NCBI GenBank assembly: GCA_016934055.1 | Contig: JAFGTR010000020.1 | Coordinates: 628 to 64,627 of the forward strand | Direction: 5' to 3' | Origin: Bacteroidales bacterium | GTDB taxonomy: Bacteria > Bacteroidota > Bacteroidia > Bacteroidales > UBA10428 | DNA length: 64,000 bases | Shown here: one piece after another, positions 1 to 64,000 of the stretch | Layout of the letters: each line of letters opens with the position of its first letter | Position numbering within the stretch: position 1 is the stretch's first letter | The notes under the pieces: model-generated | Databases searched by the model: none | What the model saw: the letters and a program-made list of their open reading frames with translations, nothing else | What the model was told of the DNA's origin: nothing | Made by a program: the position numbers and the translations under genes

Positions 1-291
1 GGCCCTGAGGTGCTTCTTCAACACGTTTTTCATGCCTGTTAATTTAAAGAGACCCGTCCTTGGCAGGGTAATCTGTACAAAATCAAAAAGATTATGGCCA
101 ATGTAGATTTCCAGTATTTCCTCTGGTGTATACCCGTCAGCATAGAATGCTCCGGCGATCGCTCCGGCACTGACACCGGAGATAATGCCTGGCTTGAGAC
201 CTTTTTCTTCAAGGGCCTTTAACACACCCAGGTGTGCAAAACCCCGCGCAGCACCGCCGCTAAGCACCAGACCCACATCATATTTTGCCAT
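1..291 (-). CDS. patatin-like phospholipase, N-terminal 97 codons (gene continues beyond left edge)
   Basis: Own translation of the minus strand from the ATG at 291-289 gives [54 protein letters not shown]... It carries the patatin GGxRG oxyanion motif and the GxSxG (GVSAG) nucleophile elbow. It is absent from the ORF track because it is truncated. Confidence 0.8.
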
Positions 292-415
292 GATTGTTGT
301 TTTATGCCGTAATTGGAATGATTAAGACCGAAAAAAAGCAAATCTACTTTTTTTATGCTATAATTGAACCAATATGCGTTTATTATTGTTATAAGAATAA
401 CATCATCATATCGCC

Positions 416-1423
416 ATGAAAACAAAAATTGCTTTTTTTGATACAAAGCCATATGATAAAGAATCATTCAACGAGATCAACAAATCATATGGTTTTGACA
501 TAAAATACTTCAGGTACCATCTTACCCCCGACAATATTGTGCTGGCCCAGGGTTTTGATGTGGTGATCGTATTTGTCAATGACATCATCAATGATGAGAT
601 GGTGCATAAACTCGTTGACTACGGTGTAAAAATCATAGCTCTGCGATGTTCGGGTTTTAACAACATCGACCTGAAAGCGGCCCTTGGAAAGATCAAAATT
701 CTGCGTGTGCCTGCCTATTCACCGAATGCCATTGCTGAACATACGGTTGCCCTCATGCTGTCGCTTAACCGGAAGATACACAGGGCTTATTTCCGCACCC
801 GTGATGCCAACTTTGCCTTGCAGGGCCTGCTGGGTTTCAACATGCACGGTAAAACAGCCGGTGTCATCGGCACAGGCCGTATCGGCAAAGCCCTGATAAA
901 AATCCTCAGGGGTTTCGAAATGAAGGTGATAGCCTATGATAAATATATAGATCATGATTTTGCACTGGAAAACAGGATTGAATATGTCGGACTGGATGAA
1001 GTCTTCAGCCGGTCTGATATTATTTCACTCAACTGTCCGCTGACAAAAGAAACCGAATACCTGATCAACCGTGATTCCATTGCCCTTATGAAAAGGGGGG
1101 TGATGATCATCAACACCGGCAGGGGAAAGCTGATAAAAACAGCCGATCTCATCAATGCTTTAAAAAGTGGCAGGGTGGGATCGGCCGGACTTGACGTCTA
1201 TGAAGAAGAAAGCAAATTCTTTTTTGAAGATCTGTCTGACCGTGTGCTGACTGATGACATCCTTGCACGCCTGCTCACCTTCAACAATGTGATCATAACT
1301 TCACACCAGGGATTTTTTACACAGGAAGCGCTTTATAACATTGCCTCAACAACCATGCAGAACATTCAGGATTTTCTGGATAAGAAGCCGCTTGTGAATG
1401 AAGTCTGTTATAACTGTCCGTAG
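416..1423 (+). CDS. ldhA: D-lactate dehydrogenase / D-isomer-specific 2-hydroxyacid dehydrogenase
   Basis: 335 aa. N-terminus MKIAFFDTKPYD-like, NAD-binding GxGxxG (GVIGTGRIGKA), catalytic-domain pattern RVPAYSPNAIAEH ... NTGRG ... SHQGFFT typical of fermentative D-LDH. Confidence 0.85.
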   Translation: MKTKIAFFDTKPYDKESFNEINKSYGFDIKYFRYHLTPDNIVLAQGFDVVIVFVNDIINDEMVHKLVDYGVKIIALRCSGFNNIDLKAALGKIKILRVPAYSPNAIAEHTVALMLSLNRKIHRAYFRTRDANFALQGLLGFNMHGKTAGVIGTGRIGKALIKILRGFEMKVIAYDKYIDHDFALENRIEYVGLDEVFSRSDIISLNCPLTKETEYLINRDSIALMKRGVMIINTGRGKLIKTADLINALKSGRVGSAGLDVYEEESKFFFEDLSDRVLTDDILARLLTFNNVIITSHQGFFTQEALYNIASTTMQNIQDFLDKKPLVNEVCYNCP

Positions 1424-1437
1424 GGAAGAGTCCCTCC

Positions 1438-4400
1438 CTAAATCCCTCCCCCAGGTGGGGAGGGGTCGGGGGGTGGGGCTTCCGGTAAGGCAAAGCTGAA
1501 TGTGCTGCCCTTGCCTTCCTCACTGTGAACCGATATCTTACCTTCGTGAATTTCGATAAATTCCTTGCTTATCATAAGGCCTAAGCCTGATCCTTTCTCC
1601 CCCTGCGTGCCTCTTTGAATCTCCTGTTTAACAGGATTGAAAATGGTCTTCATAACACTTTTCGGCATCCCAATACCTGTATCGGTAACAGAAACATGTA
1701 CTTTTTTACCTTTCTTTTCAGCGCTGAGCGTTATGCTGCCATCTGCAGATGTAAACTTGATGGCATTGTTCACCAGGTTCCTGATAACAGTACTTATCAT
1801 ATCCTCATCGGCAAAAACTTCAAGATCATCGGGGATATCGACATGAAGCGTGATCTTTTTTTCTTTCAGCGTATGCTGGAAAACAGGGGCAATGGCTCTC
1901 ACAGCCTCATTAATCCGGAAAACCTTCTTGTTAACAAATATGTTACCTGATTGTGACCTGGCCCATTTCAGCATGTTCTCAAGCAGTTCATGAATCCGGC
2001 CGGATGAAGTCCTGATCATACTGATTATCTTAATCTTCTGATTGTCATCAATCTTATGAAAATCCCGCGTTAAAAGGTCAGTAAAACCCAGTAATGTGTT
2101 AAAAGGATCTTTAAGGTCATGGGCTATCAATGAGAACAATTTGTCTTTTGTGGTGTTAGCCTGCTTTAATTCCTGGTTGGCATGGATGAGGTCCGCAGCC
2201 TGGTACTGGAGTTGTTCTGCCTGTTCTTCAATATGCTGTTGCCGTTCCTCGAGCAGCGCATTTGTTTCATTCAGTTCTGTTGCCTGTTCCTCCAGTAATT
2301 TGTTTTTTTCACTCAGTTCCATTGTTCTTACCCTGACTTCCTTTTCGAGCTTTGCCTTCTGTTTATGAAGCTGTTTGACCCTGATGCGATAAAAGCCTGC
2401 AAAAACAGAAAGTATCAGCAAAGCCATCAAAAAACGGAAAATAAAAGTCTTATACCACGGAGGCATAACGATCACCTCAATGGAAGCGCCTTCAAGATTC
2501 CAATACCCGTCATTATTGGACGCAATGACCCTGAACACATACTTTTTCGGATCGAGGCTTGTATAGGTGGCTTCCCTTTTATTCCCGGCTTTAATCCATT
2601 CTTTATCAAAGCCTTCAAGTTTATAAGCGTACTGGTTCCTGAAGGTGTTGATCATGTTAAGGGCCAGAAATTCGAAAGTCACGACATCATCCTTCGCATC
2701 AAGTTTAATACTCCTGGTGTAACGTATGTCCTTCTGTAAAATTCCCTTTTCTGAAAATCCTTCAACTTCCTTATTGAAAATTTTTAACCCGGTGATCAAC
2801 ACCCTGGGCGGGCTTTCATTGTATTTAATCTTCCCGGGTGTTACCAGGTTCACCCCTTTATTTCCGCCAAAAAACATTGTATACTCTTCATTGACAAAAC
2901 CGGCCCTTGGGTATATTTCACCCGACAGGATACCATCATGCTGATCGAAGTTCTTACATTCACCTGTTACAGGATTGAGCCTTGTAATACCCTTGGTGGT
3001 GCCAATCCATAAAATACCTTTGTCATCTCCTAAAATTACATTGATAATGTTACTCTCAAATCCGTTGTTATACCGCACGAAATTGTTGCTGTCGGCATTA
3101 TACATATTAAGGCCGTCATTTGTACCTATCCACACACGCCCTATATAGTCTTCAAACAATGAGATAACCGTATTATCGGTAAGACTGTTTATGTTATTAT
3201 CATACTTATAATAGTTCTCAAAAACACTTTTGTCCTTTTCAAGCTTACTCAGGCCCCACACGGTTGCCACCCAGATGTTGCCGTTTTGGTCATGCATGAC
3301 CTGATAGCAATAGTCATTTGACAGGTTATTGTTCTTCTGGTTATAATGATAGAAAATCCCTTCCTCCCTGTCGAATCTGTCGATACCTTTACCGTGTACC
3401 ACAATCCAAAGGTCACCGTTCTCATCTTCGGTTATTGACCGGATGTCATTGTTGGCAATGCTTGTGGTGTCATCCGGATTGTTTCTTGTGCTGTAAAAAC
3501 GACATGTTGCAGGTTCATAATACTGCAATCCGCCCATGTTGGTTCCTACCCACATAACATTATTCCTGTCAGTGAAAAAACAGAATACGGCGCCTGCACC
3601 AAGGCCGTATTTGTCGTCCGGATTGTTGACATACCTTATTGTACGGCCTTCATTCCAATAAAAAATATCAATGCCGTTTGACGGATTTCCCAGCCACAGG
3701 CTGCCGTTTTTGTCTATACCGACAGCCGAGATGACATTGGATGAGACATACCAGTATTTGTCGGGAGAATCATCAAAGAATTGAAAACCTTTTGGGACAA
3801 CTGATAAACAAACACCTTCACCACTGTGCATGGTCCAGTAATTGCCCTGAGCATCCTGAAAAATACCTCCACAGGCATATTTAATCGAATAAGGATCACT
3901 TTCAAGGGGATAATAGCCTGTTAACAGGTCGTTTTCAGCATCATAAACTTTTAAACTTGTAACGTCAACCGTCCAGACCCTGTTATCACGGTCAATATAA
4001 ACTTTCCTGGCATACAGTTCATATTGGTTTTCCACCGGAAACCTTCTGAAAATCCCGGTTTTAATATCATAACAATTGATACCGCCATCATATGTGGCAA
4101 TCCACAGTTTGTCACCCTGCAACCCAAGACTCACAGGTGAATTACTGCTGACAGAATGAGGATCTTTCTCATCGTGAAAAAATTCTGATACATGACCGGT
4201 AGTGACATTCAGATGGATCAGTCCCCCTTCTTTTCTTACACCAATCCATATATTATCCTCCTCATCGAGGATAAATGAGGCGATATCGCCTTTTTCAATG
4301 TTAAACAACACTTTAAAATCCCGGTCACCTTCCTGAAACCTTGCAATTTCCAGTGTATTGGCTATATAAATATTACCTTTGCTGTCTTCCCTGATATCGA

Positions 4401-4797
4401 TGATTTCAAAAGCCGAAAGACCTGAAGAATCTGTGAGATGAGAAATCCATTCAAAATGATCATATTCGGGCACATAATAACAAAGCCCGCGATGGGTGCC
4501 AACCCAGAGCCGGCCATGTGAATCAAGGAATAATATGCTTATTTCATTATCGATCAGGCTATGATCATCACCAATAACAAATTTATATCCTTTAAGGCTG
4601 TATCCGTCAAAACGGTTTAACCCGCTTTGTGTTCCTATCCAGATGTAGCCGAGTGTATCCTGGGCAATAGCGGTAACATTGCTATTGGTCAGTTCAAGAT
4701 TATGCAAAGGATCAATAAACCGTAAGTCAGGCCTTTGTGAAAAAATGCAGGAAATCGTTAATGATACTGTTAATGTAAAAAGAATTGACCTTTTCAT
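1438..4797 (-). CDS. sensor histidine kinase with periplasmic two-component-regulator beta-propeller and Y_Y_Y domains (HTCS-like, but no receiver or AraC output)
   Basis: ORF 1438..4839. I place the start at the ATG at 4797 (MKRSILFTLTVSL signal/TM). Many IW(I/V)GT..GL propeller-blade repeats, one TM (FIFRFLMALLILSVFAGFY), a coiled coil, H-box SLIAHDLKDPFNT, and ATPase boxes NLVNNAIKFT, DTGIGM, GSGLGL. The protein ends right after the ATPase domain. Confidence 0.85.
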   Translation of the reverse strand: MKRSILFTLTVSLTISCIFSQRPDLRFIDPLHNLELTNSNVTAIAQDTLGYIWIGTQSGLNRFDGYSLKGYKFVIGDDHSLIDNEISILFLDSHGRLWVGTHRGLCYYVPEYDHFEWISHLTDSSGLSAFEIIDIREDSKGNIYIANTLEIARFQEGDRDFKVLFNIEKGDIASFILDEEDNIWIGVRKEGGLIHLNVTTGHVSEFFHDEKDPHSVSSNSPVSLGLQGDKLWIATYDGGINCYDIKTGIFRRFPVENQYELYARKVYIDRDNRVWTVDVTSLKVYDAENDLLTGYYPLESDPYSIKYACGGIFQDAQGNYWTMHSGEGVCLSVVPKGFQFFDDSPDKYWYVSSNVISAVGIDKNGSLWLGNPSNGIDIFYWNEGRTIRYVNNPDDKYGLGAGAVFCFFTDRNNVMWVGTNMGGLQYYEPATCRFYSTRNNPDDTTSIANNDIRSITEDENGDLWIVVHGKGIDRFDREEGIFYHYNQKNNNLSNDYCYQVMHDQNGNIWVATVWGLSKLEKDKSVFENYYKYDNNINSLTDNTVISLFEDYIGRVWIGTNDGLNMYNADSNNFVRYNNGFESNIINVILGDDKGILWIGTTKGITRLNPVTGECKNFDQHDGILSGEIYPRAGFVNEEYTMFFGGNKGVNLVTPGKIKYNESPPRVLITGLKIFNKEVEGFSEKGILQKDIRYTRSIKLDAKDDVVTFEFLALNMINTFRNQYAYKLEGFDKEWIKAGNKREATYTSLDPKKYVFRVIASNNDGYWNLEGASIEVIVMPPWYKTFIFRFLMALLILSVFAGFYRIRVKQLHKQKAKLEKEVRVRTMELSEKNKLLEEQATELNETNALLEERQQHIEEQAEQLQYQAADLIHANQELKQANTTKDKLFSLIAHDLKDPFNTLLGFTDLLTRDFHKIDDNQKIKIISMIRTSSGRIHELLENMLKWARSQSGNIFVNKKVFRINEAVRAIAPVFQHTLKEKKITLHVDIPDDLEVFADEDMISTVIRNLVNNAIKFTSADGSITLSAEKKGKKVHVSVTDTGIGMPKSVMKTIFNPVKQEIQRGTQGEKGSGLGLMISKEFIEIHEGKISVHSEEGKGSTFSFALPEAPPPDPSPPGGGI
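1444..1464. terminator. perfect 8-bp G:C hairpin (ccctcccc-caggt-ggggaggg) between convergent ldhA and kinase genes; possible bidirectional terminator
   Basis: Inverted repeat read directly from the sequence. It lies 21 nt after the ldhA stop and inside the last codons of the minus-strand kinase ORF. There is no clean U-tract. Confidence 0.45.
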
Positions 4798-4906
4798 GAT
4801 CTTAAGATAAAGAAAAAAAGGCAATTCTGCATAAAACATTCATGAAAATCAGAAGAAAATTTATTTGAACGGCAATGAGAACATATCAGAACAGGATTTT
4901 TTGGAT

Positions 4907-5064
4907 GAAGTCTGAATTGGGATTTGCGGGATTTTGGGATTGTTTGGATTGTTGGGGAGAGGTCGTGCGGTCTTGCAGTCGCGAAGAAAGACCTGCCAGG
5001 GTCTTTATGACCTGGCAGGGTCGGTTAGAGAAGTCTGAATTTGGATTTATGGGATTGTGGATAT
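4907..5064 (+). repeat. two direct copies of gaagtctgaatt(g/t)ggattt..gggatt.. (4907-4942 and 5029-5064), G/T-rich short-period tract
   Basis: Aligned by eye, about 29 of 35 positions identical. The tract is part of mosaic element locus 1. Confidence 0.7.
4988..5021. repeat. two small hairpins agacc-tgccag-ggtct (4988-5003) and gacc-tggcag-ggtc (5008-5021); a third copy lies at 37763-37778
   Basis: Sequence identity read directly. The same 14-16-nt word occurs in the left and right parts of the window. Confidence 0.7.
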
Positions 5065-5072
5065 GTAAACTT

Positions 5073-5109
5073 ATGTCTTCAAACCCGGAGGGTTTGTATG
5101 TTTATAGAA
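5073..5109 (+). repeat. 37-nt conserved hairpin module H1 (atgtcttCAAACCCggaGGGTTTGtatgtttatagaa), copy 1 of 3
   Basis: Identical to 62332-62368 and 35/37 identical to 52519-52555. The stem is a perfect 7 bp with a 3-nt loop. Confidence 0.9.
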
Positions 5110-5130
5110 AACGCATGTAAAATCGACAAA

Positions 5131-5159
5131 CGACCCCGTTAGGGGTCGCATGTCAATCA
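5131..5159. repeat. hairpin module H2 (cGACCCC-gtta-GGGGTCg + catgtcaatca), copy 1 of 2; on the minus strand it could serve as the gpmA terminator
   Basis: Second copy at 62391-62418 has the same stem, a different loop (atca) and the same 11-nt tail. On the minus strand this hairpin lies 18 nt after the gpmA stop and is followed by tttgtcgatttt. Confidence 0.75.
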
Positions 5160-5166
5160 ACAAAAC

Positions 5167-5916
5167 TTATTTTGCCTTTCCCTGGCTGGCAACGGCATCC
5201 ATGGCCTTTTTTATGGCTTCCTGATCACCCAGATAATAATGTTTAATGGGTTTCAGATCTTCATCGAGTTCGTAAACCAGCGGAACCCCGGTAGGAATAT
5301 TGAGGCTGATAACTTCTTCATCGCTCATATTGTCGAGGTATTTGACAAGAGCCCGCAGACTGTTCCCGTGGGCTGCAATCAACACCCTTTTTCCTGATTT
5401 AATGGCAGGAGCTATGGTTTCATGCCAGTAAGGCAAAAATCTTTCAACTGTGTCTTTCAGGCATTCCGTAAGAGGAAGATCATTTTTATCCACATCGTTA
5501 TACACATCCTGATTACCGGGATAACGCGGATCACTTGTCTCCAGCGGAGGAGGCGGAACATCGTAACTGCGACGCCATATCTTCACTTTTTCTTCACCAT
5601 GGGCAGCTGCAGTCTCCGCTTTGTTAAGCCCCTGCAGGGAGCCGTAATGCCTTTCGTTGAGCCTCCATGTCTTGATCCATGGAATCCAGAGCTGATCCAT
5701 CTCTTCAAGTGCCAGCCATAAAGTTCTCAAAGCTCTTTTTAACACCGAAACATAGGCGACATCAAACTGAAAACCTTCTTTTTTCATGATCCTTCCGGCA
5801 GCACGTGCTTCTTCCATTCCTTTTTCAGAAAGATCAACGTCAGTCCAGCCTGTAAACCGGTTTTCTTTATTCCAGGTACTTTCACCATGGCGTAATAAGA
5901 CAACTTTGTACATCAT
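5167..5916 (-). CDS. gpmA: 2,3-bisphosphoglycerate-dependent phosphoglycerate mutase
   Basis: 249 aa, with the RHGESTWN phosphohistidine motif and a full-length dPGM pattern ([13 protein letters not shown] ... AHGNSLRAL). Confidence 0.95.
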
Positions 5917-5980
5917 ATTTGGATTTTAATGTTTAATCGGATGGCAAATATACAAAACACCATATCAATGCAAAACGAAA

Positions 5981-6883
5981 TCAGCTTTTATGAATCATAT
6001 TTTTGTCATCACAACAGTTGAATTCATGCTGAACAGTAACATGGGTAATGCCGAATTTTTCCAGCAGGATATGACGGATATTTTCATTAATATGTTCTGT
6101 ATCACTAACTTTAATATCCTCCGTCAGGTCAACATGACATTCAAAATGAATCTCCCTGTCGGTCAGATTCCAGGCATGCACATGATGGATATTATCAATC
6201 CCGGGCAGGCTTTCAAGTTCATTCTTTATAACATTCAGATCCATACCGTGCGGCGTTTCCTGCATCAGGATGCCAATGGTCTGGCGGATAATTTCATAGG
6301 TCTCTTTCAGCAAATACAGGCCCAGCAGGATTGTGACAAGCGGATCTATCCAGAACAACCTGAGGGAAAAGATAAGAACGGCCCCTGCAATAACAAGCAC
6401 AGATGAGATCGTATCGCCCAGCAGATGCAGATATGCAGCCCTTATGTTGATGCTTTTTGAAGCATCTCTTTTCAGCAATATCACTGATATAAGGTTTCCG
6501 GCAAAACCAATGACGGCAACAACGAACATCAGAGTTCCTTTTACCAGTTCAGGGTTCTGAAACCGCTTAAAAGCTTCAATAAACAAATAAATAATGATGA
6601 CGATAAGAACAACGGCGTTAAAAAGAGCAGCCAGGATCTCAATGCGTTTATAACCGAATGTTTTTTTATCACTGTATTTCCTTTTACTGACAAGATTGGC
6701 AAAATAGGCAATGATAACCGCAGAAGTATCACCGAGGTTATGCAGGGCATCGGAAAGAAGGGCAAGACTGTTGGATATGAGTCCGCCGGCTATCTCAGCA
6801 ACCGTTATAACCAGGTTTAATAACGCTGAGATAAGGAGGTTTCTCTGACTGGAATCCGTTTCCTTATGATGATGATGTCCCAT
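5981..6883 (-). CDS. cation diffusion facilitator family metal efflux transporter (CzcD/ZitB-like)
   Basis: 300 aa. His-rich N-terminus MGHHHHKE, six hydrophobic helices, metal-site motifs SDALHNLGD and HLLGD, and a C-terminal cytoplasmic domain. Confidence 0.85.
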   Translation of the reverse strand: MGHHHHKETDSSQRNLLISALLNLVITVAEIAGGLISNSLALLSDALHNLGDTSAVIIAYFANLVSKRKYSDKKTFGYKRIEILAALFNAVVLIVIIIYLFIEAFKRFQNPELVKGTLMFVVAVIGFAGNLISVILLKRDASKSINIRAAYLHLLGDTISSVLVIAGAVLIFSLRLFWIDPLVTILLGLYLLKETYEIIRQTIGILMQETPHGMDLNVIKNELESLPGIDNIHHVHAWNLTDREIHFECHVDLTEDIKVSDTEHINENIRHILLEKFGITHVTVQHEFNCCDDKNMIHKS

Positions 6884-6920
6884 ATCATAATAAAAACAAA
6901 ATACCGGTTATGAACCGGCT

Positions 6921-8045
6921 TTATTTCAGTGCTTCTGTGCTCCTGTTCGTGCGAATGATCATGATGACAAGACCTGCGAGGACAAAGGGAATGCTCAGCA
7001 ACTGGCCCATGTTAAGGGCCATCCCTTCTTCAAAAGCCTCCTGATTCTCTTTCATGAATTCAATAAAGAAACGGGCTGAAAAAACCAGGAAGAAAAATGC
7101 GCCGAGTATGAAGCCGTTTAGGGTATACTTTCTGTATTTCAAATAGACACCTAAAAGCAGAAAGAAGATCAGAAGATAGGCACCGGCCTCATAAATCTGC
7201 GTTGGGTGCCTTGGAATGCCGTAAACACGGGCTGTCATGACATAGTTCCGGCCCTGTTTTTCATGTTCTGTTTTCAACCTTGTGATATCCGGATGCACAA
7301 CATTGTCCTGGTACTCCTTTTTGAACAGGGCAAAAGAGAGGGCCTTTTTTGTAAAATCATCGGCCACCGCTTCTTGTTTGATCTTACCGGACAATGTTAT
7401 TTTCATATCAAGCGGCACAGTATTTTCAGGCGTAACCGTATCCGCACTGCCTTTTTCATACTGCACCTTTTTGAAATACTTATCAGTGTCGCCATAGGTA
7501 AGCAGGTAAGTGAAATCACGCACAAAAACATAACCATAACGGCTTTCTGTGGGCTTGCCATAGATCTCTGAATTCATCAGGTTGCCCGTGCGGATCAGCG
7601 CACCGCCCAGAGCAGTGACAATGACAATTACATCAAGTGTCCACAAATACGAAGTTTTCGTTTTGCGTGCAAACAGATAGAGTCCGATAAGAATGCCAAT
7701 AGCAGCACCGTGACTGGCAAGACCTTGAAAACCGGTGAATTCAAAATCCTCACCGATGGTTCCGCGCCATGGCAGAATGATCTCCAACGGATGCTGCATA
7801 TAATAGCTGAATTCATAAAACAGACAGTGCCCCAGCCGGGCACCGATTATGGTGCTAATGACCATATAAATGGTAAGCTTATCAAGTAATTCAACAGTAT
7901 ATCCTTCCTTTTTAAAGATCTTCATCAGGATAATGTAACCAAAAATAAAAGCCAGAGCAAAGAGGATGCTGTAATAACGAATCTCAAACCTGCCAAAATC
8001 AACTATTTGCGGTTTAAGGTTCCAGATGATGTAATGCAATACCAT
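6921..8045 (-). CDS. lgt: prolipoprotein diacylglyceryl transferase with an enlarged periplasmic insert
   Basis: 374 aa. Lgt motifs GARLGHCLFYE, RTGNLMNSEIYG and RHPTQIYEA are present. About 118 aa separate the YG motif from RHPTQ. Confidence 0.9.
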   Translation of the reverse strand: MVLHYIIWNLKPQIVDFGRFEIRYYSILFALAFIFGYIILMKIFKKEGYTVELLDKLTIYMVISTIIGARLGHCLFYEFSYYMQHPLEIILPWRGTIGEDFEFTGFQGLASHGAAIGILIGLYLFARKTKTSYLWTLDVIVIVTALGGALIRTGNLMNSEIYGKPTESRYGYVFVRDFTYLLTYGDTDKYFKKVQYEKGSADTVTPENTVPLDMKITLSGKIKQEAVADDFTKKALSFALFKKEYQDNVVHPDITRLKTEHEKQGRNYVMTARVYGIPRHPTQIYEAGAYLLIFFLLLGVYLKYRKYTLNGFILGAFFFLVFSARFFIEFMKENQEAFEEGMALNMGQLLSIPFVLAGLVIMIIRTNRSTEALK

Positions 8046-8145
8046 AATATAATAACAATTTACTTAATGCAAATCTAATAAAACTCCTTGTACGGCAATA
8101 CTTTTGTTGACTATATTTGCGTTACGATAACAATTGCTTTCTTTT

Positions 8146-10074
8146 ATGATGGTTAATCCGGTTGATTACAGCAAGCGCAAAAGCAGATCATACCTTAAAT
8201 CAATATTGATTTTTTATGGTTTTATTTCCGTTTTCACCAGCTGTGCAAAAGTTGGTTCTCCCACAGGCGGCCCTAAGGATGAAAATCCCCCGGCGGTCAT
8301 CGCATGCAGTCCGGAAAACGGCGCTGTGAACAACAAGACAAAAGACATAGAGATAACATTCGATGAATTCATTGTTCTGAAAAATCTCAACGAAGAGCTG
8401 GTCATCTCTCCGCCTCTGAAAGAAAAGCCCATTACGCGGATACGCAGCAAGACACTTGTCATCGACCTTAATAACAATCCCGCAGACAGCACCACCTACA
8501 CGCTAAATTTCGGAAATGCCATTGCTGATAACAATGAAGGCAACCTGTTGCCTGATTATGAATTTGTCTTTTCAACCGGTCCCTTTATCGATTCGTTATC
8601 TGTAACCGGCACGGCAGTTAATGCTTTTAACCTGAAACCCGAGAAAGAAAAAGTGTTTGTTATGCTGTATGATAACCTGGGTGATTCCGCACCCTACCTT
8701 GAACTGCCGGCCTATATAACCAAAACAGGCACGAATGGTAAATTTGCCATCAACAATATCAGGCCGGATACTTTCAGGCTTTTCGCCCTGAAAGATGTCA
8801 ATAACAATCTGAAGTTTGACATCCCTGATGAAATGATCGCCTTTGGCGATTCTGCCATCATTGTTTCACCGGAAAATGTTCAGAAGATCAATTTTGTCAA
8901 GGATTCCGCCCTGCTGAAACCCGTGCAGAAAGCCACTGATAAAGAAAAGGGCGCTGCTGCCGACACGATAGCGGCAGACAGCGTTTCATTCAAAGGAAAA
9001 GAATTGTATGCCGTGAATGCTGACCTCTTTCTTTTTGTTGAAGAAGATATGCGTCAGGGCATCATTGAAAAAGAAAGAGAATCCCGCGAATTGCTTACTT
9101 TCGTCTTCAACAGGACATTATTTGATTCGATACAGCTGATACCCCTGAACTTCACAGCGGAGAACTGGTATCTGAAGGATATTTCGCAAAATAAAGATAC
9201 TGCCAGCTTTTGGATTACAGACAGCACGCTGATCAAACTGGATACCCTTTCCCTGGCTGTGTCATATTCAACAACCGACTCAGCCCTGAATTTTGTAACG
9301 CGGACAGACACAATAACCTTCCTGTACAGGATAAAGGAGGATAAAAGCAAGCCGGGCCGCAAAACCAAAGAAACCTTACCCGACCAGGATTCTCTGCTGA
9401 TATCATTATCGGCCAACATCCGTAATCAATCTGTTGCCAACCTTAACCAGTCCATCCTGATCATCTCGCCCAGGCCCGTTTCTTCATATGATATTCATAA
9501 GTTCAGCCTTTACCGCTTTGAGGATACACTGCAATACAGTCAGCCCGTGAAATTTGCCGAAGACACATCAGCTCTTTATACAGTAAAATTTTCAACCGAC
9601 TGGACAGAAAATACGGCATACCGGTTGTTGGTTGAACCGGGTGCTGTTACAGATATTTACGGCGCCACCAATGATACTTTTGAGATTTCTTTCAGGACGC
9701 AAAAAGGCGACTATTACGGTCGTATTATGCTTTCGCTGAAAAGCCGTGAATTCCCTGTCATTGTTCAACTCACAGATGAGAAAGAAAACAGGATTGCTGA
9801 AAAATCAATAACAAAAGATGAGGTTGTCACTTTTGATTTTCTTTCACCCAAAAAATACAGGTTTAAAGCTGTCATTGACAAAAACGGCAACAGGAAATGG
9901 GATACCGGTAATTACCTCAAACACATCCAGCCCGAAAAAGTCATTAATTATCCCGGGCTGATGGATGTTCGCTCAAACTGGGATGTTGAAATCAGCTGGA
10001 GCCTTGACGGGGGAGAGCAGAGCGGGAATGAGAATGAGAATGAGGAAAGGTATCCGGTAAACGGTATTCGGTAA
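8146..10074 (+). CDS. Ig-like (Big_5/SbsA-type) domain lipoprotein
   Basis: The track ORF starts at a TTG (8134); I prefer the ATG at 8146. Lipobox ISVFTSC, then the GSPTGGPKDENPP...ITFDEFIVL pattern typical of bacterial Ig-like domain lipoproteins. The last codons (GNENENEERYPVNGIR) are encoded by tandem repeats. Confidence 0.7.
   Translation: MMVNPVDYSKRKSRSYLKSILIFYGFISVFTSCAKVGSPTGGPKDENPPAVIACSPENGAVNNKTKDIEITFDEFIVLKNLNEELVISPPLKEKPITRIRSKTLVIDLNNNPADSTTYTLNFGNAIADNNEGNLLPDYEFVFSTGPFIDSLSVTGTAVNAFNLKPEKEKVFVMLYDNLGDSAPYLELPAYITKTGTNGKFAINNIRPDTFRLFALKDVNNNLKFDIPDEMIAFGDSAIIVSPENVQKINFVKDSALLKPVQKATDKEKGAAADTIAADSVSFKGKELYAVNADLFLFVEEDMRQGIIEKERESRELLTFVFNRTLFDSIQLIPLNFTAENWYLKDISQNKDTASFWITDSTLIKLDTLSLAVSYSTTDSALNFVTRTDTITFLYRIKEDKSKPGRKTKETLPDQDSLLISLSANIRNQSVANLNQSILIISPRPVSSYDIHKFSLYRFEDTLQYSQPVKFAEDTSALYTVKFSTDWTENTAYRLLVEPGAVTDIYGATNDTFEISFRTQKGDYYGRIMLSLKSREFPVIVQLTDEKENRIAEKSITKDEVVTFDFLSPKKYRFKAVIDKNGNRKWDTGNYLKHIQPEKVINYPGLMDVRSNWDVEISWSLDGGEQSGNENENEERYPVNGIR
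10026..10043 (+). repeat. (GAATGA)x3 tandem hexamer
   Basis: Read directly. The same hexamer array recurs at 52487-52503, 62242-62259 and 62288-62317. Confidence 0.9.
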
Positions 10075-10082
10075 TCGGTAAA
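10055..10082 (+). repeat. (CGGTAWW)x4 tandem heptamer (cggtaaa cggtatt cggtaat cggtaaa)
   Basis: Read directly. It spans the stop codon of the Ig-like lipoprotein gene. Confidence 0.85.
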
Positions 10083-10097
10083 CCTTGCGCGGGCCGA

Positions 10098-10811
10098 CTA
10101 CCACAACTTCGCATAAGCCAGGGTAAGAATACTCACCTGCGTGCCTTCAACGGAAAGTATGGGCGCAGCGCAGGCCTCAAGTGTCGATCCGGTGGTGACA
10201 ACATCATCTACCAGTAAAACATGCTTATTCTTAAGCTTTTCAGGATGTATCACCCTGAAAATCCCTTCGACATTTGACCAGCGTTCATATTTCGATTTGC
10301 GTGTCTGTGTATCAGTATACATTACCCTTTCAACCAGGCCTGTTTCCATTGGAAGTGAAAGGCTTTCAGAAAGGCCTTTTGCTATAAGTTCACTCTGGTT
10401 ATAGCCTCTCTTCCTTTGCTTCCTGACATGCAACGGAACCGGATGGATAAGGTCGGCATGGCAGAAAGGGGTGTTTACCAGTTCGTGGCCATACCATCTG
10501 CCCATCTCCATGCCCAAATGCCGGCAATTATGATATTTCACCTTATGGATGATGTTCTGAAAGCGGCTGCCCTTCTGGTAAAAAAAAAAAGAAGCAGCAT
10601 TTTTTATCATCACCCGGCCCCAAAAAAGCCTGGCTGTATCATTCGCAGGATCGAGATGAAAGCCGGTGCGCGGAAATTCGCAGTTGCATTTCAGGCAAAG
10701 TATACTCTCATTGCCATACAATACACCAGAACAGGCCGGACAAAGCCTTGGAAAAAACAAGCCGGCCAGGCTTTCTCCCATAACGGACAGTTTGTCTCTG
10801 AGATATTTCAA
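10098..10811 (-). CDS. ComF family protein (amidophosphoribosyltransferase-like)
   Basis: 237 aa. N-terminal Cys-rich zinc finger (CPACSG ... CLKCNC) and C-terminal PRPP-binding motif VLLVDDVVTTGSTL. Confidence 0.85.
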   Translation of the reverse strand: MKYLRDKLSVMGESLAGLFFPRLCPACSGVLYGNESILCLKCNCEFPRTGFHLDPANDTARLFWGRVMIKNAASFFFYQKGSRFQNIIHKVKYHNCRHLGMEMGRWYGHELVNTPFCHADLIHPVPLHVRKQRKRGYNQSELIAKGLSESLSLPMETGLVERVMYTDTQTRKSKYERWSNVEGIFRVIHPEKLKNKHVLLVDDVVTTGSTLEACAAPILSVEGTQVSILTLAYAKLW

Positions 10812-10828
10812 AAAAGAAGATTTTTTTT

Positions 10829-11245
10829 CTATTCCGTTATCTTTATTTCATAACTGATTTTCATGGTTTTCCGGTATACGGCACTTACACCACAATACCT
10901 GTCCTGTGAAAGCTCTATCGCTTTTTTCAGCTTGTCAAGCGGAAGATCTTTGCCTTTGAATTCATAGACGGTGTGCATGGCAACAAAATGTTTCGGATGT
11001 TCCTCGGTTAACTCACCTTCAACTTTTACATTGAAGCTTTCAAAATCAACCCTCATCTTCTTTAACAGCGATGCCACATCCATGCCTGTACAACCTGCCA
11101 GGGAAACCATCATAAGCGGTTTCGGACTGGGTCCTTTGTCTTTTCCGCCAACAGCCTCATTTGCATCAATAATAAAGCTGTGCCCATCAACTTTTGCTTC
11201 AAAAGTCAGATTTCCCAACCAATTAACATTAATCGAATCTTTCAT
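10829..11245 (-). CDS. OsmC/Ohr family peroxiredoxin-like protein
   Basis: The track ORF extends to 11326; I start at the internal MKDSINVNW (11245). The pattern GGKDKGPSPKPLMMVSLAGCTGMDV ... SQDRYCGV shows the two conserved Cys of OsmC. Confidence 0.8.
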   Translation of the reverse strand: MKDSINVNWLGNLTFEAKVDGHSFIIDANEAVGGKDKGPSPKPLMMVSLAGCTGMDVASLLKKMRVDFESFNVKVEGELTEEHPKHFVAMHTVYEFKGKDLPLDKLKKAIELSQDRYCGVSAVYRKTMKISYEIKITE

Positions 11246-11310
11246 ATTTACTGATAATTTTAATACCTTTATTTTCAAATTTAATGAATAAACTGAAGTT
11301 GCAACAAATA

Positions 11311-11359
11311 AAGAGTCAAGAATCAAGAGTATAGACTATAGAACAAAGAATAAAGATTT
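11311..11359 (+). repeat. 7-nt periodic purine-rich tract (aagagtc aagaatc aagagta tagacta tagaaca aagaata aagattt)
   Basis: Read directly. Its first 17 nt nearly match 52589-52606 (aagagcc aagaatc aaga). Confidence 0.75.
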
Positions 11360-11429
11360 GTTGTTCATAAATCGTACTCTGAATTTGGAACTGACAACCT
11401 GAATTGTTGAATATGATTAATAAAAGACA

Positions 11430-12134
11430 ATGAGAAACAACATTACACCATTTAAAAAAGATTTTATGATTGACAGTTCATCCATATTCCGCCATCTCAC
11501 ACCTGAAGAAATGGCCCAGATTCCACTTGAACAGGAGCCTGAGTTCTATAAACGCGGTACCATTATTTATTCAGAAGGTCAGCGTATTAACGGATTTTAT
11601 TGCGTTCAGAAAGGCATTATCAAAATATACAAAACCGGTTTTGACGGCAAGGAACAAATCATACGTTTTGCCAAAAAAGGTGATATCATGGGCTTCAGGT
11701 CAACTGTTTCACGTGAAAGAGCCTGCACAACGGCAAAAGTACTGGAAGATGCCTATATTACTTTCATTCATGGAGATATCGTCATTGATTTTATACGGCA
11801 CAACGGTAATTTTGCTCTTGAGCTCTTACAAATAGCCTGCAAGGAACTTGGAGAAGCCAATGATTATATCACCGATATTGCTCAGAAAACTGTAAGGGAA
11901 CGCCTCGCCGAAGTCATCATTCACCTTAAAAAAGAATTTGACCTTGATAACGAAAAATATTTGCAGATATCTCTCACGCGTGAAGAACTTGCCAACATGG
12001 TAGGAACGGCAACTGAATCTGTTATACGCCTGCTTTCAGAGTTTAAGCAGGACGGCTTTATTGAAATACATGGCAGGCGGATCAAGGTGCTGGATGAGAA
12101 AGCCCTTGTGAAAATCGCAAATATGACTGACTGA
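11430..12134 (+). CDS. Crp/Fnr family transcriptional regulator
   Basis: 234 aa. A cNMP-binding beta-barrel (GFYCVQKGIIKIYK ... GDIMGFRS) and a C-terminal HTH (REELANMVGTATESVIRLLSEF). Confidence 0.85.
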   Translation: MRNNITPFKKDFMIDSSSIFRHLTPEEMAQIPLEQEPEFYKRGTIIYSEGQRINGFYCVQKGIIKIYKTGFDGKEQIIRFAKKGDIMGFRSTVSRERACTTAKVLEDAYITFIHGDIVIDFIRHNGNFALELLQIACKELGEANDYITDIAQKTVRERLAEVIIHLKKEFDLDNEKYLQISLTREELANMVGTATESVIRLLSEFKQDGFIEIHGRRIKVLDEKALVKIANMTD

Positions 12135-12151
12135 TCCGAAATCACCTGTTT

Positions 12152-13069
12152 GTGCATACGCGTGAACACGAAATAAAAAAAGCATCATGGGTCTCCATGA
12201 CCGGCAATGCTTTGCTGGCTCTTATGAAAATCGTAGCCGGATCGGTATCCGGCAGCTTTGCCGTAATTGGTGACGGCATCGATTCATCAACCGATGTTGT
12301 TATTTCTTTTATTACACTTTTAACAGCCCGTGTTCTTTCAAAGCCTCCAGATAAACAGTATCCTTATGGTTATGGCAAAGCCGACACCATTGCCACCAAA
12401 ATTCTTTCCTTTTTCATTTTCTTTGCCGGCCTGCAATTGATCATCACCACAACCAGCAAGATGATCTCGGGAGAAATCACTTCCTTACCTTCCCGCCTGG
12501 CCATTTATGTTACCGTTATATCAATTGCAGGTAAACTGGCCCTGGCTTATTACCAGTTCAGGACTGGAAAAAGAACAGGCAGTTTCATGTTAATTGCCAA
12601 CGGCAAAAATATGCAGAACGATGTGGTGATTTCCCTGTCCGTTTTAACAGGCCTTATATTTGTCTATGTTTTTAAGCTGGCCATTCTTGATAAAATCGCA
12701 GCTCTCCTTGTAGGCCTCTGGATCTTAAAAGTCGCGTACCAGATATTTATGCGGACAAATATCGAATTGATGGACGGGACAAAAGACTGCTCTGTTTATA
12801 ATAAAATATTCAAGGCCATAGCAAAAGTCGACGGTGTTCATAATCCTCACCGTGTGAGAGTTCGCGATATAGGGTATAAACTGATGATCAGCATTGACAT
12901 AGAAGTCGACGGAAACCTTACACTGTCAGAAGCTCATACGATTGCACATGAAGTTGAAAACGCCATTAAATCGGAAATCGACAATGTGTTTGATGTGACA
13001 ATTCATGTGGAACCTTTGGGAGACAAGATTCTTGAAAAAGATCTGGGCATATCCAGAGATAAACTCTGA
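12152..13069 (+). CDS. cation diffusion facilitator family transporter (FieF-like)
   Basis: 305 aa with a GTG start. Six TM helices, GDGIDSSTDV and QNDVVIS metal-site regions, and a C-terminal dimerisation domain (HNPHRVRVRDIGYKLMISIDIEV). Confidence 0.8.
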   Translation: MHTREHEIKKASWVSMTGNALLALMKIVAGSVSGSFAVIGDGIDSSTDVVISFITLLTARVLSKPPDKQYPYGYGKADTIATKILSFFIFFAGLQLIITTTSKMISGEITSLPSRLAIYVTVISIAGKLALAYYQFRTGKRTGSFMLIANGKNMQNDVVISLSVLTGLIFVYVFKLAILDKIAALLVGLWILKVAYQIFMRTNIELMDGTKDCSVYNKIFKAIAKVDGVHNPHRVRVRDIGYKLMISIDIEVDGNLTLSEAHTIAHEVENAIKSEIDNVFDVTIHVEPLGDKILEKDLGISRDKL

Positions 13070-13112
13070 ACAGGATTTTAAAGATTAAATGAATAACAGG
13101 ATATTTCTGCCT

Positions 13113-13508
13113 TTATGATTTCATGAAGTGCATTATCCTCTCAAGCAATTTTAACGGTTCATAAGGCTTGGCGATATAATCATCACACCCTGCTTTCAGA
13201 CAGGCAATCCTCTCTTTCTCCATGGCAAAAGCAGTCTGTGCAATAATGGGCAAAAGCGGTTTGATTTTTTTTATCTCAACAGTGGCTTTATATCCATCCA
13301 TTTCCGGTAACTTGATATCCATGAGGATCAGATCAATTATCTTTTTCCTGACTATATCAACAGCCATAATACCATTATCAGCCCTGATAATGGTTGCATG
13401 CGTTCGTTTTAATATTTCATGAATGTATGCGTAATTATGATCTTCATCTTCCACAACCAGCAATACTTTTCCATGCCAGTCAGGTTTGGTTGGTTTCCTT
13501 TCCTCCAT
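13113..13508 (-). CDS. stand-alone response regulator receiver protein (CheY-like)
   Basis: 131 aa. VLLVVEDEDHN, phospho-acceptor context LILMDIKLPEMDG, and conserved T and K (AQTAF, YIAKP). Confidence 0.85.
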   Translation of the reverse strand: MEERKPTKPDWHGKVLLVVEDEDHNYAYIHEILKRTHATIIRADNGIMAVDIVRKKIIDLILMDIKLPEMDGYKATVEIKKIKPLLPIIAQTAFAMEKERIACLKAGCDDYIAKPYEPLKLLERIMHFMKS

Positions 13509-13741
13509 GTTAAGATAACGTCTTTTCTCTATAAAATAATCCTTAGGTTAAGGTAAGGAATTTACTTCTTCTTTCCAACTGATTTTTTTCTGAAAAACAA
13601 AAATTATCATAAGACGCCATGCCATTTGTAATTATTTTTCAACGTGTTTAAAAATCAATAACCCAACAATGATATCCTTTGACATAATTTAAGACCTTTG
13701 ACATCATGTAGCAAACCTTAGTTCACTTAATTTTATAACGA

Positions 13742-15892
13742 ATGGGACATAAAAAAAGGAAGACCGTTACTGCGGGAATTAACAGGAAGACCTTAACAAA
13801 CAGCATACTGGCTATTTTTTCCAATCACCCGAGAAAGACCTATAATTACAAACAGCTTGCAAAACAATTGCTTATCACCGATTCACATGAGAAAAGGCTG
13901 ATCTCGGAAGTCCTTTATGAACTGAAAAACAGGGATGCCCTGATAGAGATATCGACCGGCAAATTCAAACTTAAATCTGCCGGCGGACATGTGATCGGAA
14001 AAGTTCAGATCGTTACCGGCGGTTACGGCTTTGTAACTTCAGAAACCTTAAAGCAGGATGTCTTTGTTTCCCAGAATAACCTGCATCACGCCTTGGATGG
14101 TGACACCGTGAAGGTCTATGTCTATGCCCGCCGGAAAACAGAAGATCTTGAAGGTGAGGTCATTGAAATTATTGAACGGGCCCGTGATTCTTTTGTCGGT
14201 GTTATTGAACGGTATGAAAAATATGCCTTTATGACGCCTGACAGCAAACAAATGCATGTCGACCTTTTTATACCCCTTGAAAAATTAAACGGGGCAGAGC
14301 ACGGGCAAAAGGTCATCGCCCGGATAACCGACTGGCCGAAAAATGCCAAAAACCCTTTTGGAGAAGTCATTGAAATACTCGGAAAACAGGGAGAACATGA
14401 AACCGAGATGCATGCCATACTGGCTGAATTTGGTCTTCCCTTCAGGTTTTCTGAAGCTGTTGAAGAAGAGGCGGCCGGCATACCTGATACGGTCACTGAA
14501 AAGGAATATTCCTCACGCCGCGACTTTCGTCATGTGCCAACTTTCACCATTGATCCGGAAGATGCCAGGGACTTCGACGATGCTCTTTCAATACAACATA
14601 CGGCTGATGGAAACTGGGAAGTCGGCGTGCATATCGCCGATGTCACCCATTATGTCAAACCCGGCAGCCTTATTGACCAGGAAGCACTGCAACGGGCTAC
14701 CTCTGTTTACCTTGTCGACAGGGTGGTTCCGATGTTGCCGGAAAGACTCTCAAATTTCCTGTGCTCTCTCCGGCCTGATGAGGAAAAACTGTGCTTTTCT
14801 ACAGTGCTCACCATGAACGACAATGCCGAAGTGCTTTCGCAATGGTTTGGCCGCACCATTATCAAATCAAAACGCCGGTTCACATACAGCGAAGCACAGC
14901 AAATCATCGACACCGGTGACGGTGACCTGAAGGAAGAAATGCTGAAATTGAATGAACTTGCCATAATACTGAGAAAACGACGCTTTCAGAACGGATCAAT
15001 AGCTTTTGAACGTGATGAGCTGAAAATTGACGTGGACGAAAAGGGCAGGCCCCTGCGGATTTATTACAGAGACCACGGAGCTTCTCATGAACTGATAGAG
15101 GAATTTATGCTGTTGGCCAACCATTGCGTGGCCACCCATATAGGTAAGGTAAAAGATAAAAAGGATAAAAAAACTTTTGTTTACCGTATCCACGACAGGC
15201 CGGATGAAGAAAAACTCAGAAAGGTGTCTCATTTCATCAGGAAATTCGGCTACAGCATATCCCTGACATCAGGAAAAAAGACCGCTGAAACGATCAACAA
15301 ATTGCTGACCGATGTGAAAGGTACCAGTGAACAGGATATTGTTGAAAACCTGGCCCTGCGCGCCATGGCAAAAGCCGAATATTCCACGGTTAACATCGGA
15401 CACTATGGCCTGGCCTTCGACTACTACACCCATTTTACCTCGCCGATACGGCGTTATCCTGATGTGATGGTGCACCGGCTTCTGCATGAATATCTCAGGG
15501 GCGCATCTTCAAAAAATAAAAAAGAATACGAGAAGATGTGCAGGCATTCCACGAAGATGGAAATTCTTGCCATGGAGGCTGAAAGAGCATCTATCAAATA
15601 CAAACAGGTTGAATTCCTGCAGGATAAAACAGGACAACAGTTTGATGGCATCATTTCAGGCGTGACCGAATGGGGTATCTATGTTGAGATCATAGAGAAC
15701 AAATGTGAAGGCATGGTATCAATAAGGGGTCTGAAAGATGATTTTTACGAATACGATGAAGACAATTACTGTATAAGGGGAAGACGGTCCGGCAAGAAAT
15801 ACCAGATTGGTGATCCGGTGAGGATTGAAGTTCTTAAGACTAACCTCATCCGTAAACAGATTGATTTTGCCCTGGTAAGCGACGAAGAATAA
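13742..15892 (+). CDS. rnr: ribonuclease R
   Basis: 716 aa. N-terminal HTH/cold-shock-like region, RNB catalytic domain (DPEDARDFDDAL, HYGLAFDYYTHFTSPIRRYPD), and a C-terminal S1 domain. Confidence 0.9.
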   Translation: MGHKKRKTVTAGINRKTLTNSILAIFSNHPRKTYNYKQLAKQLLITDSHEKRLISEVLYELKNRDALIEISTGKFKLKSAGGHVIGKVQIVTGGYGFVTSETLKQDVFVSQNNLHHALDGDTVKVYVYARRKTEDLEGEVIEIIERARDSFVGVIERYEKYAFMTPDSKQMHVDLFIPLEKLNGAEHGQKVIARITDWPKNAKNPFGEVIEILGKQGEHETEMHAILAEFGLPFRFSEAVEEEAAGIPDTVTEKEYSSRRDFRHVPTFTIDPEDARDFDDALSIQHTADGNWEVGVHIADVTHYVKPGSLIDQEALQRATSVYLVDRVVPMLPERLSNFLCSLRPDEEKLCFSTVLTMNDNAEVLSQWFGRTIIKSKRRFTYSEAQQIIDTGDGDLKEEMLKLNELAIILRKRRFQNGSIAFERDELKIDVDEKGRPLRIYYRDHGASHELIEEFMLLANHCVATHIGKVKDKKDKKTFVYRIHDRPDEEKLRKVSHFIRKFGYSISLTSGKKTAETINKLLTDVKGTSEQDIVENLALRAMAKAEYSTVNIGHYGLAFDYYTHFTSPIRRYPDVMVHRLLHEYLRGASSKNKKEYEKMCRHSTKMEILAMEAERASIKYKQVEFLQDKTGQQFDGIISGVTEWGIYVEIIENKCEGMVSIRGLKDDFYEYDEDNYCIRGRRSGKKYQIGDPVRIEVLKTNLIRKQIDFALVSDEE

Positions 15893-15909
15893 TGTAAATC
15901 ATTAAATTC

Positions 15910-17193
15910 ATGATATTAAATTATATCTGGATCGGCTTTTTTGTTGTTGGCTTTATCATAGCCCTGATCCGCCTGACCGGATATTATTTCCGTGACTTCT
16001 TCCAGCAGGCCCTTAATATTGTTTTTGACCAGGCTGACAGGGATGTATTTCAGGCCATTGTCGACAGCACTTTTCAGAATGCCGAGACAGCCGTGAATAT
16101 TTCGATATATCTCATCGGCGTCATGACGCTGTGGCTGGGTATTATGAAAATCGGCGAAAAAGGAGGCGCAGTCGGAGGTATGTCAAAGCTTGTGGGTCCT
16201 TTCTTTAACAGGCTCTTCCCCGATCTGCCCCGCAACCACCCGGCCATTGGTTCTATGCTGATGAATATTTGTGCTAACATGCTGGGTCTTGATAATGCAG
16301 CCACCCCTCTCGGACTAAAGGCCATGAAAGATCTCCAGGATGCCAACAAAAACAGTGATACAGCATCCGATTCCATGATCATGTTCATTGTGCTGAACAC
16401 TTCCGGACTCACCATCATTCCCATCAGCATACTGGCCATGCGCGCAGCCTGCAATGCTCAGGATCCTACTGATGTCTTTGTGCCCCTGCTGATTGCAACC
16501 TATGTATCCACACTGGCTGGTTTGCTTTATGTTTCATTTGTCCAGAGAATTAAACTTTACCAGCCCGTCATACTGGCTTATATCCTTGGCATAACGGCTT
16601 TTATCGGTGGCATGATCTGGTATCTTCATACGCTTACCCCTGAAAAGGTCTCAGCCTTTTCAGGCACAGCCGGCAATTTTCTGCTCTTTTTAATTATCAT
16701 TTTGTTTCTCTTCCTGGGTATCCGCAAAAAGGTTAATCTTTACGAAACTTTTATTGAAGGCGCCAAAGAAGGTTTTGCCGTGGCCATAAAAATAATCCCG
16801 TACCTGGTTGCCATGCTTGTTGCCATTGGGGTTTTCAGAGCTTCAGGTGCCATGGAATTCCTGCTGTCAGGTCTTGAAAAATTCTTTGCCCTTTTCGGCT
16901 TGAATACTGACTTCGTCGATGCCCTGCCTGTGGCTTTTATGAAACCTCTGAGCGGCAGCGGCGCAAGAGGGTTAATGGTTGAAACCATGAACACCTATGG
17001 CGCCGACTCATTTCCGGGATTCCTTTCCTGCCTGTTCCAGGGCTCAACCGAAACGACCTTTTATACGGTTGCAGTGTATTATGGCGCCGTTAACATTAAT
17101 AAAACACGGTATACCGTTGCCGGCGGACTCTTTGCCGACCTTGCCGGCATCATCGCCGCCATATTTGTGGCATACCTGTTTTACCAGGGGTGA
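15910..17193 (+). CDS. nucleoside recognition (Gate) domain membrane protein, fused SpmA/SpmB-like
   Basis: 427 aa polytopic membrane protein. Pattern LWLGIMKIGEKGG ... ANMLGLDNAATPLGLKAM ... TTFYTVAVYYG is typical of spore-maturation A/B-like proteins. Confidence 0.7.
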   Translation: MILNYIWIGFFVVGFIIALIRLTGYYFRDFFQQALNIVFDQADRDVFQAIVDSTFQNAETAVNISIYLIGVMTLWLGIMKIGEKGGAVGGMSKLVGPFFNRLFPDLPRNHPAIGSMLMNICANMLGLDNAATPLGLKAMKDLQDANKNSDTASDSMIMFIVLNTSGLTIIPISILAMRAACNAQDPTDVFVPLLIATYVSTLAGLLYVSFVQRIKLYQPVILAYILGITAFIGGMIWYLHTLTPEKVSAFSGTAGNFLLFLIIILFLFLGIRKKVNLYETFIEGAKEGFAVAIKIIPYLVAMLVAIGVFRASGAMEFLLSGLEKFFALFGLNTDFVDALPVAFMKPLSGSGARGLMVETMNTYGADSFPGFLSCLFQGSTETTFYTVAVYYGAVNINKTRYTVAGGLFADLAGIIAAIFVAYLFYQG

Positions 17194-17204
17194 ATGCCAT
17201 AGTT

Positions 17205-17411
17205 TTATCGTATGACAACAGACAGCAAATGATGCCTGCCATATTTCTGTTTCAAAAACAAGGTCTGCTTTTTAACAACTTTATCATTTTCAATAATTTC
17301 CAACTGATACAGGCCCCTGTTGAACTGCGATACATCAAACGCCATTTCCATGGTTTCAGGCACCAGGGGTATGCACACTTTGATATCAGGCTTTAAAAAT
17401 TTGAAAAACAC
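17205..17411 (-). pseudogene. possible relic of a T9SS (Por) C-terminal sorting domain
   Basis: The 68-aa ORF contains FDVSQFNRGLYQLEIIENDKVVKKQTLFLKQ. This resembles the last two strands of a type-A T9SS CTD (D.S.L..G.Y...I......K.L.K), but it has no passenger domain and 13 extra codons follow. Weak call. Confidence 0.3.
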
Positions 17412-18040
17412 TAATAAAACTGGTAATAAATCCCGAATGTCAGATAGTTGTTATAATCTCCCGTGTTATAACCAAACAGATTGCCAATCCAGCCATAATT
17501 GCTGTAAAGATTCTGATACGTGTGGATTGACATCAGTGAATAGGAATACCGGGCGTTTACAATGAAGTTTTCAGTGATCTTATAATTCACACCGGCTAAC
17601 CAGGCAATGTCAATGATGTTATAGTCTACCAGGAAATCCTGCGGCAGCCTGCCTCCGTTATCCTCTCCATTCTTTGCAAACAAATAACCCGGCACAATGC
17701 CCAGGTCGAAGATGACTTTCTTTTTAAAGGTATAGGTCAGCATCAGAGGCAGGTCAATATAATGCAATGCCAGCTTATACACCTCAGTATCCTCTGATGA
17801 GGTAGGCTTCCGCGCACCTTTCCCGGCATACCTTATTTCAAGCTGGGCTCCGAAATTGTATTTAAACCTTGTGTTGACAAAAACACCGCCCTGAAGGCCT
17901 ATCTTATTAAAACCGCCATAAGAGTCCCCGTCAACCTGACTCGCCGTCACACCGGCCAGCACCCCCCCCTGAAAGCGCTGCGCTGATAAAGGGTAAAATG
18001 ACAGAATCAATACAATGACAATGATGTGGCAAATTTTCAT
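17411..18040 (-). CDS. outer-membrane beta-barrel protein (porin-family/OMP_b-brl_2-like)
   Basis: 209 aa. Signal peptide MKICHIIVIVLILSFYPLSAQ, alternating aromatic/hydrophobic strand pattern, and an aromatic C-terminus YYQFY. Confidence 0.6.
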   Translation of the reverse strand: MKICHIIVIVLILSFYPLSAQRFQGGVLAGVTASQVDGDSYGGFNKIGLQGGVFVNTRFKYNFGAQLEIRYAGKGARKPTSSEDTEVYKLALHYIDLPLMLTYTFKKKVIFDLGIVPGYLFAKNGEDNGGRLPQDFLVDYNIIDIAWLAGVNYKITENFIVNARYSYSLMSIHTYQNLYSNYGWIGNLFGYNTGDYNNYLTFGIYYQFY

Positions 18041-18084
18041 ATTTTTATATGCTTTGAAGAGACGCGATACATCGCTTCTCTGCG

Positions 18085-18783
18085 TTATTCCTGTTTGTAT
18101 TCTTTCCGAAGAATCTCCTGCAGCATGGCAACACCCTTTCCGGCCTTTTCTTTAATAACCCTGACCTTTCTGTATAACGGAATTTCTAAGTCGTTCGGAT
18201 CAATCAAAAAAACCGGCACCTGCCCGTGCACATAATCAATTAATCCGGCTGCCGGATAAACAACAAGCGATGACCCGATTACCACAAAAATATCAGCTGA
18301 TGCTACCAGTATTGCTGCTTCTTCAATGGCCGGTACCGGCTCTCCAAACCAAACAATATTGGGTCTCAGCTGATAACCTTTTTCACAGGTATCCCCCTCA
18401 TTGATTTCACCGTAACCGATATCATACACTAAACCGGTATCATATGTACTGCGGGCCTGTGTCAGAATGCCGTGCAGATGCATTACATTTATGCTTCCGG
18501 CTTTTTCATGCAGATTGTCAACATTTTGTGTAATAATGTGCACATCAAAATCATGTTCCAGTTCTTTTAACCCGGTATGGCCGGCATTCGGCAAAGCATT
18601 CTTCAATTGTGCCCTTCTTTCATTATAGAACCTTAAAACCAGTTGTCTGTTCCTGGCCCAGCCTTCCGGACTGGCAACCTCCATCACATCATATTCTTCC
18701 CATAAACCTCCGGTCTCACGGAAGGTTTTAAGACCGCTCTCGGCACTCATTCCCGATCCCGTAAGGACAACAAGCTTTTTCAT
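18085..18783 (-). CDS. cobB: NAD-dependent protein deacylase (Sir2 family)
   Basis: The track ORF extends to 18801; the likely start is MKKLVVLTG at 18783. Motifs GSGMSAESGLKTFR, QNVDNLH, HLHG and VIGSSLVVYPAA are present. Confidence 0.85.
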   Translation of the reverse strand: MKKLVVLTGSGMSAESGLKTFRETGGLWEEYDVMEVASPEGWARNRQLVLRFYNERRAQLKNALPNAGHTGLKELEHDFDVHIITQNVDNLHEKAGSINVMHLHGILTQARSTYDTGLVYDIGYGEINEGDTCEKGYQLRPNIVWFGEPVPAIEEAAILVASADIFVVIGSSLVVYPAAGLIDYVHGQVPVFLIDPNDLEIPLYRKVRVIKEKAGKGVAMLQEILRKEYKQE

Positions 18784-18864
18784 TGAATATTGTTTTGGCA
18801 TAACAAATTTAAAATAATATTTGCAACTTTGTCCCCTGTTACAGCTTTACTCATCCTGCGGGGT

Positions 18865-20817
18865 ATGATTGACAAACAAACCATCGATAAAATTTTTTCA
18901 GCCGCTGATATTGTTGAAGTCATCAGCGAATTTGTTACACTTAAAAAATCCGGTCAGAGTTTTAAAGGCCTGAGTCCCTTTAAAAATGAAAAGACACCTT
19001 CATTCTTTGTCTCTCCAGCCAAAGGCATATTCAAATGTTTCAGTTCAGGTATAGGCGGCAACGTGGTTAACTTTCTGATGGAACATGAAAAACTCTCTTA
19101 TCCTGAAGCCTTACGATACCTGGCCAGAAAATACAATATCGAAATTGTTGAGAAAGAAGAAAGCATTGAAGAAAAACAACTTAAAAACGAGAGAGAAAGC
19201 CTGCTGGCCATCAACACTTTTGCCGGAGAGTATTTTTCTTCATTGCTTAAAACAGAAGAGGGCAGAGCTATTGGTAAAAGTTATTTTCTTGAAAGAGGCC
19301 TGAGGGAAACAAGTATTGAGAAATTTCAACTGGGGTATGCAAGAGAAGACAGATCAGCGTTTACCAGGGCAGCCATTGATAAAGGCTTTAAACCGGAGTT
19401 CCTGGTTAAAACAGGACTTACAATTCAAAAAGAAAATGATTACCGTTTTGATCGTTTTCACGGAAGAGTGATCTTTCCCATTCACAGCCTTTCAGGACAG
19501 ATTATCGGATTTGCCGGAAGAATTTTAAAAGCTGATGACAAAGCGGCCAAGTATATTAACTCACCTGAATCGGAGATATATCATAAAAGTCAGGTTCTTT
19601 ACGGCCTGTATTTTTCAAAACTTGCAATTGCCAAAGAAGACAAGTGTTACCTGGTAGAAGGATATACCGATGTTATTTCTATGTTTCAAACCGGTATTGA
19701 AAACGTTGTTTCATCATCAGGCACATCATTAACAGTAGAACAGATCAGACTGCTTAAACGGTTTACAAAAAACATCACGGTTCTTTATGATGGCGATGAG
19801 GCAGGTATCAAAGCCTCTATCAGGGGTATTGATATCCTGCTTGAGGAAGGAATGAACGTCAGGGTTGTCCTCCTTCCGCAGGATGAAGATCCTGATTCAT
19901 TTGCCCGCCACCACAACTCTCAGGAATTTATGAATTATATCTCTGAAAATGAATGTGATTTCATAACCTTCAAAACCAAACTGCTGATTAAAGATGCCAA
20001 AAACGATCCGATCCGCAAATCATCATTGATATCTGATATCGTTCGTTCAATCGCTGTTATACCTGAAAGCATTCCAAGATCGGTATACATACGTGAATGC
20101 AGCAAGCTGCTTGATGTTGATGAAAAAATACTTGTTACCGAAACATCAAAAATCAGAAGAACCCGCTTTGATCAAAAGGTCAGACAGGCAGGCCGTACTG
20201 TTGAACTTCCGGCTTTTGATTCAAAACCATTACCACAATTGCCGGCCGTTATTGTAAAATACCAGGCCGAAAAAGAGGTCATCAGACTTTTGCTGATTTA
20301 TGAAAACCAAAGCTTCACCATTAAAGATACCGAGAATAAACTGCACGAGGTTTCTGTTAAAGAATACCTCTTGCATGAGATAGAAAACGATGAGCTTGAA
20401 TTTCAACATCCCATATTTCATCAAATATTCAGTGAAATTAAGGAATACTATTACAGAAATGAAGCTCTTCCTGAGAAGCATTTCATCTTCCATCATGATA
20501 GTGCTGTCAGCAGTGCTGTAGTCGACCTTTTAACTTCAAACAATTATAACCTTAGCAAAATCTGGCACAGGTATGAAAGTTTTGTGGCTTCCGAAGATAT
20601 GAAACTGGCAGAGATCGTTCCTGAAGCCCTGATGGCTTTTAAAATAGACAGAGTGCTGAGGATGCTGAAAGAAACCGAAGATTCTCTGAAAAATGCACAG
20701 GAAAACAACGATATCGATAACATTGATACACTTCAAAACAAATATATAATTTTAAACAATCTAAAACGGGAACTTTCAAAAGGTCTCGGAGAAAGAATAA
20801 TCATCTCACATTCATGA
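18865..20817 (+). CDS. dnaG: DNA primase
   Basis: The track ORF starts at 18790; I start at MIDKQTIDKIFSAADIVEVISEF (18865). An N-terminal zf-CHC2-like region, TOPRIM (LVEGYTDVIS ... LYDGDEAG) and a C-terminal helicase-interaction region are present. Three of the four canonical Zn ligands are substituted (see findings). Confidence 0.9.
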   Translation: MIDKQTIDKIFSAADIVEVISEFVTLKKSGQSFKGLSPFKNEKTPSFFVSPAKGIFKCFSSGIGGNVVNFLMEHEKLSYPEALRYLARKYNIEIVEKEESIEEKQLKNERESLLAINTFAGEYFSSLLKTEEGRAIGKSYFLERGLRETSIEKFQLGYAREDRSAFTRAAIDKGFKPEFLVKTGLTIQKENDYRFDRFHGRVIFPIHSLSGQIIGFAGRILKADDKAAKYINSPESEIYHKSQVLYGLYFSKLAIAKEDKCYLVEGYTDVISMFQTGIENVVSSSGTSLTVEQIRLLKRFTKNITVLYDGDEAGIKASIRGIDILLEEGMNVRVVLLPQDEDPDSFARHHNSQEFMNYISENECDFITFKTKLLIKDAKNDPIRKSSLISDIVRSIAVIPESIPRSVYIRECSKLLDVDEKILVTETSKIRRTRFDQKVRQAGRTVELPAFDSKPLPQLPAVIVKYQAEKEVIRLLLIYENQSFTIKDTENKLHEVSVKEYLLHEIENDELEFQHPIFHQIFSEIKEYYYRNEALPEKHFIFHHDSAVSSAVVDLLTSNNYNLSKIWHRYESFVASEDMKLAEIVPEALMAFKIDRVLRMLKETEDSLKNAQENNDIDNIDTLQNKYIILNNLKRELSKGLGERIIISHS

Positions 20818-21263
20818 AAGATAAAACCCCTGAATACAGACCAATAACCATGACAAGGCTTCTTCCGACTTTCCTGACTTCATTCTGGAAAACTATTCTC
20901 TGCACTGTCGTTATTATTATACTCAGCTTCTTACCTGGCAGTTCTTTTGAAAAAGTAAGATTTTTTGATTTCAGTTTTCAGGACCTTTTCGTTCATTTTG
21001 TAATGTATGCTGTTTTCACTGCTTTAATTATACTGGAGCTTTCACGGAAACCTTATCGTCTGATGAATTCAAAATTCTGGTGGTTGTTTCCCCTCTTGTT
21101 AACAGCAGTATTAGGATTGATAACAGAGTCGGTTCAGAGATTATGGATTGCCGGCAGAGATGGTAATGTTGTTGACTTTTTCTTTAACATGTGTGGTTCA
21201 GCCTTGGTAATCGTACTTTACCGTATCTTTTATTTCCCTTACCATAAACAAAAAACAAACTAA
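20814..21263 (+). CDS. VanZ-like family membrane protein
   Basis: 149 aa with four hydrophobic helices. DLFVHFVMYAVFTAL and GRDGNVVDFFFNMCGSALV resemble the VanZ pattern. Moderate confidence only. Confidence 0.5.
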   Translation: MKDKTPEYRPITMTRLLPTFLTSFWKTILCTVVIIILSFLPGSSFEKVRFFDFSFQDLFVHFVMYAVFTALIILELSRKPYRLMNSKFWWLFPLLLTAVLGLITESVQRLWIAGRDGNVVDFFFNMCGSALVIVLYRIFYFPYHKQKTN

Positions 21264-21398
21264 GAACAGAATTCATCCCTTATACAGTGTTTTGCATGAA
21301 TAACCCGAATAACCAAGGGTTTGACCATCAACGTGCAACCTTTCTGAGGTCAGACAGGTGTTGGTCAGCTTCGTTCTCTTCCTGCAAACCGCTTTTCA

Positions 21399-21830
21399 CT
21401 AAATTATGATGTTTTGGTTTTTCCTTATTTCATCAGCCAGGTTTCCTATGTTCTGTTCCTTGAACATAGACTTTATCTGTTTCCGTATTTCTTCGTATTT
21501 ATCATGCATAGGGCATGGATGACCGTTTTCCCTGCACGACCTTAAAGATATGATGCATTTCTCAAACAGATCATCGCCATCAAATAAAATAACAATATCA
21601 AAAAGGGTTATTTTATAGGGATCCTTCAAAAGTCCGAAACCGCCATTCGGACCTTTTGTGGATGAAAAAATCCTGTTCTTTGCCAATACCTGTAAAATCT
21701 TAGCTAAAAAAGGAGAGGGAATCGATAAATCTTTTGAAATAACCTTTATCCCAACCTTACTTGATTTGTCTGTATTCAACGCTAAATAAAGAGCTGCTCT
21801 TATAGCGTATTTGCATGTATTTGACAACAT
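21399..21830 (-). CDS. Rrf2 family transcriptional regulator (three-Cys, probably Fe-S binding)
   Basis: 143 aa. N-terminal wHTH MLSNTCKYAIRAALYLA and the Cys cluster CIISLRSCRENGHPCPMH. Confidence 0.85.
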   Translation of the reverse strand: MLSNTCKYAIRAALYLALNTDKSSKVGIKVISKDLSIPSPFLAKILQVLAKNRIFSSTKGPNGGFGLLKDPYKITLFDIVILFDGDDLFEKCIISLRSCRENGHPCPMHDKYEEIRKQIKSMFKEQNIGNLADEIRKNQNIII

Positions 21831-21834
21831 AAGT

Positions 21835-22278
21835 TCAGCATTTTATAGGAATTTTTTCTATCCTTCTCTGATGTCTGCCTCCGTCAAAAGGCGTATCAAT
21901 AAAAATATCCACAATTTCACAGGCCAGTTCAAACGAAATAAACCGTGCCGGCAATGCACAAATATTGGCATTATTATGCCTCCGCGCCAGTTCGGCAATA
22001 TCTGCTCTCCAGCACAATGCCGAACGTATTTCAGGATGCTTGTTTGCTGTAATATTAATGCCGTTACCACTGCCACACAATGAAATTCCTGCATCATATC
22101 TGCCACTTGCAACATGCTCGGCAAGAGCATGTCCGTATTCAGGATAATCCGTACTTTCACCGGAATCAGTTCCCAGATCCTCAATTATGAATTGTTTTTC
22201 TTTTAAATATTCAATAAGCCTGACTTTCAATTCATATCCTGCATGATCACAGGCTATGACAATTTTTTTCTGTTTCAT
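21835..22278 (-). CDS. rpiB: ribose-5-phosphate isomerase B
   Basis: 147 aa. IACDHAGYELK, SLCGSGNGINITANKH and a full-length RpiB/LacAB pattern. Confidence 0.9.
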   Translation of the reverse strand: MKQKKIVIACDHAGYELKVRLIEYLKEKQFIIEDLGTDSGESTDYPEYGHALAEHVASGRYDAGISLCGSGNGINITANKHPEIRSALCWRADIAELARRHNNANICALPARFISFELACEIVDIFIDTPFDGGRHQRRIEKIPIKC

Positions 22279-22733
22279 CTTCTGTTAATAATCATCACAA
22301 AGATAATAAATAAGATATTTCCATCCGCATATATTTTATTCATAAAACCTGTTTTTTCACTGATAACAGACACTTTTCAGCAGATTTGACCATGAATTGT
22401 TAATTTCCTTTTTAATAAAAGTTAAAAAAACGTTAATAAAAATTCTCTTTTCATCAATATGAACAAATCCTGATAAAAAACATACACAAAGACAATATTT
22501 ATAAAAATGATTTAACAAAAATTCAACAGGTGTTTTATCAAATTTTTCTGTCTAATTTTACACATTCACCTTTATGAACCGTTGTTAATATTTTTGTAAT
22601 GTATTATTTTTCAGTAAAAAGTTTTCATTTATCCCTGTTAAAATCTGTTTATAACCAAACAACGCAAGTTTTATTTAGTAAAAATTTCAACCATATTAAA
22701 AGAATAATATTATAATAGGTAAATTTTTTAAAA

Positions 22734-23735
22734 ATGAATAATAATGTATATAATGATTTGTTAATTCATGGATTCATACAGGAAAAAGTTGATGAAGATG
22801 TTGATATTGTAAAAGAGATACTTAAACTTAAAGAAGAGAAAAATGCCATAATACTGGCTCATTACTATGAGATAGCAGAAATACAGGATATTGCTGATTT
22901 TATTGGTGATAGTCTTGAATTATCAAAACAGGCAGCAGAGACAAATGCTGACATTATCGTGTTTTGCGGTGTCCATTTCATGGCTGAAACAGCAAAAATA
23001 CTATCACCACAAAAGAAAGTTTTGTTGCCTGATTTAAAAGCCGGGTGTTCACTGGCTGATTCATGTCCTGAACAAGAGTTCGAAAAATTTATTGCACAAT
23101 ATCCTGAACATATTGTTATTAGTTATATCAATACAACTGCAGGAATAAAAGCGCTGACTGATATTATATGTACATCGTCGAATGCAGCGAAAATCATAAA
23201 CAGTTTACCGGAAGAACAGAAAATCATTTTTGCACCGGATAAAAACCTGGGAGATTATTTAAACAGTATTACAGGAAGAAAAATGGTTGTTTGGAATGGC
23301 GCCTGTCATGTACATGAAAGATTTTCATTGGAAAAGATAGTGGCGTTGAAAAATGAAAATCCGGATGCTAAAATACTGGCACATCCTGAGTGTGAGAAAC
23401 CTGTTTTAATAATGGCTGATTATATTGGATCTACATCAGCATTGTTGAAATATAGCGTAAATGATAAGGCAGAAAAATATATCGTTGCAACTGAATCGGG
23501 GATATTGCATCAAATGAAAAGGAAAAGTCCGGAAAAAAGTTTTATTCCTGCACCACCTGATGATTCAACATGCGGATGCAACGAATGCAATTTTATGAAG
23601 TTAAATACATTGGAAAAAGTTTATTTATGCATGAAATATGAACTGCCTGAGATAATAATAGAAGAAGATATGAGAAAAAGGGCTGAAAAATCTATTTTAA
23701 AAATGATGGAAATATCAAATAAACCTGGTTTATGA
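22734..23735 (+). CDS. nadA: quinolinate synthase
   Basis: 333 aa. [34 protein letters not shown], the three Fe-S Cys regions and CNECNFMK. Confidence 0.9.
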
Positions 23736-25312
23736 AAAAGCATTTTTATAAAAAATATATTTTTTTGCTTTGTGCGGCTTTTATAGCAGATAATGCAATA
23801 TTTGCACAGGAGGATATTATAAAGGACGGATATAATGTATTTTATTATCCTACAGGAAAAAAATCAAGTGAAGGAACAATGAGAAACGGAAAACCTGACG
23901 GATACTGGAAAACATATTATCCAAGCGGTATAATAAAATCAGAAGGAAACAGAAGAAATCATTTGCTGGATAGTGTATGGACCTTTTACAATGAAAGAGG
24001 AGATACATTACAAAAAATCAGTTATTTATTTGGAAAAAGAAATGGATACAGTATTACATATAATGTTAATGAGAAAGGTGATCCGATAAATTTTGGCAAG
24101 ATAGTATCTAAGGAGTTATATGTCAATGACAAAAAGGAAGGATTGTCATTTTATTATTACAAAAACGGGCTTTTGAAAGAGAAAGTAGAATATAAAAATA
24201 ACAGAAGAAATGGTAAAGCAACTGAATATGATATGAATGGAAAGATTATTACAATTCAGCAATTTTCAGATGGTGTACTGACAGACAGACAAAAGATAAA
24301 CAGAAGCGATAAAAGTGAATTAAAACAGGGATTTTGGCAGGAATATTACGATAATGGACGGGTAAAAAAGGAAATGTATTATAAAGATGATGTTTTAAAT
24401 GGTCAGTATAAAGAGTATGATGAAAATGGAAATGTTAATCTTGTATTAAACTACAGAGAAGGTATTATTATTGAAGAAGTTGAAGAAGACACATTTGATA
24501 TAGATGTTATAAACAGGTACGATGAAAATGGTAACCTGGTTTTTTCAGGAACATACAGAATGGGAACACCAATTGGAATACACAGAAATTTTAACAGTGA
24601 GGGAAAAGTAGTTAATGCTATAATTTTTAATGATAAAGGTATAAAAACAGGTGAGGGTATATTAACAAAAGAAGGAATGAAAGAGGGCGAATGGAAGTAT
24701 TATTATGAAAATGGATTTGTAAGAGCGGAAGGAAAGTATAACAATAATCATGAAACAGGCCAATGGAAATATTTTTCAAACGATGGAAAACTAATACAGA
24801 CAGGTGTTTATAAAAGCGGTAAATTTGATGGAAGATGGACATGGTATTATGATAACGGCAGTTTGAAAAGAGAAGAAGAATATTATAACGGAAAAGAAGA
24901 GGGTATTTATACAGAATATGATACAATTGGTAATATAATAGCAAGTGGCAACTATTTTGATGGTGAAAGGGAAGGGGAATGGTTTTATAAAGTGAATGAT
25001 TATATTGAAAAAGGTAAGTATGTCGGAGGATTAAGGGATGGGAAATGGGAAGCTTATTATTTAAATGAAAAGTTGCGTTATGAAGGAAATTATATCCAGG
25101 GAAATCCTGACGGAGTGCATAGATTTTATTATGAAGATGGAAAGGTAAAGGAAGAACAGTATTACAATTCGGGAATGAGGGAAAAGAACTGGAAAAAATA
25201 CAATGAAAACGGGGAACTGGTCATTACAATTACATATAAGGATAATAAAGAAATAAGGATAAATGGAGAAAGAATAAGGTTTGAAGGTGAAGATATTAAA
25301 ATAATTAAATGA
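23732..25312 (+). CDS. secreted MORN-repeat (YwqK-like) protein
   Basis: 526 aa. Signal peptide [26 protein letters not shown] followed by about 20 degenerate G.W..YY.NG.lk.e..Y..gk..G repeats. Confidence 0.75.
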
Positions 25313-25324
25313 TTTCAAAAAGAG

Positions 25325-26347
25325 ATGACAGATGATCTGAACATTCATAATTACAATATTGGAGAAGAGGAGAAAGAAATAGATAAACAATTGCGTCCGC
25401 AACGTTTTGAAGAATTCGGTGGTCAGGAAAAGATTGTTTCAAATCTGAAAGTTTTCGTAAAAGCAGCAATACTGAGAAAAGAATCTTTGGATCATGTGCT
25501 TTTATCAGGACCGCCAGGATTGGGTAAAACAACGCTTGCCAATATTATAGCAAAAGAACTGGGAAGCAATATCAGAAATACTTCAGGACCGGTTTTGGAA
25601 AAAGCAGGTGATCTTGCCGGAATTCTTACAAATCTTGAAAGAAATGATGTTTTATTCATTGATGAGATACACAGGCTCAGTTCTGTCGTGGAAGAATTTC
25701 TTTATTCTGCAATGGAAGATTATAAAATTGATCTTGTAATAGATAAGGGCCCAAGTGCAAGATCGGTTCAAATACAGATAAATCCATTTACATTAATTGG
25801 TGCTACAACGCGTTCAGGTTTATTAACAAGTCCTTTAAGAGCAAGGTTTGGCATAAATTCACACCTGGAATACTATAATCATGAGATATTGAAGAACATT
25901 GTTATTCGTTCCGCAAGCATACTGGATATAGAAATTGCAGAAGATGCGGCACAGGAAATAGCATCACGTTCAAGGGGAACACCAAGAATAGCCAATTCAT
26001 TATTGAGGAGAATAAGGGATTTTGCTCAGGTTAAGAATATGAAAGTCATAGATATCCATATTACGCGTTTTGGACTTGAAGCTCTTAACATTGATAAAAG
26101 AGGATTGGACGACATGGATAACAAGATCATTGCAGTTATTATAGATAAGTTCAATGGAGGTCCGGTTGGATTGGGGACAATTGCAACAGCTGTGAGTGAA
26201 GACCCGGGTACTATTGAAGAAGTTTATGAGCCATTTCTTATCAAAGAAGGTTTAATAAAAAGGACACCCAGGGGAAGGGAAGCAACTGATTTGGCTTACA
26301 AACATTTAGGCAGACCAGGGCAAGGAGAGTTTACATTACCTTTTTAG
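25325..26347 (+). CDS. ruvB: Holliday junction branch migration DNA helicase RuvB
   Basis: 340 aa. LRPQRFEEFGGQ, Walker A GPPGLGKTT, Walker B LFIDEIHRL and RGTPRIANSLLRR. Confidence 0.95.
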   Translation: MTDDLNIHNYNIGEEEKEIDKQLRPQRFEEFGGQEKIVSNLKVFVKAAILRKESLDHVLLSGPPGLGKTTLANIIAKELGSNIRNTSGPVLEKAGDLAGILTNLERNDVLFIDEIHRLSSVVEEFLYSAMEDYKIDLVIDKGPSARSVQIQINPFTLIGATTRSGLLTSPLRARFGINSHLEYYNHEILKNIVIRSASILDIEIAEDAAQEIASRSRGTPRIANSLLRRIRDFAQVKNMKVIDIHITRFGLEALNIDKRGLDDMDNKIIAVIIDKFNGGPVGLGTIATAVSEDPGTIEEVYEPFLIKEGLIKRTPRGREATDLAYKHLGRPGQGEFTLPF

Positions 26348-27360
26348 GAATTGGTAAACTGGTGTAAAAAACGAATGTCATTTTCAAAATAAAGGCGAAG
26401 ATCGTTGACCTGGTATTTTAGCATGGCAATTCGTTCAATACCCATACCAAATGCAAAACCGGTGTATTCATTACTGTCGATACCGGAAGCATCAAGAACG
26501 TTAGGATCAACCATACCACAGCCAAGAATTTCAAGGAATCCGGTATATTTGCAAACATTACATCCCTTGCCTTTACAAATGGAACAAGAGACATCAAGTT
26601 CTGCAGAGGGTTCAGTGAAAGGAAAGAAAGAAGGACGAAGTCTGATTTGCGTTGATTCACCAAACATTTCTTTTGCGAAGAAAAGGAGTGTTTGTTTAAG
26701 ATCGGCAAAAGATACGTTATGATCAACATATAATCCTTCAACCTGATGAAAAATACAATGAGCTCTGGCAGAAATAGCTTCATTGCGAAAGACCCTGCCG
26801 GGAAAAATGTTTCGGATAGGTGGTTTTTGCTTCTCCATGACTCTTACCTGAACAGAAGAAGTATGTGTGCGCAGGAGAACATCAGGATTTAAAGAGATGA
26901 AAAAGGTATCCTGCATATCACGGGCAGGATGATTAAAGGGAAAATTAAGGCCGGTAAAAACATGCCAGTCATCTTCAATTTCAGGACCTTCAGAAACAGT
27001 AAAGCCAATGCGGGAAAATATATCATTGATTTCCCTGCGTATTATAGAAACAGGGTGCCTGGTACCTGAAGAAAAGGGAAAAGAAGGTTTAGTGAGATCA
27101 TCAGAAGAGAAGGGTCCGGAAATGAGGGAGAGGTTCATTTTAAGGCTTTCATATTTGTCAATAGCCTCTATTTTTAGAGAATTCAAATGACGGCCGATTT
27201 CTTTTTTGTTTTCAGAAGAAACAGATTTAAAGGCCTCAAATAAAGATGAAATTTTACCTTTCTTGCTAAGAAAAATAAGTCGGAATTTTTCAAGTTGTTC
27301 TGATGTTGAAACTTCAAAGGCATTTATTTCATCACGGATATGGTTAATGGCATCAAGCAT
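26344..27360 (-). CDS. pheS: phenylalanine--tRNA ligase alpha subunit
   Basis: 338 aa. Class II aaRS motifs (HPARDMQDTFF, FRNEAISARAHCIFHQVEG, GFAFGMGIERIAML). Confidence 0.95.
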   Translation of the reverse strand: MLDAINHIRDEINAFEVSTSEQLEKFRLIFLSKKGKISSLFEAFKSVSSENKKEIGRHLNSLKIEAIDKYESLKMNLSLISGPFSSDDLTKPSFPFSSGTRHPVSIIRREINDIFSRIGFTVSEGPEIEDDWHVFTGLNFPFNHPARDMQDTFFISLNPDVLLRTHTSSVQVRVMEKQKPPIRNIFPGRVFRNEAISARAHCIFHQVEGLYVDHNVSFADLKQTLLFFAKEMFGESTQIRLRPSFFPFTEPSAELDVSCSICKGKGCNVCKYTGFLEILGCGMVDPNVLDASGIDSNEYTGFAFGMGIERIAMLKYQVNDLRLYFENDIRFLHQFTNS

Positions 27361-27365
27361 GAAAG

Positions 27366-28040
27366 TTATTTTTTAGAAATGTAAGCTTTTGTGATAATAA
27401 CATCTTCAACGGGTCTGTCACGGTCGTCGGTTTCAACACAGGATATAAGGTCTACAATATGAATGCCTTCAATTACTTCACCAAAAACAGTGTAGGCATA
27501 ATCAAGATGAGGAGCACCACCGGAAGAAGCATAAGCATTGATTTGTTCATCAGTAAAGCGAATGTGTTGGTTGGAATTTTCCATAGCCCTTAATTGTTCA
27601 GGAGAAAATTTCCTGCCTGATACAATATAAAACTGAGAGCCGGAAGACTCGCGGTTGGGATTAACATTATCAGCTGACCGTGCAGCAGCTACGGCTCCTT
27701 TTTTATGATATAAATGAGGATAGAATTCGGCAGGAATGGTATAACCCGGACCATTAATTCCTAAAGAAACGCCGGGCTTTGCATTCCTTGATGAAGGATC
27801 ACCTGTCTGAATCATAAAATCTTTAATAACGCGATGAAAAAGTAATCCGTTATAATAACCTTCGGAAACAAGCTTAATGAAATTATCCTTATGCATGGAA
27901 GTTTCTTCATAAAGCTTGATTTTAATAATACCTTTGGTGGTTTGGAAAGTAACGATGCTTTCATCGTTTGTCTGACTGTATAATGAAAGAGAGAATAAAA
28001 GAACAGAGACAAAGGAAAGGTTGAATATTATTTCTTTCAT
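27366..28040 (-). CDS. peptidyl-prolyl cis-trans isomerase, cyclophilin type (secreted)
   Basis: The track ORF extends to 28067; I start at MKEIIFNLSF (28040), which gives a signal peptide. Cyclophilin motifs FHRVIKDFMIQTGDP and GSQFYIV are present. Confidence 0.9.
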   Translation of the reverse strand: MKEIIFNLSFVSVLLFSLSLYSQTNDESIVTFQTTKGIIKIKLYEETSMHKDNFIKLVSEGYYNGLLFHRVIKDFMIQTGDPSSRNAKPGVSLGINGPGYTIPAEFYPHLYHKKGAVAAARSADNVNPNRESSGSQFYIVSGRKFSPEQLRAMENSNQHIRFTDEQINAYASSGGAPHLDYAYTVFGEVIEGIHIVDLISCVETDDRDRPVEDVIITKAYISKK

Positions 28041-28141
28041 GCGTAAAGTATTTAAATAATTTTGCAAATATAAAAAAGGCAGACCAAAGAAAGAAAAACG
28101 TATTGATAATATAATAGGAATTAGGGATTACAAAACAGCAA

Positions 28142-29617
28142 ATGAGTGTTTACAGAAAATTGGGTGGTCAGACGTTAATCTACGGACTTGGGAATATAAT
28201 ACCCAGGATGCTGAATTATGCCATATTGACGTTTTATTATACACGACGGTTTTCAGTTGAAGAGTATGGAATGATTACAGAACTCTATGCTTATGTTGCC
28301 ATATTGATGGTGATTTTAACATATGGCATGGAAACAGGGTTATTCAGGTTTTCTTCGTTAAAAGGGAATGTTCAGAAGGTGTTTGGAATGTCATTCATCT
28401 CGGTTACAACGACATCAGTAATATTTATGATCATTGTGCTTGTTATTTATAAAAAGCTGGCAGTTATGATAAAATATGAAGCACATCCGGAATATATTGC
28501 ATTATTGGGTGTGATCATAAGTATTGATGCCATTACGGCTATTGTATTTGCAAAAATACGCATGATGGAAAAGGTTAGAAAATTTGCTTACATAAAAATA
28601 TTGAATGTTGTTGCAACGATAGTTTTCGTTATGTTGTTTCTTGAAGTATTGCCAGAAATATCAATTATTGAGCGTTGGGCATTTTATGAAAAATACATGA
28701 AAGGCATAGAAGTCGGTTATGTGTTCATAGCAAATCTGATGGCCAGTATATTGATATTGATTGTTTTATTGCCAGAATATGTTAAAGTCAGAATAAAATT
28801 TGACATTTCTTTGTTAAAGGGATTGTTAAAATATTCAATTCCGCTTTTATTTGTAGGATTAGCAGGAATGTTAAATGAAACAATAGAAAGAATACTGTTG
28901 CGTTTTTTTCTGCCTGACCAGTATAATGTATTGTATGAAATTGGGATATATGGTGCAAATTACAGAATAGCATTATTGATGACCTTGTTCATTCAGATGT
29001 TCAGATATGCAGCTGAACCATTTTTTTTCGTACATTACAATAAGAAGGAATCAAAGGAGATTTATGCCAACGTTCTGAAATATTTCATCATATTTTGTTT
29101 ACTTATATTTTTGTTTGTAATGGTGTATCTTGACCTGATAAAATACTTTATCGACAGTAAGTTTTATTCTGGTCTTCATATCGTTGGCATAATATTGGTG
29201 GCGAATATTATATTGGGTATTTTGTTCAATGTCAATATGTGGTATAAATTAACCGGAAAAACACATTATGGAATATACATTACAGGTTTAGGGGCTTTAT
29301 TAACAATTGTTCTGAATATTATTTTTATTCCGCGGTATAGTTATGTGGCATGTGCATGGATTCATCTGTTAAGCAATACGGTAATGATGGTCATTACTTT
29401 GATGCTTGGAAATAAGTATTATAAAATTAAGTATGACTATAAGAGAATAGTTGAAATTGTTATAGTAGCAGGGTGTTTATACAGTGTATTTTATTTGGTA
29501 AAATCAGATGTTATTGGGAGGAATTTGTTTATTGGTACACTGATACTGATGGCTTTTACATATTATTGCATAAAAAGAGAAAAGCTCATTCAAATATTTT
29601 TAAAGAAAGAAACATGA
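28142..29617 (+). CDS. polysaccharide biosynthesis / oligosaccharide flippase family protein (MOP superfamily)
   Basis: 491 aa with about 14 hydrophobic helices. The N-terminus [32 protein letters not shown] is typical of Wzx/MurJ-like flippases. Confidence 0.7.
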
Positions 29618-30057
29618 AGGTTAAAATAATTAACAGGTCAAAACATGGTTTACCGGAATATAAAACACTGTTGTCTGCGGGAATGGATATTAATGCTGAT
29701 ATTGAAGAAGAAATTGTAATAAAACCACTGCAAAGGTATTTGATACCAACAGGTTTGTTCATAGAATTGCCGGCAGGCTATGAGGCTCAGATAAGGCCAA
29801 GAAGCGGACTTTGTATAAAAGAAGGAATTACAGTATTAAATTCACCGGGTACGATAGATGCAGATTACAGGGGAGAGATAAAGATTATTGTAATAAATCT
29901 GTCAGAAAATAATTATACTGTTCATGATGGCGAAAGAATATGCCAGATGGTTATACAAAGGCATGAAAGGATAGATTGGGAAGTTGTAGAAGAATTGAAC
30001 AATACCGAAAGAGGAGAAGGTGGTTTTGGTCATACAGGCATAAAGAAGGAGAAATAA
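29614..30057 (+). CDS. dut: dUTP diphosphatase
   Basis: The track ORF starts at 29473. The real start is the ATG at 29614, forming an ATGA overlap with the flippase stop. Motifs [22 protein letters not shown] and [11 protein letters not shown] are present. Confidence 0.95.
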
Positions 30058-30061
30058 AAAA

Positions 30062-31675
30062 ATGGGTTTAAAAAAGGGAACGGGCATAATAGTTTTATTC
30101 ATCATAGTGTCTTGCATTATAAAAGCACAGGAGAAGCAGACTTTAAATAAAATCAGAGAAGGTTATGAATCAGAATACTATTATGCTTTTACTGAGGCAA
30201 CAAGGCAGATGATTTATCAGAATTATGGACAGGCCCTTTTATTGTACAATAAATGTCTTGAATATAATCCTGGCAGTGCAGCCATAAAATATCAGCTGTC
30301 AATCATTTATTACAGGCTGGGGAAAACAGAGGAGGCGATAAAATTTGGAAAGGAAGCATGCGCAGGTGAATGCAGCAACAGGTGGTATTTGCTGAATTTG
30401 ATAAATATATATAAAACAAATAGTATGATAGACAGTGCTTTGAGGTTAAGTAAAAAGCTGGTGGAAATAGAACCTGAAAGGGTTGAAAATATCATGAATT
30501 TGGCAATGTTGTATCAGATTAATGGAGAGTATGATAAAGCAATGAATGAATATAATGAGATAGAGGAATCATATGGAAAAAGTAAGGAAGTGTATATAAA
30601 CAAATATAAGATATACAGAAGTGCAGAAAAAGATAAGCTGGCTATGGAGCAATTATATTATGCTCATGAGATGGATGAGGATGATATAAATATTGTTGGA
30701 TTGATGGCTGAACATCAAAGGGACAAAGGAAAGAAGAGATTAGCTGAAAAATATTATAGAATTCTGTTAAAGGAAAATGATCATGATCCTGTAACAGTTT
30801 TTTCATATATGGAATTTTTACTGAAATTCAAAAAATATGATGAAGCGGAAAAATTTATGATAACATGCATTGAAGAAAGGTGTGTTGCAAAAGAACATAT
30901 TATGGGTTATTTCATTAACAACTGGGAAAGAGAAAAAGAAAATGTTAAAATACAGGAAGTTTTTAATGAAAGTATGGAGATATTTTATGATAGGAATATG
31001 GAGGATCTCAGAATAAAAGGTCTTTATATTGATAATAAACTGCGAAATGACCAATATGCGGAAGCATCATCAGTTATAAAAGAAGTTTTGGTTTTGGAAG
31101 AAGAAAATTACCGAATATGGGAACAGTTATTGTTTGCAGAAAATGCATTAAATCATTCAGATAGTGTTATTAAATATGGAGAAAAAGTGATAAGGTTATT
31201 TGAAAATGAATCACTTCCCTATCTTTACACTGGTATAGCATATCATTTGAAGAAAAAGGAGGAAGATGCGATAAGATTGCTGGAAAAAGGTATAAGGTAC
31301 ACAGAAAGAGAAAGGGTTTTGCTGCAATACTATATATTTCTTGCAGAAGCCTATAATGAAAATAGTCAGAAGGAGAAGGCATTCGAATGTTATGAGAATG
31401 CATTGACTATTGACAGTAATAATATATTGGTTATGAATAATTATGCTTATTTTCTGGCTATAGCGGAAAAAGATCTGATAAAAGCTGAGAGAATGTCACG
31501 AAGGACCATAGATGAAGAAAAGAGAAACTATGTCTATCTGGATACATATGCCTGGATTATGTATAAGATGAAGAAAATAGAAGAGGCAAGATATTATATC
31601 AAAAAGGCAATCAGATTTGGAGGAAAGAAAAGCAAAGAAGTAATTGATCATTATAATGCTATAATGGTGAAGTAA
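30062..31675 (+). CDS. tetratricopeptide-repeat protein (secreted or periplasmic)
   Basis: 537 aa. N-terminal signal/anchor followed by multiple TPR-like A..Y..AL..dP.n repeats. Confidence 0.6.
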   Translation: MGLKKGTGIIVLFIIVSCIIKAQEKQTLNKIREGYESEYYYAFTEATRQMIYQNYGQALLLYNKCLEYNPGSAAIKYQLSIIYYRLGKTEEAIKFGKEACAGECSNRWYLLNLINIYKTNSMIDSALRLSKKLVEIEPERVENIMNLAMLYQINGEYDKAMNEYNEIEESYGKSKEVYINKYKIYRSAEKDKLAMEQLYYAHEMDEDDINIVGLMAEHQRDKGKKRLAEKYYRILLKENDHDPVTVFSYMEFLLKFKKYDEAEKFMITCIEERCVAKEHIMGYFINNWEREKENVKIQEVFNESMEIFYDRNMEDLRIKGLYIDNKLRNDQYAEASSVIKEVLVLEEENYRIWEQLLFAENALNHSDSVIKYGEKVIRLFENESLPYLYTGIAYHLKKKEEDAIRLLEKGIRYTERERVLLQYYIFLAEAYNENSQKEKAFECYENALTIDSNNILVMNNYAYFLAIAEKDLIKAERMSRRTIDEEKRNYVYLDTYAWIMYKMKKIEEARYYIKKAIRFGGKKSKEVIDHYNAIMVK

Positions 31676-31676
31676 T

Positions 31677-32876
31677 ATGAAAAGATGGAAGGTCATCATA
31701 GTATTTATGGTCATAATGATGGGTATAGTATGCGCATATCCGCAGATAAAAAAGAAAAGTGAACTGGAGAACAACAGGAAAAAGACAATAGAGGAAATTG
31801 AATTAACGTCAAAATTGATAAAGGATACACAGGCTAAAAGTAAGGAATCAACACATGAATTAAATCTGGTCAATCACAAGATAAAGATGCAAAATGCACT
31901 GATAAAAAATATAGAGGAAGAGATAGAATTTGTTGATAAGCAAATAAATGAAAACAATAACAGGATCAGCGAAATAGAAAATAATCAGGAAAAAATAAAG
32001 AGGAATTATGCAAGATCGATATACATGACATACAAAAACAGGCAAAAAGAGAATTTATTATTATATGTTCTGGCAAGCGAAAATATGAACCAGGCTTATA
32101 AAAGATTCAGATATATGCAAATTATTAATTTATACAGAAGAAGGCAGATTAATATGCTAAAAGAATTAAAAGGTAATTTGGACGAAGAAAACAGAATATT
32201 GGAAGAAAGAAAAAAGGAAAAAATTGAATTACAGAATCAGAATCAGAGGCAGAAAGATATTCTGGCAAAAGAAAAGGGAAAGAAAAAAGTATTGGTGAGC
32301 AGTTTGCAAAAAAAGGAAAGAGAATTAAGAAAGGAATTAGAGAAGAAAAAACAAATAGCAAGAGAGTTAGAAAGAGAGATAGAAAGAATTATACAGGAAG
32401 AAAGAAGAAAAAGTGCAAAAGGTAATATTTATGCAACTTTAACAAAAGAAGATAAGCTGATAAGTGATGAATTTGGAAAAAATTACGGGAGATTACCATG
32501 GCCGACAATGCAAGGTATTATTGTTGGAAAATTCGGAGAGCAGGATCATCCGACGATTAAAGGCATTAAAATAAGAAATGACGGAATATATATAGCAACA
32601 ATAAAAAACGCTGAAGTGAGAAGTATTTTTAAAGGTGTTGTGACAAAGGTTTTTACAATACCAGGAGCAAATTATACAGTTATCATAAGACATGGAAATT
32701 TTTATACATTGTATCATAATTTAAACAATGTCAGAGTATCTGCAGGAAGGGAGGTTGATACAAAGGAGGTTATAGGATTGGTATCAAATGATCCTGAAAG
32801 GAATGAAAGTATATTGCATTTTCAGGTATGGAAGGAAACAGAAAGAAATGACCCTGAATTATGGTTATCAAGATAG
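31677..32876 (+). CDS. coiled-coil + LytM/M23 peptidase-domain protein (EnvC-like murein hydrolase activator)
   Basis: 399 aa. Signal/anchor, a long Lys/Glu-rich coiled coil, and a C-terminal M23-type domain (LPWP ... IRNDGIYI ... VIIRHGNFYTLYHNL ... ILHFQVW). Confidence 0.75.
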   Translation: MKRWKVIIVFMVIMMGIVCAYPQIKKKSELENNRKKTIEEIELTSKLIKDTQAKSKESTHELNLVNHKIKMQNALIKNIEEEIEFVDKQINENNNRISEIENNQEKIKRNYARSIYMTYKNRQKENLLLYVLASENMNQAYKRFRYMQIINLYRRRQINMLKELKGNLDEENRILEERKKEKIELQNQNQRQKDILAKEKGKKKVLVSSLQKKERELRKELEKKKQIARELEREIERIIQEERRKSAKGNIYATLTKEDKLISDEFGKNYGRLPWPTMQGIIVGKFGEQDHPTIKGIKIRNDGIYIATIKNAEVRSIFKGVVTKVFTIPGANYTVIIRHGNFYTLYHNLNNVRVSAGREVDTKEVIGLVSNDPERNESILHFQVWKETERNDPELWLSR

Positions 32877-32985
32877 ATTATAAAATGTAATTCTTTTTTT
32901 ACTAATTTTGATGAATTATTGAGAAAAAGGGTAACAAAAAGGTTTAGATTGAAGTATATTAGAAGTGAATAGAAAAAGAAATTAA

Positions 32986-33384
32986 ATGAAAAAATCACTT
33001 AAAATAACATCTAAAATAGAAAACCTGAGAAAGGTTGAAAAGTTAGTGGATGAAATATCAGCTGAATATAAGATAAGTTCAGACATATATGGCAATATTC
33101 TGATCGCTGCGTTGGAAGCTGCTAACAATGCTATACTTCACGGAAATAAGCTGGACGAAGGTAAGATGGTCAATATAGAAGTTGAAAAGGAAGAGAAGAT
33201 TTTAAAGATACAGATTGATGATGAAGGGAATGGATTTGATTATAAAAATATTCCGGATCCAACAGCACCGGAAAATATAGAGAATGTTAACGGGAGAGGA
33301 ATATTTCTGATGGAGAAGTTGTCTGATAAAATTGAATTTTCAAGAAACGGGGCAAGAGTAGAATTGGAATTCAATTTATCATAA
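32986..33384 (+). CDS. anti-sigma regulatory factor-type Ser/Thr kinase (HATPase_c_2, RsbW/SpoIIAB-like)
   Basis: 132 aa. N-box ALEAANNAILHGN and G-boxes DDEGNGFD and GRGIFLM. No STAS or sigma gene is adjacent. Confidence 0.65.
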   Translation: MKKSLKITSKIENLRKVEKLVDEISAEYKISSDIYGNILIAALEAANNAILHGNKLDEGKMVNIEVEKEEKILKIQIDDEGNGFDYKNIPDPTAPENIENVNGRGIFLMEKLSDKIEFSRNGARVELEFNLS

Positions 33385-33385
33385 A

Positions 33386-33817
33386 TTGGCAATACGAATT
33401 GAAAATAGGGAGATCATAGAGGAGGACATTGGAACAGGGAAAATACGAAGCATTATAGAAGTATTGTTAAAGGAAGAAAGAAAGAGGTTAGGCACAATAG
33501 AGATAGTATTGTTAAAAGATCATCAATTACTGGAAATTAACAGGAATTATTTGGGCCATAATTATTATACGGATGTTATAACATTCAGTTATAACCGGAA
33601 AGATATTGTAAAAGGGGATGTATTAATAAGTGTGGATTCTGTTAAAAGAAACGCCATAAAGTTTAAACAAAATTTAGCAGATGAGTTGGTGAGGGTTATA
33701 ATACACGGGGTATTGCATATTATTGGATATACAGATGAAAATAGAGAAAACAGAGAAAAAATGAGAATAAGAGAAGATGAGTATTTAAAAAAATATAAGG
33801 AAGAAAGAAATGGATGA
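33386..33817 (+). CDS. ybeY: rRNA maturation RNase YbeY
   Basis: 143 aa with a TTG start. Metal motif HGVLHIIGYTDE. Confidence 0.85.
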   Translation: MAIRIENREIIEEDIGTGKIRSIIEVLLKEERKRLGTIEIVLLKDHQLLEINRNYLGHNYYTDVITFSYNRKDIVKGDVLISVDSVKRNAIKFKQNLADELVRVIIHGVLHIIGYTDENRENREKMRIREDEYLKKYKEERNG

Positions 33818-35681
33818 TGTTTATGACATCATAGTCGTAGGGGCAGGACATGCAGGATGTGAGGCGGCAAGTGCACCGGCAATCATGGGATCAAAGGTCT
33901 TGTTGATTACAATGGATATGACAAAAATGGCGCAAATGTCATGTAATCCGGCAATGGGAGGAATTGCAAAGGGACAGATTATCAGGGAAATTGATGCATT
34001 GGGAGGTTATTCCGGAATTGTTACAGACTTATCAATGATTCAGTTCAGAATGCTAAACAGGTCAAAGGGACCTGCAGTTTGGAGTCCAAGGGCACAATGT
34101 GATAGAATGATGTTTTCAAGTGAATGGAGAAATGTCATAGAGAAGAATAGAAATATTGATTTATGGCAGGATAATGTTAACGAATTAATCATAAGGAAAG
34201 ATACGGTGGTTGGGGTAAGAACAGTACTGGGAAATGAATTTAGAGCAAAATGTGTAATATTAACAAACGGAACATTTGAAAATGGATTGATTCATATCGG
34301 AAAAAGGAATCAGGAAGGCGGAAGGATTTCTGAACCCGTTTCAAAAGGAATATCAACACAATTAAGAAAAATTGGTTTTGAAATTGGACGTATGAAAACG
34401 GGAACACCGGCAAGAATTGACGGAAGAACGGTCAATTTCGCCATCATAGAAGAACAAAAAGGAGATGAAGACATACGATCGTTTTCATTTTTAGAAACAA
34501 AATTGCCGGAAAGACAAAGAAGTTGTTATATAACATATACAAATGAAGAAACACATAAAATATTAAGGAAGGGATTTGAAGATTCGCCATTGTACAATGG
34601 AACGATAAAAGGTATTGGCCCGCGATATTGTCCAAGCATAGAAAGTAAACTGGTTACATTTGCTGAGAGAGATAAGCATCAACTGTTTTTAGAACCGGAA
34701 GGATGGAATACGGTAGAGTATTATCTGAACGGGTTTTCTTCATCACTTTCAAAAGAAATTCAATATGAAGCTTTGAAAACAATAAGAGGACTTGAAAATG
34801 CAAAAATTTTCAGACCGGGATATGCTATAGAATATGATTATTATCCGCCAACGCAGTTAAAATATACAATGGAAACAAAATCAATAAAAAATTTATACTT
34901 TGCAGGTCAAATTAATGGAACAACAGGATATGAGGAAGCTGCGGCACAAGGTATTATAGCTGGTATAAATGCACATCTCAGAATAAATCGAAATGATCCA
35001 TTTATATTGGGAAGAGATGAAGCATATATTGGCGTATTAATAGATGATTTGGTAACAAAGGGAGTGGACGAACCATACAGAATGTTTACTTCGAGAGCGG
35101 AATACAGAATTATGTTAAGGCAGGATAATGCAGATGAAAGATTGACTGAAAGATCAGTGCGTATTGGTTTAGCAAGCAAAGAGCGATTAAAGAGATTGAA
35201 TGATAAAATAAAAAAGAAAATAAGAATAGTAAACGCCGTTACAAATGAAAGTATTGAGCCGAATAAGATTAATCAATATCTTAGGGAAAAGAGAACAGCT
35301 GAAATAAATCAAAAGGTTAAACTTTATAGTTTAATATTAAGACCAGAGATAAAAATTGAAGATTTAATTGTGTATATGCATGGAAAAATAGGTGAAGAAA
35401 GAATAGATATAAAGGAAGAAAAGGATTTAATAGAAACAACTGAAATAGAAATAAAATATAAAGGATATATTAAAAGAGAAGCTGGTATAGCTGAAAAAAT
35501 AAAAAGACTTGAAGATATTATTATTGATGGAAAGATAAATTATGATAAATTAAAGGCAATATCAACAGAGGCAAGGCAAAAACTGAAAAGAATAAAGCCT
35601 GTAACTATTGGCCAGGCAAGCAGAATATCAGGTGTTTCACCAAGTGATATTAATGTCATATTGTTGCATATAGGAAGATGA
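33810..35681 (+). CDS. mnmG: tRNA uridine-5-carboxymethylaminomethyl(34) synthesis enzyme MnmG
   Basis: 623 aa. FAD motif DIIVVGAGHAGCEAA, GPRYCPSIE and FAGQINGTTGYEEAAAQG. Confidence 0.95.
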   Translation: MDDVYDIIVVGAGHAGCEAASAPAIMGSKVLLITMDMTKMAQMSCNPAMGGIAKGQIIREIDALGGYSGIVTDLSMIQFRMLNRSKGPAVWSPRAQCDRMMFSSEWRNVIEKNRNIDLWQDNVNELIIRKDTVVGVRTVLGNEFRAKCVILTNGTFENGLIHIGKRNQEGGRISEPVSKGISTQLRKIGFEIGRMKTGTPARIDGRTVNFAIIEEQKGDEDIRSFSFLETKLPERQRSCYITYTNEETHKILRKGFEDSPLYNGTIKGIGPRYCPSIESKLVTFAERDKHQLFLEPEGWNTVEYYLNGFSSSLSKEIQYEALKTIRGLENAKIFRPGYAIEYDYYPPTQLKYTMETKSIKNLYFAGQINGTTGYEEAAAQGIIAGINAHLRINRNDPFILGRDEAYIGVLIDDLVTKGVDEPYRMFTSRAEYRIMLRQDNADERLTERSVRIGLASKERLKRLNDKIKKKIRIVNAVTNESIEPNKINQYLREKRTAEINQKVKLYSLILRPEIKIEDLIVYMHGKIGEERIDIKEEKDLIETTEIEIKYKGYIKREAGIAEKIKRLEDIIIDGKINYDKLKAISTEARQKLKRIKPVTIGQASRISGVSPSDINVILLHIGR

Positions 35682-35697
35682 TGTTCCACGTGGAACA
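35682..35697. terminator. perfect 16-nt palindrome tgttccacgtggaaca immediately after the mnmG stop; possible terminator hairpin
   Basis: Read directly. A 6-bp stem with a 4-nt loop, followed by the moderately T-rich attatattgtttatg. It sits at the right edge of the codon-usage block. Confidence 0.4.
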
Positions 35698-35726
35698 ATT
35701 ATATTGTTTATGATTGATTTTCAGTC

Positions 35727-37529
35727 TTGAATGAAGTTTTGATTAAAACGATAATTGCAGGCATTCCGGAAAAGCCCGGGATTTACCAGTTCTTCAGCCG
35801 GGATAGGGAACTTTTGTATGTTGGAAAAGCAAAGAATTTAAAAAAGCGGGTAGCTTCCTATTTTAATCGTACGACTTCGCAGAGTCGGAAGCTTCAAATG
35901 CTGGTTCATAAAATAGCTGATATAATATACATCATTGTTGATACTGAGTCGGATGCCCTGTTATTAGAAAATAATCTTATTAAAAAGCATCAGCCCCGGT
36001 ATAATGTTATGTTAAAAGATGATAAAACTTTTCCATGGATTTGCGTAAAAAATGAAAGGTTTCCCAGAGTTTTTGCTACAAGAAGATTTGAAAAGGATGA
36101 TTCAATGTATTTTGGTCCTTATACATCGATGGTCATGGTGAAAACCATAATGGATTTGATCAGGAAGTTGTATCCGTTAAGAACATGTTCATATAATCTT
36201 AGTGAGGAAAACATCAACAAAGGGAAATTCAGAGTTTGTCTTGAGTATCACCTGAATAATTGCAAAGGTCCTTGTGAAAAGCTGCAAAGTGTTGAAGAAT
36301 ATAATGCAGGAATAAAGCAGATTAGAGATATTTTGGGAGGTAATCTTACAGCCGTTATGCACCATCTGACAAGAGCCATGAAAATTTACGCGTCAGAATA
36401 TCGCTTTGAGGAAGCAGAAATTATGAAGCAAAAAATCAATTTGCTGAAGAGATATCAAAGCAGATCAACAGTGGTCAATACACGAATAACAAATGTTGAT
36501 GTTTTTACGATTGCATTAAATGATAAATATGCCGCGGTAAATTATTTTAAAGTTATTAATGGTGCTATTATTCAATCCCATAATGTAGAGCTTGTTCACA
36601 AGCTTGATGAAAGCAGGGAAGATTTACTTGCACTGGCCATAACAGAGATTATTCATAAGTTCAACAGTAATCCAAAGGAAATTATCGTGCCTTTTCAAAT
36701 AGATAGATCTTTTATTAAAACGAAAGTCACTGTTCCAAAAACGGGTGATAAAAAGAAATTGCTGGAGCTTTCGTCACGCAATTCAAAGGCTTATTTGTCA
36801 GACAGACAAAATATTAGAAGAAGTCAGGACAGAAAATCCACTGTCACAAGGGTTCTTCAAAAGGTTCAGGAAGATCTCAGGTTGATATCTTTACCAGGGT
36901 ATATTGAATGTTTTGATAATTCCAATATTCAGGGTGCTCAGCCGGTTGCTTCATGTGTCGTTTTTAAAGACGGAAAACCAGTTCGTTCTGAATACCGTCA
37001 TTTTAATGTTAAGACGGTAATCGGACCGGATGATTATGCCTCAATGCAGGAAATTGTCTTAAGGCGTTATAAAAGACTTCTTGATGAGAAAAAAACTCTT
37101 CCTGATCTTATCATCATCGATGGCGGAAAGGGACAATTGAATGCTGCACTGGAAAGCCTCGAATCACTGAAACTGAAAGGAAAAATTTCAATCATTGCCA
37201 TAGCCAAAAAACTTGAAGAGATTTATGTGCCACATGATCCTTTCCCGGTATATTTAGACAAAAATTCGACAAGTTTAAAATTTATTCAAAGAATTCGCAA
37301 TGAGGCCCATCGATTTGGAATAGCATTTCATCGGCATAAAAGAAGCACTGCCATGCTTCAATCTCAACTGGATCAAATCAAGGGTGTTGGTCAAAAAACA
37401 AAGGCTAAACTGTTAATGTATTTTGGTGATATTGAAAGCATTAAAGGATCAGAAAAAAGCGTGCTTGAAGATATAGTAGGCCGTAAACAAGCCGGCATTG
37501 TTCACGAATATTTCCACCCACAGATATAG
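35727..37529 (+). CDS. uvrC: excinuclease ABC subunit C
   Basis: 600 aa with a TTG start. GIY-YIG (PGIYQFF ... LYVGKAKNLKKRVASYF), a UVR domain, an endonuclease domain and a C-terminal (HhH)2. Confidence 0.95.
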   Translation: MNEVLIKTIIAGIPEKPGIYQFFSRDRELLYVGKAKNLKKRVASYFNRTTSQSRKLQMLVHKIADIIYIIVDTESDALLLENNLIKKHQPRYNVMLKDDKTFPWICVKNERFPRVFATRRFEKDDSMYFGPYTSMVMVKTIMDLIRKLYPLRTCSYNLSEENINKGKFRVCLEYHLNNCKGPCEKLQSVEEYNAGIKQIRDILGGNLTAVMHHLTRAMKIYASEYRFEEAEIMKQKINLLKRYQSRSTVVNTRITNVDVFTIALNDKYAAVNYFKVINGAIIQSHNVELVHKLDESREDLLALAITEIIHKFNSNPKEIIVPFQIDRSFIKTKVTVPKTGDKKKLLELSSRNSKAYLSDRQNIRRSQDRKSTVTRVLQKVQEDLRLISLPGYIECFDNSNIQGAQPVASCVVFKDGKPVRSEYRHFNVKTVIGPDDYASMQEIVLRRYKRLLDEKKTLPDLIIIDGGKGQLNAALESLESLKLKGKISIIAIAKKLEEIYVPHDPFPVYLDKNSTSLKFIQRIRNEAHRFGIAFHRHKRSTAMLQSQLDQIKGVGQKTKAKLLMYFGDIESIKGSEKSVLEDIVGRKQAGIVHEYFHPQI

Positions 37530-37535
37530 AATCAA

Positions 37536-37567
37536 GCCTGCCTGCGCCGATGCTTCATCAGGCAGGC
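37536..37567. repeat. 9-bp perfect hairpin gcctgcctg-N14-caggcaggc just downstream of uvrC
   Basis: Read directly. It starts 7 nt after the uvrC stop and has no U-tract. Confidence 0.6.
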
Positions 37568-37620
37568 CAAAGCGAATGCCAGCGCACTTCAGTAATAAAA
37601 GCATCATTTCAATTTTAGTA

Positions 37621-37737
37621 CAGTGTTATGTTAAGTCCAGACTGGCGGTTGGTCATTCCGAATTTATTTCGGAATCTCAGGGGATGATGAAATAAATTCA
37701 GCATGACGATGAACATATTAAAGTTAACATAACACTG
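37621..37737. repeat. 117-bp element bounded by perfect 14-bp inverted repeats (cagtgttatgttaa / ttaacataacactg) with nested inner hairpins; MITE-like or a long structured RNA
   Basis: IRs at 37621-37634 and 37724-37737. Inside, attccgaa-tttat-ttcggaat is a perfect 8-bp hairpin. In addition, gtcattccgaatttatttc pairs (17/19) with gaaataaattcagcatgac. Confidence 0.65.
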
Positions 37738-37762
37738 GTGAAAGGAAAGGGACAAGGAACAT

Positions 37763-37778
37763 AGACCTGGCAGGGTCT
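37763..37778. repeat. hairpin word agacc-tggcag-ggtct, third copy of the 4988/5008 repeat
   Basis: Read directly. Confidence 0.7.
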
Positions 37779-37871
37779 GATTCCAAATCAAAATGAATTG
37801 TCGAATGTCAACGAATTATTTTCCGGGTAAAAGTTATTATGATGAACCCAGGCTTTGGGAAAAGCTCATCT

Positions 37872-38846
37872 TTATTGTTTGCGATTTGTTGTAAACAAAG
37901 CAAATTCTTTAAGAGAATTCTTAGCATCACTCTCAGGAAAGTTATCGAGTATTTGAATGGCCTGATCACGGTATTCATGCATTTTCTGAATGCTGTAATC
38001 AAAACCACCGTTGGTCTTAATAAAATCAACAATGCTTTTAAAGGCGGCGGAATTGGATTTTCCCTTGTTAATCAGAGATAATATTCTTTTACGATCCTTA
38101 ATTTCAGAGTTTTGCAAAGCATGAATCAGTGGAAGGGTTATCTTTTTTTCTTTAATATCATTGCCAGAAGGCTTTCCGGCAACAGATGAAAGCTGATAGT
38201 CAAGTAAATCATCTTTTATCTGAAATGCAATCCCCAGCTTTTCACCGAACTGAGCCAATTGCTTTACAACCGTATCAGAAGCAAGAACAGATTTTGCCCC
38301 GCTTTCAGCACAGGCACTGATAAGGGTTGCTGTTTTTTTACGAATAATCTCGAAATACTTGTCTTCAGTTATCGTTAATTTGCGCGACTGCTGAATTTGA
38401 ACCAGTTCACCCTCGCTAACCTCTTTAACCGCATCAGAGACAATACGGAGAATATCGTATTCCTTTTGGTTTAAGGATAATAAAAGGCCCTGGGCTAAAA
38501 GATAGTCACCAATAAGCACAGCCATCTTGGATTTCCACAAAGCATTGATAGACAGATAATTGCGTCTTTCATATGATTCATCAACAACATCATCATGAAT
38601 AAGTGTGGCTGTGTGGAGCATTTCAATAAGGGAAGCTGCAATATAAGTTGAAGGTCTGATATCTCCTGAAACTTTGGCTGAAAGGAAAACCAATATCGGA
38701 CGCATCTGTTTACCTTTTCTGCGAATAATAAAGTTGATAACGATATTCAGCAAGGGGATGTTACTTTTCATAACCTTGTGAAAAGAACGCTCAAATTCTT
38801 TCAGTTCATCTTTAATGGGTTCTTTGATTATATCGAGAGGAGACAT
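37872..38846 (-). CDS. ispB: polyprenyl diphosphate synthase (octaprenyl-type)
   Basis: The track ORF extends to 38927; the likely start is MSPLDIIKEP (38846). First DDxxD (LIHDDVVDES), second DDxxD (QIKDDLLDY), and GKPSGNDIKEKKITLP. Confidence 0.85.
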   Translation of the reverse strand: MSPLDIIKEPIKDELKEFERSFHKVMKSNIPLLNIVINFIIRRKGKQMRPILVFLSAKVSGDIRPSTYIAASLIEMLHTATLIHDDVVDESYERRNYLSINALWKSKMAVLIGDYLLAQGLLLSLNQKEYDILRIVSDAVKEVSEGELVQIQQSRKLTITEDKYFEIIRKKTATLISACAESGAKSVLASDTVVKQLAQFGEKLGIAFQIKDDLLDYQLSSVAGKPSGNDIKEKKITLPLIHALQNSEIKDRKRILSLINKGKSNSAAFKSIVDFIKTNGGFDYSIQKMHEYRDQAIQILDNFPESDAKNSLKEFALFTTNRKQ

Positions 38847-39078
38847 CTTGTGCCGTTTTGTATGACCAAAAATAACAATAATCTTTTTGCTAATTTGTGA
38901 AACTGGAATTTTTAGGGTAGAATTCAACTTTTATATCGTATCCGTATCACCGAAAAAAAATGTTATTGATGGATGCATCTTATAATATATTCATATATTT
39001 GTATAGACAACTAATTGAAAGTGTATATAATAAAGATCTTTTCGAACTTATTGAAAACTATCATTAAAAAGAGAATCC

Positions 39079-39375
39079 ATGCCATTTGAAAGTTTAACGG
39101 CTGATCAATTGGAAAAAGCAGCTGCCATGTTAAAAGCTATAGCTCATCCGATGCGCATTTCAATACTTAAACACCTGGATGATGAAAAACAACTAACTGT
39201 TACAGAAATACATGAATTATTGGGTATTGAGCAATCAACAACATCACATCATCTTGGAATACTAAAAGACAAAGGTGTTCTTGTTTCAAAAAGGGATGGG
39301 AAAAACACGCTTTATAGCATCAGAAATAAAGATCTTAATACAATTATAGAATGTATCAGCAAATGCGCATGCTGA
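39079..39375 (+). CDS. ArsR/SmtB family transcriptional regulator
   Basis: 98 aa. LKAIAHPMRISILKHL ... LTVTEIHELLGIEQSTTSHHLGILKDKGVL wHTH. Confidence 0.85.
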   Translation: MPFESLTADQLEKAAAMLKAIAHPMRISILKHLDDEKQLTVTEIHELLGIEQSTTSHHLGILKDKGVLVSKRDGKNTLYSIRNKDLNTIIECISKCAC

Positions 39376-39395
39376 TTTTATTGAAACAATGACTG

Positions 39396-39427
39396 GCCGG
39401 TGAATAGTTTTCAACCGGCTTTTTTTG
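39396..39427 (+). terminator. rho-independent terminator after the ArsR-family gene
   Basis: gccgg(tg)-loop-(ca)accggc stem followed by an 8-T run, starting 21 nt after the stop. Confidence 0.6.
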
Positions 39428-39461
39428 TAACTTATCCGATCTAAAACTTAAATTTTTTCTT

Positions 39462-42218
39462 ATGCAAAAAATGCTTTTATTGGATGCCTATGCCCTTATT
39501 TTCAGATCGTATTATGCCTTTATCAACAGACCGATTAAAAATTCAAAAGGTCAGAATACTTCAGCCATTTATGGTTTTACGGCATCACTTGATGAAGTAT
39601 TGCGCAAGGAAAATCCGGATTTCATAGCCGTGGTTTTTGATTATCCGGGCCCTACCTTCAGAAACAAATTATTCCCGGCTTACAAGGCAAACAGGCAAAA
39701 AACGCCTGAAGACATTAAAATTTCGGTTCCTTATATAAAGCGGGTATTGGAGGGTTTTAATATTTCTGTTTTAGAGATCGAGGGTTTTGAAGCAGATGAT
39801 GTCATTGGTACACTGGCAAAAATGTCAGAAAAAGCCGGCTTTAAGGTTTTAATGATGACACCGGATAAAGATTATGGACAGCTGGTTTCAGATAATATTC
39901 TCATGGTCAAGCCGGCAAAAAAAAGCAGCGATGCTGAAATACTGGGGCCGGCAGAAATTATGAATCTGTACTCTATTCAGGATCCTCTTCAGGTTACTGA
40001 TATCCTGGCATTATGGGGAGACACCTCTGACAATATTCCGGGTGCACCGGGTATCGGTGAAAAGACAGCCAGAGAACTGATAGGTAAATATCATACTATT
40101 GAAAATCTGTTCGGTCATCTGCATGAACTCAGGGGCAAACAAAAAGAAAGTATTGAATCAAACAAAGACCAGATCATTCTTTCTAAAAAGCTGGCTACTA
40201 TTGAAGTTAATGTGCCGGTTGATATTGATATCGATGAGCTGAAAAGAAAGCCAATGGATATGGAGAAGTTAAAAAAAGTGTTTGATGAACTGGAATTCCG
40301 GACTCTTTCTGCGCGGATTTTATCAAAGCCCAAAGCTCCTTTAACCCAACAAGGTGTATTATTTCAGGATGAACCTGTTAATGATACAATAAAAGCACAT
40401 AATGATTTTAAATCGCTGGATGAAACGCCACATAACTATAAAAGTATTGACAGTGAAGATGATCTTAAGAAACTGGTCAGTCAGTTGTTGAAAGAAAAAC
40501 GGGTTTGTTTTGACACTGAAACAACAAGCCTGAATATTTTTGAAGCGGAACTTGTTGGTATTTCCTTTTCTGTGAAAGAAAGGGAGGCCTGGTATGTCCC
40601 TTTTCCTGATGAAAAAGAAAAATGTCTGAGGCTTCTTGGAATATTGAATCCTTTGTTTTGCAGTGAAAGTATATTAAAGATAGGACAAAACATAAAGTAT
40701 GATATACAGGTGCTTCAGCAGTATAACCAGGAGGTAAAAGGTCCTTTGTTTGATACCATGATTGCCCATTATCTGATACAGCCTGAACTGAAACACAGCA
40801 TGGATTACCTTGCGACAGTATACCTTAATTACAAACCTGTTCCCATAGAGGATTTAATTGGTAAAAAAGGCAGAGATCAAAAAAGCATGCGTGATATACC
40901 TCCCGAAAGGATAAGGGAATATGCTGCCGAAGATGCAGATATAACCTTGCAGTTGGCGGAAATACTAAAACCAGAACTTAAGAAACAAAATCTGGATAAG
41001 CTCTCTGAAAATGTTGAGATGCCCCTGATAAATGTTTTGGCCGATATGGAAAGGACGGGTATAAATCTTAATACAGATGAATTAAACAAGTATTCTCAAA
41101 CGCTTAATAAAGAAATAAATATATTACAGCAAGAAATTTACAATCTGGCCGGAAAGACTTTCAATATTGCTTCGCCCAAACAGCTGGGAGAAATACTTTT
41201 CGAACATCTTAATATTCCGGCCAATGTTAAAAAAACCAAAACCAATCAATACCAAACCGGAGAAGAAGTCCTTTTGAAAATAAAAGACAGTCATCCGATA
41301 GTTACACGGATTCTTGACTTCCGGAGTCTTCAGAAATTATTGAGTACTTACGTATCAGCACTGCCGGCCTTGAAAAATTCTTCAACGGGCAGAATTCATA
41401 CTTCATTTGAACAGGCATGGGTCTCAACAGGCCGGTTGAGTTCGAAAAATCCTAATTTACAGAATATCCCCATCAGAGATGAAAGAGGTCGCGAAATACG
41501 CAAGGCTTTTATTCCGCGAAATAAAGATCATATATTGCTTTCAGCCGATTATTCCCAGATAGAATTGCGTATAATGGCTCACCTTTGCGGTGACAGGAAT
41601 ATGATTGATGCTTTTCTGCAAAACCAGGATATACACGCCGCAACTGCTGCAAAAATTTATAATGTATCTTTGAATGAGGTGACACGTGAAATGCGCACAC
41701 GGGCAAAAACAGCCAATTTCGGCATCATATATGGTATTTCCGCTTTCGGACTCGCACAACGTCTTGACATTGCACGAAGCGATGCATCACAATTAATTGA
41801 AGGTTACTTTAAAACGTATCCTTATGTAAAGAAATACATGAATAATAATATTGAAAGGGCAAAGGAAAAAGGTTATGTTGAAACGATCCTGGGACGCAGA
41901 AGATATCTGCCTGATATTCATTCAGCTAACGCAACGGTAAGGGGAATGGCTGAAAGAAATGCAATTAACGCCCCCATCCAGGGCTCGGCAGCTGATATAA
42001 TAAAGCTTGCCATGGTTAATATTCATAATAAAATTAAAAACAAATACAGCACAAAATTGATACTTCAGGTTCATGATGAACTGGTTTTTGATGTTTACAG
42101 GCCGGAACTGGAAAGAATAAGTGAAATCGTTAAGGTTGAGATGGAGAATGCTGTATCGCTTGATGTCCCGCTAACAGTAGATATCGGTACGGGCAACAAC
42201 TGGCTTGAAGCGCATTAA
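39462..42218 (+). CDS. polA: DNA polymerase I
   Basis: 918 aa. 5'-3' exonuclease domain, 3'-5' exo-like domain (VCFDTETTSL), and polymerase motifs A (LSADYSQIELRIMAH), B (RTRAKTANFGIIYG) and C (LQVHDELVF). Confidence 0.95.
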   Translation: MQKMLLLDAYALIFRSYYAFINRPIKNSKGQNTSAIYGFTASLDEVLRKENPDFIAVVFDYPGPTFRNKLFPAYKANRQKTPEDIKISVPYIKRVLEGFNISVLEIEGFEADDVIGTLAKMSEKAGFKVLMMTPDKDYGQLVSDNILMVKPAKKSSDAEILGPAEIMNLYSIQDPLQVTDILALWGDTSDNIPGAPGIGEKTARELIGKYHTIENLFGHLHELRGKQKESIESNKDQIILSKKLATIEVNVPVDIDIDELKRKPMDMEKLKKVFDELEFRTLSARILSKPKAPLTQQGVLFQDEPVNDTIKAHNDFKSLDETPHNYKSIDSEDDLKKLVSQLLKEKRVCFDTETTSLNIFEAELVGISFSVKEREAWYVPFPDEKEKCLRLLGILNPLFCSESILKIGQNIKYDIQVLQQYNQEVKGPLFDTMIAHYLIQPELKHSMDYLATVYLNYKPVPIEDLIGKKGRDQKSMRDIPPERIREYAAEDADITLQLAEILKPELKKQNLDKLSENVEMPLINVLADMERTGINLNTDELNKYSQTLNKEINILQQEIYNLAGKTFNIASPKQLGEILFEHLNIPANVKKTKTNQYQTGEEVLLKIKDSHPIVTRILDFRSLQKLLSTYVSALPALKNSSTGRIHTSFEQAWVSTGRLSSKNPNLQNIPIRDERGREIRKAFIPRNKDHILLSADYSQIELRIMAHLCGDRNMIDAFLQNQDIHAATAAKIYNVSLNEVTREMRTRAKTANFGIIYGISAFGLAQRLDIARSDASQLIEGYFKTYPYVKKYMNNNIERAKEKGYVETILGRRRYLPDIHSANATVRGMAERNAINAPIQGSAADIIKLAMVNIHNKIKNKYSTKLILQVHDELVFDVYRPELERISEIVKVEMENAVSLDVPLTVDIGTGNNWLEAH

Positions 42219-42249
42219 TTTATGTAAGGTAATAACAGCGGATTATTAT

Positions 42250-45066
42250 TCAGGAAAACCATTTATAAAGAATACTTTTTACGGTTTCAACCTTTACAGG
42301 TTTGGTAATATAATCGTTCATGCCGGATGAAAGAGCTTTGGCCTTGCTTTTGGCGCTGGCAGTGGCCGTCATGGCTACAATAGGCATTTGATAACCCAAA
42401 CCGCGGATTTCAACAGTTGCCTGAATGCCATCACGGTCAGGCATAAAAAGATCCATAAAAACAATGTCGTAACCCTTTTCCCTGATTTTTTCGATGACTT
42501 CATTGCCATTTTCAGCAATATCAATGGATAATCCAAGATTACCGAAAATGGTTGACGCCACCTTCTGATTGATAATATTATCTTCGGCTACAAGAACAGA
42601 GATATCACTTTTGATTTTTTTAGGACTATCATCGGCTGTTCTTTTTATGTTAATGAAAGTTTCATATATATAGACCAGCAAATCATTGTATTCAAATGGT
42701 TCAATTAAATAATAATCAACGCCATACCTTTTTGATTGGATGTAATTGTCTTTTTTATGATTCGAACTGATTAAAAAGACAATATATGAATCGATATATT
42801 TTTCATCCCTGAGGTTTTTTGCAAGTTCCATGCCGTTTAAAACAGCATCATCCATAATGTAAAGAACATGATAGGGTTTTTCACTGTTTTTCAGAAAAGA
42901 AAACAAGGCCTTACTCTCGGTTTCCTTATAGACAAAAACTCCAAATGGCATATGTACGCTTTCAAGAAAGCGGTTTAACCGGCGCTTGGGGTCATTGTTA
43001 TGGGAGATGATAAGGGCATTAATCTGGTCGGGACGGACGACATGGTCCGTTTTTATGTTTTTAATGAGCTTTTCATTGGAAAAGACCTCAATGGTAAAAC
43101 TGAATTTAGAACCGGGGTATTTGGGATTGTTTGAAATGGAAGATGGACTTTCAGCCCATATTTCGCCATTCATAAGGGTTACAAGTTGCTTTGAAATTGT
43201 CGTTCCAAGACCTGATCCGCCATATTTGCGTGAAGTAGAATCTTCTGCCTGAGTAAATGAATTAAAAATGCTCTCAATCTTATGATCTGGAATTCCAACA
43301 CCTGTATCTTCAACAAAGAAAAGCAGTGTCAGATTGCCGTTGTATTCTTCCTCGAGTTCGGTACCTACTATGATCTGCCCTTCGTGTGTGAATTTAATCG
43401 CATTGCTGATCAGGTTTGACAGAACCTGACGTAATCTGAAAGGATCACCGATAATATTTTCGGGAACGTCCTGATTTATTTTAATGGTGAGTTCTAATTT
43501 TTTTTCTTCTATGATAGGACGGAACAAATCCAGTGAAGATTTTACTTCGTCACGCAGTTTAAAAGGTATTTCCTCCAATTGCATTTTACCGGCTTCAATT
43601 TTCGAAAAATCAAGAAGATCGTCAATGAGATTCAACAGCAAATCGGCAGATTTACGAACAATCTCAACATATTCCATTTGTTCCTTTGTAAGCTTTTGCT
43701 GATAAAGAGCTTCTGTCATACCGATTATACCATTCATTGGCGTCCTGATCTCATGACTCATTTTTGCCAGGAATTCAGATTTGGCCAGATTGGCTGCAGC
43801 CTCATATTTGCGTGCCTTTTCTATGCCCGTAATATCAATAAATGCGCTCAGAATAAGCTCTTCATCATTTATAACATGAGGAATATCTTTTTTGTAAAGA
43901 ATAACTTCCTCAACTTCATTTTTATACAGAACAAATTGATTGGAATCAAAGGCAACATCATCGCTTTCTTCTTTAAAATACTTTTTTGACCGGATAAAAC
44001 GGTCAAGAATGTTTTTGTGTTGGCGATCCTCTCCTTCTTTCAGAAGAAGCATTTCCCTGGCATTGGGATTGATCATTCTGATGTTCTGGTTTGGATCCAT
44101 TACCAATACGCCAAGCGGAAGGGCGTCAAATATTGATTTTAAATTCAGATAATCCCGGGATACCATTTCTTTTTGCCGGAATTTTTTCTCCATGGATTTG
44201 AGCAAATACAGAAGAAAAATACCCAGGATGATAATGCCAACAAGACTTATAATTTCAGTTAATAAAACGAAGGACGAAAAGGATGCGTTATTGAGTGAAA
44301 AAACAAGTCCAAGCTTATGCGTCATAAGGTCAAGCGGATAGTATGATGAATGTACGGTAACAGATTTGTCCCCGATCTCAACTTTATGAATATAGGATCC
44401 GGAAAGTCCGTTTTTCAAATTTGACTGTATTTTTTCAACAGACAGAAAGGCAATATTTTGTTTAAGATTATGGGAAATGACTTTTCCTTCATTATCAGTA
44501 ACCCATTGCCATAATATGTCGTTCAGTTGGTACTTTTCAGACATAGTGCTGACGTACCTGGCAAAATCAAGAGAAAAAACAATATTGCCTGACAGTAAAT
44601 TATTTTTGAAAACAGGCAGGGAATACTCGTAACAGTCACCTGTTTTTATAATGGTCTCCTTTTCCGTTAAAGCTTTTTGTCGCTGGGCTGAATAAGGATC
44701 AATGATCAGTGTGTTCTTTTTATCATAATACATGTTAACGACATTTTTTTGCTGATCATAGATATATATGTTTTTTATCAGATCATGGTATGTTGCATAA
44801 AGCTTTTCGATTTTAACAAGAGCATTTTGCATGGTTTGCTCGCTTTCCATTATCAGCGTCAGATCCTCTGAAAATAAAAGATAATTAACTTCATTGGTGA
44901 AGTGTACAATACCTTTTTCAATATCAGCTCCGCAATTCTGGACTTGTTTTTGGAGCATTTCTCTTTGGTGGATAGTCTGCCTGATGCGGATTCTCCAGAA
45001 TGCCACCGTAACAATTGCCACAATGGCCATAAAAACCAATGAAACAATGATGTAATGCTTTTTCAT
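42250..45066 (-). CDS. hybrid sensor histidine kinase/response regulator
   Basis: The track ORF extends to 45093; I start at MKKHYIIV (45066). N-terminal TM, extracytoplasmic sensor and second TM, a PAS-like region, H-box [13 protein letters not shown], and ATPase boxes [25 protein letters not shown] divergent receiver-like segment follows, then a canonical C-terminal receiver ([11 protein letters not shown] ... [13 protein letters not shown] ... TKP). Confidence 0.85.
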
Positions 45067-45211
45067 TATCCTATCTTTCACCGATATAACCAATATTAAT
45101 CAATTAATAACAATCCGCTGAAGCGAAGACTAAATTCAATTTATTCTCCCTTTTATTTTGTTTATTGTAAGCGTAAGTTATGAATATAATATGCATTATA
45201 CGAAGATACAG

Positions 45212-46138
45212 TTATCCGGTTCTATATTTTTCATTTTGGTCTGTAAAAATGTTAACATAACTCTGATAACGCGATGGAGCAAGGATTCCGTTTTCAACGG
45301 CTTTCCTGACTGCACATCCGGGTTCATGAATGTGTGTACAGTTATAAAATGAACAACCCTGTGATATCCTGAAAATGTCATTAAAATACAGACCTATTTC
45401 ATTTTTTTCGATATCAACAATGCCAAAACCTCTCAGACCAGGGGTGTCAATAATATAACCCCCTGATGGCAGAGGTATCATTTCAGCATACGTGGTGGCA
45501 TGTTTACCTGTTTTATGTGAAACTGAAATATCCATGGTTTTCAAATTCATATCCGGACATATTAAATTGATCAGAGATGATTTCCCGACACCTGAATTAC
45601 CGGCCAGAAGATTTGTTTTATTCCTCATAATTTCAATCAGGCTGTCAATACCCTTTTTTTCATTTACGGACATTTCTATACAGGTGTAACCTGCGAATGT
45701 ATAAGTTTGTTTAAAAGATTGCAGTTTCTCTGTTTTATCTTTGGTGATAAGATCAGTTTTATTGATGATCAGCACTACCGGTATATGGTAGGCTTCAGCT
45801 GTTAAAAGAAACCTGTCAATAAATTCAAGCGGGGTTTCAGGCATTGATACGGCAATCATAAGAAGGGCCTGATCAATATTGGAAGCGATAATATGAGCCT
45901 CTTTTGAGAAGTTGGAAGAACGGCGGATAATATAGTTTTTTCGCGATTCTATGCGGGTTATAATACCACCGTCATGATTGTCAGATTCATACTGAACATT
46001 ATCTCCGACAGCAACAGGATTGGTTATTTTTATGTTTTTTTCACGAAATATTCCACGTATTTTACAACGGACAATCCTGTTGCCATCTTTTACCAAATGA
46101 CAACTGCCTGTTGTTTTTATGACCACGCCCGTGTTCAA
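45212..46138 (-). CDS. rsgA: ribosome small-subunit-dependent GTPase A
   Basis: The ORF extends to 46204, but its N-terminal 22 codons look non-coding. A TTG at 46138 gives MNTGVVIKTTGSCHLV, the usual RsgA start. Motifs NKTDL, GNSGVGKSSLIN, the DTPG region and the C-terminal Zn cluster CSFYNCTHIHEPGC are present. The start is uncertain. Confidence 0.85.
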   Translation of the reverse strand: MNTGVVIKTTGSCHLVKDGNRIVRCKIRGIFREKNIKITNPVAVGDNVQYESDNHDGGIITRIESRKNYIIRRSSNFSKEAHIIASNIDQALLMIAVSMPETPLEFIDRFLLTAEAYHIPVVLIINKTDLITKDKTEKLQSFKQTYTFAGYTCIEMSVNEKKGIDSLIEIMRNKTNLLAGNSGVGKSSLINLICPDMNLKTMDISVSHKTGKHATTYAEMIPLPSGGYIIDTPGLRGFGIVDIEKNEIGLYFNDIFRISQGCSFYNCTHIHEPGCAVRKAVENGILAPSRYQSYVNIFTDQNEKYRTG

Positions 46139-46361
46139 AATCAATAAATAATTGTAAGAATTGACAATACTAAAATACACATAGATTAGTATTTTTATAT
46201 ACAAAATCGGAAATTTGCTGTCGATAACCGGTGCTTAACTGTGCAGAGGATATCCATAACAGTCATTCCGGGTTCTTAAATCACATCATGAATATATAAA
46301 ACAACCGGCCGGTCTTTTTTTTTAAGCAAAAGGAATTGAAAATGATATAAAGAAAAACAAG

Positions 46362-46739
46362 ATGAAAACCATTAAACAGCATCACTTTATTAACGCCATG
46401 CCCGAAGAAGTTTTTACGGCCATTACAAATCCCCTTACAATCGAATTATGGAGCGGATATCCTGCAGAAATGCAGCCTTTGGAAGAGACGGAATTCTCTA
46501 TTTTTGAGGGAGAAATATCAGGTCGCAATCTTTCAGTGATTCAAAACCAGAAATTGGTTCAGGAATGGTATTTCGGTGATAATACAATAAAATCAATCGT
46601 AACCATTACACTGAAACCTTCAGGAAAAGGTACACATGTTGACCTGGAACACACCAATGTCCCTGAATCTGATGTTGAAAATATTGAAGAAGGATGGAAA
46701 TCATATTACTGGGGAGCGATAAAGAAATATTTTAAATAG
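46362..46739 (+). CDS. SRPBCC superfamily protein (AHSA1/START-like)
   Basis: 125 aa. The pattern FTAITNPLTIELWSG ... QEWYFGD ... GTHVDLEHTNVP is typical of Aha1-like SRPBCC proteins. Confidence 0.6.
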   Translation: MKTIKQHHFINAMPEEVFTAITNPLTIELWSGYPAEMQPLEETEFSIFEGEISGRNLSVIQNQKLVQEWYFGDNTIKSIVTITLKPSGKGTHVDLEHTNVPESDVENIEEGWKSYYWGAIKKYFK

Positions 46740-46928
46740 TTATGCCTGACAGATATAAATTTTTATATGATTTAAGAACTAAGAATGACGATTTTTGATT
46801 TTATAAGAATCAAACCTGAGTTTACAAAGAATAAAATAAATAATTCAAACATTTTTTTTCATAAATCTGAATCTGTTTTCTTTGATCTTTCATCTTTAAT
46901 CTTCATAAGGTAAACCTCAAGCAGTAAA

Positions 46929-48173
46929 ATGACCATTAACAGAGCTGATATCGATCTTATGGCCCCTGTGGGTTCATTTGATGCATTGCATGCAGCAATA
47001 CAGGGAGGAGCAGATTCGGTATATTTTGGTATCGGCAAACTTAATATGCGTGCGCGTTCAACAGTAAATTTTACACCGGATGATCTGGTAAAAATCATTC
47101 GGATTTGCCGGAATTTTAATAAAAGGGCTTACCTTACTCTCAATGCGGTTATTTATAATCATGAGCTTGAGCAGGTCAGGGATATCGTTCATCTGGCAAA
47201 GGAAAAAGGCATTCATGCCGTTATTGCTTCAGACCAGGCTGTCCTTCATTATTGCCGTGATAAGGACATGGAAGTTCATCTGTCAACCCAGCTCAATATC
47301 AGCAATATTGAAACCCTGAAGTTTTATGCTCGTTTTGCTGATGTTGCTGTACTGGCCAGAGAGCTGACACTTGAACAGGTTTCGGAAATGGCTGGTCAGA
47401 TAAAGAAGCAACAGATCAGAGGTCCGTCAGGTGAATTGATGAAAATTGAATTGTTTGTCCACGGTGCATTATGTATGGCTGTATCAGGGAAGTGTTATCT
47501 GAGCCTTCACCACTATAATCAGTCTGCTAACCGCGGTGCTTGTTTACAGGATTGTCGCAGGGCATATACTGTTAAGGAAAGAGAGACAGGTTTTGATCTT
47601 GATTTAGAAAATGAATATATCATGTCTCCAAAAGATTTATGCACAATTCACTTTCTTGATCAGATCATAGATGCAGGTGTGAGGGTATTAAAAATTGAAG
47701 GCCGGGCCCGTTCGCCCGAATATGTTAAGACTGTTGTATCGTGTTATAGCGAAGCTATCGATGATATACTTGCAGGACGTTATTCAAGGCAAAAAGCTGA
47801 AAAACTGAATGAAAAGCTTAAAATGGTTTTTAACCGTGGTTTTTGGGATGGATATTATCTTGGTAAGAGAACGGGTGAATGGAGTGATGCTCATGGCTCA
47901 AAAGCCTTAAAGAAAAAGATTTATATTGCCAAAAGCCTTAATTATTATCATAAACTGGGTGTGGGAGAATTTTTATGTGAATCAGATTCGCTGAAAACAG
48001 GGGATGAAATTCTCATCATTGGTCCGAACACAGGAGTAATTGAGACCACAATAGAAGAAATGCATAATGATACAGGACCTGTAAAGAGTGTGAACCAGGG
48101 AGAACGTTTTTCCATACCGCTTCCAAGAAAAGTAAGAAGAGCTGACAAGTTGTACAAGATGGTTGAAGCCTGA
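46929..48173 (+). CDS. peptidase U32 family protein
   Basis: 414 aa. The U32 signature ELFVHGALCMAVSGKCYLS is present. Confidence 0.85.
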   Translation: MTINRADIDLMAPVGSFDALHAAIQGGADSVYFGIGKLNMRARSTVNFTPDDLVKIIRICRNFNKRAYLTLNAVIYNHELEQVRDIVHLAKEKGIHAVIASDQAVLHYCRDKDMEVHLSTQLNISNIETLKFYARFADVAVLARELTLEQVSEMAGQIKKQQIRGPSGELMKIELFVHGALCMAVSGKCYLSLHHYNQSANRGACLQDCRRAYTVKERETGFDLDLENEYIMSPKDLCTIHFLDQIIDAGVRVLKIEGRARSPEYVKTVVSCYSEAIDDILAGRYSRQKAEKLNEKLKMVFNRGFWDGYYLGKRTGEWSDAHGSKALKKKIYIAKSLNYYHKLGVGEFLCESDSLKTGDEILIIGPNTGVIETTIEEMHNDTGPVKSVNQGERFSIPLPRKVRRADKLYKMVEA

Positions 48174-48198
48174 GATTTTTATTCGTGAGACTTATTTT

Positions 48199-48936
48199 TC
48201 ATTGAAAGCCTGATCCTTTCTGCCGGATAAGCAGGTATTCCTTTTTCAGTGCTTTGTTGTATTGATTGCGCAGATCAAGAGCCCGTTCAAATGTCTTATC
48301 ACGATCGTAAATGCGTATAACATCCTCAGGACCGTTGAACCGGTTGATTGTCCCCAGAGCTGCATCAAACTCGGGATTATTAATCGTGCTTTTGATGTGC
48401 CGGGTTAAATATGACAGATTGTTCCAGTTGATTGGCTCGGGAATGACAAAATAGAATTTTTCAGTTTCATACAAATCGCGATAAATACCATCGAATAATT
48501 CAATGATTTTAAAATGTTTGTATACTTTTATTTTACCTTCTGCATTAATCTTTTTGTAAGGCATGAATTTAATGTCATTTTTTTTATAAAATTCCTGAAC
48601 CAAAGGTATTTGATCATATCTGGATAAACCTTTAATTCTGATAAAGGGATATATTTTCTTTTTTACGGATAATTCACCTGTGGCTGACCACCAGTCTCTG
48701 TTAAAGTATTCTTTCAATGCTTTTGCAAGTCTGTTAATTTTTTCAGGAAAATAGCGATAAAGAGTAGAAAAATATATTGCCCCGGGTTTTTCTTCATCTG
48801 ATGGCGAGCTTATTCCGGGGAAAGCATGTTGTGATTCCAACACAAGGGTATTTTCCAATTGAAAATATTCAACATTGATCAGTTTTTCAACTTTGGTTAT
48901 ACATCCTGTTGTTTCTATGACCTGTTTGGGTTCCAT
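48199..48936 (-). CDS. hypothetical protein (no motif recognised)
   Basis: A clean 245-aa ORF with no TM or signal peptide. Its codon usage resembles its neighbours. I recognise no family. Confidence 0.5.
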   Translation of the reverse strand: MEPKQVIETTGCITKVEKLINVEYFQLENTLVLESQHAFPGISSPSDEEKPGAIYFSTLYRYFPEKINRLAKALKEYFNRDWWSATGELSVKKKIYPFIRIKGLSRYDQIPLVQEFYKKNDIKFMPYKKINAEGKIKVYKHFKIIELFDGIYRDLYETEKFYFVIPEPINWNNLSYLTRHIKSTINNPEFDAALGTINRFNGPEDVIRIYDRDKTFERALDLRNQYNKALKKEYLLIRQKGSGFQ

Positions 48937-49200
48937 GGCCTGAGGGTATTAATGTGTGCAAAACCTAAACCCGTATTGCTGATCCGTTGTATGTTCTATT
49001 GTAAAATAGCAGGAACAGCACAAAAAGAGCAAAAAGAAAGTCCTTCAAAAGTCTTCATAATTTACAAAAAATGCACGACAAAAGCAATGACAAGTATGAA
49101 GGAATAAACTAAAACTGCAGGCAATTGATTTTAAAAAAGGAGTGAAAATGGTGTTTATTTTATGAAGGAAAAACGGAGATAATTGTCCGGGTATAATATG

Positions 49201-49271
49201 TTGTCCGACCAGGATTCGAACCTGGACAGGCAGAACCAAAATCTGCAGTGCTACCATTACACCATCGGACA
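49201..49271 (-). tRNA. tRNA-Gln (anticodon UUG)
   Basis: Cloverleaf folded by hand. Acceptor TGTCCGA/TCGGACA (U1:A72), D-arm with GG, anticodon stem GCAGA/TCTGC with loop TT-TTG-GT, T-arm CCAGG-TTCGAAT-CCTGG, discriminator A. No encoded CCA. Confidence 0.9.
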
Positions 49272-49339
49272 ATCCTTTCAGGGTGTGCAAAAATACAAAA
49301 AATACGGTTATTTCAAATTATTCAGCCGCTATTTTTAAA

Positions 49340-50890
49340 TCAGTTGGCGGCCTTTAATCCATTGACTGTCATAATACAGGATTTACCGGGCCAAAAATTC
49401 TCATAGCAGTAATCCTCTTCAAAGGCATCAATAATCTCGCAGGGATCAGAACTGAAAGAAATACGGGTGTTTATGGGCACATTGACTTCTATGATGACAT
49501 CACCGAATCTCCAGAAGTCGTCATCATCCATTTCAAAGTATTTGTCAAGTGTTATCAATGAATCGTTGATGGTATAATGATATCTTATTTCATCAATATA
49601 TTCATCAGCATTGCTGAGACTGATATTGCGAAGGTATTTTTTTACAACAACAGATGTATTCTTCTTATCAGATGCAGGTATCAAAACAAGAGAAACCTGA
49701 CCAAATATTGTTTCATGATATTTGTTATACAGTATGTCATAATTAAAAACGGAATATCTGATAATGCTTGTATTGCTGATATTGTCATTAACATCAATGA
49801 TCAGTAATGAATTATTACTGATGTCAAGCAACCTGGAATCCGACTGCATGGCTTTCACTGACAGATTTGAAATCTCGGAAAACATCAGGGTAAGAAACAA
49901 TACCAATGCCAGAATCCATGCTGTTAATGCTGCTGAACGCAGAACAACGCTCTTTGACTGAATATTAAATATAATCTTTATTCCTGCATAAACCAGTGAA
50001 ACAACAGGTATGAATATCAGAAAAAACAATGATAAAGTAAGCAGTTTAAAGTTTTCAAGATCTGAGATCCAACCGGAGAAATCCGGTAAAAAACATGCGT
50101 TGAGAAAACTGTGTGTGGTGAAAACATCAATATGGCCAAAAAATAATATAATGATGAAAGCCAGCAATATTGATCCTGCAATCAGAAATATGATGCCAAA
50201 AGAATAAAGTAAAACTTTAAATACAACTTTTATAATAGTTGATATAGATTTTATTATGTTATCAATTGCGTTTCTTGTCTTTTCTGACTGGCTCCAGTTG
50301 TTAAATGAATTCTTAACTTTATGATATTCAGATGTTATTGATTCTTCTATTGTATTAACATTAACCGGTTTGCCTTTCATATGGAGTTTTTGTGCCGTTG
50401 TAACGGCTTTAGGCACTACAAGCCATAAGATGGCATAGATAAGCAATCCTGCTCCCTTCATGAAAAACAGTACTATGAAAGCAAGCCTTATCCATAAAGG
50501 ATCAATATCGAAAAAGGCTCCAAGTCCTGCCGCAACCCCCCCGAGATAGTTGTTTTCAGTATCACGGTAAAACTTCCTGTGTGCACGGCGGTCATATGAA
50601 AAGCTTTCTGAAGTCTTCTCCTCATCCATTTTAATGTCTTCAACAGTGCCCAGCGTTTTAATAATCTCATCCACATCCGACAGGATAATCACCTGTTTGC
50701 TTTCAGAAAGCTTTTTTTCAAGTAATTCTGCTATGCGTTGTTCAATATCTTCTATGATCTCCCTGCCTTCCTCACCTTCTTTGTCAAAATGTGATTTAAG
50801 GGCATCTGTGTATTGCAGCAGCGATTTGAAAGCATCTTCATCAAAATGAAACTGCACGCCGCCAATATGGACCTGTATTGTTTTTTTCAT
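49340..50890 (-). CDS. PspC domain-containing membrane protein (long form)
   Basis: 516 aa. The N-terminal cytoplasmic helix region is paralogous to 51284..51883. PspC domain (YRDTENNYLGGVAAGLGAFFDIDPLWIRLAFIVLFF ... ILWLVVP), several further TM helices and a C-terminal extracytoplasmic domain. Confidence 0.8.
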   Translation of the reverse strand: MKKTIQVHIGGVQFHFDEDAFKSLLQYTDALKSHFDKEGEEGREIIEDIEQRIAELLEKKLSESKQVIILSDVDEIIKTLGTVEDIKMDEEKTSESFSYDRRAHRKFYRDTENNYLGGVAAGLGAFFDIDPLWIRLAFIVLFFMKGAGLLIYAILWLVVPKAVTTAQKLHMKGKPVNVNTIEESITSEYHKVKNSFNNWSQSEKTRNAIDNIIKSISTIIKVVFKVLLYSFGIIFLIAGSILLAFIIILFFGHIDVFTTHSFLNACFLPDFSGWISDLENFKLLTLSLFFLIFIPVVSLVYAGIKIIFNIQSKSVVLRSAALTAWILALVLFLTLMFSEISNLSVKAMQSDSRLLDISNNSLLIIDVNDNISNTSIIRYSVFNYDILYNKYHETIFGQVSLVLIPASDKKNTSVVVKKYLRNISLSNADEYIDEIRYHYTINDSLITLDKYFEMDDDDFWRFGDVIIEVNVPINTRISFSSDPCEIIDAFEEDYCYENFWPGKSCIMTVNGLKAAN

Positions 50891-50914
50891 AACTTTTACG
50901 GTTTACACTGTTTG

Positions 50915-51241
50915 TTATTCATGACGTATGGATGCCACGGCATCAACCAGTTCTTTCCAGGTATTGTCAAGTGAAGCGAGGAAATCCCTTCCTTTTTCCG
51001 TAAGGGCATAATATTTCCGGGGTGGTCCCTGTGTGGATTCTTCCCAGCGGTAACTCAACAAACCCATATTTTTCTGACGGGTTAACAAAGGATATAAGGT
51101 TCCTTCAACAATGATCAGATCAGATTCCTTCAATTTTTTCAAAATATCTGAAGCATAGGCATCTCCTTTTGAAAGAATGGAAAGAATGCAAAATTCCAAC
51201 ACCCCTTTTCGCATTTGTGCTTTTACATTCTCGAGATTCAT
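50915..51241 (-). CDS. PadR family transcriptional regulator
   Basis: 108 aa. GVLEFCILSILSKGDAYASDILKKL ... EGTLYPLLTRQKNMGLL ... RKYYALTEKG. Confidence 0.9.
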   Translation of the reverse strand: MNLENVKAQMRKGVLEFCILSILSKGDAYASDILKKLKESDLIIVEGTLYPLLTRQKNMGLLSYRWEESTQGPPRKYYALTEKGRDFLASLDNTWKELVDAVASIRHE

Positions 51242-51283
51242 AATTTTAATTTTATGTTAACAATGAAAAGAAAGACAACAGTA

Positions 51284-51883
51284 TCATCTTTTCTTTCCTT
51301 TAAAAGTGTTTTTTACGCTTTCAAACTCATCCCGCATAAATTTACCTATATTTGAGGCATTTACAGGATCTCCTCTCATTTCGAGTTTTTGAGCTGTTGT
51401 CCGGGCTTCAGGTACGACAATCCATAGTATTATATATATGAGAAAGCCGATACCAAACCCGAAAAATATAATGAGGAAGATCACACGAACAATGATGGGA
51501 TCGCGATTGAAATATTGTCCGATACCACTGCATACGCCTCCTAAAACCCGATTATCAGGATCACGATAAAGTCTTTTGGTTGTTGATGAGGACCTTTGCT
51601 GGTCCTGTCCTGTTTCTGATCCTCCTCCAATTTCAACGGGGTCACCCATTATGCGGATGATTTCTTCAACATCTTGAAGGGTAATGACATGTTTTTCAGC
51701 AGAAATTCTTTCAGCAAATAATTCAGAAATCCGGTTTTCAATATCACTGATGATATCAGTTCTTTCTTCATTATTTGAGAAATGACTTTCAATCCGGTCA
51801 AGGTATTCTTTGAGCCTGAGGTAGGCATCTTCATCAATATGAAAGACCTGATTGCTAAGATTAATTGTTAGCGTTTTCTTCAT
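51284..51883 (-). CDS. PspC domain-containing membrane protein (short form)
   Basis: 199 aa. The N-terminal 85 aa are about 40-45% identical by eye to the long form. PspC domain YRDPDNRVLGGVCSGIGQYFNRDPIIVRVIFLIIFF ... ILWIVVP. Confidence 0.8.
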   Translation of the reverse strand: MKKTLTINLSNQVFHIDEDAYLRLKEYLDRIESHFSNNEERTDIISDIENRISELFAERISAEKHVITLQDVEEIIRIMGDPVEIGGGSETGQDQQRSSSTTKRLYRDPDNRVLGGVCSGIGQYFNRDPIIVRVIFLIIFFGFGIGFLIYIILWIVVPEARTTAQKLEMRGDPVNASNIGKFMRDEFESVKNTFKGKKR

Positions 51884-51907
51884 GACACTTCATTATTAAA
51901 TTGCTGG

Positions 51908-52189
51908 TTATAAGATGATGACAATGTTGTATTTTGATGATTTATAATTTTCTGCATTTGTGCTGTCCGACGAAACCTCATGATCATTTGAAAACAGGTC
52001 TGTTGAATCGGGTTTCAGGCCGGCTTTTTTCTTTTCGCCCATCTGACCTGCTTTTAATATTTCCGGGTTTTCCGCAGCGCCTTTCAAAAAAAAACTCTTG
52101 TTAATAGAGTTCACAATTAAAACTGAAAAGGCAAAAAGCAACACAAACCTGGCCATATGATTTATAAAACGATATATTGAATATTTCAT
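51908..52189 (-). CDS. hypothetical small secreted or membrane-anchored protein, first gene of the PadR/PspC cluster
   Basis: 93 aa. N-terminal hydrophobic segment FVLLFAFSVLIVNSI, then a low-complexity polar region. Coding status is plausible but unproven. Confidence 0.4.
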   Translation of the reverse strand: MKYSIYRFINHMARFVLLFAFSVLIVNSINKSFFLKGAAENPEILKAGQMGEKKKAGLKPDSTDLFSNDHEVSSDSTNAENYKSSKYNIVIIL

Positions 52190-52240
52190 TACTATGTTAT
52201 AAATAATAAAATATTATACAAAGATATAAAATAATATTTA

Positions 52241-52259
52241 TACTATGCAATACATAGTA
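52241..52259. promoter_or_regulatory. perfect palindrome TACTATG-caata-CATAGTA upstream of the PadR/PspC cluster; candidate operator
   Basis: Read directly. It lies 52 nt upstream of the 52189 start codon. The half-site-containing word atagtactaat recurs at 52672-52682 just upstream of dtd. Confidence 0.35.
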
Positions 52260-52401
52260 CTAATTATTTGCTAAATAAAATAAAATTATTTTTCAAATGC
52301 ACCTGAAATAGCCGAGATTACAAATGAATTCGGGATAATATCGTAATTTTGATGAAGCATGTCTTTGTGGTTTTTTCTATATCAGGTTAAATGCAGGAGG
52401 T

Positions 52402-52485
52402 GAGAAGCAAGAACCAGGAGCCAAGAGCTAAGAGCCAAGAAGCAAGATAAAAGACAAAGGATCAAAGAAGGAAGGGAAGGGAGTC
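52402..52485 (+). repeat. 7-nt periodic purine-rich tract (gagaagc aagaacc aggagcc aagagct aagagcc aagaagc aagataa aagacaa aggatca aagaagg aagggaa gggagtc)
   Basis: Partitioned by hand. The first six units fit RAGARCY and later units degenerate. Confidence 0.8.
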
Positions 52486-52486
52486 A

Positions 52487-52503
52487 GAATGAGAATGAGA
52501 ATG
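52487..52503 (+). repeat. (GAATGA) tandem hexamer, about 2.8 copies
   Basis: Read directly. Confidence 0.85.
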
Positions 52504-52518
52504 GGGAAATATGGCATT

Positions 52519-52555
52519 ATGTTTTCAAACCCGGAGGGTTTGTATATTTATAGAA
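52519..52555 (+). repeat. 37-nt hairpin module H1, copy 2 of 3 (35/37 identical to the other two)
   Basis: atgttttCAAACCCggaGGGTTTGtatatttatagaa. Both substitutions lie outside the stem. Confidence 0.9.
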
Positions 52556-52588
52556 GATGCTTCAAAAGTTTTACATCGTAAATTGAAA

Positions 52589-52637
52589 AAGAGCCAAGAA
52601 TCAAGAACAAAGAGCAAAAAATAAGGATTAAAGATGA
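52589..52637 (+). repeat. second 7-nt periodic purine-rich tract (aagagcc aagaatc aagaaca aagagca aaaaata aggatta aagatga)
   Basis: Partitioned by hand. Related to 11311-11359. Confidence 0.75.
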
Positions 52638-52700
52638 GACTGTAAATATTTTATGTAAACTGGCAGAAAAGATAGTACTAATATTTTTCAATATACTGAT

Positions 52701-53153
52701 ATGAGAGCTGTTATTCAACGTGTTAATAACGCATCCATCGCCATAAATGGTTCATTGCATGCAAAAATTGATAAGGGCTTATTGATATTCATAGGAATTG
52801 AGGATTCAGATGATCATACCGACATAGAATGGCTGACAGGGAAAATAGTGAAATTGCGCATTTTTAATGATAAGCATGGTGTCATGAATTTATCAGTATC
52901 GGATATCCAGGGAGAAATTATGGTTGTCAGTCAGTTTACTTTACATGCATCGACTGTAAAGGGAAACCGGCCATCATATTACAGGGCTTCAAAGCCTGAA
53001 TTTGCTGTTCCATGTTACAATAATTTTGTTTTTCAGCTTGAGAAGATATTTGGCCATTCAATAAAAACCGGAATTTTTGGAGCGGAAATGAAAATATCAT
53101 TGCTTAATGACGGGCCTGTAACCCTTTTCATTGATACCAAAAAAAAGGATTAG
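52701..53153 (+). CDS. dtd: D-aminoacyl-tRNA deacylase
   Basis: 150 aa. MRAVIQRV, VSQFTL and NDGPVT motifs. Confidence 0.95.
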   Translation: MRAVIQRVNNASIAINGSLHAKIDKGLLIFIGIEDSDDHTDIEWLTGKIVKLRIFNDKHGVMNLSVSDIQGEIMVVSQFTLHASTVKGNRPSYYRASKPEFAVPCYNNFVFQLEKIFGHSIKTGIFGAEMKISLLNDGPVTLFIDTKKKD

Positions 53154-53248
53154 CCCGTAAGGGTTTCATCATTGTATGATACCAGGTATGATTCAGAAAC
53201 GGAATGATATATAAGAATGCATTACCAGAAACTGCCTGACTCACATTC

Positions 53249-54352
53249 GTGTTATTTTTTATACCTTTGCTTTTTGTTTATGTTAGACGGTCAATGTTGT
53301 ACAGCAGATCTCATCCTGTTTTTTTCCGTCAGGATACAATAATGTTTTCGCCAGCCGTTGACACAGCGGGCAAACCGGCACAGGACAGCATTATTGATTC
53401 AGTCATTCCTGATTCTGCATATTCACAGCAGAAGCAGGTTAAAGTTGTCGATACTGTACCTTTGCAACAATTACAGAAACCGGTTGTCAAGAAAAAGGAC
53501 AGCGACACTCTTAGTGTTGTGAGAACCCGCACATTGAATCCTTATAAAAAGGCTTTCAATGCCTCAGATAACTTTCTGGTCAGTAATCCGCTGAAAAGTA
53601 TTACAGTTCAGTCAGGATTTGTGATGACAAAGGATACGGCTTTAAAAGCAACAATCACCACACAACCGCAGTCAGCTGAAATTATTAAGCTTCATGAGAG
53701 GGAATACAAAAGCAGTGATTGGGAGTTGCTGGTATATTTCATTATTGTATTGCTGTTTATCTGGATCAGGGTTTTTTATAATAAATTCTTTACATTTCTT
53801 GCCAATTCATTGGTTAGTTATCAGTTATCAGCAAAGGTATTCCAAGAAAAGAATGTGCTGTTAAAAAGGGTGTCATTTGTACTTGATGTTATTTACCATA
53901 TCGTTCTGGCCATTTTTTTGTATAAGATCTTTTCGGTTTTGGAACTATCACCCGCCAAAATGACATCCTACAATTTATTTCTTTTTTTTCTTAATATTTT
54001 AATTCTGTATACCCTTATCAGAATCGCTGTCCTGAAAGTTTTCGGTTATTTGTTTAAGGCAGAATCAATTATTTCTGAATATGTTCATAATAACTTCATC
54101 ATCAATAAAAGCATGGGTATTGCATTAATACCTGTTTCTGTTGCCATTGGCTATATGCCTGCAATTTTTACCGGAACCCTGCTGGTGGCTGGTTTGCTAA
54201 TACTGGGACTTGGTAATGTTTTCAAAGCTATCAGGGGCTATCAAATAATTATTCGTAAGGATGTTTTCTTTTTTTATATGATTTTGTACCTTTGTACCCT
54301 CGAAATTTTACCTCTTTTATTAGGATATAAGGTTTTTATATCATTGTTATAG
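53249..54352 (+). CDS. DUF4271-like polytopic membrane protein
   Basis: 367-aa ORF with a GTG start; the true start may be one of the internal ATGs at 53294 or 53342. A polar N-terminal half is followed by 5-6 TM helices. It lies directly upstream of hemD, as I recall for DUF4271 genes in Bacteroidota. Confidence 0.55.
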   Translation: MLFFIPLLFVYVRRSMLYSRSHPVFFRQDTIMFSPAVDTAGKPAQDSIIDSVIPDSAYSQQKQVKVVDTVPLQQLQKPVVKKKDSDTLSVVRTRTLNPYKKAFNASDNFLVSNPLKSITVQSGFVMTKDTALKATITTQPQSAEIIKLHEREYKSSDWELLVYFIIVLLFIWIRVFYNKFFTFLANSLVSYQLSAKVFQEKNVLLKRVSFVLDVIYHIVLAIFLYKIFSVLELSPAKMTSYNLFLFFLNILILYTLIRIAVLKVFGYLFKAESIISEYVHNNFIINKSMGIALIPVSVAIGYMPAIFTGTLLVAGLLILGLGNVFKAIRGYQIIIRKDVFFFYMILYLCTLEILPLLLGYKVFISLL

Positions 54353-54379
54353 AGTCATTTAATAAAGAAAAAAACCTTC

Positions 54380-55135
54380 ATGAAAATTAAAAAAATCTTG
54401 GTTTCTCAACCTCAACCCGATTCAGAAAAATCACCTTATTACGAATTAGCTGAAAAAAACAATGTTAAAATTGATTTCCGGCCTTTCAGTCATGTTTTGG
54501 GAATATCCTGCAAGGATTTCCGCAGACAGCGCATTGACATATTGGCTCATACGGCAGTGATTTTTAACAGTAAAACCGCTATTGATCATTTTTTCAGAAT
54601 TTGTGGTGAAATGAGGATTTCGGTTCCCGATGTGATGAAATATTTCTGTGTGTCTGAGAAGGTTGCTTTTTATTTGCAGAAGTACATTATTTACAGGAAA
54701 CGCAAAATATTCCACGGGAATGGTTTGGTTGGTGATCTTATGGAACTGATCATGAAACATCCTGATGAAAGATATCTTTTACCACTTTCAGATCTTCAGA
54801 ATGAAGAGCTGACAGTTCTGCTCGACAAGCAGAAAGTCAAATATTCAAAAGCTATTCTGTATAAGAACGTCAGTCTTGATTTGTCTGATCTCAGTATTCT
54901 TAATTATGATCTCCTTGTCTTTTTCAGCCCATCAAGTTTCAAATCACTGTTGAAAAATTTTCCGGAGTTTCAGCAAAATGAAATTAAAATTGGTTCATTC
55001 GGAAGATCAACGGCAAAAGCGATTCTGGAAGCTGGTTTAAGGCTTGACCTGCAGGCTCCGAGGCCCGAGGCTCCTTCTATGATTGCAGCTCTTGAACAGT
55101 ATATCAGGGAGCAGAATAAGAACTGTAAAAAGTAA
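54380..55135 (+). CDS. hemD: uroporphyrinogen-III synthase (HEM4 family)
   Basis: 251 aa. The N-terminus KKILVSQPQPDSEKSPYYELAEKNNVKIDFRPF and the two-lobe length fit the Bacteroidota HemD pattern. Confidence 0.7.
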   Translation: MKIKKILVSQPQPDSEKSPYYELAEKNNVKIDFRPFSHVLGISCKDFRRQRIDILAHTAVIFNSKTAIDHFFRICGEMRISVPDVMKYFCVSEKVAFYLQKYIIYRKRKIFHGNGLVGDLMELIMKHPDERYLLPLSDLQNEELTVLLDKQKVKYSKAILYKNVSLDLSDLSILNYDLLVFFSPSSFKSLLKNFPEFQQNEIKIGSFGRSTAKAILEAGLRLDLQAPRPEAPSMIAALEQYIREQNKNCKK

Positions 55136-55258
55136 ATCATTCCATTTTTTCCAATAGTCCTGTTTTCTTTGCAGTTAATGATGCAAATCATCGTTTATTG
55201 CAAAGTCCATTGCAACCCGGATGCTTTTTATACGTAAAATAATGCAAATTTCACAGCT

Positions 55259-55477
55259 ATGAAAAATGCGTTATCGTCATCCCGTAAGAGAATTTGCAAG
55301 CGTTGTAACAGGCAGATAACCGAAGATATTATTTGTGCAGCCTGTAAAAATGAATTGTTAAGTCAATACGATTCAAAAATCGGCTGGAAAATGGCCTATG
55401 AAATCGAAAAAGTCAGCCGTCATGTTATGCGAAATACGTCCATGCATGATCAGGATGAGCCTTTTTCAGGTTTTTGA
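55259..55477 (+). CDS. hypothetical small protein with a CxxC...CxxC zinc-ribbon-like motif
   Basis: 72 aa. ICKRCNRQITEDIICAACKN. It is followed by a hairpin at 55500-55519. Coding status is uncertain. Confidence 0.35.
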   Translation: MKNALSSSRKRICKRCNRQITEDIICAACKNELLSQYDSKIGWKMAYEIEKVSRHVMRNTSMHDQDEPFSGF

Positions 55478-55499
55478 TCAGCAGCAACAAAAATCCATA

Positions 55500-55519
55500 C
55501 CGGAATGAAAAAGTTCCGG
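55500..55519 (+). terminator. hairpin ccggaa-tgaaaaag-ttccgg downstream of the 72-aa ORF
   Basis: A 6-bp perfect stem. The downstream sequence is only moderately T-rich. Confidence 0.35.
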
Positions 55520-55642
55520 CTTACTTCCTGTTGATTTCATATTTGTCAGCAATGTCATAAAATTGCCGGCCCGGTTGTAATTTTATACCGATAATACAGC
55601 TGTTTATCAGAGTATTTACATTATTTTTGCGCGCTGTACATA

Positions 55643-57352
55643 ATGCTTAAGAATGATATGAAAACAAAAAATGGTCGTAAGAGTGCTAAAAGGATCCTGT
55701 ATTTTGCCGTTCCGCTGATTTTAATCATTGCCTTTGGTTTTACTTATAGCCGGGATAAGGAGTTTGATATCATAAAGAACCTGGATATTTTTTATTCTCT
55801 GTTCCGGGAACTGAATCTTTTTTATGTTGATGAAACAAATCCGAAACACCTTATTGAATCCGGTATTGAAGGTATGCTGGAGTCACTTGACCCTTATACC
55901 ACTTATATTCCTGAAGAAGAACAGAAAAACTTTGCTTTTATGACGACAGGGGAATATGGCGGTATTGGTGCCCTTATACGAAAGGGTGGTGATTTTCCCA
56001 TGATATCTGAGCCTTACGAAGGATTTCCGGCTCAGAAATCAGGGTTGAGGGCAGGTGATACAATTGTATCAATTGATGGTGTTACAACATGGAGTAAGGA
56101 AATAGGCCAGGTCAGTGAGATGCTTAAAGGAGCACCAAACACATCAGTGAAACTTCAAATTAAAAGAATCGGGGAAAACGATATTATTGAAAAGAATCTT
56201 GTCCGTGAACAGATCTCAATTCCTAACATTCCATACTACGGGATTGTTAAAGAGGGGATCGGATATATAAGACTGTCCAATTTTACAAAAGATGCGGGTA
56301 AAGAAGCCCGTGATGTTATGAAAAACCTTCTGGATGAAGGTATCGGGTCTGTGATCCTTGATATGCGGGGTAATCCCGGAGGACTTCTGATTGAATCGGT
56401 CAATGTTACAAATCTTTTTGTTGATAAGGGCCTGGAAATCGTCAGCACTCGAGGCCGGGTAAAGCAATGGGATATGACTTACAAAACGATGAACCAACCC
56501 CTGGATACAGCAATACCTGTTGTTGTTCTTGTTAACCGTACTTCTGCATCTGCATCAGAAATTGTTGCCGGTGCCTTACAGGATCTGGATCGCGCCGTAA
56601 TAATCGGCCAAAAAACCTTTGGAAAAGGTTTGGTGCAAACAACAAGGTCTCTGAGTTACAATGCACAATTAAAAGTTACCACAGCCAAGTATTATATTCC
56701 CAGCGGACGATGCATACAGGCAGTAGATTATGCGAACCGGAATGAGGATGGAAGTGTTGGTTATATACCGGATTCACTCATTAAAGAATTCAGGACGAAA
56801 AATGGAAGAAAGGTTTATGACGGAGGAGGAATTTCCCCTGACATAACCATTCAGCCTGAACAACCCGGAAATATTACCATTAGCCTTTACACCAAGAATC
56901 TGATTTTCGATTATGCCACAGTTTATGCAACCCGGCACGAAAGCTTTCACACCATTAACAGCATGAATTTTTCAGATGATGACTATAATGATTTTTTAAA
57001 TTTCATCAGTGATAAAAACTATGATTATATAACAGAGAGCAGTAATCAGTTGACGAAACTCATTGGTATTGCAAAAAATGAAAGATATTATAAAGCCGCT
57101 GAAGAAGAATTTGAAGCTTTGAAGAAAAAGCTGGCACATGATAAAGAAAAAGACTTACAGACATTCAAAGAAGAAATCAAAGCCCTTATCCTTGAAGAGA
57201 TAGCGGGGCGTTATTATTATCAGAAAGGCAAGATACGTGCAGCCCTGTTGAATGATGAATCGCTTGATCAGGCCATTGAAATTTGTGAAGACAGTCAATT
57301 ATACAGGTCATTATTGACTGCTCAGAATAAGGAAGAAAATCAGGAAAAATGA
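55643..57352 (+). CDS. S41 family carboxy-terminal processing peptidase
   Basis: 569 aa. N-terminal anchor, PDZ domain (GLRAGDTIVSIDG), and catalytic region (RGNPGGLL ... TSASASEIVAGALQD ... GQKTFGKG). Confidence 0.9.
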   Translation: MLKNDMKTKNGRKSAKRILYFAVPLILIIAFGFTYSRDKEFDIIKNLDIFYSLFRELNLFYVDETNPKHLIESGIEGMLESLDPYTTYIPEEEQKNFAFMTTGEYGGIGALIRKGGDFPMISEPYEGFPAQKSGLRAGDTIVSIDGVTTWSKEIGQVSEMLKGAPNTSVKLQIKRIGENDIIEKNLVREQISIPNIPYYGIVKEGIGYIRLSNFTKDAGKEARDVMKNLLDEGIGSVILDMRGNPGGLLIESVNVTNLFVDKGLEIVSTRGRVKQWDMTYKTMNQPLDTAIPVVVLVNRTSASASEIVAGALQDLDRAVIIGQKTFGKGLVQTTRSLSYNAQLKVTTAKYYIPSGRCIQAVDYANRNEDGSVGYIPDSLIKEFRTKNGRKVYDGGGISPDITIQPEQPGNITISLYTKNLIFDYATVYATRHESFHTINSMNFSDDDYNDFLNFISDKNYDYITESSNQLTKLIGIAKNERYYKAAEEEFEALKKKLAHDKEKDLQTFKEEIKALILEEIAGRYYYQKGKIRAALLNDESLDQAIEICEDSQLYRSLLTAQNKEENQEK

Positions 57353-57364
57353 TTATGATGCCTT

Positions 57365-58219
57365 TTACAATGCGGTTTGGTAACCTTTTTGTCTGACTTT
57401 CATTATATAGTCTTCTATCATCCGGTCATAATGTGTTTTAATATGTCCGGTTAACGGATGGTTTGCTTCGTAAGTGATGTCATTTATCGAAGCAACAGGC
57501 AAGATTTTTGATGATGTACCCGTAATAAAGGCGGCATCAAATGAAGACAACCTTTTAACGGCAATGTTTTCTTCCTTTAAATCACACTGAGTGGATTTAC
57601 AGATGTCCATGACTTTTTCACGTGTGATGCCTTTTAACACGCGATCAAAAGGGGGTGTCAGCAGGGATCCTTTTTGTATGAAAAAAACATTTGATTTGCT
57701 GCCCTCAGTTACATAGCCATTGTGATCAACCAGCAAAACTTCATACAGTTTTTGATCTGTGATTGTGGTCCTGCATTTCTCCTGAAGGGGTATGTTGAAG
57801 GCTTTGATATTGGGATTTTTTCTCTCCACGAAATAAAGAGAAGTCCTGATACCTTTGTGATAAAGTTTATCGGAAGGATAACTGTGTAAAACCTGATGGG
57901 CTATGGTTTTTAGAGGTTCTTTGCCGTCGGGGTCAAAAAAAACAAGAAGTTTGATGTTGCCAATATGCAGGTCATTTTTGATTAGTAACTTTAAAAGAAC
58001 TTCTTTTAAATATTCATAATCAATAGTATAATCATTTTTATATTTCTTAACTGAATTGTCAAGACGTTTAAGATGATCTTCAAGGAAGAGCAATACACCG
58101 TCAATCACACGGATCACTTCATAAAAAATGACAGAAGAAGTCGGAAAGTTTTTGTTCAATGAATCTGTTGTTTCCGTCTGGTTGTTAATGATGCAATAAC
58201 GGCCTGTGAAATCTTTCAT
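57365..58219 (-). CDS. aminotransferase class IV (branched-chain amino acid aminotransferase / ADC lyase family)
   Basis: 284 aa. The pattern VTEGSKSNVFFIQKGSLLTPP ... VLKGITR is typical of fold-type IV PLP enzymes. Confidence 0.75.
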   Translation of the reverse strand: MKDFTGRYCIINNQTETTDSLNKNFPTSSVIFYEVIRVIDGVLLFLEDHLKRLDNSVKKYKNDYTIDYEYLKEVLLKLLIKNDLHIGNIKLLVFFDPDGKEPLKTIAHQVLHSYPSDKLYHKGIRTSLYFVERKNPNIKAFNIPLQEKCRTTITDQKLYEVLLVDHNGYVTEGSKSNVFFIQKGSLLTPPFDRVLKGITREKVMDICKSTQCDLKEENIAVKRLSSFDAAFITGTSSKILPVASINDITYEANHPLTGHIKTHYDRMIEDYIMKVRQKGYQTAL

Positions 58220-58242
58220 GAGGATTAAAATAAACGGGAGAA

Positions 58243-58947
58243 TTACTGCGGAAAGAAAACATATGTTATAGTTCCTTCCTGTTTGGGAAGTGCTTCGGGA
58301 TCATTATTGAACCTTGCGCTGATGATCGATTCGTGAGCCTCTGTCCTCAGACAGGGATCATTGGTTGAAAGTCCGTTATCTATTGAAGCCTGGATAACAA
58401 ACCCTTTCTGGTCTATGGTAAAATGGAGGACAACCGTACCGCCTTCCTCGCATTTGTAAGCAGGAACATATATATCCCTTATGTGCCAGCGATTTGAGAT
58501 ATTATACCGGATGGTTGCATTTTCCTTGTAAATGATGTTTTTAATCTCCTTCGGTTTTTTGATTTTCTTTTCTTCTTTTTGTATAACCGGTACTTCTTCA
58601 GGGGATTCCAGCTTAATCTCCGGTTTCAGTGATTCAATACCCAACTCCTCCATAACTTCCTGTTCATATTTTTCGGTGCTTAATTCTTCATTCATTTTTT
58701 CAGCCATGTTAACGGCAATATTATGGATAGTCTGGGGATCAAGGGAAGGAATTTCAACCGGTTCTTTTTCCTGTTTGATGATCTCTTCAATGGTTTGCAT
58801 TTCATCAATCAGCTCAATCAGCATCTGTTCCTGCTGTTGTTCTCTGACTTCGCCGATTTTCATGAAAAGAAAAAACATAATCAGCAGCAGATGGACAATA
58901 ACAGTAGCCAGAATACCATTGATATTATTTACCAGAAAGGCTTTCAC
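58243..58947 (-). CDS. TonB-like energy-transducer C-terminal domain protein
   Basis: 234 aa. N-terminal TM anchor, Glu/Pro/Lys-rich spacer, and a C-terminal domain YVPAYKCEEGGTVVLHFTIDQKGFVIQASI resembling TonB_C. Confidence 0.55.
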   Translation of the reverse strand: MKAFLVNNINGILATVIVHLLLIMFFLFMKIGEVREQQQEQMLIELIDEMQTIEEIIKQEKEPVEIPSLDPQTIHNIAVNMAEKMNEELSTEKYEQEVMEELGIESLKPEIKLESPEEVPVIQKEEKKIKKPKEIKNIIYKENATIRYNISNRWHIRDIYVPAYKCEEGGTVVLHFTIDQKGFVIQASIDNGLSTNDPCLRTEAHESIISARFNNDPEALPKQEGTITYVFFPQ

Positions 58948-59332
58948 GGTTTATTTTAATATTCTGTTGTTACAAAAGTAATAATTGCTGTCAATTTTTT
59001 ATGTGGTCATAAATGAGTTATCATTAAAAGTATAAACCTGTTTTTCCGGAAATATTCTTCACCTGAAGTTATTTGACCGGACTTTTGTTCGTGATGCTTA
59101 AACTTCTTGCATTATGCGAAATATTTTTGATGTTTCTCGAAACCGGTCGGACATGTGTGCCGGCAAGGCATTCAATACCGCTGAAAGCAGGAGGAAAGGT
59201 AAATATACCGCCTGCAGAGGCGGCTACGATAAGATCAAATGAAGATACCCTGTCTGCTGGCAGCGGGGAGCTTCATTGTGAAATCAGAAATGGTTATTTT
59301 TGCATAGACGATACCGGATAATTCTCTTCAAT

Positions 59333-62200
59333 ATGGTCAATGTAAAAAAATTTCTTTTTCTGTTATTCTTTTTTATGATCATCTTAAAAATGGAAGGGCA
59401 GTTCTATTCTCAGGGCGAGGATCCGGCATCTGTTCAATGGGAAGAGATTAAAACTGAAAATTTCAATCTTATTTATCCTGTAGGATTTTATCATGAAGCC
59501 AACCGGTTTGCCAATTTGCTTGAGTATTACCGGCCTCAAAGCTCATATTCCCTGAAAAACAAGCCTGCAGGAATTCCTGTGGTCATTCATAACCGGTCAG
59601 TCATCTCAAATGGCTTTGTTTCATGGGCTCCAAGGCGTGTGGAAATTGTTGCATTGCCTGAACAAAACAATTATGCACAGGATTGGCTTGAACAACTTGC
59701 CTTGCATGAATACAGGCATGTTGTACAGGTGGATAAATTCCGGCAGGGTTTTACAAAAGTCTTATCATGGCTGACCGGCGAAATTGCAACAGGGGCAGCC
59801 TCAGCCTATATGCCGAGATGGTTTCTTGAGGGCGACGCCGTGGTTAACGAAACAGCCCTTTCATATACAGGAAGAGGTCGTCTGCCGGCATTTGACATGG
59901 AATTGCGCACGGTTCTTCTTGATCAGGACAGAAAATATTCATATGATCAGGCTTTTAACGGATCATATAAATATTTTATACCGGATCATTATCAGTACGG
60001 ATACCACATGGTTAGTTATGCAAGAATGCGATACGGACATGATTTCTGGGAAAAAGCCATCAATTATGCAGCACGAAACCCTTATGTGATGGCACCGCTG
60101 AGCTTATACAGCCTGAAACACACCGGACTGAACAGGGCAAAACTCTATATGAGATCAATGGATTCAGTAAAGATACTATGGAACAGTAAATTAAGTGATG
60201 TAAAATTAAGTAATTATTCAAGTATTTTGCACAAAAAGACAAGATTGTATCAACAGTATATACTGCCACAACCTCTTTCAGATAAAAGCATTATTGCGCT
60301 GAAGACAGGACCTGACCTGATTGATCAGATTGTTTGCATTGACAGCAGCGGGAATGAGGAAAAACTGCTCGAGATTGGTCCGTCAGGTAAAATGAATCTG
60401 TCAGCCTGTGATGATTATATTTTATGGGATGAGATTGTGATTGACCCCCGATGGGCAAGAAGAAGCTATTCGGTCATCAAATCGTTCAACAGGTTGTCAG
60501 GCACTGAAAAGCAAATAACACACCGTACCCGATATTTTTCACCTGATATATCAAATGATGGTAATAAAATAATTGTTTATGAGACAGATAACGAAAACAA
60601 TAATTTTCTGGTGCTGTTACATTTTCCTGAAGGAGATGTGTTGAAACGTATGCCATCACCAGGGAACAAAATACTCCAGTATCCCGAATGGATTGATGAA
60701 AAACTGGTTGTTGTGGTGACATTTGACGGAAATGAAAAATGCATTGAGACTGTTAATGTTGCAACAGGAGAATGGAAAATAGTTTATCATGCGGGCAAAA
60801 TGGATGTCAGTGAACCTTTAAAATGGCATGATTATATCATTTTCAGGGCATCATATAATGGTATTGATAACATTTATGCCTGTGGACGGGATAGCATGTT
60901 GTATCAGATAACCTCAGCACGTTTCGGAGCCTTTCATCCGGCCATTAGCCATGACAAAAGCCATTTGTTGTATTCGAATTACACATCGGATGGTTTTGAG
61001 GTTGCAATAACAGTCCTTGATACTTTCAGATGGTCGGATGCCAAACGTGATCTGATTTTAAATACGCCGTGGGCTGAAAAACTGAAGCAACAGGAATTGT
61101 CCGGCAAAGGACCCGAAAAAAGTGACTTTAAGCTTTATGAAGCTTCTTCATATAACAAATATTTAAAACTTTTTAAGTTTCACAGCTGGTTGCCGTTTTA
61201 TATCAATATTGATGAGAACAATTTGTCACTCGATTATCAGGCCGTGAGGCCCGGTTTTGTGTTGTTTTCACAAAATCATCTGAGCACTGCTTTTTCAACC
61301 GTCAGTTACCGGTATGATCATGGTTATCATATCATAAGGCCTTCATTTACCTACAAGGGGTGGTATCCGGTTATCAGCCTGTCAGCTGAAATCGGCGGAC
61401 CGGTTAACATAATGCCTTTACCCGGGGATATTGATTTGCCTGAGATCAGGCCTTACAGAAGGACTTTAAAAGTAAAAACCTATGTTCCTTTGTTGTTTTC
61501 AAATGGAAAATATAAGAGTTTAATTCAACCACAACTTGAATATGAATGGTCAAATGATTTATATTACAATGAAATATACAGGTCGGGTTTAGATTTCCTT
61601 CATTTCCGGCTTTATCTGTATCGTTATAGCAGAAGTGCATTGCGGGATCTTTATCCGAAATGGGGACAATTTTTTTCTCTTACTTTTACGGAAACGCCTG
61701 TAGATAAAGGTCAATTCGGGAAATTGTTGTCTGCACAGTTTGATTTTTATTTTCCGGGATTTATGAATCATCATAGTTTCAGATTTAATATGGGTTATCA
61801 GAAACAATTTCACCAGCATTTTTATTTGCCGCTTAACCGCCTGGCTTTTCCAAGGGGATATGAAAGTACAGTAGCTGAGGAGTTTATGAAAGCAAGTGCC
61901 AACTATTCATTTCCTTTTGTATATCCTGATTTTTCACTGAGTTGGTTTTTGTATATAAAACGGATGACAGCCAATGTTTTTTATGATATGTCATACGGAA
62001 AGAATATCCAGGAAACAGCAGATGGTGAAAGAAGGCCATATACAGGGATTTATAATGCTGCAGGGTTGGAATTGTTTATGGATATGCACCTGTTAAGGAT
62101 AATGTTTCCTTTTCGTGCAGGTCTGAGGTATTCTTACCTGCCGGTGAGGAATTCCCATGATGTTGAATTGCTTTTTTCTGTGGATACTGACATATTTTGA
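59333..62200 (+). CDS. large secreted protein: peptidase_MA-like HExxH region + TolB/PD40-like beta-propeller + C-terminal beta-barrel-like region
   Basis: The track ORF starts at 59300; I start at MVNVKKFLFLLFFFMIILK (59333, signal peptide). LALHEYRHVVQ ... PRWFLEGDAVVNE gives HExxH plus a downstream WxxEGxA. The middle has YFSPDISNDGNKIIVY / FHPAISHDKSHLLYS PD40-like repeats. The last roughly 330 aa are Tyr/Phe-rich alternating strands ending in ...LLFSVDTDIF. Confidence 0.6.
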   Translation: MVNVKKFLFLLFFFMIILKMEGQFYSQGEDPASVQWEEIKTENFNLIYPVGFYHEANRFANLLEYYRPQSSYSLKNKPAGIPVVIHNRSVISNGFVSWAPRRVEIVALPEQNNYAQDWLEQLALHEYRHVVQVDKFRQGFTKVLSWLTGEIATGAASAYMPRWFLEGDAVVNETALSYTGRGRLPAFDMELRTVLLDQDRKYSYDQAFNGSYKYFIPDHYQYGYHMVSYARMRYGHDFWEKAINYAARNPYVMAPLSLYSLKHTGLNRAKLYMRSMDSVKILWNSKLSDVKLSNYSSILHKKTRLYQQYILPQPLSDKSIIALKTGPDLIDQIVCIDSSGNEEKLLEIGPSGKMNLSACDDYILWDEIVIDPRWARRSYSVIKSFNRLSGTEKQITHRTRYFSPDISNDGNKIIVYETDNENNNFLVLLHFPEGDVLKRMPSPGNKILQYPEWIDEKLVVVVTFDGNEKCIETVNVATGEWKIVYHAGKMDVSEPLKWHDYIIFRASYNGIDNIYACGRDSMLYQITSARFGAFHPAISHDKSHLLYSNYTSDGFEVAITVLDTFRWSDAKRDLILNTPWAEKLKQQELSGKGPEKSDFKLYEASSYNKYLKLFKFHSWLPFYINIDENNLSLDYQAVRPGFVLFSQNHLSTAFSTVSYRYDHGYHIIRPSFTYKGWYPVISLSAEIGGPVNIMPLPGDIDLPEIRPYRRTLKVKTYVPLLFSNGKYKSLIQPQLEYEWSNDLYYNEIYRSGLDFLHFRLYLYRYSRSALRDLYPKWGQFFSLTFTETPVDKGQFGKLLSAQFDFYFPGFMNHHSFRFNMGYQKQFHQHFYLPLNRLAFPRGYESTVAEEFMKASANYSFPFVYPDFSLSWFLYIKRMTANVFYDMSYGKNIQETADGERRPYTGIYNAAGLELFMDMHLLRIMFPFRAGLRYSYLPVRNSHDVELLFSVDTDIF

Positions 62201-62241
62201 TGAGTCACTGCTGGCAGGGTGCGGGAGTGGAGTGAGAGCGA

Positions 62242-62259
62242 AAATGAGAATGAGAATGA
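62242..62259 (+). repeat. (GAATGA) tandem hexamer, about 3 copies (aaatga gaatga gaatga)
   Basis: Read directly. Confidence 0.85.
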
Positions 62260-62287
62260 GGAAAGAAAGAGAACCAGAAAGGAATCA

Positions 62288-62317
62288 GAATGAGAATGAG
62301 AATGAGAATGAGAATGA
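62288..62317 (+). repeat. (GAATGA)x5 perfect tandem hexamer
   Basis: Read directly. This is the longest array of this unit in the window. Confidence 0.95.
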
Positions 62318-62331
62318 AAAAAGATGGTGTG

Positions 62332-62368
62332 ATGTCTTCAAACCCGGAGGGTTTGTATGTTTATAGAA
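62332..62368 (+). repeat. 37-nt hairpin module H1, copy 3 of 3 (identical to 5073-5109)
   Basis: Read directly. Confidence 0.9.
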
Positions 62369-62390
62369 GGAGTATTTTGGGTTGGTTTTT

Positions 62391-62418
62391 GACCCCATCA
62401 GGGGTCACATGTCAATCA
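62391..62418. repeat. hairpin module H2, copy 2 of 2 (GACCCC-atca-GGGGTC + a + catgtcaatca)
   Basis: The same stem and 11-nt tail as 5132-5159 with a different loop. The 22-nt spacing from H1 is also the same. Confidence 0.8.
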
Positions 62419-62470
62419 GCACAGGGAGAAAGGAATCCGGAACTTTATGCAAATAACAAGGAGGGAATGA

Positions 62471-64000
62471 TTAATATTCATCCCAGCTTTTCACGGTAAT
62501 ATCATCGATGTTGAGTTTACAGATTGCCATAAGAAAGGCACTGGCAAGACGGGCGTTGGTAATGAGGGGTATGTTATAATCGACGGCACTGCGACGGATC
62601 GTGTAGTCGTTGCTAAGTTCGGATTTAGAAAGGTCTTTGGGAATATTGATCACCAGATCGATCATTTTATTTCTGAGATAGTCAAGTGTATTCGGTTTTT
62701 TATTTTCATCAGGCCAGTGAAGGACAGTAGCAGGAATACCATTCATTTCGAGAAACTGTGCCGTACCACGGGTGGCAAAAAGGTTAAATCCCTTTTCAGC
62801 CAGAAGACGGCAACTGTTGACCAGTTCAACCTTCGACCGCATCGGGCCGGTAGACAGAAGGATATTCTTTTTTGGAAATGCATACCCCACGGATAACATC
62901 GATTTTAAAATAGCATCATAAAAGGTTTCACCGATACATCCAACTTCTCCTGTTGATGCCATGTCAACACCAAGAATAGGATCAGCTTTCTGAAGCCTTG
63001 AGAAAGAGAATTGAGGGGCTTTAATACCGATGCAATCAAGATCAAATACTGATTTATTGGGCTTTTCAGCCTCTTTTCCAAGCAGGATTTGGGTGGCCAG
63101 TTCAATGAAATTAACTTTCAATACTTTGGATACAAAGGGAAAACTCCGTGAAGCCCGCAGATTGCATTCTATTACCTTTATATCGTTATCTTTTGCGAGA
63201 AACTGAATATTAAAAGGTCCACTAATATTCAGGGCTTTTGCTATTTGTCTGGAGATTTTTTTTATCCGTCGCATCGTCTCGAAATAGATTTTTTGTGCGG
63301 GAAAAACGATGGTCGCATCACCTGAATGAACTCCGGCAAATTCAACATGTTCACTGATGGCATAGGCCACAAGTTCACCTTCTTTTGCAACAGCATCAAT
63401 TTCAATTTCTTTTGCCTGTTCTATAAATTCAGAGACAACCACCGGATATTGTCTGGAAACTTTGGCAGCAATATTCAGGTAATGTTCCATCTCTTCCTTG
63501 TTGGATACGACATTCATGGCTGCACCTGACAGCACGTAGGAGGGTCGGATTAACACCGGGAAACCCACTTCGCTGACAAAATCCTGAATTTCCTTAATAC
63601 TGGTAAGCTCTTTCCAACGCGGTTGGTCAATCTTAAGGCGATCGCATAACAATGAGAATTTATGACGGTCTTCAGCATTGTCAATTGAAACAGGAGAAGT
63701 CCCCAGAATGCTGACATCCTGTTGATGAAGGCGCATTGCCAGATTATTGGGAATCTGACCGCCCATGGAAAGAATGACGCCCCCGGGTTTTTCAATATCG
63801 ATGATATCCATTACACGTTCAAAGGATAGTTCGTCAAAATACAATCTGTCACAGACATCATAATCTGTACTGACCGTTTCAGGATTATAGTTTATCATCA
63901 CCGACTGATATCCTTCTTTGTTTATGGCATATAATGCATTGACGCTGCACCAGTCAAATTCAACACTGCTGCCGATTCTGTATGCTCCTGAACCCAGCAC
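62471..64000 (-). CDS. carB: carbamoyl-phosphate synthase large subunit, C-terminal half (gene continues beyond right edge)
   Basis: 509 aa shown. Second ATP-grasp half (GGQIPNNLA ... VLIRPSYVLSGAAM ... EVGCIG), oligomerisation region and C-terminal MGS-like allosteric domain. Confidence 0.95.
   Translation of the reverse strand: MLGSGAYRIGSSVEFDWCSVNALYAINKEGYQSVMINYNPETVSTDYDVCDRLYFDELSFERVMDIIDIEKPGGVILSMGGQIPNNLAMRLHQQDVSILGTSPVSIDNAEDRHKFSLLCDRLKIDQPRWKELTSIKEIQDFVSEVGFPVLIRPSYVLSGAAMNVVSNKEEMEHYLNIAAKVSRQYPVVVSEFIEQAKEIEIDAVAKEGELVAYAISEHVEFAGVHSGDATIVFPAQKIYFETMRRIKKISRQIAKALNISGPFNIQFLAKDNDIKVIECNLRASRSFPFVSKVLKVNFIELATQILLGKEAEKPNKSVFDLDCIGIKAPQFSFSRLQKADPILGVDMASTGEVGCIGETFYDAILKSMLSVGYAFPKKNILLSTGPMRSKVELVNSCRLLAEKGFNLFATRGTAQFLEMNGIPATVLHWPDENKKPNTLDYLRNKMIDLVINIPKDLSKSELSNDYTIRRSAVDYNIPLITNARLASAFLMAICKLNIDDITVKSWDEY

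Follow-up and report, generated by a model that had tools for sequence, protein, structure and literature searches.

The best-studied long-lived repeats within bacterial genomes are the REP and REPIN sequences with their RAYT proteins, a partnership that, to our knowledge, has hardly been described outside Proteobacteria and a few other groups. The ERIC, Correia and RUP-type MITEs, partnered by DDE transposases, are bounded by conserved inverted repeats at their termini and show target duplications (e.g. TA). Two further descriptions concern the Bacteroidetes. The CGTC REPs of some Bacteroidetes, which mostly form head-to-head dimers, are marked by an unpaired CGTC head, A/T-starting stems of 8-9 bp, loops of 4-5 nt and a CCA tail, and come without an associated transposase (Di Nocera et al. 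2013, PMC3733652). On the protein side, the TnpA-Y1 enzymes of subclass 1.2, which are found in Bacteroidetes, are ~150 aa long, with a Y---Q--HH motif, a WQ motif and a conserved C-terminal tail, and were published without associated REPs, as low-copy genes without IS properties (Quentin et al. 2018, PMC6006769).

We think it quite likely that the hairpins found in the window, by which we mean the whole 64-kb stretch of DNA analysed, belong to a REP/BIME/REPIN-like dispersed, non-autonomous DNA repeat of environmental Bacteroidota, whose cognate protein is a 154-aa IS200-like Y1 (HUH) transposase. The repeat family is previously undescribed, and a literature search for its 12-mer and for Bacteroidetes MITE, REP or IS200 repeats gave no description of the element. 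Like the REP/BIME sequences that accompany RAYTs in Enterobacteria and Pseudomonas, it consists of short, G+C-rich extragenic hairpins present in many copies. Unlike REPs, it has no GT[AG]G foot, and carries instead a 12-nt motif, ATGTTTATAGAA, at the inner side of each outer hairpin.

The first-pass annotation of the window had noticed a near-identical hairpin module at three intergenic loci, and the copies are indeed as described: 5073-5109 and 62332-62368 are the same, while 52519-52555 has two differences, both outside the stem. Searching for this module A as TTCAAACCCGGAGGGTTTGTAT gives three matches, on the plus strand only, and none in 100 shuffles, even at 3 mismatches. Module B, GACCCC-N4-GGGGTC-N-CATGTCAATCA, gives two matches (5132 and 62391) where none is expected, and both copies begin exactly 22 nt past TTTATAGAA, in agreement with the fixed spacing originally proposed. 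The gene contexts had also been given correctly: locus 1 lies between two minus-strand genes, a histidine kinase gene and gpmA, locus 2 between a PspC-domain gene and dtd, which diverge, and locus 3 between a 966-aa gene and a carB-like gene, which converge. The likeness noted between the two hairpin units can be expressed as a common structural class, GANNCC-loop-GGNNTC. Two other points needed correction. Different tracts had been described upstream of each locus, whereas a (GAGAAT)n tract with its linker is common to loci 2 and 3 (86% identity over 76 nt). The two spacers had been described as unrelated in sequence, but spacers are not unique to one copy: a fourth copy in the same genome, on the opposite strand at L018:8396-8509 and ~0.7 kb outside the start of the window, closely resembles locus 3 in its spacer (~93% identity over ~90 nt, as estimated from reading the sequences). 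Within ~69 kb of the source genome there are four copies, all of them intergenic.

Copies beyond the window, which the first-pass annotation had proposed to search for, were found in other Bacteroidota genomes and in metagenomes: the family occurs at 17 loci of Bacteroidota MAGs and in at least 120 metagenome stretches. In its canonical form, the element is ~122 nt long and reads, in order, A-class hairpin, ATGTTTATAGAA, ~23 nt, central hairpin, ~23 nt, TTCTATAAACAT, G-class hairpin. The central hairpin, hpB, has the consensus CGACYCC-N4-GGRGTCG, or T-N-CGACYCC-N4-GGRGTCG-N-A when its foot is included, and the T...A pair at this foot is invariant. A further pair at the second foot position (columns 58-77) was considered and dismissed, the position being unpaired in 36 of 48 sequences, as was a long stem formed between the two spacers, where pairing is merely partial and irregular. 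A hairpin of at least 6 bp stands directly 5' of the tail in 246 of 302 tails, compared with 3% of shuffles. These outer hairpins comprise 39 distinct stems with a 3-nt RGM loop, and their 5' flank is just T- or A-rich. The distance from tail to tail is 50-69 nt in 104 of 123 cases, the 12-mers being placed in inverted orientation, a fixed ~64 nt apart, around a palindromic centre. The element as a whole is polar and dyad-symmetric: both strands fold alike, and the tails pair over 12 bp in predicted folds.

This architecture bears out the REP/BIME-type reading that had been offered from the window sequence, in that two hairpin classes alternate, inverted, across a linker of fixed length, as do the Y and Z REPs of BIMEs. 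Among 101 full elements, the two ends belong to different classes in nearly all, so that A- and G-class hairpins pair almost exclusively together across the constant hpB linker, a resemblance to BIMEs that is one of architecture and not of homology. As in REPINs, the inverted doublet (101 doublets among canonical elements) forms a larger hairpin. A third, sequence-conserved central hairpin within the linker has no counterpart in REP/BIME. With the CGTC REPs, the elements share their extragenic palindromic nature, a mostly head-to-head dimeric arrangement and their phylum, but head, stems, loops and tail all differ, which sets them apart by the description in PMC3733652. As imperfect palindromes of ~100-150 bp in intergenic DNA, they also resemble the ERIC, Correia and RUP MITEs, although they differ from such DDE-type elements in their variable termini, in the lack of a visible duplication and in having a Y1 enzyme as partner. 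Isolated elements have their hairpins outside, their tails inside and unique flanks, and inspection of the flanks of 54 elements revealed no direct repeat or target-site duplication. Tandem arrays of elements occur in L017, L079 and L149-151.

To place the window loci within this family, we used a covariance model, R1, comprising 48 full elements from other lineages and no window sequence. In the window, it finds only 5080-5173 (57.4 bits, E = 1.6e-7), 62339-62423 (53.9 bits) and 52526-52592 (29.9 bits, E = 0.0047), the next match reaching just 10.5 bits; the fourth copy of the same genome is matched as well. On the plus strand of locus 1, the outer, A-class hairpin CAAACCC-GGA-GGGTTTG (5080-5096, R1 model positions 1-17) is followed by the 12-nt tail ATGTTTATAGAA (5098-5109), nearly invariant in the family, an A-rich variable spacer (5110-5130; 22 nt to GAC, against 22-24 nt in the family), the central hairpin CGACCCC-GTTA-GGGGTCG (5131-5148), recovered by pattern search, R1 alignment and folding, and a lineage-specific 3' extension, CATGTCAATCA (5149-5159), located where the canonical right half would lie. 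On the same strand, the DNA 5' of the element is a mosaic filler (4907-5060) with a 31-nt direct repeat (4907-4937/5030-5060) and a period-9 tract (4917-4956). Two G-class-like hairpins, GACCTGCCAGGGTC and GACCTGGCAGGGTC, also on the plus strand, occupy 4990-5022, the second followed by TTAGAGAA, a degenerate tail; we infer that they represent a decayed unit.

Locus 3 repeats this arrangement on the plus strand, with an A-class hairpin (62339-62355), the tail (62357-62368), a spacer (62369-62389, the one closely similar in the fourth copy), the central hairpin TGACCCC-ATCA-GGGGTCA (62390-62407, by pattern search and folding) and the same 3' extension (62408-62418). The hpB foot pair is T-A here and C-G at locus 1, a compensatory change. 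Upstream lies an (AATGAG)n tract of 12.8 copies (62243-62317, plus strand), which together with its linker is the part held in common with locus 2. Folding of single-stranded DNA predicts both hairpins at loci 1 and 3 (z = -4.5 and -2.9, respectively). Locus 2 consists of hairpin and tail only, a solo unit on the plus strand with the A-class hairpin at 52526-52542, a tail variant, ATATTTATAGAA, at 52544-52555 and no hpB after it. Plus-strand tracts at 52403-52503, namely a heptamer tract (52403-52447) and (AGAATG)3 (52486-52503), precede the hairpin, and a related heptamer tract is located at 52588-52635. As far as can be read from sequence, the window loci are truncated copies that correspond to the left half of the ~122-nt canonical element and, lacking an inverted partner, they are singlets where canonical elements are doublets.

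Hairpins of this kind could in principle act in RNA, as a small RNA gene or as a cis-acting 3'-UTR terminator or mRNA stabiliser, and a small structured RNA had been one of the options of the first-pass annotation. The stems do covary, as was to be checked according to that annotation: outer-stem pairing is kept although the stem sequences vary. Of the cells, 95.5% are paired, compared with 29-47% when partners are slid, and 146 double-change cells were observed compared with 48.9 in shuffles, none of the 500 shuffles reaching 146. Read along the A-to-G strand, the sequence after the last hairpin is T-rich (66, 55 and 55% T at +1 to +3), the plus strand of module A is terminator-like, and the neighbouring gene on the G side points into the element in 26 cases versus 12. 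This orientation bias is weak, however, and elements are found in all gene contexts and both orientations. The strand that looks like a terminator at locus 1 is antisense to the genes on either side, and the earlier view that a terminator role alone is insufficient holds. The dyad symmetry also speaks against a function in RNA, as does the near absence of wobble pairs (~12 of 1649 cells, ~0.7% G-U), a feature more in keeping with a DNA palindrome than with an RNA. The family is absent from Rfam, with which a comparison had been proposed: scans at the gathering threshold returned tRNA only, and E-value scans gave no recurring match. The one candidate, BTnc231 at locus 1, scored 20.1 bits against a gathering score of 80.4, and we treated it as a chance match since it did not recur at locus 3 or at six canonical loci. 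A structured RNA would moreover leave the tight linkage to a DNA transposase, described below, unexplained, and we consider this alternative improbable. An outer hairpin followed by TATGTTTATA nevertheless passes a simple terminator scan, so that a side effect at the RNA level may exist.

The linkage to a transposase emerged from the DNA between elements, where ORFs of ~154 aa match Y1_Tnp (PF01797, E = 1e-21 to 1e-25). Of 137 motif-selected loci (0.81 Mb), 13 contain Y1 homologues that tblastn aligned at 80-87% identity, and one fragment was detected besides. The association also holds in the opposite direction: independent Y1 loci selected by protein have an element upstream in six out of six cases and downstream in five out of six. 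Its geometry is precise. Of 21 gene copies, 20 have a reverse-complement tail upstream, at 41-224 nt from the start codon; downstream, 10 of the 21 have a tail 15-33 nt past the stop codon and 16 have one within 200 nt. Two of 17 independent loci (L064 and L149-151) show the opposite polarity with respect to the Y1 gene, and the genes neighbouring Y1 differ from locus to locus. The first-pass annotation had suggested looking for a RAYT or IS200 Y1 gene that could act as a mobiliser, and Y1 genes flanked by elements are indeed present in other genomes, but not in the window itself: tblastn at E <= 1e-3 found no Y1 gene in the 64 kb, and Pfam scans of 20 window ORFs found no transposase domain.

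The same geometry allows a different view, in which the units are the end-scars of an autonomous IS200-like IS rather than REPINs mobilised in trans. The transposon would then consist of A-class hairpin, Y1 gene and G-class hairpin, and the full elements would be right-end/left-end junctions left by tandem insertion and deletion. In several gene copies, the G-class hairpin lies at or over the Y1 stop codon, with the A-class hairpin 30-55 nt 5' of the start codon, a placement resembling that of the subterminal right- and left-end hairpins of IS200/IS605. L147 contains three tandem units of Y1 gene and element, 628 nt each, a Y1 3'-end remnant lies upstream of the intact gene in L146, and the NCBIfam name of the protein is IS200/IS605 transposase. 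On the other hand, a topology with hairpins outside and tails inside is the opposite of what internal deletion of the proposed IS would produce, 302 tails stand against ~14 Y1 genes in the 0.81 Mb of motif-selected loci, and the protein subclass that matches has been reported as low in copy number and lacking IS properties (PMC6006769). Taken together, we regard an origin as IS end-scars as unlikely. With IS200/IS605 and its gene-less PATEs, the dispersed repeat shares a Y1 transposase, one-strand hairpins near both ends of the gene, the absence of a visible target duplication and, presumably, a single-strand mechanism. It differs in being a dispersed gene-less unit with hairpins outside and long inverted 12-mers, in elements that far outnumber genes, in the lack of TnpB, and in a protein that is very conserved and rare on plasmids.

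The proteins carry NHIH as the HuH motif, YIE(K/N)QKEHH as the Y motif, a WQ motif and a conserved C-terminal tail. The RAYT model NF047646 (cutoff 80) scores 20-21 bits for two of five proteins and does not match the other three, the IS200 model NF033573 (cutoff 55) scores 56-67 bits, and there is weak similarity to the solved IS200-like transposases 2f4f and 2xm3. The enzyme is thus unlike a RAYT in not being class 2, being IS200-like with its own Y motif, and in its host phylum, Bacteroidota. Judged by its motifs alone, it fits TnpA-Y1 subclass 1.2, with which it has in common the Y motif, the WQ motif, a length of ~150 aa, the C-terminal tail and an occurrence in Bacteroidetes (PMC6006769). 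It departs from the subclass as published in that the genes are element-flanked in 20 of 21 copies and that the HuH motif is NHIH instead of DH[IV]H. In other lineages, though not in the window, the arrangement is like that of a REPtron, with repeats on either side of a small Y1 HUH transposase gene. One could speculate, with slightly less than even confidence, that the element and subclass 1.2 form an unrecognised REPIN-RAYT-type partnership in many Bacteroidota, which came out of class 1, the IS200 branch, and owes nothing to the class 2 RAYTs. If so, Y1 transposases would have been domesticated a second time, by convergence, with a recognition logic of its own for this system: three hairpins, a 12-nt inverted motif, polar A/G ends and a G-class hairpin built onto the Y1 stop codon.

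How the enzyme might act on the elements can be sketched from IS608 TnpA and the E. coli RAYT. By this analogy, a Y1 dimer would recognise the hairpins while the DNA is single-stranded, probably in the lagging-strand template; specificity and cleavage would be determined by the invariant 12-mers together with the central hairpin, and the enzyme would copy or maintain the elements in trans. Mobilisation by Y1 is accordingly proposed by analogy, while the window copies, without a Y1 gene and without a right half, are probably immobile relics, whose sole local effect is probably to form hairpins in DNA or in read-through transcripts. The conserved pairing of the variable outer stems points to hairpin extrusion rather than to duplex recognition, which bears on one further possibility, that the elements are binding sites of a host DNA-binding or nucleoid-structuring protein and Y1 is a frequent neighbour only. 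IHF and gyrase act at BIMEs, and inverted invariant 12-mers at ~64 nt around a palindromic centre do resemble a composite protein-binding site. Yet the Y1 linkage holds both ways at precise positions, the analysis brought up no candidate host factor, and the outer stems are paired but variable. We find a host-protein site highly improbable, and retain the reading as a non-autonomous repeat served by a Y1 transposase.

The location of the elements is exclusively intergenic, with a mild excess at gene 3' ends, as for REPs. The Y1 family is 80-93% identical across genera. A phage or plasmid origin was considered and rejected: the family search gave no match in viral contigs and none in plasmid DNA, and the Y1 protein occurs on plasmids in two records only, both Bacteroidota megaplasmids and both below 60% identity. 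Between close strains, copy-number differences are tandem, and recombination or slippage could produce them. L079 has three tandem elements where the orthologous L129 has one, and L151 has an extra ~316-nt block compared with L149, beside an identical Y1 gene. All-against-all BLAST of flanks gave no clean pair of filled and empty sites, only such tandem copy-number variants, and no signature of a target site was seen. The window loci have themselves turned over: in a relative (~90% aa identity), the orthologous intergenic regions at gpmA and cysS are without the modules.

The work assigns a cognate repeat to a Y1 clade listed without REPs in the reference classification, and yields a consensus sequence, a covariance model, rules for element polarity and a carrier that can be cultured, Saccharicrinis sp. 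GN24d3 (locus L144, Y1 gene at 10001-10468). With these, the chemistry of recognition and cleavage is directly testable. In addition, the elements enlarge intergenic regions, yield spurious ORFs and probably break metagenome assemblies, and masking them would help Bacteroidota annotation pipelines.

Two readings of module A at the level of gene expression were discarded. Translation as a C-terminal peptide, ...VFKPGGFV(C/Y)L*, or from a start codon, ATG-TCT-TCA, was rejected because of the occurrence in both orientations, the dyad symmetry and the inconsistent downstream frames. Sequences of module A and of the left flanks, read for a Bacteroidota promoter (TTTG ... TAnnTTTG), showed no consistent fit. 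Examples of spurious ORFs made by elements are 4875-5120 in the window and an N-terminal extension in L055. Finally, for an ORF of 249 aa, the deposited protein has 248 aa.

Re-reading the three hairpin loci of the window (locus 1, 4875-5166; locus 2, 52380-52640; locus 3, 62201-62470) gave exactly the sequences claimed in the first-pass annotation. Module A, the hairpin CAAACCC-GGA-GGGTTTG and its tail, is a genuine repeat, whose 22-nt core occurs three times, always on the plus strand, and in none of 100 shuffles with up to three mismatches allowed; module B, the hairpin GACCCC-N4-GGGGTC with its CATGTCAATCA extension, has two copies where none is expected, both starting 22 nt past TTTATAGAA, as had been proposed. 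All three loci are indeed intergenic and differ in context, lying between genes for a hybrid histidine kinase (1438-4839, minus strand) and gpmA (5167-5916, minus) at locus 1, a PspC-domain gene (minus) and dtd (plus) at locus 2, and a 966-aa gene (plus) and a carB-like gene (minus) at locus 3. A spurious 81-aa ORF spans locus 1 (4875-5120). Module A might weakly terminate transcription of the plus-strand gene at locus 3, though not at locus 1. As single-stranded DNA, both hairpins are predicted to fold on either strand at loci 1 and 3 (z = -2.9 to -5.2). The suggestion that each locus has a different upstream tract does not hold, since loci 2 and 3 have a (GAGAAT)n tract and linker in common (86% over 76 nt).

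A fourth copy of the element lies in the same genome just beyond the window, in contig JAFGWB010000288.1 (L018; assembly GCA_016937675.1), where locus 1 is also found unchanged. The hairpin and tail are identical across locus 1, locus 3 and the L018 copy despite differing spacers, suggesting either that this portion is constrained or that it was copied recently. The spacers of loci 1 and 3, described earlier as unrelated, do differ, but that of locus 3 is not unique, resembling the fourth-copy spacer at about 93% when the sequences are compared by eye.

Scanning the GTDB species representatives for TTCAAACCC-N3-GGGTTTGTAT yielded 17 loci, nearly all from Bacteroidota MAGs (carriers being Mariniphaga, Prolixibacteraceae, Bacteroidales UBA2287, uncultured Bacteroidia and one Flavobacteriaceae bin), in which GTTTATAGAA comes after module A, then, at a distance of about 22 nt, the hairpin CGAC(C/T)CC-N4-GG(G/A)GTCG and usually, further along, a mirror-image TTCTATAAACAT with a second hairpin. 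Of this canonical element, about 122 nt long, the window's module B represents the central hairpin (hpB) and module A an A-class outer hairpin; the right half is absent from the window copies, where hpB is followed by a lineage-specific CATGTCAATCA(G/A)CA, and none of the genome's four copies has it, all being singlets. Metagenomes gave at least 120 matching stretches for a pattern consisting of the tail and central hairpin only, viral contigs gave no match to that pattern, and plasmids none to a canonical element.

A hairpin of at least 6 bp stands 0-3 nt upstream of 246 of the 302 tails (ATGTTTATAGAA, at most one mismatch), compared with 3% of shuffled upstream segments. The loop of the outer hairpins is RGM, 3 nt almost without exception, and their inner stems come in 39 varieties of the form RANNCC...GGNNTY. 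From one tail to the next inverted tail the distance is 50-69 nt (104 of 123 cases), the two spacers of the 54 non-redundant full elements measure 22-24 nt and 20-24 nt, the foot of the central hairpin is an invariant T...A pair, and both flanks are T-rich when read on the A-to-G strand. A-class stems (e.g. CAAACCC, TAATCCC, CAAATCC, GAAACC) occupy one end and G-class stems (e.g. GACCTC, GATGCC, GACCCC) the opposite end, with A-A or G-G pairings being rare among 101 full elements. In a 48-sequence alignment (A1), pairing holds in 95.5% of the cells of the four proposed helices and drops to 29-47% once the partner columns are shifted by 1-3 positions; both sides have changed in 146 cells compared to 48.9 in column shuffles, none of 500 shuffles reaching as high, and compensatory changes are present in all three hairpins. 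The 12-bp helix between the tails is invariant, so that covariation speaks neither for nor against it.

The first-pass annotation had named a small structured RNA as the alternative. G-U or U-G pairs make up only about 12 of 1649 cells, as would be expected of Watson-Crick palindromes kept up in the DNA rather than of an RNA under structural selection. Rfam at gathering thresholds returned tRNA alone in the window, leaving the element unmatched, and E-value scans of loci 1 and 3 and six canonical loci gave no recurrent match; BTnc231, at 20 bits at locus 1, was not reproduced elsewhere. The elements occur in tandem, convergent and divergent intergenic regions, with a mild bias for the G-side gene to point into the element (26 vs 12). 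Unrelated to the element, a Bacteroidales MAG (L012:2507-2554, minus strand) carries a match to Acido-Lenti-1 RNA below threshold (29.4 bits vs gathering 37, E = 0.0075).

In five unrelated contigs the elements bracket an ORF of about 154 aa, and all five ORFs are Y1_Tnp (PF01797, E = 1.9e-21 to 8.5e-25), that is, IS200-like HUH transposases. The motif-selected set comprises 137 loci and 0.81 Mb; by tblastn, 13 of these loci hold a Y1 homologue at 80-87% identity, locus L040 has a Y1 fragment, and three further Y1 genes are more distant. At 1-2 such genes per several-Mb genome (PMC6006769 gives a copy number of 1.7 per genome), we would expect well under one in 0.81 Mb. A protein-first test drew on at least 8000 clusters at 90% identity that bear the name 'IS200/IS605 family transposase' or 'RayT'. 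It took six independent loci by protein alone (L144, a Saccharicrinis isolate; L145, Mangrovibacterium; L146; L147; L148, Prolixibacteraceae; L149-151), and an element was found upstream of Y1 in all six and downstream in five. The reverse-complement tail ends 41-224 nt ahead of the start codon in 20 of 21 gene copies, and a tail starts 15-33 nt past the stop codon in 10 of 21, in several of which the G-class hairpin overlaps TGA or TAA. The A-class hairpin lies toward the start codon and the G-class toward the stop at 15 of 17 independent loci, reversed polarity relative to the gene being seen at L064 and L149-151, and polarity is equal on both flanks of the Y1 gene. The window itself contains no Y1 gene or any transposase, as judged by tblastn and Pfam scans of 20 window ORFs.

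In the Saccharicrinis isolate (L144:1-20468), where the element is upstream only, the Y1 gene sits within an apparent defence island (Eco57I-type enzyme, SNF2 and DEAD helicases, MZB). At L055:9184-9843 an element-derived N-terminal extension, MAWHGTTPEGLYVYRN..., is fused to Y1. A distant Y1 at L025:2259-2699 (minus-strand coordinates; 36% identity, Y motif YILNQPEHH) has its own direct repeat on both sides, which contains AGGTTTAAAGAA within a TTGCCAT/ATGGCAA stem, so that cognate repeats may also accompany further members of the clade.

The proteins score just above the cutoff of the NCBIfam IS200/IS605 model (56-67 bits vs 55), and the two that match the RAYT model fall far below its cutoff (20-21 bits vs 80); solved IS200-like transposases are distant relatives only. 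They carry NHIH, WQ and YIE(K/N)QKEHH, and by these motifs appear to fit subclass 1.2, which is defined by Y---Q--HH, a length of about 150 aa, a conserved C-terminal tail and occurrence in Bacteroidetes (Quentin et al. 2018, PMC6006769). The Bacteroidetes-specific RAYT subclass 2.6 has its own Y motif, YIH[QN]NP, unlike that of the Y1 proteins here, and the CGTC REPs reported from some Bacteroidetes are built differently and lack a transposase (PMC3733652). Searching the literature for the motif and related terms turned up no account of this element. The REP/BIME reading of the first-pass annotation was right. The elements lack the GTAG foot of classical REPs, however, and the enzyme falls outside the RAYT clade, so the system is best filed as one of the REP/REPIN-RAYT kind, working alike, but outside the classical GTAG-REP/RAYT family, from which it differs in enzyme clade, recognition architecture and phylum.

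These DNA repeats are conserved and polar, form hairpins, and are physically linked to the gene of a Y1 HUH transposase, and the established biology of IS608 TnpA and E. coli RAYT provides the basis for a mechanism. By analogy with these enzymes, a Y1 dimer would bind hairpins extruded on single-stranded DNA, and would cut and rejoin where neighbouring conserved bases specify. Candidates for such bases are the invariant 12-mers and hpB, since these are conserved along with a protein that is itself 80-93% conserved, whereas the outer stems drift. Neighbouring genes are more often antisense to the A-to-G strand (50 vs 31, both sides summed), and this excess and the orientation of the Y1 gene agree in weakly suggesting an active strand on the lagging-strand template. 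As to the putative mobile unit, the topology of isolated elements favours a REPIN model, in which the 122-nt element would move, over an IS model of the gene with its proximal hairpins.

Elements vary in copy number between strains. Locus L079 has three tandem full elements and its orthologue L129, with closely similar flanks, has one; L151 has an extra module block of about 316 nt relative to L149, beside the same Y1 protein. At L147:8745-10465 three Y1 genes stand in tandem at a period of 628 nt, each with one full element after it and a G-class hairpin overlapping its stop codon, and a non-coding array of about 2.4 kb (L017:3800-6200) consists of five units of 381-383 nt, each holding an element and further hairpins, e.g. 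CTACCCCGGGTAG...ACCCGGGGT. We found no clean insertion-site/empty-site pair and no target duplication.

A protein of a 'Bacteroidales bacterium' MAG matches the window gpmA at 100% identity. Downstream of gpmA in relatives at about 90% amino-acid identity (L019-L023) there are no modules A and B, but different hairpins (CCTGCC-N4-GGCAGG) and an extra gene, and the covariance model had no match in 28 kb of the ~90% relatives; these intergenic regions therefore turn over fast. The extra gene, of 236-255 aa and with no Pfam match, lies between gpmA and the histidine kinase gene (L019:10973-11683, L021:3876-4643), a position taken in the window by the repeat mosaic. The description as mosaic is apt, since the four copies are surrounded by further modules of hairpin or short-period type ((GAGAAT)n, (CGGTAAA)n, AAGAGYC heptamers, GGGATTT nonamers and GACCTGSCAGGGTC hairpins) that are also found alone (10013-10083, 11307-11357, 37764) and are missing or far shorter in the 90% relative.

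Several of these repeats recur in their own right. A second family, opening with (G)AGAGCGGGAATGAGAATGAGAATGAGG (window 10013-10056, 52474-52517 and 62229-62324; L018:8170-8300; L019:17027-17060), is frequently at or across gene 3' ends and, in the window, also upstream of module A; it adds about 23 codons to the Big_5 ORF at 8134-10074 compared with the relative, and forms the end of a patatin gene in L018 and its 90% relative. At locus 2 (52487) and at L079/L129, in two unrelated lineages, a (GAATGA)n tract begins 56-57 nt before the 12-nt tail in unit orientation; such tracts are otherwise very rare, with 7 in 0.93 Mb of loci. The period-7 tract (CGGTAAA)n / GGTATYCGGTAAAC is recurrent in the genome (window 10049-10083, L018:8490-8525), one instance standing directly 3' of the fourth element copy. 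Purine-rich heptamers, AAGAGYC / AAGAATC, occur in divergent promoter regions (window 11307-11357, 52401-52476 and 52588-52635), and the OsmC-Crp intergenic region is much longer in the window than the 64 nt of the 90% relative. G+C-rich hairpins without the 12-nt tail, GACCTGSCAGGGTC and CCTGCC-N-GGCAGG (window 4990-5022, 37764-37777 and 37539-37570; L019:10760-10870), recur at gene 3' ends in this genome and the relative.
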